Below, piece after piece: positions 1 through 64,000 of a stretch of 64,000 bases of DNA. How positions within the stretch are numbered: the stretch's first letter is position 1; every line of letters begins with the position of its first letter. A program made the position numbers and the translations under genes. Below the pieces are notes generated by a model. That model had not been told where the DNA came from, made no database searches, and was given only the letters and a program-made list of their open reading frames with translations. The stretch is from contig CP089276.1 in the NCBI GenBank assembly GCA_023920165.1, positions 4,464,001 through 4,528,000 on the forward strand, given 5' to 3'. This DNA comes from Curvularia clavata. Taxonomy: Eukaryota.

Positions 1-835
1 ACTGAACTCGCGGAGTCTCGAGTAAGTCACGCTTTGTCATGAAAGTGGTTTTGTTTCTCATCATCCTTCTAGTTCGTAGGATTTGCATCCAACCCTAGAA
101 CTACAGTAGCGCTCTATGCGATGGATACCGATCCTTGCACTGGCAAGGTGACAGACCGGATCGTCGCGACCATGGGTCTTCGTGGTGGCCGTAACGAGCA
201 AAACAAATTCGAGTATCGATCAGACATGTTGGGCGGCTATGCAAGGGAGTATCGGGTTGTTGCGGAGATCAATGGTGTCCCCAAAACACGCACAACCAAG
301 AATGGGCTTTTGGCAGGCACCTATGTCCAGCCAATCAATGTGTGGGTCCACGCGGAGCAGGTCATTCCGGGCACAGCTCCGCCTGCGAACGATTTCAGTC
401 AAATGACCTGGCTGACCAATGGTATTGGAGTCGATGAGAGCGGAAACCTCTGGGGTCCCTTGGATCCTTTCCCACAGACTGGTGTCTTCATTGACCCACC
501 ACAGTGTGGCCCCGTGAGCCAACTGAGGTTCGAGGGTGATAACTTGAACACTACCTGGGCTCCATCTTGTAAGTGCAATTCCTCACTGTCCTTGTGACTC
601 ACATACAGGGTCATGCTAATAGATTGTTACTTTAGCGCAACTCTTGAACAACTCAACAGCACCTTCTAATGTCACCACACCTGCAACCAATGTCACTGTC
701 GACACGGCGGCTACCAACAGTGTCACCCCTCTTGCCATGAGACGTGGGGTTCCCAACGTTCGCTGGCTCTCTCGAGCTCGGCTGGATGCTGAGACAATCC
801 CTGAGGGCGATACAGTGATTGCCAAGGCAGACTAG
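1..835 (+). CDS. 3' part of an uncharacterised protein (runs off the window edge); exons <1-21, 73-568, 636-835
   Basis: GTAAGT..TAG introns at 22-72 and 569-635 join ORF 121..597 (…YVQPINVWVHAEQVIPG…GPLDPFP) in frame to ORF 644..835, which has a Ser/Thr/Asn-rich tail. Family not recognised. Confidence 0.7.
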
Positions 836-1729
836 AGGAGGAGATCGGAGATAGGCACCAAACAGGTCAACTCGACAACGCTGTCAATAGTCAGGGTGCA
901 GATAACTAAGGCCTTAGCAATCAAAACCCTTTAGTGCATCCATGATTTGTGAAAAAACTTTTCAGCAAAGACTATCAATGTGATCGATGATGAACATCCT
1001 GGATACAGACGTCATAGGTGCACCCTCATAAATGAGAGCCGTGAAGTAAATCGCGCCTAGCAGAGGGTTCAAGTGGAGTAAGGCAGAAGTTTCCGCGTGA
1101 TGAAAGAAACCCTGTATGATCGTGATGGATTGAGCTGGTGCGGAGCCGAAGTATGCCAGCAGTGGTGCTTTTAATCTGCATGGCCTTGCCTCGGCCTTAG
1201 AAATCCAACCTAGATTAGGTCAAGCTTCCTTGTCCTCAGCGCTGTAAATGTCCTGTATCTCGCCCATAAAGACAAGAGATTCTCATGATGTTGGGTACTT
1301 TGTGTAAAGGTCGCGATAGAGAATATTTGTCGGCACATGGTAGCGATCTTGACAGATTGGACAGACATTTTTCACGTCCTAGACTGTTGTTACATTTCTA
1401 TTTTCAGTTCATCTGCAAATGGATCAGTTGTGTTTGTCACAATGCGATATACTGCACATATGGCTAAGACAGAACCTTAAGTGATATTGCTATTTCTTGC
1501 TCAAAGAGAGAACGACTACACCGGGATGACAAGCAGAACTCAGGCACTAGGTAAAGGACGAGACGTCGCTGGTGAGAAACATCCGCGACGTAATTTCACC
1601 TACCAGTAGATATAGAAACCTCTTTCTCCTAGTTTCTACTCTTCCTCTTCACTTCCACTATTTCTCACGACCTGTATCATCCTTCCTGATTTTTACTATC
1701 TCTACGCCAAGATACCCAAAGCCAACAAG

Positions 1730-3055
1730 ATGATTGACTCAATGAACAACTTCATTCCTGATTCGCTCGGTATTAACGACGTCATGAATGAATCTCTTCC
1801 CAGTGGTGCGCCCACCATAGAGAATCAAGAGCACAGAAGCAACTCTTCTATCTCGGAACAAGACTCTTTCGCGCCCCACCCAGCCGGGAGGAAGACCATT
1901 GAGCTTGATCAACAAGGACTAAAGGCTCGTTTGGAGTACCTAGACAAGCTTCTTGCGGTTTCTCAGGCTGTCACCGAAATTACCAGGATCCAGGTTAAAA
2001 AGAACCCAGAAAACATAAGAGCAGCAGCTGATCTCAACATTCGTCACACAATCACCATCAGAATGGCGATTAAGGAGCTTGCAGATGACATTGGACTCGA
2101 AATGACACAATCGAAGTTCGAACGTGACCAGTTGCCAGAATTTCAATTAGAGATTCAAAAAGGATTCCCTTTGACCAAAGTTCTCGGGAAGGAAAGTGAG
2201 CCTCTCGAACCCGGGGCGCTCGACGAAAAGCTAGAGTGGGATATTAATTGCGGCGTGGCGGTCAAGATCCCGGAACACAACAAACCAAAGACCACAAACC
2301 TTCTTGTCAAACCCATGTCCATCTTGAACAAGCTGAGCAGCACAAGCAACACTTCTAGGGATAATACTGCGACAACAACCAGGGCCGTTCGACCATCGCA
2401 GTTGACGAAGACAGCTCTCGTCCGGGACCACAAAGCAGTCAGATGGGAGAAGTTCCGAGACAGAGAAGATATCTATTATGTGCTTGAAGCTACAAAACAA
2501 GCGAAGGACGAGAGCGCCAAAAAGTCAAAAACAATCTCAGACGGCCACATCATTCCAGAATCCGCTATCACCGAGAAGCATGGAATACCAGTGCCTGAGA
2601 GTATGAAGGCCTGGAAGTGCAAATCATTCCACCTAATTCGGGACGGTGCAGGTCTGGATGCATACATGGACAGCGCTTACAAAACTTGCGTCCTTTGCGA
2701 GAAATCCAGAGGCAAGGACACGAGTTCGCATGGCGTGACCATGGACTTTGGGTTCTCCACCACCATGGTCGTTTTGCAGATCAGAAAGGATGTCCAGAGA
2801 AACGGCGCTACGCTCGTGTGGGCTGGCGCTACAAGATCCACGAGGATAAAGGATAAGACTGGAGGCTGTATCACTTTGGTGCAGGGAGATGTAATCCGGG
2901 AGGATCTTGATAAGATCCCAAGAAAGCAGGTTCTCGGTAGATATCCCGCTGACCTCGAGGACATCGAGAAGCCGAAGAAGAGAGTTCGACTTTCTACTGG
3001 AAACGAGCATGTTGGCGAAGCGGATGACTCAGTCCTGAAGGCATGGGCCAGTTAG
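1730..3055 (+). CDS. hypothetical 441-aa protein, intronless, charged
   Basis: Long ATG-initiated ORF preceded by a pyrimidine-rich leader (1620-1700). No recognisable domain. Confidence 0.65.
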   Translation: MIDSMNNFIPDSLGINDVMNESLPSGAPTIENQEHRSNSSISEQDSFAPHPAGRKTIELDQQGLKARLEYLDKLLAVSQAVTEITRIQVKKNPENIRAAADLNIRHTITIRMAIKELADDIGLEMTQSKFERDQLPEFQLEIQKGFPLTKVLGKESEPLEPGALDEKLEWDINCGVAVKIPEHNKPKTTNLLVKPMSILNKLSSTSNTSRDNTATTTRAVRPSQLTKTALVRDHKAVRWEKFRDREDIYYVLEATKQAKDESAKKSKTISDGHIIPESAITEKHGIPVPESMKAWKCKSFHLIRDGAGLDAYMDSAYKTCVLCEKSRGKDTSSHGVTMDFGFSTTMVVLQIRKDVQRNGATLVWAGATRSTRIKDKTGGCITLVQGDVIREDLDKIPRKQVLGRYPADLEDIEKPKKRVRLSTGNEHVGEADDSVLKAWAS

Positions 3056-3735
3056 GGTGGTATCCTGAAGTCAGGATCTTCATAACGCAAAGAGACGTGA
3101 CGAGTCCGGACAACGTAGCAGACTAGGAAACTGGAAGATTGAAAATTTTGATTAGTGTATTCGCTTTTCCGGGGTAGTATGGCTGAGCGGCAGGTTTCGA
3201 TATGGGTAGTGAAACAATTTCAGATATACCAGGCAAATACAACCATCTTTCAATATCTTATCATCGGGCGGCCCTTCTCTCATCAGCATTAATAACAGTC
3301 TTTATAAAAAGAAAAAGAAAACTATAGCGAGCACCAAACCGCACGATACAGTCCAGACCAGTAATCTGATTCGAGAAGATAGAACCTGCACAATCAATTG
3401 TCTTTCTACCTTGCTCTATCATCTGATACACTGCCTCATCCCTTCATGATATCACATACCACGCCTTTTTCTTTGCCATGGTGCTTGAGGCTCTCCCTTC
3501 TGTAGCTACCAAATAGATTGTACTGTCCATTTCCGTTCCAAAATGACGTTAACATCCGTGTCCCCCCAAACTCCAAAAGCCAAGTAATGATGACCCCAGC
3601 AATGAATCACTGCTTCACGTGAAGTAGATGGCCCTGAAACATCGGGCGTGGTGGTTGCTCTTTGAACTCCTTATTATTTTTTTCTCATTTGTGATATTAC
3701 AAGCCGGGTAGGTTTTCGCAGTCGCAGCACTGAAT

Positions 3736-5910
3736 CTAAACGCTGTTGACCTTCAAACCATCGACGCCGTTTGCGATACCGTCGGCCCCAAGGTCATTCT
3801 TCGGGCCGTTCTGATAATCGCGCGTGATTTCATCCAGCATACCCGCACTCGCCGCAACGAAGCCCAAGTAGGGCCTGCTTGGGTCCAAGACACGGGAGAG
3901 GTACTCTGGGTGGAATTGAACGCCGACAAACCAAGGGTGATCCTTGATCTCGATGACTTCCATGCGGACGCCGGCTTCATCTTTACCAACAAAGCTCAAA
4001 CCGCCCTTCTCGAGGGTTTCAATATAGTCGGGGTTGACTTCGTAGCGGTGACGGTGGCGTTCTAGGATTTCGCCTTTACCGGCATACAACGCACGGAGAC
4101 GAGACCATTCGCTGCCAGGCTGGAACAATGTTGGGCGGAGACCCAGACGCATCGACGCACCCATGGTGGTCTTGTCAACCTCTGGCATGAACATGATGAG
4201 CTTGTTCTGAGCCTCACCATTGAACTCCTCCGAGGTAGCATCCTTGATACCACAGACGTTGCGGGCATACTCAATAACAGCGATCTGCATACCCAGGCAA
4301 ACACCCAGGTACGGTTTCTTGTTCTCACGCGCCCAAGTGGCCGCTGCGATCATGCCCTCAGTCGCACGCTGACCGAAGCCACCAGGAACCAGAATGCCCG
4401 AGGCTTTGACAACCTCATGCCATGCATTATGGAATTTAGCAGGGTCTGACTGCTGACACTTTGGCTCCAGGTGATCCGAGTCGACCCAGCGAATGTCCAG
4501 CTTCTTCCTGCACCTCATCGTAGCGTGTTCCAACGCCTTGATGACGGAAAGGTATGAGTCTTGAAGCTCGACATACTTTCCGACAAGGGCAATCGTCACA
4601 GGGTCGTGATATCGTGTGTCGTGACCAGTAAGCGACTGCCATTGTGCCCAAGTATGGTTTCCTTTTTGCAACATTTGAGGAGAAATGTTGGCCTGGTCGA
4701 GGGCAAGGAACTGGCGAACCATGGGTATCAGCTTCTGCTGCTCCAGGAGCATGGGGACCTGGTAGATGGACGGCATGTCCCTGACCACAAGAACCTGTTC
4801 GTTCTCGACCTGGCAGAAATGGGCAATCTTTTCTACGGCAGAGGCATCGAGTTCGCGTTCGCAACGGCAGGCAATCTGGGATTGTTAGGCATGCATGCAA
4901 GCGCAGTAGCAGGGGTGTCTCTAAAAAGGCAAAAACATACCAAATCCGGAATCAGACCATTACTCCTCACCGCCTTGATTGCCTGTTGCGTAGGCTTTGT
5001 CTTTTGCTCTCCGTGAATGACCGGCACGTACGAAACATGGATCTGCATGAAGTTGTTCTTTCCCGCACGTCTCCTCAGCTGGCTCATGGCCTCAACAAAA
5101 GGCATGCTCTCAATATCACCAACAGTGCCACCCAATTCAATTATGCAGACATCAGGCTCCTCGCCCGAGTCATCGACCGGGATGCGTGCGACCCTCTGGA
5201 TCCATTCTTGAATTGCATCAGTGATGTGGGGTACGACTTGTACGGTTTTACCCAGGTAGTCGCCCTTGCGCTCGCGCTCAATGACGTGCTGGTAGATCTT
5301 GCCCGTGGTGATGTTGTTATCGCGTGTTAGAGTAATGTTGAGGTAACGCTCGTAGTTGCCGAGATCGAGGTCGACTTCACCGCCATCGGAGAGGACGAAG
5401 ACTTCGCCATGCCTATATAAAATTTAGTCTTCTGGTAGCATACCAGTGGGTCGTGCTGAGGCGTACTCCTTCGGATTCATAGTCCCCGCATCGACATTGA
5501 GGTACGGGTCGACCTTGATCGACGAGACGTGCTGAGCCATCAGCATGAGCCGTAGACGCGCCAATCTGCTGTACTTATCTTGAGACCAATAGTCTTGAGT
5601 AATAGACCCGTCGACGATGCTGTATCACGTCGATTAGCCCTTGTCTACTGCCAGATGCCTGATAAAGCGGGGTTTCGCAAAAGGCCTCCGCATAGCATTT
5701 CAGAAGCTCATGTCCTGATCGAGGCCAGATCGTTTCCTCCAAGGACATGCTGAGCCGCTTCTGCGAGTGCAATGGTGGTAGCACTTGTTCAGAAGATCTT
5801 ACCTATGATACCCTGTTTTTACGGATTAGTGGTGATCAAAGGCGCGGCTACCTGCAGCTTACCTTCCCCACGCCGCTGATGACGCCGCCAGACACGAGCA
5901 CGTACTTCAT
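3736..5910 (-). CDS. URA7: CTP synthase; exons 5910-5863, 5812-5803, 5619-5579, 5528-5467, 5412-4941, 4875-3736
   Basis: Spliced product reads [78 protein letters not shown]…GGTVGDIES. The glutaminase domain has [17 protein letters not shown] and QFHPE. Confidence 0.97.
5529..5578 (-). other. non-canonical AT-AC spliceosomal intron (intron 3 of CTP synthase)
   Basis: GGT CTC AAG | ATAAGTAC…GCTGAT…CAGCAC | GTC TCG TCG ATC AAG. Removing these 50 nt restores the conserved GLKVSSIK exactly. The nearby GT donors I tested give frameshifts. Confidence 0.8.
5640..5795 (-). ncRNA. candidate structured RNA element inside CTP synthase intron 2
   Basis: Nested stems CAGAAGC/GCTTCTG, CATGTCCT/AGGACATG and GAGG/CCTC (5763-5701). 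A second hairpin ATGC..GCGG/CCGC..GCAT. Alternative pairings of the 5' part. Confidence 0.5.
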
Positions 5911-6522
5911 GATTGCTTGCAGTGCCTTGAATGTTTGTGGGGAAGGGGAGGGAAGAAAAGAAAATTCGAGATTTCACACGCGTGAAACTTGAAGAGAAAA
6001 TCGGGCGCTTGGGCCTCTTTGTTAGTGGGGCTAAGACTAGTAGTGCGCCCTTCCCCTCCGCCCTACGCAAGCTAACCATACACGTCACTCTTCATTGGTG
6101 TCCACGATGAGTTTGTCATACGTTTTGAAAATATGACTTCTATCGACCGTGAATAACAGGCTATGGAATGGTATCATGCCCTCTCATCACTGAATGCAAG
6201 TACAAAAAAAACGACTCGTCAAGTTGAGTCCCTTGAAGTTTCAACCTCCGCCATCAGCCATTTTGCGCAAACGCCGCATGAAACCGCCTTGCTACTACGA
6301 CTCACTATCACGGCACCACCGCTAGCTGTGAACCGAGATACAAAAGAGAAAAAACAACTATGAGTGAGAAATGCACATGTTTCATGGCGTCGTCAATATG
6401 CAAAATCGGTATCTGCGAAAAATGCTTCAGATATCCCCTAAAGGATCAGTACGCGCCGCCCGCTAGAAATAATGGTTATTCGAAAAAGCCAATCCGGAAA
6501 AAGGCAGGGTGGGTATTGAGCA

Positions 6523-8021
6523 TCACTCTCTTCGCCGCCTCTTAAACTCGTCTTCATCTGCGTTATCCTGCTCTTGGCTTGCTGTGAGTCGTTTACGTGC
6601 AAGTGCCTTCTCATTGCCCTTTTTGACTTGGATGTTGCAACCCTGCAGCTTCAATGCCCGGGTCAGAGCGCTACTCGGTCGCATACCGGGAAAGTCTTTG
6701 GCTGTGTAGACGGTGAAGACGTCGCTCAGGACTTCAGTCAAGATGGGCGAGAATCCTCCTACGTGCAGGTTCATAGGATCGATGCGCATAAGCACAAACC
6801 GAAGTCGGTATTTGCCGTGTGTGCGGCATGAAAGATCAGGGAAGCAGAAGAAACAGCCCTCGACATCGTGCTCGTCCTTGGCTACCGATGGCGAAGCCAC
6901 AAGCTGACCCATCAGCCGTCGTGTCGTGCGTCGGTCGGGTTGTATCAGTGCCGTTTCTTCGTTGGTCCCTTCGGCATTCCAAAGTGTACAGTGAACCACG
7001 TTGAGCGAGTAGCGCAGCTCTTCCTGTTCCGCAGCACCAGTTTTTGGGTCGGTCACTAGTAACTGGATGATGGGTGGAGGGTCAATTACCCTTCGGTCGC
7101 GTTCGCCAAATCCACACGCCCGGGCGGCAATGGGCTGTTGTCGTACGCGGAGCTCATAGTTGAGGTTGCTGCAAGTGGTCAGAAGATTCTTCACCGTGGT
7201 GTCCCCGGAAGCATGCACACTTACAGTTGCTCGTTGTAGACTGGCTGCGGTATGGAGCCTGGTAGTGGGACAGCCCGTGGTTGTTTTCGAGATGGGGGAG
7301 CAGCTTTCGAGGGCTCCGAGTAAGCAACCGGGCCCAAGGGTGCTCCAACGGAACCTCGATGGGATTGCGCATGTTGCTGGGAGCCTACGGATCCGCGGAA
7401 CGGTGTGCTGCTTGATGCGTAGCTAGGAGTATATGCAGGCGACGGGAGTGGAGGGTAAGCTCTTTGGTGCGATGACTCTACTGGGGAAGCAAGAGACGAA
7501 TACCCTTGTTCGGGATGCACTGCATGGCGTTGAAAGGGGCGATGCTCCTCATAGGAATATCGCTGTTCGGTCAGTCTCCGAGGACCTCTACTGTCGTATT
7601 CCGAGCGTGGCGAAATGGGAGGTCCGTATTGCCGAGGAGAATAGGGTGGATCGGATCTGGGTGGGGTATATGGGTTGGATGGTTGTAACAGCTTGTCGAC
7701 TGGTGCTGCTGCTGCAGCAGTTGGTGGTGGTGGCGGTGGTGGCCTTTGTGCTGAAGGAGGTTGTGGGTAATCATGTCGTGGAGGTAGTCCAGAATGGATC
7801 GAGGGTAGTTGATTGATGGGTGAACGGAAATGGTGATCCGGCCGGGGTGGTACAGCGTCCGGCGGAATCTCTAGCGGGGGCAGGCGACGATGGGCGTAGT
7901 CGAGAAAGCCTGGTGGGGAGAAGACGGGAGGTTTCTGAGTCTCGGTCATGTCTGGAGACGGTCGAGAAGCAGTTGACAGAGGGAGCGACGGGGGAGGAGG
8001 AAGAGGAGGTGGTTGGGACAT
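6523..8021 (-). CDS. velC: velvet-domain regulator, VelC-type (Pro-rich N-terminus, C-terminal velvet domain); intron 7224-7169
   Basis: YELRVRQQPIAARACGFGERDRRVIDPPPIIQL…FFCFPDLSCRTHGKYRLRF…SDVFTVYTAKDFPGMRPSSALTRALKLQG is the velvet signature. A GTAAGT..CAG intron joins the two ORFs in frame. The start codon is uncertain. Confidence 0.88.
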
Positions 8022-9551
8022 GCGTGTATTGTTATTTGCCCGAACCAGGACACGATGCACGCAGCCGCATTTGGATCACGTTTGTGTTCAAATTGGAGGC
8101 TCTTTTCAGACTGGGAGCGTCCGGGCGTGGTGCAGAGTTGGACAGGACGTCAGGAATGCAGCATTGTCTCTAGTGTGGCGGCATGAGTGGTTTATAGTTG
8201 AAGAGCCCCTTGTAGGAAGCCCTGTACGTATCTGGATCGCCAGCAGCCAGATCGCCGCCCGGCTGCTTCAATTCAGTAATGGCGACGTTAAGGTGGATAG
8301 GCGCTCAGACACATTAAAACAACGGCCGCCCGGGAAGAGGGCAGGATGCAGACCGGGGCGGACCCGCAGGCACCCTAGTTCACTGGCAAGCCTCACGCCA
8401 ACCGTCAAGCGTAGCCGGCTCGGAGCATAAATTTCGACCAGGACAGCGATAAGTGCAGCGATGGATGCTGCGTGATGTGTGGATCCGAGCTTGGCGGATG
8501 GCTAGTTCGTGGACCCCCAGATTCTGACGTGTGGGCTGGAGCGAAGCCATGTGAAGGGCGGGCGGATGGCTTGCAGCTACCGCCTTGCCAGCGTCGAGAC
8601 GGAAGGTGCTGATGATGATGGTGGTTGTGGTTGTGGCGATGGTTGTACGTAAAGTGGTGGTTAGTCAGTTGAGCAGCGGCATAATGGTTGTATCATTCAT
8701 TCATCCAAGTAGTGGGATGATGTTTATTCATTCATCCATTTATTCATCCACTCTATCCCTCGACCCGCCCATGGATGCGTTCATTCAATCAGTCGCAACG
8801 TGTCTAGGATGATGCCGGACTAGCTGACGCATGTGGTCTCTGCGGGCCTCCACTCGCTTTCCACGACATGCAGCAGTGGGCTTTGGGAAGCATCCACGGG
8901 CCGGGATTTTTCTTTCTTCGTTTCTTTCTCTCTGTGTTTCTGGCCACTTGGCAGTGTTTTCGCGGGCTTCACCAAAAACAGGCTCGAGGCCGGGTAAAAA
9001 CAGAGACAAACAACGGCGTGCGGGTTCCGCAGGCCAGGTGATTTTGGAATCAGGGCTGGCCAGGGCGTCACACGCTGTAACGCGGCGGGCAGCCAATATG
9101 GAGCGACATGCCAAATATCACGTAGCCTGCTGGCTGGGGGGGTTAGGAGGGGGGCTGCGGCAGTGGTGTAGGGAGCGGAGGTAGCATTGCGAAGCGGGTG
9201 TGGGTGTGCCTAGACCACCTGTCTGCAACGCTGTTGCGAGGGTGGTGGGGGGGTAAGGGGAGGGGGACGGGTCGAATCGAACAGTTTAGTGCTCTCGGCC
9301 AGAGGGCTTGAGGAGCTTCATCTGTCAGAGACCAGGCCAGGATGCCCAATGGCAGGCCGGCGGGTTGCGGCTAAAAGCGATCTGCCCTGCGAGGCCTTTC
9401 CTGTCCGTCTCCGCGCTGGTCAGTGGGGTCTGCTGGCACGGTGAATGATGGGCTATAGTGCCGACCAGGGTGGAAACGGGTCTGCCCAATTCCGGGATTT
9501 TGGGAGAGTGGACGATGCAGAGGCGCACACTTTCTGCTCGACCGACCGAGA

Positions 9552-9602
9552 CATACATACATAATACATACATAATACATACATACTAGATATGTACGTA
9601 CA
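9552..9602. repeat. imperfect (TACA)n microsatellite
   Basis: catacatacataatacatacataatacatacatac. Confidence 0.85.
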
Positions 9603-10309
9603 TGTGCCCGTCTGACGCACATGGGCACGAATCACGCCGGCACAAGGCGTGGGCGGAAGATATCGAGGGGGCTGCGGCAGTTGGCCTCGCACTCTGGCAG
9701 TCGTTCTGCTGTCTGCTCTGGGTCGAGTGAGTGTGTCTTGTCCATCATGTTGCACTGACTGCAACCCTGGCACATGCCGCCCTTGGGGAGGGCCTAGCGC
9801 CAACACGTCGCTACAGTGGCATCGTGGAAGCGGTAGAGCCCCTAGGTGACGATTATTGCGGCGAGGACGTATCCAGCGTACCTGCGCTCACCCCGGCCTA
9901 GCCAAGTCCGCGCTGTGCGACGTTGAGCGGGCGCATTGCTGCTTTGACTCGATGGCCCTGTGCCGGCCCTGCACTCGATATTCTCGCTTCCAGACATGGC
10001 CTACCCCTCACCTGGCTTCATTCGACGCAACGACGACGACTAATCGGCTGGTTGGCTGGAATTGAGGGTCGAGGGCTGGTGGTTGATGAATGGGCTGGCT
10101 GGTTGATTAGAGTGAATGAGTGAGCAACAGAGAGCCACAGTGGGAGAGGGAGCGAGGAGAGGCCATGCGCCGTGCAGGCAACGATGGAAGGAAAGAGGCT
10201 TGGCGGGCGCCTTCCCTTTCCTTCGCTCGCTCGCTCGCACACACATCCTACTTTGTATTCATCCCAATCCATTGCATTCCCTTTCCGTCCTATACTCGTC
10301 TGCTATTGC

Positions 10310-10485
10310 ATCGTCTAGTCTCGTCTCGTCTCGTCCTGACTTGTATTGTATTGTATTGATTGATTGATTGCCTGGTCCCCTCTCGCCCGCCGCCTCGCCA
10401 CGTCTCGTCTCGCCGCCGCCTCGTCCCCTCATCTCATCTCCCATCTGCCCGCCATCCATCCATCCATCCATCCATTCATCCATCA
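10310..10485. repeat. compound microsatellite cluster: (TCGTC)n, (TTGTA)n, (TTGA)n, (CCAT)n
   Basis: Visible tandem units in the divergent velC/Bin3 intergenic region. Confidence 0.8.
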
Positions 10486-10611
10486 ACGACGTCGTCCTGC
10501 TCGACGTCGCATGAATCACGTCGCCACTTGTCCGCAACAGGCCACCCGCAAACCTGCCCGGCCGCGATCGACATCCCCGCCAAACACCGACCCTGGCTGT
10601 TCTCTGCCGCC

Positions 10612-11571
10612 ATGGCTGCCAGGTTTGGCAACTACCATGGTGCGTGCCATGCAGCCTTGCCCTGAACGGTTCCTCGCCCTTACTCGAACCGGCCGTTGCT
10701 CGGCACCGCCTGCCTCGGCTCGCCTTCGCTAACTCTTCCCTCGCTGCAGATTACTCTGGTGTCTCCAAACCCCCAGCCTCTGCCACTCACGTCGTGGATC
10801 CGCGACTGAAAATCCTCAATACGCTGATCCCCGACCTCTTCACCGCCAAGCACTGCCTCGACGTGGGCGCAAACGCGGGCACCGTCAGTGTGCAACTCGG
10901 TAAGTGCCCGTCTTCTAGGATACCCTGGCTGCAACCCCCAACCGACTATAGCAGCCATGTGCTTGATATTGATGCCAAACCTGCCTGCAGCCTTTGACTT
11001 TGACGCCGCCTCCGTGACCGGCATCGACATTGATCCCTCGCTCGTTGGCCAGGCCAGGAAGCTCTATGCTCTGCGCGCCTCCCGCCGTCGGCCCCCTACC
11101 GCTAGTTCGCCGCCCGTTGTCGACTACTTCCCAATCTCGGCCCTGCTCACCCATGGCTATCGCGTAGAGCCCCAAGCCAAGCCTACCCACCGGCCTCGCG
11201 TCAACTTCTTTGCTGCTGACTGGGCTCTGCCTACTGGCCAACCCGTCCAGCCCTCTTATGATGTGATCCTGGCTTTATCTGTCATCAAGTGGATCCATCT
11301 CGAGCATGGCGATGCAGGCCTGCTTGCCTTCTTTGCCAAGTGCAGCGCCTCGCTCAGGCAAGGCGGTTATCTTGCCATTGAGCTTCAGGAGTGGGATTCA
11401 TACCTCAAGGCCGTTCGTCCTAACCATGCACCACACTTCCAGCAATCCCTGAGGGAGCTAAAGTACCGCCCAGAAGACTCATTTGACCAGCTGCTCCGCG
11501 ACCAAGGCTTACATCTTTGCGCTTCTTCCCATGAATTACCTCGTCGCATCCTCGTCTACAGAAAAGCCTGA
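10612..11571 (+). CDS. Bin3/MePCE/Bmc1-family RNA methyltransferase; 2 introns (about 10640-10749 and 10900-10990)
   Basis: MAARFGNYH-DY…DPRL…CLDVGANAG (SAM motif I)…GIDIDPSLV…YDVILALSVIKWIHLEHGDAGL…ELQEWDSY are Bin3-family motifs. Confidence 0.88.
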
Positions 11572-14500
11572 GTGCATGCATTGCAACCGCTGGGTCTAGG
11601 AAGCTCTGCCTTACACACGACCTGATAACCCATCACGCCATTCTCGCCTCGCCCAACCCTCCTACCTTGTACTACTGTCAAAATCATTATTAGTAGGGAT
11701 CTAGACAGCCTTGCCTTGTTTCACGTTGCCTGAGCAATTAAACTCTAGTTAGCATTCGTAGTTTGCCATCTCTTCCAGAGCACCTCGTGCCTGGGCCTCA
11801 CCATCCCACTCCAGGCTCTCGCTTCCAGGCTCGGTTCCTTGACACCGTGGCGCATCCATTTCCACAAACGGCTATTCCCATGCTGCAAATCACAGTAATT
11901 TCCAACTCGTCTTGATCGTCTTGACCCCATCGCACTCAAGACCCTCGCGGGCAAGGCCTGGCCCCACAGTTCACGATTTATGTCCGGATCTGTTCCCTGT
12001 CTGCCGATCTTTCTCCTCACTAAACCGGGTTTTTTCAAACTCAACCATCGTACGATCATGGGCACCATGCAGGCAGAGATCGACCAACAAGCACAAATTG
12101 CGCAGGATTGACCATGTTGCCCGCGCCCGCGCCGTTGCAGGCGTGCATCATTCTACTAGTTGATTTATGGCTGTGATGGCGGCATGTGAGCCTCGAGCCT
12201 CTGGTTGGTTCCACTATGGCTAAGGAAGCAGCATGTCGCGATTCCGCGCTAGCACTTGTCACAAGGGCACAATGCAAGAACTAACGATAGCGGTTATTCG
12301 GAGTTTTTTGACATGTGTGCCGTAGAAATGTCCCTATTCATCAACCTTCTTCTGGTCAGATGGAGAGGTTTATTAGGCAAACCTTGTGCCATTCCGGCCC
12401 ACTGAGAATCCGAGCGTAGTCCCAGCGCTACTGTCTAGATTCACCGACATTCCATTTGGGTTCTCACTTCCAATTTTCAACAATCAAGTGATGATTTCGC
12501 GACGTGACCGGAAATGACTTGACGAGGCTGTTTCCCAGTCGTCTGGGCGGGGGTACCTGCTAGCTCACGTGTCATGACAATCCCGGATCGACAATGAGGT
12601 TACAAATAGTCACAAAGTGGGCAAAGGCGGCCGATCTGGTGTCCTGGAAAGCTCCTTGACTGCTGCGGGATTTTCCATGTATTGTCTGACAAGAAAAATG
12701 GGTCAACCAGTAGGACCCAGACATAATGACACTGTGTAGGAAGAGCACAGTATCACCATGTGACCCTGCAAGACACGCCGCCTCGCTTCAGTGTCTATCA
12801 ACCAAATGCAAAAGATGATGGCTTTCTATGATACAGGTCTCAGGCTTTGGTGGAGAAAGAAGCAGCGCCATCTATGTGTTGTCTTGAGCTAAGACTACAA
12901 AGTCCTGTCGCGAAGCTATGCACAGCATTGAGTGGGCACACAGCTATTTTTCTTCTTCTCGAGTTCGCATCTTGTTGATTAGAATTGATGCCTTGGCTGT
13001 GTTGCACAGCAGCTGGAACAGCGTCCACAGTTCACATGCCACATCACAATAACTGTATATTATCAAGAGGACCACCTATTCTTTGGTTTTCCAACCTCGA
13101 GTGTGATACCGAACATTAACAACAAGACTGACACGTTACTGCCAATCATGCTAAATACTTTTGGCTGGGGCAATGGGGCGTTGAATCAAACATGGACAAC
13201 GCATCATCGGATAGCTGCATGGTGAAAGACGACGTACAGAAACCAGAGCAACCTACACAAGCCATGCTGCCTAATACAGCCGTCACTACATGACGGTATA
13301 AGGTGGCTTCTGTTGACAACAAATGCACTGCGCGCACATGCACATGCACTTATATATACCCATATATACAGGTCCAATCTGGATATACAGCGATCGTGGT
13401 TGTGGATGGCTGCTGTCTTCGGAGCGGGACTTGCAGCTCGCCTCGATTACGTATGCGGGGGAAGGGAAAAAAGCCGAGTGATACCGAGCGCGTATGCAAT
13501 TGCAAGGGCATATGCAAAACATATCTTTTCTGCTGTGAAACCTTGCAGCACACCCGTCCGTCCTTGCCACCAAATCTCGCATCTCGCCTCGCCCGAAAAA
13601 CACAACCTTTGGATATCTCAGCCAATGTGCCGGATTCAGCAACGGCTGCAAGCAGCTGAAAAAACACACACCGTTTGGCCACATTTGCCCCTCGAAACGT
13701 GTTCAGGTGCGGCAAAGGAAAGGAGAATTTTGCCACTTCTTGTTGGCGCAGCAGCGGGGCTGAGAAATATCGCCTAAGCCGCCTCACCTTTTGCGCTTCA
13801 GCAGCCATGGCTCTCCAACAAAGGCTCGTTTCGCTCTTCTCCTACTCGGGACTTCGCTGGGACCGACGCACAACCATTCTAGGCACTGGCTGAGGCCCAC
13901 GTCGCATAGTGCAATGGTCATGACGCATGGCTGCTCGACTATCTGCGGTGGCGGAACATCTCAGCTTGGATGAACAGCAGCTACCTCGAGACTAGGCGAG
14001 GCCAAGCACTGCAGACGGAGCATATAACTCTCGAGTAGCGTCAGACATGAGAAATGTCGGTGTGTCCAGAATACCAGGCCCAAGGTTCTGGTCAGGAAAC
14101 CAAGCAACCACACTCTTTCGCCGATTTGCGTACCAAACAGAGGTAGAGGTGAGCAGGCGCAAATACAGTATAAGACCCATGCGTTCGCACGCGTGGGATG
14201 CACGCCGCCGCAGGTGCTGAGGAACGGGCGCCGTATAAGGGGGCGTGCTTATTTATGACATGGAACGGTTTCGTGCTGACCGTGCGATAGGCTTCCTTGA
14301 CGGCTTTCCGCGCAGGCGCGTCTCACAACCTCACTCTCTCACCCTCTCTGTCTTGCAGATCTCTTTAGTTTATGTGACATGCTTGCCCAAGCAAGACATA
14401 AGCCGGACCCTTGCTTTTGCCAAAGCGAATGACCTTGTGAGCTTGGTCACACAGAGCTAGATACTCAACCACTGCTCGGCAACCCGCCGGAACTGCGCAC

Positions 14501-14589
14501 GTCTACTACCGATCCAGACCGCGTAGACAACCCATATATACGCCGTCCAAGGCCAGAAGACGGCCAAACTTGCATTCGCCAACGAGACG

Positions 14590-15519
14590 ATGCCGCCCGC
14601 GAGCTCCTCCTTCACGCCCCTCAATATCTCGGACGACCTGGTGCCAGAATGGCTGGGTTCGTTTACCTTGGCGGCACCCCCAAATACCGATCTCTGGAGA
14701 AAGCCCCCATCGGGCGATGTATCAACAGCCCCGATCCTCTACACTGCGCTGCGCAATCCTTTCATAGCTGCCGAGGTTACCGTCTCTGCCGATTGGGAGC
14801 TGGAATGGGATCAAGGGGGATTGGTGATATTTGCGGGTACACCGCCAGGGCACATGGCATCGACAACAGGAGGAACATCAACAACAGCAGCAGCAGCATC
14901 ATCACTCGAAGTACCCAGCGTGGCCGATATTTTACTAGAAGATGACGCGACACAACGGCCCGCAACGTCATCCCCCTCACAACAAAGTCGGATAGCGTCC
15001 AGCAACGACAATCTGGAACCACCCAACAACCCGTCTGGTACCGGTAGCCCCCAGCAACCACCCAACAGCAGCAACAGCAGCAACAGCCACCGCGAGCCCC
15101 CACCCGCATACCCAGCAGCCCAACCCCCAGCCTCCAAATGGGTCAAAGTCGGCCTAGAATTCTGCAACAACGCATGCCACGCCACCTCTGTCGTAGCCAA
15201 CTCGGACGGCGCAGACTGGTCTCTCTCGGCGCTGCCGCCGCACCAACAGCGCCGCTACGATCTCCGAGTCAAGATCGAGCGCATCGGATATGCGCTGTGG
15301 GTCTGGTACGAGGACGACATGGTCGGCTGGAAGAAGCTGAGGGAAGTGACGTGGTTCTTTTGGGGCGTCGAGGACAAGGCCGTGCGTGTAGGCGTATATG
15401 CAAGTCGTCCGGCGAATTTTGGCCTCAGCATGTTTGATGCGAGACAAGCTGGCGGAGGCGGTGTTGGGTTCCAGGCGAGGAATCTGTGTGTGGATTTTGA
15501 GGGCTTGGAGATTTTTTAA
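14590..15519 (+). CDS. DUF1349 (Ree1-like, concanavalin-A fold) protein with a low-complexity insert
   Basis: APPNTDLWRKP, WDQGGLV, KWVKVGLEF, ADWSL and VGVYASRP motifs. Confidence 0.85.
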   Translation: MPPASSSFTPLNISDDLVPEWLGSFTLAAPPNTDLWRKPPSGDVSTAPILYTALRNPFIAAEVTVSADWELEWDQGGLVIFAGTPPGHMASTTGGTSTTAAAASSLEVPSVADILLEDDATQRPATSSPSQQSRIASSNDNLEPPNNPSGTGSPQQPPNSSNSSNSHREPPPAYPAAQPPASKWVKVGLEFCNNACHATSVVANSDGADWSLSALPPHQQRRYDLRVKIERIGYALWVWYEDDMVGWKKLREVTWFFWGVEDKAVRVGVYASRPANFGLSMFDARQAGGGGVGFQARNLCVDFEGLEIF

Positions 15520-16568
15520 AACCACGAGCAAATATGGGATATGATGGATATGGGTGGGGTGGTTTTTTTTTTCGGATTCTTTGATATATATATATACATA
15601 TGGTGAGAGAAGAGAAGGGGTTCTCGGGGGGGGGGGGGGATTTCATTTTACTGGCGAAGGGGAGGAAGTGCTGCTGCTGCTGCTCTTTTTTTTTGTACAA
15701 ATTTCATGTCCTGGATGATACCATGCCAACACTGTACTATATCATTCGTATTATATTCTACATAGTATAGCCGGTATAATTACTTTATGAAGTCTTTTCT
15801 TTCGTTGCTTGTCTCTCTTTTGTATTCACATACCTGGTTCTCAAGTAACGGTATCTAAAGATTAAGGGTTGAACAGTCGTAGCAGGAATGCTACTAAACA
15901 GCCTCATAAATGGCCTGGCATAATACACTCGATTGCCTAGCAGTATAACAGAATACGAGAAACAAAGTGCGAGAGAACAAAGCATAGCTCTACTCATCCA
16001 TGTAATGGAACCCCTCTACAGGAACCTAATTTTAAACCACTTGAAAGGAACCAGCCAGTGGACCTTGCATCTATGGAATGTGAATTAGGAACAAGCCCAC
16101 TGATGCATAGAGCTTCTCTTCACTCATACAAATTTACTCTTTATGTGCAGAGTTGAAAACACCTTTGTCTTGGTGATTGATAGCCCTTTTACGTATAGGA
16201 GTTAAGCTCGTGCCGGTAAGATAGAAGGGAGACGATATAGATAGAAAGAAACATGCAAGTCATAGCAAGTCTGCAGATGTAGGAAATTTGACTGAGACGC
16301 CGAGAGTGGGATTTACATAGTAAGTATATTGCAAATTGAATGTATCGGCACATCACACAATCAGACTGATGCAAACAGAAAATGTTCAAGTCATAAAAAT
16401 TACGATTACTCATATCTCTAATGCTACTTCTCACTCAGCGCCTTCATGACGCCTATAAAACCCAAACAGATACATACATCCATGCAGCGAGCGTCATCCC
16501 AAAGAAAGGGTATATATACATACATCCCAAGACAATCATATACATGCTCGTAATCACGTGCAAAACAA

Positions 16569-18167
16569 CTACTTCCTCGCCTCAGCAATAATATACGGGC
16601 CGATTACGCAAACAGCCGTCCAAATCACCATGAAACACTCGACCGTGAGTGTCCATGGGACCATGTATACCGGTACTTCCCTCAGGCGCACATAAATAGC
16701 GTAAAGCGCAACGTAGAAGAAGTGGTAGACCAGTGTCCAAGGATGAGTAATGAGACCAGCCAGCATAGCACTTGGCTCTGCGACGCTGGCACCGCCGCGT
16801 AGAAAGTACTTGAAGCAGCCCTTTTTGATGTACTCGAGATAGATGTTGTCTGCGGCGAAGAGGGAGTAGAGAGCCATGGCGAGGATGTTGATGACGCTGG
16901 TGCCGTTCTTGCGTTGCCAGTGGAATTTGCTGAGGGCGTCGAGGACGGCGTCCGAGTCTTCGAGAGAGGGGACGTTGGTAGGCGAGAGGAGAGAAGAGAG
17001 CAGGACTACGTCGTTGAAGGCGACAGTCATGCCTCCACCAGTGAGGGGATGGCGCATGTTCATTGCGTCACCGAGGATGATGAGACCGGCTTGTTTCTGC
17101 GTGGCAGGGGGTAGGAAGGAGTTTGGCATGCTGCGGAGTTTGCCTGCTTCAACGGCTTTGCGGAACGCGGGCTGCACGCATTCGGGAAGTCGAGGTAGTG
17201 CCACATTGAGCATGTGGTTCTTGATACCTCCATTCTTGGGAGACGCTGAAGGCAAGTTCTCTGGGACATCGATGAGAATGCGTGTCTCATGGGTGCCGAT
17301 CTGGTAAATGAGGATTGGAGGTGCGTCGGTGAGGATGACATGACCGTGGTTAGGAACGGGCAGCTCAGCGTCAATCATTTCCAGGCCCCAGAACTTGCTG
17401 CGTACCTGGGGCTGGTGCGGGAGATAGTCTTTACGGAACTTGGAGGCGTAGCCGTCGGCGACGAGTGTGACGGCCCCAAAGTAGTAGTCTTGTCTTCCCT
17501 CGGTATCGCACGACACGCCTACAACCTGGCCACTGTGGTCGCTCTTGACTAGCGATTTGACGGTCGATTCAATAACGGTAACGTTGGGGGTCGACCTGGC
17601 TTTGGCACGGAGCTTGGAAATGAAGCGGCCATGATGAAAGGAGCGACCTTCGGGTCGCCTGGAGGGTGTGTCCTTGATCAGATTGGCTGGGTAAGGAATG
17701 TGGGCTTCTTCCTTGTGGTACATGACCTGGTAGCCATAGCAGGGAATGGCGTCGATATCGTCGAGGCAATCTGTCGCATACTGTTAGCACTTCAACACTC
17801 CAGGTCTGCATGGATATATCGTACCCCTCATGCCCAGCTTCTCGAGCGCATTTACACCGCCGGGCTGCAGCAGCTCGCCTACAATGCGGTCGGGTTCCTT
17901 GAGGCTCTTTTCCAGCAAAATAACACTCCTGCCCTGATTGCCAAATGCAACGGCAGCAGCACAGCCCAGGACGCCAGCGCCAACAATGACGACATCAGCC
18001 TCATGGTGGATGCGCCGCCTCTCCTCGCGTTGGTCGACTGTGTGGGTGGCTTGGGCTGTGGGGGCAACCTGTGTGGAGGAGCCTCTCTTGCGCAGTTGGG
18101 GAGAAGGGGCGGCGCTGACGCCAGGCGGCAGCTCCGCGAGCTTGGTACCAGAATACATTGTGAGCAT
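16569..18167 (-). CDS. ERG1: squalene epoxidase; intron 17824-17771
   Basis: VVIVGAGVLG FAD motif, EPDRIVGELLQPGG, GRSFHHGRF, GDAMNMRHPLTGGGMTVA, and C-terminal TM helices. Confidence 0.96.
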
Positions 18168-18549
18168 GGTTGCAATTACTATGGGCCTAGTTGCGGGCCC
18201 AGCTCAAGGCGTGTGGTTGTGACGAAGCGGTGGAGGCTGAGAAGAAAATAAAACAAGCAAGTTGTTGGCAGCAGGTGATGTCAATTGGAGAAGAACAAAT
18301 CACGAGGCTCAGCGCAAGCGAGCGAAAGAGCAGTAAGGCAATTAAGAGAGTACAGTACAGAAGATAGTAGGAGCGGTAGTAGGAATAAGACGTCAAGGAA
18401 GAGCCAGGGTCCGGCAGCTTTTCGCTGTGATTGTTCCCGAGGGCGTGGCGAAGCCGCGATCTTAAGCGTCGATGTCGGGCGGCAGGGATCGCCTCACCGC
18501 CTCATGCTTTCTGCCAGGGGCTGCCGCTCCTGCACACCCATTGGCCCGC

Positions 18550-18598
18550 ATGGCGTGAACATGGCCTCACCTGCAAAACTGCCCTGCTCTCACCCCAT
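18550..18598. promoter_or_regulatory. two SRE-like elements upstream of ERG1
   Basis: ATGGCGTGA (TCACGCCAT on the minus strand) at 18550-18558 and TCACCCCAT at 18590-18598 resemble the SREBP/SrbA TCACNCCAY site. They lie about 400 bp upstream of a sterol gene. Confidence 0.35.
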
Positions 18599-19058
18599 CA
18601 TGGCCTTTTTGCCTTGCCTATGAGTGGGTCGTTCCAGTGTGAAATTGATTACGCTATGCAACTACATACTCTTCGATGGAATAGTACAAATACTACGTAG
18701 TTGGTACAAATTACACTACAAACCCAGTAGTCGCCGCGTCCAAGTCTATAAGTCTAGTGAGCAATCCAAGATAAAGTCTCCCCAAGGAAATTAGTATGTC
18801 GTGTCATAGTATGTATGTGAAATATCCCCCTTTCGTCCCGTTAGTCGTAGACGTCAAGATCGTCGCCCTATCCTTTTCCCATGTCTTTAATGTCTCAGTT
18901 CTATTTTACCAGCCCTATCCAACCGCTCCAGTATCCAAGATCCAACTACGCCAGTTGGGTAAGAGAGAGAAAAATCGGTATAGACCAATGCGAGGTTCAA
19001 ACAATTATTGTCCCTGTAGCTATGGTCATGCCGCGTTGTTGTACATACCCCACGCGCC

Positions 19059-20490
19059 TTAGAAGGCAGCGCCAGGTATCTTGGATACGGGTGGCGATAC
19101 GACCGGGCGATCGCCTTGTTTTGCCGCCAACTCTCTGTCCAACGTGTGTCCGCCTGATTCAGCCGGCGCCGCTAAGCCAACATTCGAGTTGTGATAGTAA
19201 GCGTCGTAAAACTCACTCAATCGCGAACCATCCACTCCTGTCGGGCTGGGAACAAGAAGCGTCGACTGGTTAGACTGGCTTCCACCCTCGCTGTTGATGG
19301 ACCCAAGAATCGAGGTGCGGCCAGACATTGCAGTCGACGTAAGAGATACTGGGCGCAACCTCCTCAACTGTTCCGACTCTTGCTCTTGCCCAAAGGCCTG
19401 GCGTATGACTCCGAATGTGCCCAAAAGGTCGTCGTTGTTGGAACTGCTCTGGTTGGATTCGCTCGTCATATTCATTCTACCTCCGTAGTCATGGGGAGAA
19501 GAATATGCGTGACGTTGTACTTGGACGGTGGCAGCGGACGAGGAAGATTGTTTATGCTCAGATTCTTGGTCAAAAGTTAGGGAGAGCCCAATATATGCAA
19601 CTATCAAATGCTAACATTACACGACAAACATCAACGCACCAGGGAGCTGGCTACCTACTCGGCACGTAAGTCTGCACGCCCGAGGACGAGTTGTCGGGAG
19701 GTGGTGACGGGGAATCTTTCCTCAGGGCATGAGCAGGAATGGTTGGCAGCCGCGCAGTAGGGGGATTGTATGGCGATGGATTTGAAGATGAGTCGTGTGA
19801 TGACATGGTGGGCGACAGCCTGAAGTTGTCGTTGTCGTGCTCATAGGATCCAATCGTTACAGTAGGGGTTTCGCGAGGCAGCCCAGGCGACGGCGGCACC
19901 TGAAGTGACATGTCGACCGTGTGGTTGTGCCTCCCGCTGAGTTCGGCCTCGGATGGGCGTAGCTTCATGGGCGGGCGAGTGGGTTCGTTGGCGGCACTAA
20001 GATTCAAGCTGAGCATGCTGGCGTTGTTGGATTGGCCCTTCATCAGTGGCGAGCTTGCACTTCCCCCAACCAGGGTCGTGTTGCTCATGGCGGCGTGGTC
20101 GCCCATGACGGATCCAGCTCTCGATGTAGGACGCGACTGTGCAACACCGGCATAGAATCCCGCTTCGATGGCCCGAATACCAAACAAGTCTCCCTCATCC
20201 TTCTCACGTTGGTTCAGTTCGACAGTGTCCTCCTTGGGTCCAGATTCGAGTTCGGCAGTGGTTGCCTTCTTTAACCTGTTTGATTGTTAGTCGCTGTACC
20301 ATGACCGGGGTTCGTTGTACACACCTGTGGCGGTTGTATAGAACCTTGATAAATCCAGCAATAATGGTGAGGACGAGCAAGCTCATGAAGACGACACTGG
20401 CGCAAGTTAGTCTTTGTTAATAATCAGTTCCGTCATGGCAACCTACACATATTTGTACGCCAAATCGAGGTTTCCAAACCAGTTGCCCAT
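19059..20490 (-). CDS. uncharacterised single-pass membrane protein with Ser/Pro-rich cytosolic tail; 3 introns
   Basis: MGNWFGNLDLAYKY-VVVFMSLLVLTIIAGFIKVLYNRHR-LKK…DLFGIRAIEAGFYAGVAQSRP… Canonical GT-AG introns join ORFs 20204..20386, 19651..20187 and 19059..19607. Confidence 0.8.
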
Positions 20491-23035
20491 TTTGATTACG
20501 GTAACAGGCAATAATGCCCAATTTGGGGTATCTTGAGAAGAGGTAGTTTTCCGGGATAGGCAACAAGCAAACGGCACTCGCCGAGATGTCGTTCGAGGGC
20601 CTTTATGCTTGAAACCCACGGGGATTCCAAAAATTAGGTGCGAACAAACGGTAGGTATAGTTTGTTGTTGATTAGGTCGTAGGCATGTATGTGACTTTGT
20701 GTCAAGCGAGAGACGGGAAAGGTTGGAAACGAGAATGACCTGGTCAAGAAGCAAACGCAATACAGAGGGTATGATTATCAGAAACGAAAGGACGTGTGAT
20801 GGAAGCACACGGAGAAGGACCGGTTCGGGGAAGCAAACTGCTGAAAAACCAAAGCTAGACGGAAGAGCGAAACGGAGGGGGAGGGGGAGGTAAATGAAAG
20901 TCGTGGTAGGCCCAGAAGGGATCGCTGTGTGCTTCAGTCACTTGGGCCATGTTTGGGATCTAAAAGCGGAGTGGACATCCCGAGTCTCAATGCCTGCGCA
21001 AGACAGGTGCCAGAGACCAATCACAGACAGGGTGCAGCCCAGAAAAGAAGTGTCAAGTATGTGCGCTAGCGATATTGGATGTGAGGTACCCGTTGACCAT
21101 GCAGAGGGAGTCTTGCCCCGTGTCAGTGCACTCGACGCTCGGCGGAGCTCTAGTTCGATGGCAATCTGGGCGCCTCGTAAAATGCCACCTATAGTGGCTG
21201 ATCCATGCAAGTTCCACATGTCCGGGCGATGCTGTGGTGGGCATCATCAAGAAGGCTATAGTGTTGAAGCGGTCGAGGCCTGGCGACAGGTGGCTCGAGA
21301 ATCAGCAAAAGCATGCTGGGCGGGAGCGGGACATGGACGTCCGGAAGGCGGCAGACGCAAAGGCAGAAGAGGCAAGGCGCTCTGCTGCATCTGTTGGCCT
21401 GTTGCCGTGCAGAGGAGTGCTGCTTGCGTGGTGTATTGACGGGAAAAGGCCGGCTAGGTGCTAGCTGGATGACGGTAGGTCAGGCCGGCCGGAGCGCCCC
21501 ACCCTCGTGTGGCTTGGCAGGAGAAAAGCCATCCTAAATGGTGAGGGCGCGGGTCCGCCTGGCCCGTGCCCATTGCTTTTTGCAGCTCCATGGCTCCATC
21601 ACACCAATGCCCATGGCCATATTATCATACTATGCTTTTTTCCCAACCCTCGCAGCTCTCGTCACAGCGCCCATCTCCCGACGTCGTTCCGCTAGCTGCA
21701 ATTTCCCACGCCCTCGGCAGCGCCTAGAAACACTGCGACCTTGCCAGCGCTGGCCTGCTCTGTCCGAGTACTAATATCTACCACCACCCTCCCAACACAC
21801 CGACCGCCCAGGTTGAACTCTGGGGTTTTCGCCGTTGGAGCTTTGCCCTTTGCAGAGTGGGCGCATGTTATGATGCAGAGGGCGCAAAGCCACGCCGCTC
21901 AAGGCGCGTCGCACCACGATACAACAGGCTCGAGGCCGGCCAAACGAAACGCCTATAGCTCGCTTCTGACTCTGCGCGCCCAGCAGCGCAGCCAGTGCCG
22001 CTTTTGACAGCGACGGTAAAACGATGGCCCGCCGCGCAAGCAACACAGCCGAGGGTCCGAGTTGGGTTGGCCGTACCGCCGCCAGCGCCTCAACAGCAGT
22101 GCCTGAGAGCCTGAGTTCCCATGGACGTAGTAGACATGTGGGATGCATCCATATGATATGTGTGTGTGTGGTGAGCCTCAGCCACGTGCAACAGCCACCG
22201 ACTTATTCTGCTGAGACCGGCCCTGTGGCTGGCGGCTTTGCGGCCGTTTTACTTCTTGGACTCGTACACACATAGCATGTACGTGTTGGCGCCATTGTTG
22301 GCGCCAACCGCGACGGCACGCGGATGGTGCGAGCCGACCGTCTTACGGTCATGTTTATTCGTGACGCAAAAAGGAGGCCAGTGCAGCCCAGCGAGATTGC
22401 ACGCTTCCGGAAACGCTGTCGATTCTCATGCGCCAGACTCGTAGGATGACTCTGCTCGGCCTATTCCGTACACGAGCAGACCATCGTCGGTCAAACTGCA
22501 ATAGGCAGAGCTGCTAACAAGTGTTTGCCCGATTCTCTGTGCCTGCCAAGTCTTTTTTTTTTCTCCTAGCGGCCTTGCTTGGACCCTTTTGCCAAGCGCC
22601 AGTTTTATCTTTGTTCCCTGCGCATGGTGGGCTAGCTGCAGATTGAGTGAGCGCAAATTCGTAGAGTAATATCATGGATTGCTGGGCCGTGGTCGTGCCG
22701 TGAGGCACTGACGCGTATGTTTTGGTAGGCAGATAGTTGCGGGCGGCGCAAGCTTGTAGCGCGTGAAGTCAGATAGGTATCGTCCAGACCACATGCCAGA
22801 TCAGAACATGTGTTGTGAGCAGACGTGTTGAAGACTGTAAGCGCGCAGAATTGAGTGAGCGAAACATTCATACACAGTATCTACCTGCAATCGAGTTTGG
22901 CTTCTTGGCAGGCAGTCGCGATGTATGGCGTCATCGAGCCGAGTCATCGCAATCGTCCCTTCCCTTAGCGGCTGCCGTTTTCCCACACCACACGCCACAT
23001 CCGCCAAGCCATCGAGTCAGCTTCACAACACCATC

Positions 23036-23928
23036 ATGGATCAATCAGATAGTGCATCTGGAAAATCAAAGATCCTCAAGATCGAGCCTCTCGATAATAA
23101 GGACGCAAAATGGGCCACGTTGGTCAAGTACGTAAATCATCTCATCATCATCGGGCTCGTCAAGCTACACGTGTATCCATTTTCCTTATCACGACACCTT
23201 CTTCAACGTTTACATCGCTGACTGCTTCCTAGAACCACCTACACAGATCCTGAAGGCGTCGAGCGCACTTGGGAGTCTGGCGAGCGTCTCACACGGCCCA
23301 AGGGTACTGATATCGATGGCGTCGGTGTCGCTGCAATTCTACGCGATCCTGCCAAACCAAACGATGAGCCACGCATCATTCTCCAAAAGCAGTGGCGTCC
23401 ACCTGCCAACGCCACTGTCATCGAAGTCCCAGCGGGTCTTATGGACCCAAATGAGAGTCCTGAGACATGTGCGCTTCGTGAGCTAAGAGAAGAGACAGGC
23501 TATGTTGGCGAGCTTGTTGATGACCAGTCTGTAAGTCATGGCAAGCTTTCATCGTCTGCAGGGCATGCTGATCTTTGCTCCAACGATTAGTTTCAGATCA
23601 GCCCTATCATGTTCAACGGTAAGCTGCATTGCATCTTGGACTAGCTTCAGGAATGACACATCATCGCTGACTTGACAACCACACAGACCCTGGCTTCTGC
23701 AATACCAATTTAAGAATGGTCCATGTTACCGTCGACTTGTCTCGTCCGGAAAACCGCAACCCACAGCCAAGTCTAGAGGAGAATGAATTCATCGAGACAT
23801 TCTCAGTTCCATTGAAAGACCTATGGAATGAGTGCATTTCCCTCGAGAAGCAGGGTTACGCCATCGACGCACGTGTTGGCACATTGGCAGAGGGAATAGA
23901 GTTTGCCAAGAGATGGAAATTCACATAG
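23036..23928 (+). CDS. YSA1: NUDIX ADP-ribose pyrophosphatase (Ysa1/NUDT5-like); 3 introns
   Basis: KWATLVK-TTYTDPEGVERTWES…QWRPPANATVIEVPAGLMDPNESPETCALRELREETGY (Nudix box)…MFNDPGFCNTN…IDARVGTLAEG. Confidence 0.9.
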
Positions 23929-26900
23929 CGGCGGCGAGTGAGAATGCACCATTAAAGACCGTGTTTTGATTGGTTTTTACCGAATTTATGTCGCCTAACG
24001 AGCTTACATACACGGATGAAAGGGATGAAAGGGTTGGGCTGATAGGACGCCTTGCCCAGCCTGGGTGGCCAGTCCGTTGTATCATGATTTTGGTGCACCC
24101 GCCACAAAGATCTATACTAAGATGGCGCTCCATTGGCTTGTTTCTTGGAAAACGCGCTAAACTCCACTGACTTCTGACTTGTTTCCCTGCCAATCTACTT
24201 TGAGCGCCACCAATACCAAGCTACCCTTCTAAAAATGCTACCGGACTCGAACCATAGTTTCAGGCATGACATGTGTAGAATAGGTACGCGACGATCAAAT
24301 CTCTCTTCGTCAAGCTTTGGCCGCGTGCTTTTCCCCGACAAGGCGTCATCCAGATCCCAAGCATTGAAGGTTGCAAGCTGTTCCTTTTGGTGGCAGTAAG
24401 GACGTCGGCGTGGCGAGCCAAAGTTCTCGCAGCAGCGAGGCAGCTCACATGTGCATCCCATATATCACATGATCCGACCAGAATTCTGCTCAAGGCAAAA
24501 TCGTATTTTCCGTCCTAGACGTCGGACCCTGGCAAGGGGCTGAGAGAATGTTCATTTGCATATGCTCAATTGATGATTGTGACTATGTCAGAGTTATCAA
24601 AAGACATTGCGCCAATCGTGCTGTATTCTGCTCCACGATGTTGTGGGCCGTCCAATCATTACCAATTCCATTTCCAAACTATTACTCTAAGCCAAACAAT
24701 GTGTCTTGCACCGACAACGTTTCCGACCCGAGCGAGCACCCAGTGCGAATGGGATGTTTGCCGTTTTCAAGTTGGTTACCCATAGCGATTAGCAGGACGT
24801 AACTCTTGAAGAGAAAACTTTTGGAAATCGTTGAACCAAGTGGATTTGCATATCCTTTCCCACTGTGAGCAATACTATATGTCGTTTTGTTTTACACCAT
24901 GCTTTTATGTGTGGCCGAGCGAGATGAACTTCTGGCAAGATATGAGGTATTCGTGATGCACAGATTGCTCATATCGGGTGTATTGGTTCATATGGGTGTG
25001 AGAGAAGAATACATACATGTCTTATCTCTTCTGTCTTGTTAAAAATGGCATGAAGGCTACTTATTATAGGTGAAGTACCTATCCAACGCGACACGTTTGT
25101 CCACCTAATCAACAGGCTTGACCCCCTTATGAAAACCTCCCGGAAGGCATGCGAACGGGTGAAACCGAGAGCTTACAGTGGTTACACACAGCCTGAGCAT
25201 GCCTATTCTAATTAAATTGTTGACTGATTACTATCCAATGCGACATGCCGATGTGGCTGCACATATTTCAACGTCCTTCATGAACATCTTCTATGCTTCA
25301 TGATGCTTTCCAAGTCTTGAATATTTAGATTATATAAAAAGCATCACGCTAATAACCGTAGAAAAAAGCTAGGATGAAGACATCAGGCAAGTGTTCAATC
25401 CAAGATTGAAACTCTTAGATCAAACTTTGTCATGCATGGACAATGTGACATTCCATGTATGTCGAGATCGTAGCTTCAGATACTACCCTATCAAGAAGCA
25501 TATATTGCAAGGTCAGGTCACACACCAACAGGAGCTAGCCGCCTCATGCTGAGTTTCCACAGAGATGCACACTCAAGCTCCCTCACGCAGTAGCGAACGA
25601 GCTTTAACCAACAAGTCCCATAATAATTTATTCCTGCATAAACAGACCACTACGTCTTCGAGTCTCGAGGAAAAAAACTGTTTGGCCGGGGCTCAACACA
25701 CTTCATTGAGGATGCACATCTATAGCTGATGTGAAACACGGGTATTTTGCAGATTTTCCAGAAGAGGGCAATGGCTACTAGTCTCGTGCTAGTTGCTCCT
25801 CACCACAAGGAGTTGCTGAGACCTGTTTGATTGCTTCTCTAAGTAAGCAGACTTGTCATTTACGTAATAGCTTTAGAGGTTAACAGAGCAAAGTCCAAGC
25901 CTTTGCGAATGCGTAGGCACATGTTGGGACAGGGCTTTGCTTTTGTCTGGGGGGCTGGGGAAAATTGCTCAAGCAAGTTTGTTGTTCTTGGTTGTTTTGC
26001 TTGTGCGCAAAGAACTCCGCCATGTTCTTCTTTTTTTTGTCGAAAAGGGTAACTGGGACGACCCTATTCAGTTGGCGATGATATTTGGTGAGGGAAAAGA
26101 ATTTTGATTTTCTGCTATGTTACCACAGATTGACTAACTTTACTCAACCAATCCTCAAGTAATAGCCCTACATAGTTCATTTGATAAAAGCGCTGGGCAG
26201 ATGATGTGGAGAGAATGGTGGATCGTATAGTTCAGATATCATAAAGAGTATAACATCATTTCTGGAACCAGTCTTGACGGATATGCCTTTTTCTGTATGA
26301 ACCTAAATATACACATGTCATAATGCTTAATCAAATCACGGTAATATATGATCATAAGATCGAAGATACTGAAATTGAAGACAGAATACATCAGCCTTTC
26401 TGCTGAAGCCTTGCGTAACCTTGGACGCTTGTGCTTGATCAGCGTGTTTTCATTGTGGCTGAAGACACTGCTGAAATATATATCAAGGGCATTACAAAAA
26501 GCATGATTCGAGAGTGCAGGTCCTGCGCCTCAGATACGAGAATAGAACTCCCATCCCTAGAGATTTTGGGTTATTGAACAAAACACCATACCGACTGACA
26601 GACTTCCCAGTGATTGTAAGGAGGACACTGGTACTGCTAAAAAAAACTGAAACAACCCATCACCAACTGTAACCAATCAGCTTTCCAGAACCCCCAACAG
26701 GATAATTTAGGAGACATCTAGTCTCAAGCATACAGTGTAGGGCCATAGTGTTGGCAGTTGTAAACAAAAGAATGCTGATCTGATTGACCAAAGGATCTCA
26801 CGCCATCGTAGACCGCGGATCTCATTGATAGAAGTAATGGCCTTGTTAATGAGGTGCATCATACGATTTATCTATGGCCTAGGTATATGGCAGGCTAAGT

Positions 26901-27127
26901 TAACAGTAATCAAGCTGTAGCAGGTGTATTATAGAAAAATCTTTCTTCACAGGCAAGAGTTTTTACCAAAGGCAGCGGATATCACAGACGAGGTTTTCAG
27001 ATGGGGAGTGCGTTTGATATAGAATAGAGAAAAGGCTAAATCGATAAAGATCTCGCCCTTCTTGTATTTACAAATTACGATATTACCAACATACAGCTAC
27101 TAGGGGTTTGATATGGCTGATACCTTC

Positions 27128-29234
27128 TTAGACCTGAGTCTTCTTTGCATCCGCAATGATGACATCAGATGCCTTTTCGGAGATCATGTAGATAGGCAGA
27201 GCAATAAAAGTACCAGGAATCTTAGGGAAGGCAGAAGCATCGACGACACGGAGACCCTCAATTCCGCGAACCTTGAAGTTGGAGTCAAGAACGGCTTGTT
27301 CGTCGTCGTCGGCGCCAATGGGGCATGTGCAAGAAGCGTGGTGGCCCCAAGCCTGGTACTTGGCAAAAGTCTTCCAGTCCTCGGTAGTCTGGACCGACTT
27401 GCCAGGCCAGACTTCCTCAAACTTGCCATCGAGAGGGATAAGATCCTCAAAGGCCCTGCGACCATATTCCAGTCCCTCGACGAGAGCGTTCAGATCTTCG
27501 TTTCCACCAACGGCGAAGTTGCGCTTGCGAATCTCAGGCATGTCCTGAGGATCAGCGCTGCGGAGGGTGACCGTACCAGCGTTGTTGCGGGATTCCGCCT
27601 TGAGGACAAGCCAGGTCCAGTGGTTCTGGCCAGCGGTAGCATTCTTGAAGAAGTCGGGGTAGTAACCGTTGAAGTATGCAGGCCAACCAGCGATGAACAA
27701 ATCAGCGTTGCCGTGGATGGAGTTGCTAGCCCTCTTGGTGATGGCAAGGGCAACACCGTTCGTAGCATAAACACCCTTGCCAATGCCAAGAGGAAGCTTT
27801 TCCCACTTCTCCAGGCACTTGTCGTAACCCTCGAGGAAAGTGCAGCCGTTGAGGAGAGAGATCTTGGTTGGGGACTGACCGGTAACTGGGACTTCGTAAC
27901 GGTCCTGGAGGTTCGTGCCAACACCTGGGAGATCCTTGACTACCTCAATGCCAAACTGCTCAAGTTCCTCCTTTGGTCCAACACCAGAGAGCTTCAAGAT
28001 CTGGGGCGTATTGAAGGTACCAGCAGACAGGATGACCTCGCGGGTGGCAGTGACAGCGCCCTTGGTACCCTTGCCAGTAGCTTGTCCAGACTGGCGTCTA
28101 GGGTCTGCGCCGTAGAGGGACCTTCCAGTCAAAAAGTTCACACCAGTGGCCTTGGTCTTGCCATCCTCGGTCTGGTTAAATCTCACATTGGTGACGAGGG
28201 TGTTGAGCTGAATGTCGAGGTGGTACTTGCGGCTTCCATCAGAGTTCTTTGCGTCGAGGACTTGGCGGAGAAAATCGACTGGACCGGCGCGCTTGTAGTC
28301 AGGGATGTTCATTGCGAGAGGAACTTGCCACATGCCCTCTGCCCAGTCGCGGTTCGGGCTGGGGTTGTTGATATCGCGGAGCAGGACCTGAGCGAGACCA
28401 GTGACCGTAGTGAGCAGTGATGAAAGCAGGGACTTGCCCATACCACTGGCGGCAGCCAGGACCAGTGAGACGACCTTGAGATCTTGAACAATCAGAGTCA
28501 AATCAGTCAGCGACGTTTCGAGCCAGCCAGAGAATCCATGGCCAGCAATGCTGCTGGGCAGATAACGATTCCTTTCTAGGCGCTTGAAGTAGTTGCGCAT
28601 GTTTTCTGGCGCCCAGGAATCGTCACCAGTAAGGTCCTGGATAGTTTTCCAGTCACTGCCATATGGGTATGTAGTGATAAGGGCGTTGTGTGCAGTGCAG
28701 CCACCGAGAGATCCCACACGAGGATACAAAATGCCCAGAGGTTTGGCGCCAGCAGGGGGGTTGGCGCCTGTGTAACGAGAGCCATCAGGCAGTGTGTATG
28801 TGAGCTTGGTGTCCCGCTTCATCTCTGCCTCGTCGTCAAAGTGCTTGACAAAGAAATCCCACCTCATGGGCTCGTACTCGGCCGCGACCGCGTGCAAGGC
28901 TGGGACGTTGTACTGAGTAGTATTGGTTTGGTCGTCACCAGCCTCAAGCAGAAGCACCTTGTAGCCAGCAAGAGCCAGCCTGGCTGCGAGGGGTGAACCA
29001 CCAGCACCCGAGCCAACGACGACATACTCGTAGTCTTCCAACGTAGTTGTGTCAGTGACGTTGGTAGCACGTTTTACGTTGGCTCCGACATAGGGAGTGT
29101 GTTGTGCACCATCACTGTTCTTTCCGTCAGCAAGTGTAGTTGAGGTAAGCAGGGATAGATGAAGCATACATGATGCGGGCGGTCGCAAAAGAGTTGATTA
29201 AGGAGAGGACAGCAAAAGCCTTGAGAACAATCAT
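27128..29234 (-). CDS. secreted GMC oxidoreductase (CAZy AA3-like); short intron after codon 21
   Basis: Signal peptide MIVLKAFAVLSLINSFATA. Motifs VVVGSGAGG, YPRVGSLGGCTAHN, AGTFNTPQILKLSGVG, VGTNLQD, WGHHASCT and GLRVVDAS. Confidence 0.93.
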
Positions 29235-30639
29235 GTTGGCGGTATTTTTACGTGAATATTAACTACAAACGAGTGACTGGGGAAAAACGAGTGTTAAAAT
29301 GCACACAACGGTGGCGAAAAAGCGTGTCGGGAATGTAGAAAGAGGCAACCCCCATCGCGATTTATTCTAGCGTGCGGTGAGCTTCCGCAGGACACCATCA
29401 CCCTTCGGAAGTAGGTGTTGTTAAAACGTGATTAGGATCACCCGTTAGCTACCCCTTCTGCTATGAAGCTTTGTGGATAGGGCGGTCTCTAACCAAAGAT
29501 GTTCATTTTCGCCTACCCAAACCTAGTTAAAGTGTAGGCATTCCGCACTAGGGCGTTAGGGAGGCACTGGGGTGGGATACTCCCCACTTCGGGTTGCAGC
29601 CCTAGCGGCATCTGTAGACGCAAGGCCACGAGTCAGTGCAGCCAAAAATTTCAGAGTCGAGAAATGGGGCCAGATGCTAGACCACTTTGCCTCTAGCCAA
29701 GACACTCGGGGACCACGCGTCAAACGCGCTGAGATTCGGGCCGCTCTCAACGTTGATGGAGAACTTGCCGTCCCGGGGGCAATGACTCGCGAGCATGTGT
29801 ACATAGAAAGTCGATCAAGCGCATGTACAGGCTAAATAGGAGGCATCTTGAAGGAAAGAGATTACGCTCAAATTTGATTGCTTAGATTCTAGCAGCATCG
29901 TACAACTCATTTCAGGTGCATACAGCAGACAGGGTGGCATCTTGCAAGGGTGAATGGGTGTCATCACGTGGGTAAGCAGTTGGAACAGCACACTGATTGG
30001 TCGGAACACGTGCCGTCCGCCGACCCCACCGCTCATCACGAAGGCCAGGTCCCAGCGTACTCGAGGACCGTTTCTCACGTGGAGGAGATACGCAAGCTTC
30101 ATGCCTGCACCCACCTTTCATGTCGGCTCATCCACTGACGAGACTAGCCATACGGATGTTTTCGTCGTGCTAAGCGGATGGTTTCAGGGGCTAGCTCCCG
30201 GGGAATGAAGGCTTCTAGGGCTACTCGTATCCAGTAAGGTGCACGACTGGTAGGCCCTGCCTGTTGGAACATGCGCACAGGTGATTGTGCAAGCCTGTTT
30301 TTTTGTCGATGCTACGCTATCATGGTGACCCATTGCTCGGAGAATCTCGTAACCCTGGCTGAGAACAATTCATGCCGTTCCACGATGTCGGAGAGTTGAT
30401 CCTTGGCTGTCCAGTTGAAGAACTCCGGTGGTATGGGAATTGCCGTGCCAATTCACACTCAACAACTTTTCTGTGCAAGTCAAGCGGGAGAGGCTATCGG
30501 AGATTTATAGTCTTCTAGTACCTCTGGGACCCTGATCATCAGCTTATCCTCCGACACTGCGCCAATCATTTTTTTTCTTATTTACACCAATTGGCTTTGT
30601 TACTCTGCGATTTATCAAGAATTATCTCATGACATCCTC

Positions 30640-32221
30640 ATGAAGTTTGGAAGCGTTCTAGTATGGCTTGCGGCCTTTACAGCCGGTGTTCAAGCACAAG
30701 GCGGACTGGCAGCTTTGGCAGAGCATATGCCTAAATGTTCGGTACGTATACCTCACAGCCAAATGTTTGGTATGGTGTCTAACCCATCAATGCAGCTGGC
30801 ATGTTTCATGGAAGCGATTCCCACATCTTCTTGCGCGACAGACCTTACGTCGGAATGCTTGTGCACCAACACTGCCCTGAATCTTGCTGTAGCGGCATGC
30901 GCGCAGAAAAACTGTACCGTATATGAGCTACTGCGTAGGATGACCTAAATTTTCATGAATGTTCTGTCCAGAGACTGACTGCGGCAACAGAAACTAAGAA
31001 CGTTAGCAACAAGGGCTGTGGAGTCCCAGACCGCTACAGCGGCGACAAATTCATCATTGGTGGCATCGTCGGATGTGCCATAGCTGTAATATCCTTTGTC
31101 CTCAGAATGGCGGCTAGCATTGGCAGAAACGGCCGCCAGGTGTCGTGGGACGATGCTACCATGCTAATCGTTCTGGGACTTGCTATCCCTCCCACCATCT
31201 TCATCCGTAACTGTAAGAATTATATCTCTTATGGTTGCTGACTTCACTTACTGATTGCCGGCTAGTGATCGATAACGGCCTTGGTCGAGATATCTGGACG
31301 TTGAAGGACTATCAAATCAGCAATGTCCTCAGGTACTATTTCTACGGAGAGGTCTTCTACGTCACAGCACTCGGCATCTCCAAGATCTCGATTCTCTTCT
31401 TCTACCTACGCGTCTTCCCAGACAAACAGTTCAAGACCATCACCTACACTGTAATGGGTATATCCGCCGCTTACACTATTGCGTTCTTCTTCGCAACTCT
31501 CTTCCAATGTTCGCCTATCAGCATGGCTTGGAACCAATGGGACAAGCTTCACAAAGGCACATGCAACGACATTCATCTCCAGGGTTGGATCGCAGCCGCT
31601 ATCAATATCCTCCTGGATGCGATTGTAATGATTCTCCCAATGAAACATCTGGCCGGACTGAACATGAGCATCAAGAAGAAAATCATGGTCATGTCCATGT
31701 TTGGAGTTGGTATATTCGTCATTGTCGTGTCAGCTGTCCGCCTATATTCCCTGATCCATTTCGCCAATACGGAAAACATTACCTGGAACTACGTTGACGC
31801 TGGACTATGGAGTCTGATCGAGATTGACGTCTCCATTGTCTGCGGATGCATGCCGGCCCACCGATTTCTGATTGGCAAGCTGTGGCCCAAGATGAAGACA
31901 AGTGTCAGATCAAGCAAGAACAACTCATCCAAAGGCACCACTAACACAACTTCCTCGAGTACCCCCGGCAAGATTGGCCGAGTCTCAATAAAAGGAATCA
32001 ACAGAGATGACAGCTTTATCCCGTTGTCTGATATCGACACGAACAGTGATCGTGCCCATCTGACCAAAGCAGCGGAGCCGCACTCTGGCAAAGAATCCAG
32101 CACCTGGGTCACACAAACAAACGAAGTCGATGTTGATCACAGCAACGCGTCATTGGGAGGCCAAAATAACGACCGTCCACAAGATTGGAACTGGCCAATG
32201 ACGGGAAAAGAGCATGTTTGA
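30640..32221 (+). CDS. CFEM-domain Pth11-like 7TM receptor (fungal rhodopsin domain); 3 introns
   Basis: Signal peptide, then CFEM (PKCS-LAC…SSC…ECLCTN…ACAQKNC…GC), then WDD, GLGRDIW, KISILFFYLRVF, FQCSP, RLYSL and WSLIEIDVSIVCGCMP. Confidence 0.93.
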
Positions 32222-33787
32222 GGTGTTTGGTCTTTTGTTCTTGTTTTCACGATATCCTATCATGGCATACACCCTGGGCGGTGCACTGTGTCTGAAATTG
32301 ATGGTAGAACTTAGAATTACGCGGGCGGCCGTCAACCTTTCCTTGTCTTCTTCCGAAAAAGTAATTTATAGTCCACGTAACTTTCACCACTACGTTATGT
32401 AAATCAAAAATGTCTTTTCCTCATCCCTTGCACACGAAAACGCGTCCATCCCCCATCTGCCCTTGAAAGACAAGACATCGGCGTCATGACGCCTTGGTCG
32501 GCGAGGATGATCATAGCATGACAAAGCCTTGGACCCAGAATGTCCGTCTTACCTCGCGCCTAACTCGGTTGTCATTCGCGAAAACGCGGAGGCATGGTAC
32601 GGACAATCCGTGCAAACCCTGGGACCATGTATGATGCCAATGACACGAACCTGTGTACTGAGTACAGTTAGTGTGTATACAGGGTTCCAAGGCTTGGGGG
32701 TCACCGCCGCTTTCTGGGTCATCCCTGCTACTCGATCGCCGCCTGAGTTTCCTAATTGTGTGCGTCATCGTGGGATACGTACATGGGGAGGGGATGCCAC
32801 ATACGTATGGACGTACATACGTATTTCGCGGCACGGGTCAAGGGGCAAACAAGGGGTATCTCCACCAACATTCCCAAATGCTGCTTTTGAACATCCAAAT
32901 CACTGTTGCGCATCCAGATTCGGGATCCAAAATTGCGCTACGGCAGTTGGCTGCGACCGCTGCGGTCAGTGCGTTCGGCATCTGGGTTGTTTGCATCCGG
33001 GTGGAAATGGACTTGGCACTCAGGTCGGTGCTTCCAGATTCTCCCCCTCTCTTTGGTTGCTCTTTTACGGAAATCTGGAGGCTGATCTGTTTCAAAATAT
33101 ATCCGAGCGCAAGCCCCCGAGACGGCTGGTCGGGTTGAGGCGCTTAATCGGGGTGACAGGCGGGTTCAGTGGGGATGTCTAGAGATACCGGGCCGTTTAC
33201 TCGATGCTTGGACACATTTGGTTTGTTGTGTGTAACTGTGGATCTGCTACGACTTTCCCTTTGCAAAGAGCGCATTAAATGAAGTCTGATCTACCATGTA
33301 CAAACATGCAATTCCAACCGAATCCGTGGTCTTTGCCTTGTTTCACCGCGTCATAGGGTAGATCGCCTTTCCTTCTAGGCACCCCATCGTGTCCACTACT
33401 AACGAAAACGGCCCGAAGCCCGTAGAATTATCCTCTTTATGCATAAGTTCGCTCAACGCTTCGCTCCACGCTGCTGGAAAATGTGGAAATGAAGATAGCC
33501 TCAAAAATTCTCCTGATCTCCCATGCAGTCTACTGTTTTTGTTGTTAGACAACACCGACACAACGGAGTCTCTGACTAGTTCATGCCCAGTAAATGTCAC
33601 TCGGATCCAAAGCTTGCACTGTGCCCCACATGACCTTTCACCCCCTTGTATCCTTGCAGTCAGACGTCTACCCGCTAATTCCATGTCTTTCAGTGGTTGA
33701 CAGCAGATGCCATGAACTCCTCTTACTTTCCTTAACTCCTGAAGTCCGTTCACATCATATTATTTGTTCCAACTCTAGTCGTTCATT

Positions 33788-35274
33788 ATGAAACTCTCAC
33801 TTGCAGTGCTTTCGCTCTCCTTGGGCAGCAGTCTTGTCGATGCCTTTCCTGCTCTTGACCATCACGCCCTTCGTGGCCTTACACCCGAAAAGCTAAACGC
33901 AGCCATTCGCTCAGTGGAAGACTACCAGAAGACCAAGCGATTCATCATCGATGTCACAAAGCCCATTGATGTCTCTGGAAAACACGCTTTCCAGGCTCCC
34001 AAATCCACCGACCAGCGCGGACCTTGTCCTGGACTGAATGCTCTGGCAAACCATGGCTACATTTCTCGCACTGGAATCACCAGCTACGCAGAGGTGGTTA
34101 CAGCTATCAATCAAGGTCTGTGTCGCAATCGCCTATTGGCAGGGAAGCATTAATTCTGACGTTCTGGAATTATAGTCATGGGTATGGGTATAGAACTGTC
34201 ACTTATTCTAGGAATTATGGGTACAGTGTGGACGGGCAACCCACTATCTTTGAATCCTGGGTTCTCTATTGGAGGTCCACCTACTGGACTTGCTGGACAA
34301 AATCTTTTGGGAAACCTCATAGGGCTTCTTGGTATGTCAAAATTTTGAATTGGATTGTGCTGCACCAGCATACTTACATATCGCTAGGTAAGCCTCGAGG
34401 CCTTGCAGGCGCACACAACTGGATTGAAGCGGATGCATCGCTCACGCGCAATGACTTCTATCTCACGGGGGATGCCTGGACCATGAACATGACTTTGTTC
34501 CGTGACTTCTACGACCGCGCCGATGAGAACGGTGTCCTTTCCATGGATCTACTCGCTGACCAAGCTGCTCGCCGCTGGGAGGACAGTGTTGCCATTAATC
34601 CCGACTTTTACTATGGCCCCGTCACCGGCATGATTGCTCGTAACGCTGGTATTCTCTTCCTTGGACGTCTCCTTTCCAACCATACAGCCGAGCACCCCGA
34701 TGGTATTCTCACTCAAGACGTCTTCCGCAGCTTCTTTGCTGTCTTCAAGAAGGATGATGGAACTCTTGAGTATCGCAAGGGCCATGAAACAATTCCTCAG
34801 AACTGGTACCGCAAACCAATCGAATATGGACTTATCCCACTCAACTTGGACATTATCAGCTGGATCCTGAAGCACCCCGTTTTAGGCAGGTATGTAACTT
34901 TGTTCTCTACATTTTTATGATACGTGCTAAATTTTACCCCTAGTATTGGCGGAAACACTGGCAAAGTAAATTCATTCACTGGTGTCGATTTGCACAACGT
35001 TACTGGCGGTGTACTCAATGCGGTCACCCTGCTGGAAAAGAACAACCTCCTTTGCTTCGTATTCGAAGTGCTCAAAACCTTCCTACCCAACTCACTTTCC
35101 GGCATACTCTCTACATTGGATGTTCCGATCCAGATGGTAACTGACACGCTCTCGGCGCCGATTTTGAGTTTGGCCTGTCCCGCATGGAGGGATTTGACCG
35201 AGGGCGGTGAGCCGCTGTGGGATGCTCTCCAACAGACCTTTTCTGGCGCAGCCAAGGCTGGATCAAGTCTCTAG
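33788..35274 (+). CDS. secreted heme-thiolate peroxidase / unspecific peroxygenase (long type); 3 introns
   Basis: Signal peptide, RGPCPGLNALANHG (proximal Cys motif), HNWIEADASLTRND, and SIGGNTGKVNSF. Confidence 0.93.
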
Positions 35275-37228
35275 TCTGATGGGTGGGTAGAACAACAAGT
35301 GCAAACTACAAGTTAATAATACATACATAATAAGTCTTCAACTTATGAAGCAACACTCTCTACAATCATTGTTCATAGATACTCTGGCTAGACCTATTAT
35401 CGTACTTGAAGCCAATGTCAAGAATCTTCAATACATAATGCCCAGAATCTCCAACTTGCCCGAATCCTTTGTGCGAAGATCAACAATCCGCAGTACTCCG
35501 GCGTGCGGTGCGCCGAGACAAAAGGTTCCGCCGCGGTGGCGCGGCCCATAGGCTACTTGTACGTCTTAAGCGGTCTCGGTTGATCAAGTGCCCTTAATGG
35601 CATGCACAGCATCAGATCCAAGTTGCAGATCACACATTCCAGTTCGGTTCTCTCCCGTGCTCACATCATCCGGCAGCTTGCCTGCGTTTCGAAGGGGAAA
35701 AGGGTGATTGTCGGGTCAGCCGGTATGTGCCGCTTTCAATAAGGTCTCTTGTTCCCGCGATGGCCATGACGGAGGACTTGAGTGCGGGGGTCACCAGGTG
35801 AGACAATACTTGTTGCATGTACATGTGTGTAAGTTTTTTAATTTACATCCATGGCAATACTTTGCTGCATGAAAAGATGGCCAGTAGCTGGGGTTGAGTT
35901 ACTCACTGTGGGCAGACAGGGCATTGAGTGGTCCGGGAAAAACGGCCGGGACTTTCAATACTTTTAGGCCTACCTGATCGTCGTTGTTGTTACCACAAAC
36001 ATGGGCATTTTATCTATCAAGACTGCGTTTGCTTCCCCGCCCGCAACGATTGGCTTGTGCCTCACCGTATATCTGTAACCTTCCGCTTACGCCGCCTTAT
36101 TCCCAAGCCATCTTCTCTAGCTTTGTGCCTCGCCCTGAGTTTTGTACAAGGAAAAAATGTTGCAAGGCATACTCCCTTGTATCTCGCCACTTCATGGATA
36201 CTTGACACTATGAGCTTGATCGAGAAATATGCCAGACGAGGGGTACATACAATTTACAGTCTCTTTTTTTTATAGAGTCTATGGAATGACTAAATAATAG
36301 AAGTTATCTTTAGATAGAATATTTCCACACTGGGAGCATACATTGCCCTGTATAAAAACTCCCAGTCACATGAACAGCCTTTTTCAAGAGGTTTATTGTA
36401 TACATGAATGAGGTACAGCAGCCATACTTCTAGTGCAAGTCTATACCCTGATACTGTTGGCGATGTTGACGATACCTTCAACTATTTCTCAAATGGAACA
36501 TGCAATCAGTTGAACAAGTGCCTTATAATAATGAAGTCATTCACTTCAATTCTACTGAGCATACAATTCTTGCATTACCGCCTGCTCCAGTCACCCCCCA
36601 TAGCTGTTTTTCCTCATACTCGAGACGTTGTTTTCCTTTTTTTCTCTAGTTTTTTAACTACTAGATTGCCTACGGCGATTAAGACTTCCAAGTTCCTCTA
36701 AAACAACAGCCGACCATCTTCCAGGCTGTCAGCAATTGAAAATAAAGAGAGAAAAACTTGACATATTTAACGAAAACCAAAAGCATTGGAATTAGAGAAC
36801 AAATCAATCATCAGAGAAGGTAATGATAGCGAATGAGAGATGCTGTTACATGGGAGGTAAAGTCGAGAACAGAAAAAGTGAAGATAGCCATTTACATTAA
36901 ACACACAGTGGAATCGTCGAGGCAAATTCACTAACTTACATTTGATAGATCTTTCTGTTTCAAAACTTACGCTTAGAGAAGGAACAAAGTTCCAGAATAT
37001 ACAGGGAAGTGTAATTAGAAACCGTGCAAAGTGACGACTTAATGGCAGGGACAAACTGAATTGCAGTAACGAAGATGATTGATTGCAACATGTACATCTT
37101 CAAAAGCAAGAGTCGTTACGACTACTTCATGTCTCGGAGCTCCAACAAAAGCCTGTAATTGCTTTTTCTCCTTCTAAGAAACAAAACCAAACACCTAGAT
37201 AAAAATGCAGGAAATAAATCTATCACGT

Positions 37229-38434
37229 CTAATCCGATGCATACCCTCCCTCACTCTTACATTCAACCTGCACAATCTCCGTCTTGCCCTCACCATCCAC
37301 CACAAGCGCAGTAAGCTTGCCTCCACTCACGCATCCCGTATCCAATCCGAACGAATAATTACGCACATTAAGCCCCTTTTTCCTATTATGTCCATAGATG
37401 ACGGTAGTCCTATCCTTCTCCTTCATTTTTTCTTGGCGATGGTTCCAGAACTTTTCCCAAGGTGTACCGTCATGTTTAGACGAGGGAATCCGTGTCTTGA
37501 GATCGATGGAGCGCATATTCATGACGTGAAAGGGGTCCTGGTGCTCAAGCGGGGTATCTGGTACGAGGCCTGCGTGCACCGTGACCAGATTGCCGAGGGT
37601 AGGTACAGTGCCTACGCGCAGGATAACGGGGCACTGGCGGAGATAGTCGATTTGGCCCTTTGTGAATTGCTTGGCTAGTTTGCGTAGCTTTGCGTTGCCA
37701 TGGGCTGCCGTGGCTTCGCCGACGAAATCGATTTTGGTGTCGGGAGAAGCATTGGCGTCGGCGGGAATAAGGACTTTGCGGTCCTGCGCTTCGGCGATGG
37801 AGAGTAAGAGTTTGTCTTCCCAGTTTCCCCGTACGCATGAGGCTCCCACTTTTTGTGCTAGGTGGATGACGCCGGCAGAGTCGGGACCCTTGGCGATCAT
37901 ATCGCCCGTCAGGACGAGGTGGTCGTGCTTGTGGTCAAAGGCCACCTTTTCGAGAAGACGCTGGAGCTCATCGCGGCAGCCGTGAACGTCACCGACAAAG
38001 ACGAGGCGCTTGTTTTCCTTGGGGAGGTGCTGCTCGTCCATATCCATGACATGTATCATGCCTTTGAATTCCGGGCGCACATGGCTGCCGTAGTTCATTG
38101 TCGGCGTGGTGTCCATCAGACGCAGTTCCTCTCTGAATGCAGCGCGGCGCGGCCCAAAGTATGTCCACCAGCTCACAATGGCCAGGATGAAGACGAGTAT
38201 GTATGCGACACAGTGGCGCTTGATGCGGCGAGGAATTCGGTCGGTGGTGCGCAGTAGAGCAGCGTGGAACTTGGGCGGGAGGAAGAAGTCGTCGTCACGA
38301 GCGTAGAAGCCGTCTTCTTCATCTGAAACATCAAGATCGTCGCGATAGTCTGGTATCTGTTCGATGAGGGGCCGCGGCCGGGTTGGCGGATATACATGTG
38401 GGTAGTCGCGGTACGTCATAGGGCCGGTGGACAT
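37229..38434 (-). CDS. calcineurin-like metallophosphoesterase with N-terminal TM anchor (Ppn2/YNL217W-like)
   Basis: VGDVHG, TGDMIAKGPDS, RGNWE, VHAGL, YGHN and LDTGCV motifs, with one TM helix. Confidence 0.9.
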   Translation of the reverse strand: MSTGPMTYRDYPHVYPPTRPRPLIEQIPDYRDDLDVSDEEDGFYARDDDFFLPPKFHAALLRTTDRIPRRIKRHCVAYILVFILAIVSWWTYFGPRRAAFREELRLMDTTPTMNYGSHVRPEFKGMIHVMDMDEQHLPKENKRLVFVGDVHGCRDELQRLLEKVAFDHKHDHLVLTGDMIAKGPDSAGVIHLAQKVGASCVRGNWEDKLLLSIAEAQDRKVLIPADANASPDTKIDFVGEATAAHGNAKLRKLAKQFTKGQIDYLRQCPVILRVGTVPTLGNLVTVHAGLVPDTPLEHQDPFHVMNMRSIDLKTRIPSSKHDGTPWEKFWNHRQEKMKEKDRTTVIYGHNRKKGLNVRNYSFGLDTGCVSGGKLTALVVDGEGKTEIVQVECKSEGGYASD

Positions 38435-39078
38435 GCGAGATGGCGTGGTACAGGTCTCGCGATGCCTTTGTGTGAATCAAGGGAAGACGCGGCCTATCCG
38501 AATAGGGCGGTGCTGATGCTGGATGCAAAGACGGTGGATTATGCGCGCCTGGCGACTGTGATGGACGGTGTGGTAGGGCGTGTAGCCTGGAGCCTGGGGT
38601 GGCGGTGTGCTGAGAGAAGAAGAATGGATGGCTGGATAGACTGAAACCCGGTCGCAGGCTCCATGACGGAGGGCGAGGAAAGGGAGATAAAAAAAGAGCG
38701 CGCCTACTGTTTCGCGTCGTCGTCAGTCGCTTCTAGCCTGCTTTTGCTCGCTGCCCCCAGTGTCGATCCCCTATCGGCTCCTATCTTGGTACTAAACGGT
38801 CGTGGCGCCGCTAAATTCAGGGTGCATACATGTATGCGTCCCTGCTTTAGCTGGCCGTGGCGGTGCCGTGGCGTTATTCATTGAGAGAATACGTAACTTG
38901 CATTGCATTCGAATTGCTAGCAGCATGTCCTCCTCGGGGGGGAGTGTTTGTGTGTGCATATGGGTGCGTCCCAATGCAGCCTAGCGCACCCTGACAATCA
39001 CCCTACGTCATGCTCGTTCTCATGCCAACTTGCTGCCTGTTCACCCTACTCGATCCCCGTCTACCCATATCATCACCT

Positions 39079-39772
39079 ATGTTGCGCCTCAGAAAGCCCA
39101 AGCCGCTCAAAATCGTTGTGTTGGGCCAGACCTGGGTGGGAAAGACATGTTTCATCGACATGGTAACCACCGCTTTTCATTTCCCTGACGCACTGCACAA
39201 CACCATTTGACCCAGTCCCCCAGTTCCTCGAAGGCAAGCACTTCATCAACCACTCTGCCGTTAGCCCTGAGCTCAAGTCCCGCACCATCTCCCACGCCGG
39301 CGACACCTGGTCCCTTTCCTTCATGGACATTGATATCTACGGCTCCATTGCTCCCTTTTACTACAAGGTACTCAACACCTACCTCACAGATGCCGACGGA
39401 ATTGTTCTTCTCTACGACATAACCTTGGACTACTCCTTTTCCAGTCTAATCGACGACTACTATTTGCATGCATGGACATACCGCAACCTCCTGTTTCCTA
39501 ATGCCTCCCAAACCAACACGCCAATGACCACCAAAGAGCGCTTCGGATGTGTCCTTGTCGGCAACAAGCGCGACACTATTGTTGGCGAAGATGCAGCAAA
39601 GAGACAAGTCTGCACCGAAATGGCCGAACAGTGGGCGGCTAGCCAGGGCATGAGGCATTTTGAAATCAGCGCCAACGAGCGTGCCCAAGTCGACGACGTA
39701 GTCAGGGCACTAATAGATAGCATACTCCGAGCGCGGCGTATGAACGAGAAAGACAAAGCGCAAGCTGTGTGA
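39079..39772 (+). CDS. atypical Ras-superfamily small GTPase; intron 39163-39223
   Basis: KIVVLGQTWVGKT (G1), DIYG (G3), ADGIVLLYDIT, LVGNKRD (G4), FEISA (G5). Splicing keeps the frame. Confidence 0.85.
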
Positions 39773-40242
39773 AAGAAGACGTGACGTCTGCCATCGGATT
39801 GCATAGGCGCAAGCACTAGAACATGCGCTCTACGAAGATGACAATGTGATACAACGACTGGTGTTGCCTGACTGATCTGATGACGCGGCGTCGCCGCCAG
39901 ACTCGTTAGCACACCATCCTAGTTCTACACCACTATACCGTTTTTTGTTCTGAGCCACGTACTCAGCCAGCTCCTGAGAGATGGCGCCATCTCAGTAGAC
40001 CAATGGCTGCAACAAGGTTCTTTGACCATGAACTAGAAGCTCCGACTATCGATTGGAGAACCTCTCAGAATATAGACGCTACAAATCGTCCCAGGTTCGG
40101 GCAAGGTTCACTGTAATTGCCAAACTACAATAGAAGAATGAAAAAAAGGGTAGATTCTAGGCCCAGGATATCAATATCGTTGCAATCATAACCACGTACT
40201 CTCGTATAGAACCAGTTGGCCTCTTGGAAATGCTTCTACACA

Positions 40243-42405
40243 TCAATCCCTGCCCAAGGGCCGCCAGTCGAAAAGATCTCCTGCTTCAGTACTCCAAGGC
40301 CCAACATCCACATCCTCCACCGGACTGTCCAATTCCACTTCTCCTTCTTCTGCTTCCACACCAGCCAGCAGCGCCACATTTGTCTCTATCTCTAGTCTCT
40401 GCATCCGCTTGAACTTGCGCCGCGGATCTGTTCTTTTGATGAGGGCGTCTAGTCCACTGTCCTTTTTCTTCTTCTTGGTTACTGCTCTATCGGCCATCGC
40501 TGGCTCACTGACACTCTCTCGAACGGGGCTGGTACTAGGCTTTGACAGGCTGTCCCTTTCCTGCTCTTCTGCAGCACCGGCGTCGTTCTCACTTCTCACT
40601 CGTCTGAAACTCCGGTTGGGCGGTTTCCCACCATGACCCGCATCTTCCTCGTCTTCAATAGGGTCCACAGGTACTTTGGCGAGACTCCTCGATTTCCGGA
40701 AACCCGTAGAAGCAGTCATTTTCCGAGACTTTGGTAACGTTTGTAATGGTGTCTCCGAGGCTTCGCTGCGTGTCGGAGACACATCTCTTGATGCTGGTAT
40801 GTCTGGATCCAACACTGGAGGCGAGGCCCTCGATGCTCTCTCTCGTTCTTCTGCTTTCCTCCTAGCAGGCCTTTTGTGATTTGTCCCTTCAGTCAGATGT
40901 GCTTTCGGGTCGGCAGATGGACGTCCAGTGATTTTTTCCTGCAAAGGAATCTTGCTGGCTGTTTTCTTAAAGGGAGATCTGGCCATTGAGACAGCATCGA
41001 CAGGAGGGGATGATGCCATGTGAGAGTGCACGGGTGACGAAGCAACTAATAATTGCTGATCCATGTGTCCGTGAACAATTTCTGGATCTTCCTGGAGAAT
41101 GGGCGACGGGAGAGCTGGAGACTTTGACATTCTCATTCTCTTTGGCGCATCGTCAGTTGAGTCCGCAAGTATGCGCTTGGTCCTTGGTAGCCTTTTTGAA
41201 GGGTTAGATATACGATCTTTCTGTCCAATACCAGGTAATGTCTCCTGTTCTTGTACAACACGGGAAGCTGTACGACCAGCTTTCGCGCTTTCTGATGGCA
41301 GGGCCTGGCACAACAGCTTCCCACGCTTCACACCGGTAGCGAGTCGGAGGCATTTGGTCTTGCGGGCCGGAGGCGAGGAGGGCGCTGGCGGTGGAGAGGA
41401 TTCTTTACGGGGCAATTTGGCTGGCTGCAATGCAAACTCGATGTTGCTCAAGCGATTCGAGACACTGACTGGAGGTGAGGAAGGTGGAGCTGGTTGCCGA
41501 GGAGTCTCCAAAGCGCGAACACTAGGTACTGGCACTTTGCCTCTAGGTATCTTTGGAGTCTGTGCTGGAGGCTGACCAGCGACGACTGTCTTAGCCTTCT
41601 GCCTCTCTTGCCTCTTCTTGGTAATCTGGGGCGGCGTACTTGGGAGCGTGACGTCGGAGAGGATTGGTGGGTGAAGATCAGGCTCTGAGTCTAGCGTGAT
41701 GACAGTAGCTGCAGGGGGTATGAAGCTTGGTGGCTGTCGAGCCTTGTGGGTGCCCGTAGTCTTTGTCAATGTCGACAGTTTTTCTTGTTTCCGAAGACCC
41801 TCGTCGTCGTGGCCCGTCTTTTGTCTCTTTGCAGCCCGCTCTTGGACCAGTTCATTTTCTCTCTCCTTCTCCTTGCGAACCTCGTATGGCGATCTTATAG
41901 GCTGGGCCTTTCCGATAGGGCCTTTTGGGGTTCCAAGGATGATATTGAGCGATTTGTGGCGCAAATGGGTGCCGGAGGTTTGTGCATTTGATGGCGCCAC
42001 AGAGGACGGTCGTTGGAAGGGTTTAGTCTGCGAGTGCGCACTTGGGCCAGGTGGGGCATCTTTGGTCTTCTTGGACAGGAGTGAGGTCAGGTCGGTATGA
42101 GATATGCCCACGGGCTCCGAAACCTCGACAAGAAGGCCGTTGTTCAAGGCCAGCTCGTCGCCTTCGTGCAGCTCGTCGCTGTCTTTATGGTAGGTATCGC
42201 CGAGGAAGGTCCGGGCCAGGTCGTAGACCATGACGCGGTTGTTGAACGAGTGGAACTTGAGAAAGCCATCGTGCCATCGCTTCTGCTTCCGGCGGACGTC
42301 GTGGGTGAAGAGGCAGCGAAACTCTGCGACGGGCGCCGTGTTCTGCGAGGCGGCGATGGCAGCGATGGCGGAGGCGTGCTGGTTGCTGCGGAGCGGAGCC
42401 GTCAT
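40243..42405 (-). CDS. DUF2439 (Mte1/Dbl2/ZGRF1-like N-terminal domain) protein
   Basis: EFRCLFTHDVRRKQKRWHDGFLKFHSFNNRVMVYD…EGDEL…LLVEV, followed by a long disordered region. The first in-frame ATG is at 42405. Confidence 0.85.
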   Translation of the reverse strand: MTAPLRSNQHASAIAAIAASQNTAPVAEFRCLFTHDVRRKQKRWHDGFLKFHSFNNRVMVYDLARTFLGDTYHKDSDELHEGDELALNNGLLVEVSEPVGISHTDLTSLLSKKTKDAPPGPSAHSQTKPFQRPSSVAPSNAQTSGTHLRHKSLNIILGTPKGPIGKAQPIRSPYEVRKEKERENELVQERAAKRQKTGHDDEGLRKQEKLSTLTKTTGTHKARQPPSFIPPAATVITLDSEPDLHPPILSDVTLPSTPPQITKKRQERQKAKTVVAGQPPAQTPKIPRGKVPVPSVRALETPRQPAPPSSPPVSVSNRLSNIEFALQPAKLPRKESSPPPAPSSPPARKTKCLRLATGVKRGKLLCQALPSESAKAGRTASRVVQEQETLPGIGQKDRISNPSKRLPRTKRILADSTDDAPKRMRMSKSPALPSPILQEDPEIVHGHMDQQLLVASSPVHSHMASSPPVDAVSMARSPFKKTASKIPLQEKITGRPSADPKAHLTEGTNHKRPARRKAEERERASRASPPVLDPDIPASRDVSPTRSEASETPLQTLPKSRKMTASTGFRKSRSLAKVPVDPIEDEEDAGHGGKPPNRSFRRVRSENDAGAAEEQERDSLSKPSTSPVRESVSEPAMADRAVTKKKKKDSGLDALIKRTDPRRKFKRMQRLEIETNVALLAGVEAEEGEVELDSPVEDVDVGPWSTEAGDLFDWRPLGRD

Positions 42406-42906
42406 GGCACGGGCAGTTGGGCAGGGCGCGTGGCAGGGCGTGTGTAGCACGACATGGAGGCGGGGGTTGCTGAGCAGCGTCGAGTGAAGTCGAGCCAAGG
42501 CATCATGACGCGGCGCGTGGTCGACTTGTCCGCGCGCTCACGTGACTTAGCGTGGCTCGCTGCGGGCTTTCACCGGTTGAGCACCGGGGGCACGAAAGCG
42601 TCTGGCCGTCTTTTCCACTTCAGTCATGCCACGTCTTTTCCGGGGTCCTGTGCCTGTGGAGCTGGGGCCGAGCTGGCCGAGTTGGGCTGAGCTGAGCTGG
42701 GCTGAGCGTATTATGCAGCGCAACGCAATGCAATTCAATCGCGGGGCCGCCGTCTCCCATTCTCCTCCATCTCAGGCGCACAGCCACCGCTAGTCAGCCT
42801 GCCACCACCGCCCTCTCCGCTGCTCGCCGCCAGCCATCTGCACCTCTGCATTCCTCTCTGCCCCCCTCGCATTGCCTGGCACGCAATTGCCCACGCCCTC
42901 TTCACC

Positions 42907-44614
42907 ATGCAGCGCATGCAGAGAATCACGGGCCGCTTCTTGACGCGGACGCCCAACGAGGCCGATGTCGAGGCCATGCTCAAGGACTTTGACGACTCCA
43001 AGGTTATGCTGGAAAAGGTGCGTCTCCTCTGACTGTGGCTTGCCGCCTCAAGCTACCTGGCCATGCCATGTGAACATGTGGGGTCGTCGCGAGACATGCC
43101 ACCCATACCGACCCTCCAACTGCACAATCCACCCTTTGCTTGCTGTCGCTTGCTGGCCTCGACAACCTTACTTCTGTGCCCTACCAATCCTGTGCCTGAC
43201 TAACAATCCCTAAGCTCGAGGCCTCGGCCAAGCAATGGAGAGACGCGTGGACCAACATTCTCAACCACCAGCTATCTTCAGTCGAGCTGCTCTACACCAT
43301 CTTCAAACCCCTCGGCGGCGAAGGCAGCTCCAGCACCCATGTCCATGCCGAAACGCCAGCTGCTGTCTTGGAGCGCGTCCATGGACTCCAGGATGCCTTT
43401 GCCGAACTCAAGACGGACATGATGGAAGAAGTAAAGGACATTGACCGGAAACTCGTTATACCCGCAAAGCTTGCCCGTGATGCCCTGAAGCCCATGGAAA
43501 AGACCATCAAGAAGCGCGAAGATGCAAAGGTTTGACAGGCCCACCATTGCGTGGCCCATGATGCTAACTCTCCCCACAGGTTGATTACGAACGCTACAAG
43601 AGCCGCTGCGAAGCTCTCCAGGGCAAGAAGACACGCTCCGAGCGCGAGAACAGTGCCCTCGCCAAACACGAAGTCGATCTTGAGCGCTCTACTCATGCAT
43701 ACCAACTCGCTGACGAGAACCTCCGTGAGCGTCTACCGCGCTTGAATGCTGCCACCTTTTCCATCCTACCCCACCTTCTAGCCAACCAGATTGTGCTACA
43801 AAACAATCTGATTGGAAACTTGTACACAGTCCTGCAACAATACTCGCATGAGCAAGGCTATCCAGACCCCCCACCAGAGCCCGAGGAGGTGATTCCGCTA
43901 TGGGACTCGAGCTTCACACCACTGCGCAAGGAGATGGAGTCGAGCCTTGGTTTACTCAAAACAGGCAAGGCGGTTCATATGCCCATGCGGTTGCCGGACA
44001 AAGGAGAGACACTGACCGGTCTGGGAATAAGGAACAAGGTCTTGCCCAGCCGGAGAGCCAGCAGTAATGACAGCGTGCCCACCATTAGCGGAGGCGGGAG
44101 ACCGGCGCGGCCGACACAGACCCTGTCTTCAACCTCTGAAAGTGGCCCGCCCGTGAATCTTGCCAACAAGCCTTCGTACAGTTCTCTCAGTGCTACCAAG
44201 CCCAAGATTTCCAGTTCACCTCACCTCAGCGCGGGTCAGGACATGTATGGTCGCCGTTTGTCGTCCACATCACAGGCTTCTTCATATTCAAACGGAACCA
44301 ACGGCGACGGTTACTTCAATAGAGTTCCGTCAGCCAATTCCAATGGATCAACTCCAAGTGGATATCCGACCTCGCCGAATCCCGCAGCCGGAAAGAAGAA
44401 GCCACCTCCACCTCCTCCACCAAAGAAGATAGGATCTTTCCAGTCAGAGTATGTGACTGCCATGTACGATTTCGACAGCCTCACGCCTGGCGATTTGTCC
44501 TTCAGAGAAGGCGATCGGATCAGAGTTATCAAGAAGACGCAGAGCTCCCAGGATTGGTGGGAGGGTGAGGTCCACGGGCAAAAGGGCAGTTTCCCTGCAA
44601 ATTACTGCAAATGA
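42907..44614 (+). CDS. BAR + SH3 domain protein (amphiphysin/Rvs167-like); 2 introns
   Basis: Helical BAR region (KTIKKREDAK-VDYERY), a polyproline tract, and a C-terminal SH3 (AMYDF…GDLSFREGDRI…DWWEG…GSFPANY). Confidence 0.9.
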
Positions 44615-45009
44615 GCGAGTGTTATGGAAAGTGGCAACATAGAGTCCGGACAAAATGGGATGAGAGAAATGATATCCAAAAATGCATTAGATGGAGGCGT
44701 TGGTGTGCTTGCATTCTGGGTATTTTTCAAGTCGAAAGAATATTGATTGCACGTTCTGCATGATCAGCAACATGTTTCATGGAGCTTTACAGGTGACGTC
44801 TCTGCAGGGCTGCTAGCCTCAGCTGCAAAGGTGGCTCAGCTTTGGCCCCTGCCCAGCCCCCGCCATCCCCTAGCCTTTAGCTCCCGCCTGCACATGCATG
44901 CTCTCACGCATGGAGACATCGTGACACTGCCACCCGCTGCGGCTTGCGACGGGCACATATAAGCCCTCGTCTCCACCTCTCATGACAGTGCACACCATTT
45001 TGCTCCGTT

Positions 45010-46224
45010 ATGGCTGAGAAGACACCCATTCAGGCAAACCACCAGAGCTTTCCACTTAAACCACCATTCTCACCACAGCCTATCCCACCAGATTCAACCT
45101 CAAATGCCCAGAATCCTCCGTCGCCATCTGGTACACAAGCCCAAAATGGAGCCACGGAGCCTCCCGGCGTCCACCAGCCATGTTCCAGTTTGTCGGCTCT
45201 CGACTCACTCCCCACGATAACCGGCAAAAGCGGGCACATCATTAGGCCCGAGGACGAGACCTCAGATTTCCTTGCCTTTGACTTGGACCTGTCTCGTCTG
45301 AACCGTATCCACGGCCACCTCTGGATGGCAGGCCGTCCGATGCGCGCCCGTCCCCTGCACCGGTATACCATGCTCGGCATGCAAATCATCCAGACGCAGC
45401 AGACGGACCTACACTTGCTCAAGTTCAGTTCCAAGCTACTGGTCAAGCCGCTACCTGAATGGATACTCTGCCACAAGTTCTGGACCGACTGGATCTGCAA
45501 AGGCGGCGATGGTGACGCCAAGCGAGAAGAAGGATGGCTGTGGAAGAGCGCAGCTGGCTTCCTGGTGAGCTATGTGTGGCTGGTTACTACACCCTTGGAT
45601 CTGAAGATTGCCCACGACTGCTCACTCCTACCATCTTTTGTTACGTGGCATTGGTGGAAGAGCTTTGTTCGCGATTTTATCCAGCATGTGGATATTGAGA
45701 CGCTGCATCAAGTCAATCCGAGATATCAGTTTGGCGACTTGCGGCTCGGTCGTATCAACACCATCTACCGCATCCGCTATGCACACACGCACTTTGTAAG
45801 GGGATATTTGTAAGTCGTTTATCTTCTGCTGAGTGGCCCTACGCCGTGGATTACTAACTCTGGTTTGTGCAGATATGGATACAATCGCTACGTCATCTTC
45901 TTCCAGCGGAAATTCTCATGGATCCTTATCGTCTTTGTCTTCTTCTCGCTCGTTTTGTCAGCCATGCAAGTTGGGTTTTCTTTCCCATCTGGATCCTATG
46001 CCTCTCTCGGTGACGACGAGGCGTTTGTTCGCGCATCTTATGTTTTTGTCGTGTTTAGCATGGTTAGCGTGCTTGTGGTGTTGGCTTTTGTCGTGGTAAT
46101 TTTTGTGTGGACGTTCACGTTCAATATGGTCATGGCAATTACGCATGCGAATGGCGAGCAGAAGAAGAGAAAGGAGTTGGCCGAGAAGAAGAGAAAGGAA
46201 GGAGAGAATGGAGGAGAGTCGTGA
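45010..46224 (+). CDS. DUF6601-type membrane protein; 1 intron
   Basis: LSRLNRIHGHLWMAGRP…RPLH…DLHL…KPLP…VNPRYQFGDLRLGRIN…VLSAMQVG motifs and two C-terminal TM helices. Confidence 0.8.
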
Positions 46225-46891
46225 TTATATGCTTGTAGGCAAAGAGCACATCCACGAACAGCGACCTGAAGCCAGCACGGGGGGTACAAAGAGGTATCTC
46301 ATCTTGTACAGTGCGAGCTGTCAAGTCAGCGAATCCCTGGTATAGTGCATGTAAATCTTGCGCTCAACCTTCGGTCGCCCTGGCGCGTTACACATTAACA
46401 AGCAACGCCCCTCCCCCACCATGCGCACATGACCGGAGCCTCCCCCGCAGTCTACCAAGTGCTATCCTCCGCACTACAAAGACACTTGGAGACTCGGATT
46501 AAAACGCCCATAAGACACGTGCGCGGCTTCGGTAATGTCTATTCCGAACACTATTACGGTTTCTGTTGTCTACCGTGTTCTTTTAATCTATCACGTTGGT
46601 GATCGCGTCGCGTACACCCCTGACGGTTAATATGGAAGACGGGATATTGAGGCGGAACTACGAGCGTCATGAGACGTTTGGCGGCAATGTTTAAAGAAAA
46701 GGACAGAATTCAAGAAATCGGCATGAATCAGGATATAAGCTGGTAGTGGCAAGGTTTTGAGGCGTCATTATCTACTTTTGTTCACAGCTTCATCCCATTG
46801 CAACGTTCAAGTATTTGTCGCATGTACTTTACCTTTTACGGATAACACAACTACCTCATTTCTCCAAGCACAGAAGAAAAAAAAGAACAAA

Positions 46892-47551
46892 ATGAGGCTC
46901 TTGCTCCCTCTCCTCTCTCCTCTCCTCCTCTCCGTTTCAGCCTCCACCTCCGCAGAACCACAAGACGCATCCTCATCCACACCCGCCGATGAGCCCACAC
47001 CCGTCGGCGCCCTATGGGCCGCAAAATGGAACGCGACGACACTAGCACCATACACGCAGCACTGCCATGCCAAGAGCAGCTACTCCGCCAAAATCTACAA
47101 ACTCAACGAGCTATACCCAGACCTAGCCGAGCAAGCACCTCAGCTCAAAGTCTTCTACAACAGACAGCTCTACGCCGGCTCATGGGACGGCATCGATGTG
47201 CACGGCACGGGTCGCGAACTCATGGTCATGTCGGTTGCTGACCTGCCGTACAAAGTGCGCGAATGGCTCAAAAAGGAAAGCACGCAGCGTCATTACAGTG
47301 TGCAGGATGACTTGGTGTTTTTCGCTCCGGGGGCTATTTATCCCATCTTGCCGCTTTGGGTCGAGGAGGCAGAGGATGCGGCGGGGCCGGAGTGTGAAGG
47401 CGTGTTTGAGAGCTTGGAGGCGTATGCGAATGAGCCAGAGGATGGGAAGGTGATTGGCAAGGTCAGGCATGAGATGTTGGGAGGGAAGGATGTCAAGTTT
47501 ACCGTGGAGGCGCTGAAGGTTACGGCGAAGGAGGGGAGGGATGAGCTGTAG
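46892..47551 (+). CDS. uncharacterised ER-lumen protein (signal peptide, C-terminal RDEL)
   Basis: MRLLLPLLSPLLLSVSAS N-terminus; the protein ends …EGRDEL*. Confidence 0.8.
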   Translation: MRLLLPLLSPLLLSVSASTSAEPQDASSSTPADEPTPVGALWAAKWNATTLAPYTQHCHAKSSYSAKIYKLNELYPDLAEQAPQLKVFYNRQLYAGSWDGIDVHGTGRELMVMSVADLPYKVREWLKKESTQRHYSVQDDLVFFAPGAIYPILPLWVEEAEDAAGPECEGVFESLEAYANEPEDGKVIGKVRHEMLGGKDVKFTVEALKVTAKEGRDEL

Positions 47552-47934
47552 GTGGTTGTGGGAGAGAGATGGGTATAGATTTGTTTTCTTTTGTGAGGGT
47601 GCATATGGCGTTCTAGATTAAGGTTCTATGCTAAGACGATGCATTGTTAGGATGATGTCAACATGAATTAGAATATTATTCATCGATGAGCGCTGTTAGG
47701 CCTAGCGGTTGTGAATGATAACACATGTCTGCTGAGAAAGAATCGGGTTTGAGTCCGGAAGGCTCTAGCTGGGACACTGAAATCTGCAATGAGAAGCATG
47801 GCCTTTGGTATTATGTCAAGTCCGAGGCTGGACTTTCTGCTACTGTCTGTAGTGAAGCTACGAGATCAATTCGCCCCCGTCTCTTCATCACATTAACCTA
47901 GATCAATCGAAAAGAATGAATGAGGGATGCCCGC

Positions 47935-48756
47935 TCAAGCCAAATCACCGCGACCATCATCACGACTTGACTGCTCCTTCTCCACGGCCTTTACCTCTCT
48001 TTCATGCCGCCTCCTCACAAGTCTCAACATGATTGTATTATACAGCAGAAACAGTGCGGCGGCGACAACACTACACGCCGCCGTAACGATAATAGTCACC
48101 CTTGCCGTAACACTGTACTGACCGTCCTGAGCCGAATACACATTAATAATAGTCGAAATGAGACCCGCAATGCTGTTCAGGAGTGCAGGTAGAAAGATTC
48201 TGTGGATAACCCAGACATAGTTTTTGCGGTGTTGCCACCACAGCCACAGGCATCCCGCGACGCCGATGCCACACGCAAAAGCAGCGACGTAGAGTAGGGG
48301 GATGTTTCGTACGGTGTGGAGAGCCGCGGCGCTGAAGCCGTTGTTGGGAGATTTGGACTCGGTGCGTTGTAGCTTGGTGAAGGTCGCGGGGAAGACAATG
48401 TAGCCGGCGAGCAGGAGCCAGACAAAGGCCGAGGAGAGCAAGTTATGGACTGGAGAGACGGAGTCAAGACCGAGCAGCATGTCGATGTAGCGTGTGCGTG
48501 CTGTGGTGCGGCGGCGCTCGAGACCTGGTCGTTGTGGTCGGTCGTTTTGGCCTGAGGATCGCGAGGGTGCGACATTGTCATTGCGTCTTGAAGATGTGCG
48601 AGTGGGTGGCGGTTGAGTAGGGACATGAGATGCTGGTATACTGCTGTCTCTGTAATCCTTTTCTCTCATGTTTTTGTGGCTATAATGGCTCGTTGCCGGT
48701 TCTGATACAGCAGGCAGTGCGCCTGTATCGTGTTTGGGTTTCGACGACGACTGCAT
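47935..48756 (-). CDS. uncharacterised 4-TM membrane protein
   Basis: WLLLAGYIVFPATF, WVIHRIFLPALLNSIAGLISTIINVY and four hydrophobic segments. Confidence 0.82.
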   Translation of the reverse strand: MQSSSKPKHDTGALPAVSEPATSHYSHKNMREKDYRDSSIPASHVPTQPPPTRTSSRRNDNVAPSRSSGQNDRPQRPGLERRRTTARTRYIDMLLGLDSVSPVHNLLSSAFVWLLLAGYIVFPATFTKLQRTESKSPNNGFSAAALHTVRNIPLLYVAAFACGIGVAGCLWLWWQHRKNYVWVIHRIFLPALLNSIAGLISTIINVYSAQDGQYSVTARVTIIVTAACSVVAAALFLLYNTIMLRLVRRRHEREVKAVEKEQSSRDDGRGDLA

Positions 48757-50153
48757 TGAGGGTCTTTTCTCGAGAAAATGGTGATACTAGGGGTTACTGC
48801 GACGCCGGTAGGCAAGATCAGCTGCGAGAGTGTTTTTTCGGAGTGTCCATGGTGTAGATACTGCGATACTGCCAATCCACGTTCTTCTATCCATTATCTT
48901 CTCCAGATGCGCTATGCCGTCACTTAGTCTACATACCAGGCCTTGCGCAGGTACCCAAAACCGGTTCCTGGGGCATGCCCACATCGCGCTGCAGGGGTTG
49001 GCTGGATTGGATAACGGTCGCCACCCGGCTTTCGGACCGCGCCATAGCTTGTTTTGCGATAGGGTTTGCAGACGTTGAGGTGTGTTGGACGGTGGTTGGC
49101 GGGCGTGTCCAAGGCTTGGTCGAGGAAGAACGCCAGGGTCTGCTGGGTATTGCGTCATTGCTCGACGATCTGCTTGACACAAAACACGACTGGCTGCGGC
49201 ATCGCCTCTTCTATCTCGAGCACAGAGCTTGAGCATATTTGCGCCGTGTATAGGATACCTTGAGGGTAAGTAGGAGGTTCCGTTACTTCACTAGATTGTG
49301 ACTTGCCCTGGTCCGCGATGGACCAGTGCATCCTCGGCTTTTGAATCGCACGGCTCTAGACCTCAGTCTTTCTGTTTCTTCTTCTCGGGTGGCCTAAAAC
49401 AAGAGTCGTCGGAGTATCTATCCCAAAGTCGTGCGATTGGTGTCGTCCAAGTTCTCCGAGGAAGCCCTCACATATAGGTACCGAGAATGTGTGGGTCGGG
49501 TCGAGCGCGGAACCTTCAATCTCCCACAACCATCTCGCACCCAACTCTTTCTGCCCAGATTTGGCTGTATGTATCATAATTTGGAACCTCGGGTTATCAA
49601 GTAACGACTTCCATGCCTCTGTGAAAATGGAATTGCATGGGATTTAGCCAGACAAGTCGCCCTGAACAGGATCAAACTCCTTACCCTTGAGCGAAAATGC
49701 ACTCCTTTTGCGGCACCGCGCTCATGTCGTACAAGAATCCTAACGGGAGACCTCTCCCCCGGGCAGATGAGACCTAGTGATGCCACAAGCCATCGTATCA
49801 TCGATCCTCTAGAACCAACCCCTGCATTCTCTATATAGCCTCCCGACACCCCATTGGACGGGCGAATTCCGTGTCTGCAGACAACACAAGCTAAGCCGTG
49901 ACGGGCCAGTGATTTCCGGCCACTATGGCTAATGGAAGATGAGGCCAACAGTTCTATTGCATGAGCCAGGTACACATCCAACAAGTGACGGGCCGCCTCG
50001 GCGCGGCTGACACAATGTGTATCCATCCGGTCGGATCCATCACATGTGTGGTATACAATGATCAAAAGACAGTGATTATGGGCGGCTAGATTATCATCAC
50101 GTCTTCTCCACTGCTACCCAAGCCTTGGAGCCTAGTATCGCAAATCATCCATC

Positions 50154-51476
50154 ATGGCGGGTGGTGTTGCGCCAGAAGCTGTTGTCGTAAGTGTTCTGTC
50201 GATCTGTTCCAGGAGATGAGTGCAACGTTATCTTTGCTAACGGTCATTTTACACAGCCTATTGAGTCTGTCCTACTCGGCTTTTGTATACTCGTAGCTTC
50301 TGGCCGTCTTGTTCCACGACTTCTGCAGCGACAACGACTCACCTTGAGCGACTGCCTTTTGGTGGCATCAATCCTCGACGCCATTGGACTTTTCATTACC
50401 GATGTCATGACATATGAATTGGGTGGCATGTCAGAAGAAGACTTGGAAACATCCCATGCCCAGCAAATTGCGCTCAAGAAAGTAAGGATGCCAATCTGTC
50501 GGTGTGCAGAAAAACGATTGGATCGACAGTAGGCTGACAATCGCCCCGACAGGTACAATTTGCTGGTAATGCCTTCTATGACACTGGAATATACTGGCCA
50601 AAGCTGGCTATTCTGGCGTTGTATTTTCGACTCATCCCACCTACTATGCCGTGGCTGCGAAAAGCGCTATATACAGTAGTCGCCTTTACCACCGGCGCCA
50701 TGGTCACGACCTTTTTCCTGGATACATTCTGGTGTGGTTCCGAAGTATCAGTGAACTGGTCTCTAGAAGAAGGTGCTTGCAACACATTCTCATCCAAAAA
50801 TGTTTTCAGGATCGACTGGAGCATGAACTTCTTGTCAGACATACTGAGTAAGCAGTGACATACGTTGCTATGTGCTGAGCATTAATCTGACCATATGACA
50901 ATAGTTTTTGCATTGCCGTTTCCGCTTCTCCATTCTTTGCAGCTTAAGCGCCGTCAGATCTGGGGTCTCGTTTTGACGTTTTCCCTTGGAGCAGTCACGA
51001 TAGCGATGAGCGTGGTTCGCTTTATAACAATAGAGGTTATCTATGCCTGGACCAACGTTTGTATGTTGTTGATTTGCCTGTGCGGGAAAAGCACATACTG
51101 CCTTACAAAAGCTAACATGGATACAGTTGTACTTTCCATGGCCGAATTGGCCACCGCCATCATTGTGGTCTCGCTGCCGTCCATGAGATCCTTTCTACGG
51201 ACCGGTGGTTTCTTCTCCTTTCACAAAAAATCACACACATCAGAGTCTCGTACGACATATGGACAACGCACGCCCGCAAACGGCTCGCAGGGCTTCATGC
51301 GCGCTTCCCGAAGAAGCAAACACACCGTTCGTATCCACAGTGATGAAGAATCTGGAAGCGAGGTGGAGCTCAACAGTATAGGGAGGAAGGATGTCATCTA
51401 CGAAACGCGCCGAGTCAGCGTGCAATTTTCGCAGTCCCAGGACGAAGACAGCCATATGGTTGGCAAACTATCATAG
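50154..51476 (+). CDS. Pth11-like 7TM receptor (no CFEM), long cytosolic tail; 4 introns
   Basis: MAGGVAPEAVV-PIE…SDCLL…FYDTGIYWPKLAILALYFRL…DTFWC…DIL-IFALPFPLL…VRF…AELATAIIVVSLP. Confidence 0.88.
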
Positions 51477-52486
51477 GAGCAGCCCAGGAGCTAGCCGCTG
51501 GTTGTCCAATTGGCATTGTGAGCGGCGTGAATGTGGACCGAGGTGGTACGAGAGCGAAGGATCAGACACAGGGTCCTTATGTGCCGGGGTTAGCAGGCTC
51601 TCCGTATTCCCAGCGTGTAGGATTGAATTTTCAGATGCTGCATTACGGAATTTGCGAGCGGAGCCATTAACATATGCTCTGGCCATGATGGCGCATGTAT
51701 GCCTGCTCACAGAGCGGTCCGCGATCGTGGCCAAACCGCGCCTCTCGGGACGCTGCTCCAAGCGAGACGTTACTCTTCTTCTTGGCACCCACCCGTGCCG
51801 CAAGCATGCCGCGCGGGGTGGATCAGCATTGGCAGAATGCTTCGCTTATATTGCTATCAGTCTGGTAAATTCAGCCACCGGCCCCAGGCATGAAAACAAT
51901 TACTGTCACGGCACTGGTGTGCCTTCATACTACCTACATAGTTTCCTTGTCCGTAGCAGCAAGTGAGCGATCATCCTGCAACCAAAGGCAATGTATTGAA
52001 AAAAAAGGGACCAGAAACATACCATGTGCACCCTCGGCATGGCCCGAAAATGCCCACCATTAGTCTAGATGAAAACCCAGACCAATGGTTCAGCCGCTAT
52101 GGCAACCATGCGGAGACTCCTGTTGGGTACGGCCTATCCCTTTCGCGGCACCGAAGACCGCCCCTCCATTACGAGAAGCTCTTCTGCATGTAACATGCAA
52201 TTGGGGCATCTGGCATTCCTTCAAACGATTGAGGGCTAATATCCGGCCTGCAACCTTTTCTGATAGGTGAAGTAGTCGCCCGCCGAGATACCACCCAAGC
52301 TCTTGTCAAGCGGTTCGTGCGTGAGCTCAATCTGCTTCCCCTGCAACATGCTAGTGTGCGTGGCTTATATACAAATGCCATGGAGGCAGTTGTCAACAAT
52401 CTGAAGCGAGCGAACCACCTTCCCATCATTGGCTTTCAACCTGTTCAGCTTTGTGACAAATTTTGTCACACCACAGCAAAACAACA

Positions 52487-53468
52487 ATGGCATACTTCAT
52501 TGATGGCAAAGACTGCATGGTAACTTTTCCCATCCAACGCCACGAAACAATAGGTGGCATGGTATAGACAAGCTGACGGGGAAAATCGGTTTAGGTCTCG
52601 GAATGGATCCTCCTCATTTTCGCGTACCTGTTTGTTGCTGCACGCATCTACACGCGTCTGGTCCGGCTACACTCAAAGTTGGACTGGTCTGACTACCTAC
52701 TTCTCGCGTCAGCACTCGTAGCCCTAGGGCTAATCATCTGCGACACGCTCACATTCGAGATGGGCGTCATGGACGAATATGAACCATCTGTGAAATTATC
52801 AAAGGTAAGTTGATGCCTTCACTGCGAGCACTCCGACCAAAATTAACCCTTGTGCCAGATCTCCTTCGCTTCCAACTACTTTTACGACGTTGGCATGGGC
52901 TTCCCCAAACTCAGTATGTTGGCATTCTACTGGGCATTCTTCAATCTGTCGGGTCACCCTGGACTGCGCAAGATGCTTTTTGCCATTACTGCATTCGTAG
53001 TCGCGTGCTACCTCACCATTCTCTTCGACGACACCTTCTTCTGCGGTGTTCCTGTTTCCGAGCAGTGGTCGCAAGAAGAGGGCGCATGCTCGGTGTTTTA
53101 CGCTCCCGAACCCTTCATCCTCAACTTCACCCTCAACTTGGCGTGTTATCTCGTCGTCTACGCTGTTCCCCTCATTCTCTTGGTCAAGGGCATACTGAGA
53201 TCCTCGACTGGTGTTGCTCTTACCTTTGCCCTGGGTGGTCTTACCATTGCCTCGAGCATTGTGCGCTTTGTCTGCCTCAAAGTCGGTACGGGCCAAGAAA
53301 ACTTGGTTTGTAAGTACTACCCATAAAGTGCCAGTGTCTGAAATAAGCCGGATTAGCTAACACCTCTTCTCCACAGATCCTCTCAGTATGGTCGAGATGA
53401 CCCTTTCTATCATCGTCGTTGCTTTGCCCGGCCTGAAGCCGCTTGTCAGGAACGAATCAAAGATATAG
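52487..53468 (+). CDS. second Pth11-like 7TM receptor, almost no cytosolic tail; 3 introns
   Basis: MAYFIDGKDCM-VSEWILL…WSDYLL…FYDVGMGFPKLSMLAFYW…DTFFC…VRF…VEMTLSIIVVALPGLKPLVRNESKI*. Confidence 0.88.
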
Positions 53469-54189
53469 GAAGCCGTCGGAATGGGGCAGATGAGAGGCAT
53501 CACGTATGCGCGCGTGTGTGCATGTCGTTGAATCAGATGCAATATAGAACTATATAGACTAATGAATAGCTTTCTTGCTTCTATCAAGCTATTCCGCAAC
53601 TGGCAAAATTGGGAAATGGTGAAACACAAAGCCACCCTACGTGATAGTACAATGACAACCCCCAAAAGCAGCTGTAGATGCCACAGTTACTTGTTGTTTG
53701 CTATCCCGACAGCTTGTCTTGGTAGTTGAGCTTGTTTTGGAATCCTGGTTTCACGGGTTATGGAAGAGCAAAAGGTCGTGGTTCCACCTAGTACTACCTA
53801 CCGACCCACCATCGGAGGCCAATGGAACGGCAACTCAATCACAACGATGTGTCGTATCTTACTGCAATCTAGCATATCTAGCACAGTTTATTGAAGCTGC
53901 TTACGTGGTTTCTGAATTTTCTACACATGCAATGTTGCATTTCTTTGTTAAGATCAGTCAGTAAGTCGGCGGCGTTTGCTTTTGTTTGCCTAAGGTCTGT
54001 GCCTAACCTCAAACTCACCTTCATTTTCACTACCGTTTGTCCTAAGTGACGAAGCACAGACATATTGTTATCTATTTCAATGCTAGTTCCGTGCGACTAT
54101 CTCCAGGTTACCCAACCTTGTCCGCTTTTTCTGTCGACCTTTGCACACATCAAGACTCAATTTCGAGTTCCTTTCACTTGAAAGCAGCC

Positions 54190-55759
54190 ATGACACATCG
54201 TCTCTACCACTCCATTATCGAGGAGTTAAGCTCCTTTATCGGGAGCAAATCCGCTACTTTTGTCTGCGGTGGTCGTGTTCCTATCGTAAAGATGCTTCCT
54301 TCCCAACTGAGTTTTTAAATGAGTACTAATGTGTTCCCTAGTCAAACTCCGAAGTACACGAAGCGGCCGATACCCTTTCGACACCCCCGGTCACTATCCG
54401 TTGGGATTCCCAAAGCACTTCGGCGGTATCGAAGCTCGTGTTTCCGATCGATGACTCCAATCCAGACCAGAAAGCCTCCCTTCTCAAGTTAGTCGATAAC
54501 TGTCAACCTGCGAGCTTTGGCTACAAAGGGGAGGATGTCATCGACGAATCGTACCGCAAGGCCACGAAACTGGATTGCACAACCTTCTCGACTGATTTCT
54601 GTCCATACAAACTTGGTATCATCGATACCATTGCTCAGATGCTGCTACCAAATGCTCGAGATTACCTGGGTACGCAGGGTGTTAGGGCTGAGTTGTATAA
54701 GCTCAATGTAGGTCTCTCGTCCGAACGGGGCAGATCCTCATTCCATCGAAACTATAATCTTGTTACTAACATGTAGACAAGATTTACGGTGCACCGTCCG
54801 GGTTCTTCAAGGCCCATGTGGATACCCCTCGCTCGACTACCCAGTTTGGATCTCTCGTAGTTTGCCTCCCGTGCGAGCATGAAGGTGGTCAACTCGTTGT
54901 GCGTCACGCTGGAAATTCTACCACCTTCGATTGGGGTGCCTCTGGATCCGATGGCAAGAAAAAGACTGCTGTTCAGTGGGCAGCCTTCTACAGTGACTGC
55001 GAACACGAAGTATTGGAGGTTACCAAAGGCCATCGCATCACCTTGACATACAACCTCTTTGCGGCTCCAGGTGTTGGTGACTTGGCTGGCAACAGCCCTG
55101 CTATGGATGTCAAACAACTCCCGTTGTTCAAAAAGATCAGGGATGCACTCCAAGACGAAAATTTCATGCCCAAAGGTAAGTAACTGGACAAAGATCCATC
55201 TGGCTATCTAACATATTGTAGGGGGATATCTTGGTGTCTTTTGTCAACATGCTTATGCTCATTCGACAAAGGAGGGCGCAAAAGCCCTCCCAACGGTCCT
55301 CAAAGGTGTCGATATGGCCGTTTACTCTGTATTCAAGCGACTCGGTCAACGTGTCAAAGTCCGCCCTGTCTTTGATCTAGATAATCCTGGGCTCTGGAAC
55401 GACGAGTACGACGACACGCAGGATGAAGATGAAGACCAAGAAAGTGAAGAGAATGGCGTGAAAGCGTTCGTGGGCAACTCCTGTGGGCAAATTGTAGTCA
55501 CCGATGCTGGCGGCTATGAAGGCTCGTCAAACGACGAAATACTTAGGGCTGCTCCGGGTGATTGGCTCCGGGTCGTTTGGCTGAACAGGCCGTCTTCCAC
55601 AAACATGAGCTTCGTGCATATGACGGTAAGTAGGCACTAGTTCTGGAACAGCCTTCCGATAACTAATGATCAATTCAGTATGGGAATCAAGCTGGCGTGA
55701 ACGAAGTGTATACTTCTGCCGCTTTGATCATCACGATCAGCCCTTTTAAAGATTCCTGA
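54190..55759 (+). CDS. 2OG-Fe(II) dioxygenase (prolyl-4-hydroxylase-like); 4 introns
   Basis: LYKLN-IYG…FFKAHVDTP (HxD), GSLVVCLP..HEGGQL, and FYSDCEHEV…GHRITLTYNL (distal His and Arg). Confidence 0.9.
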
Positions 55760-56014
55760 AGCTTCTGTGCGCTAGGATCTTTGTCCTCAAAATTGGTATA
55801 TGAGCTTTTTGAAGCAACGTTTGCTTCGTATTTCATCATACCACGTTCACGAACGCATATTTCAGACTGTGACTCAGGAACAATCCATTTGACTACCTTT
55901 GTATCCCAATGAGCATGTAGATCCATTGAGACTAGCCTAAAGAGTTCACGTTTATAAAAGAATGTCTACCATGCATGCGAGATAACATAGATTTGGAACA
56001 AACGTAAAAGGCCT

Positions 56015-56653
56015 TTACATCACACTCAATACCAGATCCATGACTCCATCGTCTTTGCTCTTTTCACAAGCCACCGTCACGCAGAACAGATTCTTACTTG
56101 CATCCACATTGTACACCTCAAACATCCCATTCTCTGGCACTCTTGTAATGTCAACTAAAATGCGCTCAATAGATCTCTGCGATTCCTTGTGAACTGTGAG
56201 AAAGTCGCTGGGAGAATCCACGTTGTGTCGAAGTCCTCATGCGGAGTGAAGATAGTCTCGGGTGATTCTGACTCGGGCGCAGTGGAGTGGGGTGACTTTC
56301 TAATTACCGTTAGTGTGGTGTTCGTAGCGGTCGAAAGAAATAAGACGGCGAGTGGCTCTGGTTGTAGTGATATCGGACGTGTGGAGATCTGGGACCATGT
56401 ACCTGCTGCACCAGCAGTATCTTTTGCAATCTTCATTTTGGAAGTCGTGAATACTGATGCCAGAGCAACGGCAGCCGGCTAAGCCTGATTCGCAGTAGCG
56501 TGGTAACGTGTCGTGTCCTTTGCGCTGAGTGACTTTGAATTTCATAAGCTTAGAAAACCTCTTGTTATCGGCGCTCTGGTCCTCTAGACGGGTAGGCGTA
56601 GCAGTAGTATTTGGGAGAAGAGCTGCAAAGGTAGCTGAGTTGGGGAGGAGCAT
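56015..56653 (-). pseudogene. possible decayed gene for a small secreted-type protein
   Basis: Three successive protein-like ORF pieces in different frames, starting MLLPNSATFAALLPNTTATP. There is no clean GT donor and there is an apparent frameshift near 56220. Confidence 0.3.
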
Positions 56654-56988
56654 GTTACCTCTAGGCAACCTGTTACACCATGGATGGACGAATGGGGGAC
56701 TGCAGACAACAAGCAAACGATGGCTAAACTAAAGAGAGAGCTAAAAAGCTCCCTCTATAACTTAGGGATACTCTATAAGGACCAGAGCACCTCCGCGCGT
56801 CTTAACGGATTGCAAACCAAGCTTTGAAATGCTTGTTCAAGCCGCAATATAGGAGAATGGCTGCGCCAGAAGCGACTGTCATTCGTAGACCTTCATAGAG
56901 CCACATTAGTTCGAAAATAAACTCTATACTAGTTGTATGTGAGTGTTACAGCCCGTCGCGACTTATGCCAAGCCAAGAGACCATTCTG

Positions 56989-57311
56989 TAGGTGCGGCAT
57001 ATCTACTTCTACGCCGCAATATCGTAAACAGAGATTTCATTGGTTGTGTCATGTAATGCAATACGACAATAACAGGGAACAGCCTTTTTCTAACCACTTT
57101 CTTCCCGCTTAACATTTAGCTCATCCTTTAGGTGCTGCATATATACGACCGCGCCGCAGCATCCAAAACAAAGATTTTATTGGTTGTGTCGTGTAAAGCT
57201 ATACGATTATAACAGGGAGCAGCTTTCCTCTCGCCACTCTCTTTACTCTTGACGGTTAGCTTCCTCTGCGTATCCACTACCGCAGCGCAATATGGATAAC
57301 AGAGATTTCAT
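56989..57311. repeat. diverged tandem repeat, 140-bp unit, about 2.3 copies
   Basis: taggtgcNgcat at 56989 and 57129; gattt(c/t)attggttgtgtc at about 57033 and 57173; ataacaggga twice; a third agagatttcat at 57301. Confidence 0.85.
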
Positions 57312-57549
57312 ATGTCACCCCATTGATGTGTTATGACAGCATGAAACAACAGAAATACCTCACTGATTAGTCTCCCTTGGCTCGATTTAGACTGCAACTA
57401 GCTAGTGCTCAGCTTCTCTGCTCCCTCCCCATGATCGGTCTCCTTGTCTACGTTGAGGAACGCATGATTATCTATCTTCGTCTCTATTTGCTCTTACCAA
57501 CTACTCACTGCCCCTTCAGTCAATTCAATTACGCTGTAACGCTGCTAGC

Positions 57550-58596
57550 ATGTACTCTTTGCGCGATACGCTACTAAGCCCGTCACCGAAAGGCCCATCC
57601 GACATCACCAAGTTGGACGACGCCGCCCACGACCGGCAGGACACTTGCGAAAGCATCGCACGGGGGCATATCGAGACCGTCCGCCTAGCTGGCTTTACGA
57701 ATCGGACCTGGATCATTAGCGAACGATACTGTGCCCTAGGCGACGGGGTGGATTCTCTTGAGGGTTACCTCCGTTCTATATGGCATATCTACTATCAGCT
57801 TAGTCGCCATGCGTCATATGAAACCTCTGATCAAGACCGCCTGGTGCTTGATATTGTCCGTATCCAGGGACTCGGCCCACTGACTAGGCCAGTGTCCGGA
57901 AACTACGGAATCGACATCGCACGGACAGTCCAAGGCACGCTCTGGAATGATCTACCCTTTCTAGCGACTGACATGACTGACTTTTGGATCAAAAATTGCT
58001 CGTCATTGTCTAGCGCCCACCGGCTCAACTTTGCCTCCTTCTTAGCTAAGCTGGCCTCAACACGCGTGTGTAATGACAGAATCTGTCAGATTGCTCTCAT
58101 CTTGTTTCGATCTACGTTTGAAGAGACACGACAGCTTTGCAGCATGGAACATGAAAAGAAAGACGAGGAAGATGCCTCTCGAACCATGCATGACCTTGCT
58201 GTCGCAGACTTGCTGCCGGCCGCCTGCGCGTGGATCAATGAGGCTAAATATTGCCTCCTTCAACTATCTGACGTTTTCTGGAATGACTGCCCCAGCGCGG
58301 TGGGCGCAGGTGGTAAGGATTTTGTCGAATCTGAGCTGGGAATGCGATCACCAACTGGATTCACGCCATGGCGGTGGATGTACTGGCTAAAGCGCTTGCA
58401 TAGGATCCGGGACGAGGCGCACGTCGCCCATGAAGGCCATTTAGAAAAACAGGCAACTGATGCTATTGAATGGATGGTCAATGCAGTGAAGGAACGCAAT
58501 TCGGAAGTCCTCCGAGCTTACCAAAAAGGGGGGCCGGATTTGCAGCAGGATCCACAATTACGGTGCTTAGCTCCTGAATTCCCTGAAGCAAAATAA
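57550..58596 (+). CDS. DUF3632 family protein
   Basis: QDRLV..I..I, GTLWNDLPFL, NFASFLAKL, AACAWI and GFTPWRWMYWLKRL motifs. Confidence 0.85.
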   Translation: MYSLRDTLLSPSPKGPSDITKLDDAAHDRQDTCESIARGHIETVRLAGFTNRTWIISERYCALGDGVDSLEGYLRSIWHIYYQLSRHASYETSDQDRLVLDIVRIQGLGPLTRPVSGNYGIDIARTVQGTLWNDLPFLATDMTDFWIKNCSSLSSAHRLNFASFLAKLASTRVCNDRICQIALILFRSTFEETRQLCSMEHEKKDEEDASRTMHDLAVADLLPAACAWINEAKYCLLQLSDVFWNDCPSAVGAGGKDFVESELGMRSPTGFTPWRWMYWLKRLHRIRDEAHVAHEGHLEKQATDAIEWMVNAVKERNSEVLRAYQKGGPDLQQDPQLRCLAPEFPEAK

Positions 58597-59366
58597 GGTT
58601 AGACTGGATTGATCTATCAGACTACCTTACTATGCAATTTAGTATACTTGCTCTCAGGTGCATTCCGCTTCTTAGCTAAATTCACTCTCCAAACATCCCC
58701 ACTTTGAGTTGGCTCTGAACGTTTCTCATGTCGTAGCTGCCTGCCCTCACCTGACTTTATACGACCAAGGTGGAGAATACAGCGTTTTGTAGCATGAATA
58801 CGACTCCCGGTCTCCGCCTTTGCCGCACCTATCCGGCATAAGCATCGCGAGTTGTCCATGCCTTGTCTTTTGTACTTTCAACCAGAATTGTGACGCTCAG
58901 AAGGCTAAATGCAATAGCTAAGGTTAGAAACAGAGAAAATTATATCGTGACAATCATGAGAACTGATATTCAAGACATAGTATTCGTGACAGAACAGGAT
59001 TCCTCCACGCAGCTTACTGATTGCTAGTTCATGATACGAATGGAAATATGAAGTGGTCTCCACATTCACTGCATTTGTTGGATGCAGACTCATTGGCGCC
59101 ATGCTTACTGCAATCTACGTATACCGTATTGTCACTACAAACATTCTCCGACTAAGAGTGAATACGAAGATCCACAAGAACGCATGAACGGAGTTTCCGA
59201 GCGCTTACAGTGTACGAGTTGATCAGCTCTCTTCCTTGTGCAGGGTGCATATTCTTCCACTATAAAAGGCAGCTCTACTGCCTCCCGGTTCTCAACTCAT
59301 TCCATCTACAACACTCTTCTCTGGATACATTGAACCAATTCTTCTACTCGCTCTATGAAATTCACT

Positions 59367-59765
59367 ATGCAGATCATTACTACTGCCTTCTTCTTGTTTA
59401 CCGCAATGAACGCGGTAGCAACCCCAATCGAGTCTCAGCAGGGCAGCGTTGATGCTAGAGACGACCTTGTCACTGGCTTTATGCATTCTGGGGTGAGAGC
59501 AAGATCGCCTCCTGTCTTATGGTATCATTAACCACTCTCTTTATTAGCAATGCAACAGGGCTACGCAGGAATGCAAATTCACGGTCAACGGAGAAGCTCG
59601 CTCCATTCCGTGCTCTCCTAAGACTGCAAGCACCAGCGTAAGCAGTATTCTGTGTCTATGTTCTCAGTTGCACATTGCTAACATTACTCGTTCGTTGGTT
59701 AGTGCACTAAGGATGGCATGCCTTGCGCCTGGGATGACGCGACAGAGTTTGCCAAATGTGACTAG
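59367..59765 (+). CDS. PAF/AFP-family cysteine-rich antifungal protein, 92-aa prepro form; exons 59367-59492, 59548-59637, 59703-59765
   Basis: MQIITTAFFLFTAMNAVATPIESQQGSVDARDDLVTGFMHSG-QCNRATQECKFTVNGEARSIPCSPKTASTS-CTKDGMPCAWDDATEFAKCD*. It matches the PAF leader (MQIT…FLFAAM..VATPIES…DAR), the 6-Cys spacing, the gamma-core GxCx6C and the terminal CD. TATAAAAG at 59261. Confidence 0.93.
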
Positions 59766-60220
59766 ATAGTCCGTACAATGTCTTGGGCATCTCACTTTCT
59801 TCACTTTTAGTAGGATAGTAGCGCGCAAAGAAGCATACAACTTTCGGGACCTACTACATTGCCAATTAGATAACCTACTAATGAAGAAGATTTTGATGGC
59901 TATATTTGAGTAAACGCTTCGTTTGGCAGTCCCCAATGTGACCTAACTGTAACATATTATGAAACCACATGTACACATACATATAAAGCAAACTAGGGAT
60001 TTCCAAATTATAGCAAAGTACTATTGGTGTAGCAACCCCTATTTGGTTACATAACCGTATGCGTGTCATCTGCCATCTTGCCAACACAAGGCCCTAGGAA
60101 CTACTTGGAGTCAAATAGGTTGTTGCAACAGCTAATCCCATAACCGGATCTTACTTTATGGGCCCATTTTTTAACCGCGCTTGGATTAAAAGATGGAAAC
60201 TTAACTAGAGCTGGAAATTT

Positions 60221-60472
60221 ATGGGGGACTTGGCATATGATTTAGGGCTCGACTTTCAATTCATTGACCATGAGACGTGGGTCTCACGACTCTCACATGA
60301 TATCGACGTCAGCAAAGCAGCGCACTGGCTTTGTCCATTGCGCAGTATACTTGAGAATCAGGACTTCGACTATGAGAGAGTAGCTACGCCTACTACTGCC
60401 AAGGGAAGTGATGCGGAAAAGCTGTATTCTGCAACCATCAATAACGCCAAGCATTTGTCGACTATGGAGTAA
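60221..60472 (+). pseudogene. fragment resembling the C-terminus of an NRPS-type terminal reductase domain
   Basis: …LGLDFQFIDHETWVSRL…HWLCPL… weakly recalls R-domain tails. It is isolated in AT-richer DNA with no upstream ORF. Confidence 0.3.
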
Positions 60473-61355
60473 TTTTCATTGCTGACCCCGAAGAAGAGCT
60501 AGTTGCAGGTATCTTGGGAGGTGATGTTATTATACAGGGCTTTGCCACGTGGTTCAGTATGCGAGGTTTCATCAGGATGAAGTCTATAATGTTCCATGAA
60601 CTGCTTATACTCTTTGAATACGTGGAATCGATCACAAACTTTTCATTCATGCCTTGATGCTTGGTTGCACGGTTCATAGCTAAATGCCCAGTTTAGGTAA
60701 ATGGCCTATGTCGATTGGAATTAATTCTAGATAAGAGAAGATTAGGAGCGAGGGTGGACGAGAGGCTTTATAACTGCGTTCGAGAAAGCCCTTGAATAAG
60801 CTCCAAAGCATGATAATTTATGTAATAGATGGATAGCAGCTGCGAAGTATGGACATCGAATAGCTATCTGCTCTCCATGTTTTCTTTCAGATACTATCTC
60901 AGCTATCCCATCATACCCAATACAGTGGCTAGGATTCTTCCGCATTAAGAGATGAGATAAATTAGTATGCCCAACTGTCAAGAAATGTTAAGTTGCCAAG
61001 CACACGACAGCACAAACTGGTAATATCTGCACGATTTCTGCTTTGATGGTTAAGTGCACCATTCATATTTAACTTCAATTCATACATTCACAACGTACAT
61101 CTAATAAATAGAACATATCAGCCGTCGTTGGGTGCAACAAATGCACGTGAACTAACCTCAACTATTGCTAGGCTTGGCATATATTGGGGCTGCAAAGACT
61201 GATTTTATGGTTCACCATGTACTGTAGAGTTCTTTGGCAAGCATTTCAGGTTGAGCAAGTGAAATAATCATTGTTCCTAGCTCATACACGATGAATTTGA
61301 CTCATCTATCTCCGCCCACGGTCTAGTAAGATACCCGCTTCGAATCAAGGCTCCT

Positions 61356-62700
61356 TCACAAAGCACCAACAAGAGTGTTGTAAGCTTGCTTAGGCTGATA
61401 GTTGGTGTCGAACAGGAGAGGCCTGTCACTGGCGCGCCAGCTGTCCTTGTCGGACACACCCCATACGGTGATACCCACGCACTTGGATACAGCAAGGCAT
61501 CCGTTCATGACAGTGAGGTAGTCGTTAGCCCCAGCACCAGCAATATCCAGCTCTGTAATTGCGATTTCCTTGACATTGGCACCGGCCAATGTCTTGAGGG
61601 CATTGGGAACACCGGAGGCTGGGTTCCAGCCACCAGGTTGCGCGAGATGGCACTGCGAGCCGATACCGTCGATGGGAATGCCCTGAGACACCCACTTATT
61701 AACGTGTGCGACCATACCGGTGGTCACCTTGGCGTAGTTGGCAATATCAAGATTGTAGTCGTTGATGTAGAGCTTAGCGTTGGGGTCAGCGGCGCGAGCA
61801 GCGCGGAAAGCGATGCCAACAAAATCCTCGCCAAGCACACGGCTGAAGACGCTGTCTCGAAGGTTGCCATTTTCGGCAAAGATCTCGTTCACCACGTCCC
61901 ACTGAAGAATCTTACCCTTGTAGCGGGTGACGAGCGTGGTCACGTGGTTCTGGATAACGGTCGTCAAAGTGTTGCGATCGTTGATCTGGCTAACCCATGA
62001 CGGCAGCTGGGAATGCCAGAGGAGGGTGTGGCCTCGCATGAGCTTTCCGTTTTGCTGGGCGAAGTTGACAACAGCGTCAGCAGCGCTGAATGAGAACTGT
62101 CCGCGTTGGGCTACGCACATAAAAAGTTAGTTTATGACTCTTAGCCAATGCAGAGGAAGGTATGGGTACTCACGCTCAGTAGCGTCCCACTTCATGCTGT
62201 TTTCGCAAGTGATTTGTCCAAAGCTGTTCTTGACAATGGTGGTCAAGGGGCCGTTGTTGAGATGGTAATTATCCATCTCAGTACCGAAGTACAGCTTTCC
62301 CTTGGCTTTAAACTTGTCGTGCAGCCCTCCTGCAGCTCCCGAGCCGGAAGTAGGAGCAGGAGTGCTGTTGTCCTGAGTAGTAGTGGGAGCTTGTCCTCCT
62401 CCTCCACCTCCTCCTCCGGAGCCAGGCACACACTGAGAGTACCAATCACTAGAAGTAGTGTCAGCGCGGATGCCTTGCGAGTGTATCTGAAGGTGGGTTC
62501 TAACTTGACTTTGCTGCACACTCCGGAAGAACAGGTTGTGGGACCGGACCATCCTTGACCACCACCTATTCAAAGACGACATTAGTATACTACTGCATTA
62601 TGAGAGTTACCAGCAGGTATCACATACACTGGCCGTAAAGGGGAGATTGGCTAAGCACCACGGTAGGGGCAGCAACGAGTGCGAGAATGGAGGCACGCAT
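61356..62700 (-). CDS. GH10 endo-1,4-beta-xylanase with N-terminal CBM1 and Gly/Thr linker; 3 introns
   Basis: Signal peptide, then [34 protein letters not shown] (CBM1), [17 protein letters not shown], and WDVVNE plus ITELD carrying the catalytic glutamates. Confidence 0.96.
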
Positions 62701-62810
62701 GATGACGGATTCCAGGTAGCCGGTAAGATTGATGATCAGGAGCTACTCAAGGAACGGGTACCAGGTTGATCGAGGATTTCGTTTCCTTTTATCCATTACT
62801 TCCATAAACA

Positions 62811-63128
62811 CTAGCCAAGACGTGTTGAAAGCATGCTAGTCGGAATTCTTCTAGGTCAAGGCCGAAGAAGAAGCACGTGGAGGTTAACAAATTGAGAGAA
62901 GCGAAATCCCACGAGTAACGAGACATGAACCTTGTACGCCTTAATAGGCCAAGCTTTTCCACCTTTGTAGCCCGTTATATTCATCAATAAGAGAAGATCA
63001 TCTGCCCGGGCGACTAAAAGCTAACCGGCTTCGATCCCCTCAAACTTAGGGCGAACTTCTATTCATCAATTGGGCTACGCGATCACCATTTCAACATGTC
63101 GGTAGATTTCCAAATGGATTTCTTAGCC
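62811..63128 (-). promoter_or_regulatory. XlnR-type GGCTAR sites upstream of the xylanase
   Basis: GGCTAG (62816-62811) and GGCTAA (63128-63123) on the coding strand. Short motifs, supported only by context. Confidence 0.4.
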
Positions 63129-64000
63129 GCGTCCACGAATAAATGCCTAGTAACAAGAGACGTTCATTTCGCATTTCATTTACTATGGGCCAGGGCTGGT
63201 GATCGGAAATATATTAACCGGCCAATAGTATAGCCTCAGCATCTCAAAGGCGGATGGTACCAATATGGTTGCTCGGAACAAAACACCGCCTAGCTTGGCA
63301 CTTCTCTTGGCAAGGCTTTTCCCCGGAATTACTACGGGTAAGGAGACCGGTTATTGTGAGCACTGAGCGAAACAAAATAATCGATGAAAAACAAGGTGTG
63401 GTGGATGCGAGTGAAGCATTTGGCAATGGGTAAAATCAACAGGTTAAAAAGGTCAGACGCTATACCGAATTTGGAAGAGCAGCTAATTACAGAAGTCCAT
63501 TTAGCTATTTTGCGAGATTCTTGCGGCTGCTTATTCGAGGTAGTAGCTGATAACTTGAGTTTGATGGCTCGACGAGGTCCATTTTAGGAAGCACCGTAGT
63601 CCTTCGCCGTTTTCGGTCGTATATATTGGCTTACGTATCACTGGACAGCCCGACGACAGCGTCGTTTAAAATAGTAACATCGGGTATGGCAATCAACACT
63701 GGAATAACAATCCGCTGGTGCCGATTTGCTGTTTTTCTCAGAATCAATGCTGAAGAACCGTTTTCTTCCTTTCTCATACATGACTACCCGCTCTCAGTGT
63801 TGATGTAGTTTAATTAGGTGGGAGAAATTTGAATATCAAGCTTCTCGAACTCTACGTCTTAAGGAAAGACATGTGTTCCGAAGATTAAACACGTCAAAGC
63901 AGGCACTGGCTCGTACAGCATGTCAACCCGCTAGTTTGCAGACGCTATAGATTTTTAATTACTATCACTGGTCATCCCGCCATGATGTGGAGGCCAGCAT

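Follow-up and report, generated by a model that had tools for sequence, protein, structure and literature searches.

An apparently old U2-type AT–AC intron in the CTP synthase gene of Curvularia clavata

The CTP synthase gene of Curvularia clavata is interrupted by a 50-nt intron with AT at its start and AC at its end. This intron (intron 3) is very probably a genuine, constitutively removed AT–AC intron that is handled by the major, U2-dependent spliceosome and whose ends are old. It is a new example of a known, very rare class, the U2-type AT–AC introns. The gene is encoded on the minus strand of the window, by which we mean the whole stretch of 64,000 nucleotides analyzed (contig CP089276.1, positions 4,464,001 to 4,528,000); all positions below refer to the window.

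The structure of the gene is summarized in Table 1. With the introns cut by coordinates, the spliced CDS has 1773 nt and encodes 590 amino acids with one terminal stop. The product is identical at 574 of 590 positions to the cluster representative from Bipolaris sorokiniana ND90Pr (P0001), including all of the first 80 residues. In the Pfam analysis, CTP_synth_N (PF06418, E = 6e-71) matched exon 5 (239 bits) and the start of exon 6 (47 bits), and GATase class I (PF00117, E = 5e-37, 128 bits) matched on exon 6, so that both domains of a CTP synthase are present and in order. The homologues found by protein search carry the name CTP synthase, and they place the fungus of the window as Bipolaris-like and Dothideomycete-like, in the Pleosporales. 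The four other introns are canonical in their donors and end in AG. Exon 2 is a micro-exon; the RNA contigs of two sequencing runs carry seven letters between 5621 and 5862, which spell its 10 nt once the G and AG shared with the flanks are added, and it is needed for the reading frame.

Table 1. Features of the CTP synthase gene in the window. X13, X15, and X16 are sequencing runs described in the text.
Feature	Positions	Strand	Description	Evidence
CTP synthase gene (URA7-like)	3736..5910	-	ATG at 5910, stop at 3736-3738; six exons, 590 aa	
Exon 1	5863..5910	-	16 residues	covered by RNA contigs of X13 and X15
Intron 1	5813..5862	-	50 nt, GTAAGC...AACAG, branch ACTAAT	spliced out in X13 and X15 RNA contigs
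Exon 2 (micro-exon)	5803..5812	-	10 nt, GGTATCATAG (G I I A-)	RNA contigs and frame
Intron 2	5620..5802	-	183 nt, GTAAGA...ATACAG, branch GCTAAT	RNA contigs and splicing by coordinates
Exon 3	5579..5619	-	14 residues, ends GLK	RNA contigs and splicing by coordinates
Intron 3 (AT–AC intron)	5529..5578	-	50 nt, 5578 down to 5529, ATAAGT...CAGCAC	RNA joint 5528|5579 (X13, X15) and frame
5′ splice site of intron 3	5573..5578	-	ATAAGT, U2-type fungal donor whose first base is A	motif match
Putative branch site of intron 3	5539..5543	-	CTGAT, with the branch A at 5540, 11 nt from the 3′ end	sole CTRAY; use inferred
3′ end of intron 3	5529..5534	-	CAGCAC; used AC 5530-5529, unused CAG 5534-5532	sequence and RNA contigs
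Exon 4	5467..5528	-	62 nt, 21 residues, starts VSSIK	RNA contigs and splicing by coordinates
Intron 4	5413..5466	-	54 nt, GTACGC...TATAG	joint in X13 and X15
Exon 5	4941..5412	-		RNA contigs, Pfam
Intron 5	4876..4940	-	65 nt, GTATGT...CCCAG	joint in X13 and X16
Exon 6	3736..4875	-	includes the stop codon	splicing by coordinates, Pfam

Exon 3 ends with GGT CTC AAG (GLK) at 5579, and exon 4 starts with GTC TCG TCG ATC AAG (VSSIK) at 5528. If the 50 nt between them are kept, translation stops after 45 amino acids, and their removal as an AT–AC intron restores the protein; the intron is obligatory for the frame, as the original prediction had held. All pairs of canonical sites within exon 3–exon 4 were enumerated, and nine frame-keeping GT/GC–AG alternatives were found. 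All nine have poor donors (GTCGAC, GTCTAT, GCAGAT, and GTCTAC), and conserved residues are lost or replaced in their products. The conserved GLK|VSSIK protein is obtained solely with the AT–AC cut. Use of the CAG located 3 nt before the intron end would give an AT–AG intron and the sequence GLKHVSSIK, with the frame kept. The AT–AC cut cannot slide, because its two ends have different flanking letters (“both” = 0 in the contig alignment).

The use of this junction was analyzed in public sequencing runs, which were compared as assembled Logan contigs; such contigs give no expression levels and drop rare isoforms. X13, from a different study, has the organism label of the probable source, and its RNA label is a guess; its contigs are spliced, which argues that the run is RNA. 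X15 is a root metatranscriptome, recorded as RNA, from a study different from that of X13. X3 is a DNA run labeled with a different organism, and X16 is an oligo-dT metatranscriptome. In X13, one contig of 2060 nt (depth 64.8) skips 4876–4940, 5412/13–5465/66, and 5529–5578. The same 5528|5579 joint is present in an X15 contig (depth 5.6). The joint skips 50 nt, and the skipped segment has the ends GT..AT on the plus strand, which correspond to AT..AC on the strand of the gene. Intron 3 is hence precisely excised from RNA at its AT and AC ends in two studies, at the junction that had been predicted from the sequence (5579/5528). The canonical introns 1, 2, 4, and 5 are spliced in the RNA contigs and serve as internal controls; the X13 and X15 contigs splice canonical introns and carry the micro-exon, and so behave as spliced mRNA. 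In X13, the spliced form is the sole assembled form across intron 3, and for introns 1–2 an unspliced contig is also present (depth 8.87 versus 78.3).

In the DNA run X3, a single contig covers all 2261 nt with 19 differences, none of which falls in 5529–5578, and it has no joint. An unspliced X16 contig (5505–5813) spans intron 3 with 0 differences and also retains intron 2; it may be pre-mRNA or DNA. No spliced X16 contig was found across intron 3, and X15 and X16 leave stretches elsewhere in the gene uncovered. Across X3 and X13, 14 differences lie in intron 2 (5711–5787) and 0 in intron 3, too few sites for a claim of special constraint. A stwintron (nested intron) was also considered for intron 3 and was rejected, as 50 nt is too short and a single clean excision is seen in RNA.

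U12-type introns have an extended donor motif and a conserved branch motif 10–15 nt from the 3′ end. Neither was found in the window intron or in the orthologous introns of two other loci (L021 and L083, described below). The donor of intron 3 matches a GTAAGT-type donor carrying A at the first position at six of six positions, and the U12-type donor motif at three of eight. CCTTRAY, the U12-type branch motif, occurs nowhere in intron 3. The one CTRAY of the intron is CTGAT, part of the GCTGAT at intron positions 35–40, whose A lies 11 nt from the 3′ end; the other four introns have branch-like motifs (ACTAAT, GCTAAT, CTAAA, and CCTAAC) at a similar distance from their ends. Intron 3 starts with AT and ends with AC, its donor is U2-type except at +1 (the criterion of Sheth et al., PMC1557818), and it has neither the donor nor the branch motif of the U12 type. 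Its assignment as a U2-type (“type II”) AT–AC intron is well supported by these motifs. Bartschat and Samuelsson reported U12 splicing as missing in Ascomycota, Pezizomycotina included (PMC2846911), and Larue and Roy reported neither Ascomycota nor Basidiomycota to have convincing minor introns (PMC10639083). The original prediction had named both the U2-type, non-U12 signals and the minor spliceosome as largely lost in ascomycetes, and the motif counts and these reports agree with it. From the motifs and the phylum-level reports on Ascomycota, we strongly infer that intron 3 is removed by the major spliceosome.

The intron was then sought in the DNA of other fungi. A metagenome pattern scan gave at least 120 loci; nearly all of those listed were intronless prokaryotic or other CTP synthases, and among them only L021, L083, L099, and L027 looked fungal. 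L021 and L083 have AT–AC introns at the same codon boundary as intron 3. In L021, the exon ends with GGCTTGAAG, the intron has 56 nt (ATATGT...GGCTGACCTCCTATGCAC, ending TATGCAC), and the next exon reads GTCACTTCGATCAAG; its nearest named protein is that of the Leotiomycete Calycina marina (83%). In L083, the exon ends with GGGCTTAAG, the intron has 52 nt (ATAAGT...GGCTGACGAAACTAC, ending AACTAC), and the next exon reads GTCTCTTCGATCAAG. Conservation at the DNA level comprises three lineages, namely, the window, L021, and L083. After alignment, the three introns are 35–56% alike and their flanking exons 73–85%. All that these introns have in common is their ends and a CTGAY 9–12 nt from the end (11 nt in the window, 12 in L021, and 9 in L083). 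The AG lying 3 nt upstream of the intron end in the window is absent from L021 and L083. The fungal-looking contig L099 has an intron at the position of intron 2 and none at the AT–AC site, and the yeast-like L027 has no introns.

A wider view was obtained from protein models. Predictors that allow only GT–AG introns must fail at intron 3, so the deposited models constitute a natural experiment. We examined 235 cluster representatives from two protein searches at the exon 3–exon 4 junction. A strict pattern found 52 of them correct across the junction, and inspection by eye added three (P0080, P0120, and probably P0206). In 30 of the 235 models, intron sequence is translated straight into exon 4. 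Immediately ahead of V[ST]SIK, 23 of these models have H, 5 have Y, and 2 have N; H, Y, and N are encoded by NAY codons, as an intron end of AC (or AT) gives in frame, and none of the 30 has the Q, K, or E expected from an ...AG end. Eight of the 235 continue past GLK, with I in seven and M in one, all ATN codons, as an AT start gives. In a read-through ORF search of the 50% representatives, 25 of 26 matches were examined; P0253, whose exon 4 start differs, was omitted. This set partly overlaps the earlier one (P0236 is close to P0002, and P0248 to P0042). Sixteen of these ORF-style read-outs enter exon 4 from non-exon sequence, with H in 11, Y in 3, N in 1, and Q in 1, and two of these 16 (P0246 and P0249) stay in frame across the entire intron, with I as its first residue and H as its last. 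In both sets together, with some overlap, NAY stands at the intron end in 45 of 46 read-outs; NAY does not separate AC from AT, and the counts are not independent of phylogeny. The one exception is P0254, with Q before exon 4. It may mark a lineage with a canonical ...AG end, judging from this residue; a protein search with P0254 gave weak matches only.

The misread models include Parastagonospora, Setomelanomma, Kalmusia (“GLK IS H VSSIK”), Westerdykella, Verruconis, Phyllosticta, and others, as well as Lachnellula (five species), Cadophora, Hyphodiscus, Erysiphe, several lichen fungi, and others. The Eurotiomycetes are represented by Trichophyton, Arthroderma, and Microsporum, and further cases are Piccolia, Sarcosagium, Thelocarpon, Geoglossum, and Rhizina undulata (Pezizomycetes). 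The model of Amylocarpus (P0272) reads “GLK IIVH VSSIK”. The protein read-outs fit the introns found in DNA and suggest that the AT–AC intron arose early in Pezizomycotina. Intron 3 is apparently old and conserved across classes of filamentous ascomycetes, as far as can be judged from genomic and protein sequences.

Here, we propose how intron 3 may be spliced. Compensation between an initial A and a terminal C is established from mutant introns of yeast and human. The donor would pair with U1 and U6 like any fungal GTAAGT donor except at +1, and the CTGAT located 11 nt from the 3′ end probably serves as the branch site. In the second step, the first-position A and the last-position C would form a non-Watson–Crick contact that replaces the G–G contact; the step would be possible because A1 and the terminal C make the contact that is normally made by G and G. 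The double change of the ends is probably old, as introns in other Pezizomycotina classes have these ends at this codon boundary.

Several other readings were weighed against a constitutively removed, U2-type AT–AC intron. The intron had originally been seen as inefficient and rate-limiting, and it could have been kept because slow splicing throttles or regulates CTP synthase, for example via retention and the premature stop. The rescue by G1A/G-1C in test introns of yeast and human is described as occurring “although less efficiently” by Sheth et al. (PMC1557818), a retained intron 3 would end translation early, the unspliced X16 contig spans the intron, and the AT–AC ends have been conserved over a very long time. 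However, the X16 contig retains intron 2 as well and may be DNA or plain pre-mRNA, the interior of the intron is not conserved, and the X13 contigs, in which introns 1–2 and not intron 3 also appear unspliced, lean weakly against this reading. The two ends would be conserved even without a regulatory role, because a single reversion (to GT–AC or AT–AG) would be worse than the pair. A regulatory role is unsupported, and we regard it as unlikely. A substantial AT–AG isoform, also raised in the original prediction, is very unlikely: the CAG is present, its product is in frame, and many gene predictors choose this acceptor (giving H before VSSIK), but the isoform is seen in no contig, although contigs drop rare variants, the AG is not conserved in L021 and L083, and the extra residue is absent from all correct homologues. 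A minor AT–AG or retained form may exist. Of the original interpretation, the obligatory, AT–AC, and U2-type character of the intron and its junction were supported, and the rate-limiting role and the AT–AG isoform were not.

The AT–AC ends are also typical of a subclass of U12-type introns, as stated by Sheth et al. (PMC1557818), and intron 3 could on this ground be ascribed to the minor spliceosome. The poor match of the donor, the U2-type CTGAT in place of a U12-type branch motif, the same features in L021 and L083, and the reports of Ascomycota as devoid of minor snRNAs and minor introns (PMC2846911 and PMC10639083) make this reading exceedingly improbable. A related idea is that the ends are a fossil, left when an ancestral fungal U12-type intron was taken over by the major spliceosome as Dikarya lost the minor one, with the donor and branch motifs remodeled and the terminal nucleotides kept; the ends are what speaks for it, and we consider it unlikely. 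If it holds, intron 3 would be a rare remnant of minor introns in a phylum otherwise devoid of them. Finally, the AT and AC could be sequencing or assembly errors, or the mRNA could use a nearby canonical GT–AG junction. Its plausibility is solely a prior one, from the rarity of AT–AC in fungal annotations (PMC7072748), but the letters are identical in the X3 DNA and in X16, RNA of two studies uses AT..AC, no acceptable canonical alternative exists, and orthologous introns have the same ends. Error and a nearby canonical junction are ruled out by the DNA and RNA contigs, and the double change of the ends, from which the original prediction had argued against a sequencing error, is real. The AT–AC intron removed by the major spliceosome is the reading that we adopt.

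U2-type AT–AC introns have been described in other organisms. The survey by Sheth et al. in 2006 reported 24 of them in five genomes, including those of human SCN4A/SCN5A and TAF2; U2 dependence was shown by experiment for SCN4A/SCN5A, and the TAF2 case is conserved between human and Drosophila (PMC1557818). Like intron 3, the animal type II introns combine AT–AC ends with a donor that is U2-type in all other respects; they are extremely rare, are kept in orthologues over long times, and rely on A1/C-1 compensation. In contrast, intron 3 resides in an ascomycete, a phylum reported to be without the minor spliceosome, is only 50 nt long, interrupts a housekeeping metabolic gene, has a fungal CTRAY near its 3′ end, and is spread over several classes of Pezizomycotina. 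Its U2 dependence is deduced from motifs and phylogeny, whereas that of SCN4A/SCN5A is experimental. The engineered G1A plus G-1C introns of yeast and human have the same terminal pair as intron 3, and both splicing steps take place in the major spliceosome; they are laboratory mutants, said to be less efficient, whereas intron 3 is natural and kept by selection. With the U12-type AT–AC introns, intron 3 has the terminal dinucleotides in common, but not the donor and branch motifs.

In fungi, AT–AC introns in xylanase genes of filamentous species are presented only as a hypothesis by Sheth et al. (PMC1557818), and Frey and Pucker found AT–AC much rarer in fungal annotations than in those of animals and plants (PMC7072748). 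An RNA-seq study of Fusarium graminearum listed two AT–AC introns, in FGSG_08743 and FGSG_10073 (PMC3577648, supplement file 4). Seven genes with non-canonical introns were confirmed by Sanger sequencing in that study (Figure 7A), and primers for confirming a non-canonical site are listed for FGSG_10073. The Fusarium introns resemble intron 3 in being non-canonical and in an ascomycete, and the one in FGSG_10073 has 52 nt versus 50 nt. The Fusarium and xylanase introns differ from intron 3 in lying in different genes and in having no reported conservation across classes. Neither Fusarium gene has the length of a CTP synthase (FGSG_10073 has 786 nt versus 1.77 kb), and identity with the gene studied here was rejected. 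In our literature search, FGSG_10073 appeared in no further paper, and no published description of an AT–AC intron in CTP synthase was found among the sources covered, which lie mostly outside the subscription journals.

The intron has practical consequences for annotation. The exon 3–exon 4 join is proper in 54 of the 142 representatives of at least 500 amino acids, fragments and ORF-style calls included, and many named GenBank models are truncated or contain invented residues at this point. A rule permitting AT–AC at this site, together with the 10-nt micro-exon in Pleosporales, would mend the model of an essential gene in many fungal genomes. As a natural A1/C-1 intron in fungi with the major spliceosome only, intron 3 offers a system for testing how such ends are tolerated and why they do not revert. 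Its distribution, with AT–AC in most lineages, no intron at this site in L099 and L027, and a possible canonical end in P0254, could date the double change.

The CTP synthase gene contains a micro-exon between introns of 50 nt and 183 nt (see the table). In the fungal-looking metagenome contigs L083 and L099, there is no break between exon 1 and the 10 nt of the micro-exon, and because this stretch is continuous in both, the sequence comparison indicates that intron 1 was inserted later and only in a particular lineage. Several deposited Pleosporales models pass directly from GVGK to (H/N)VSSIK, so that the micro-exon and exon 3 are both missed.

Features of the CTP synthase locus and its neighbourhood
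Feature	Coordinates	Strand	Evidence
Micro-exon GGTATCATAG, 10 nt	5803-5812	-	RNA contigs of X13 (spliced contigs; RNA label guessed) and X15 (root metatranscriptome)
Velvet-factor domain protein gene	6526-7422	-	PF11754, E 1e-61

The Velvet-factor gene is the upstream neighbour of the CTP synthase gene on the same strand, and a proline-rich ORF extends from it to about 8075.

Intron 2 carries 14 clustered single-letter differences at 5711-5787, found alike in the unspliced X13 contig and in X3, a DNA run labelled as a different organism. The AT-AC intron (intron 3) and exons 3 and 4 show 0 differences. An unspliced contig covering 5505-5813, which spans introns 3 and 2 with 0 differences, was found in X16, an oligo-dT metatranscriptome labeled as a tick metagenome. 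This contig may be pre-mRNA or contaminating DNA; spliced pieces are present at other places of the CTP synthase gene in the same run. Either this fungus or a strain almost identical to it occurs in the X16 sample.

K[VI]DPYxN[VI]DAGTM, a motif first taken as specific to fungi, proved common among CTP synthases encoded by long metagenome contigs without introns (among at least 120 loci, L001-L120).

In one short fungal ORF (P0254), the residue before exon 4 is Gln, not His, Tyr, or Asn (VSSIKIDPYMNIDAGTMRPKE), which is what a canonical AG end of the intron would give. At about 200-340 of L099, no intron was found at the AT-AC site, and the exon is similar to that of P0254 (…MNIDAGTMRPTE…). Both sequences hint that some lineage lost the AT-AC intron or never had it.
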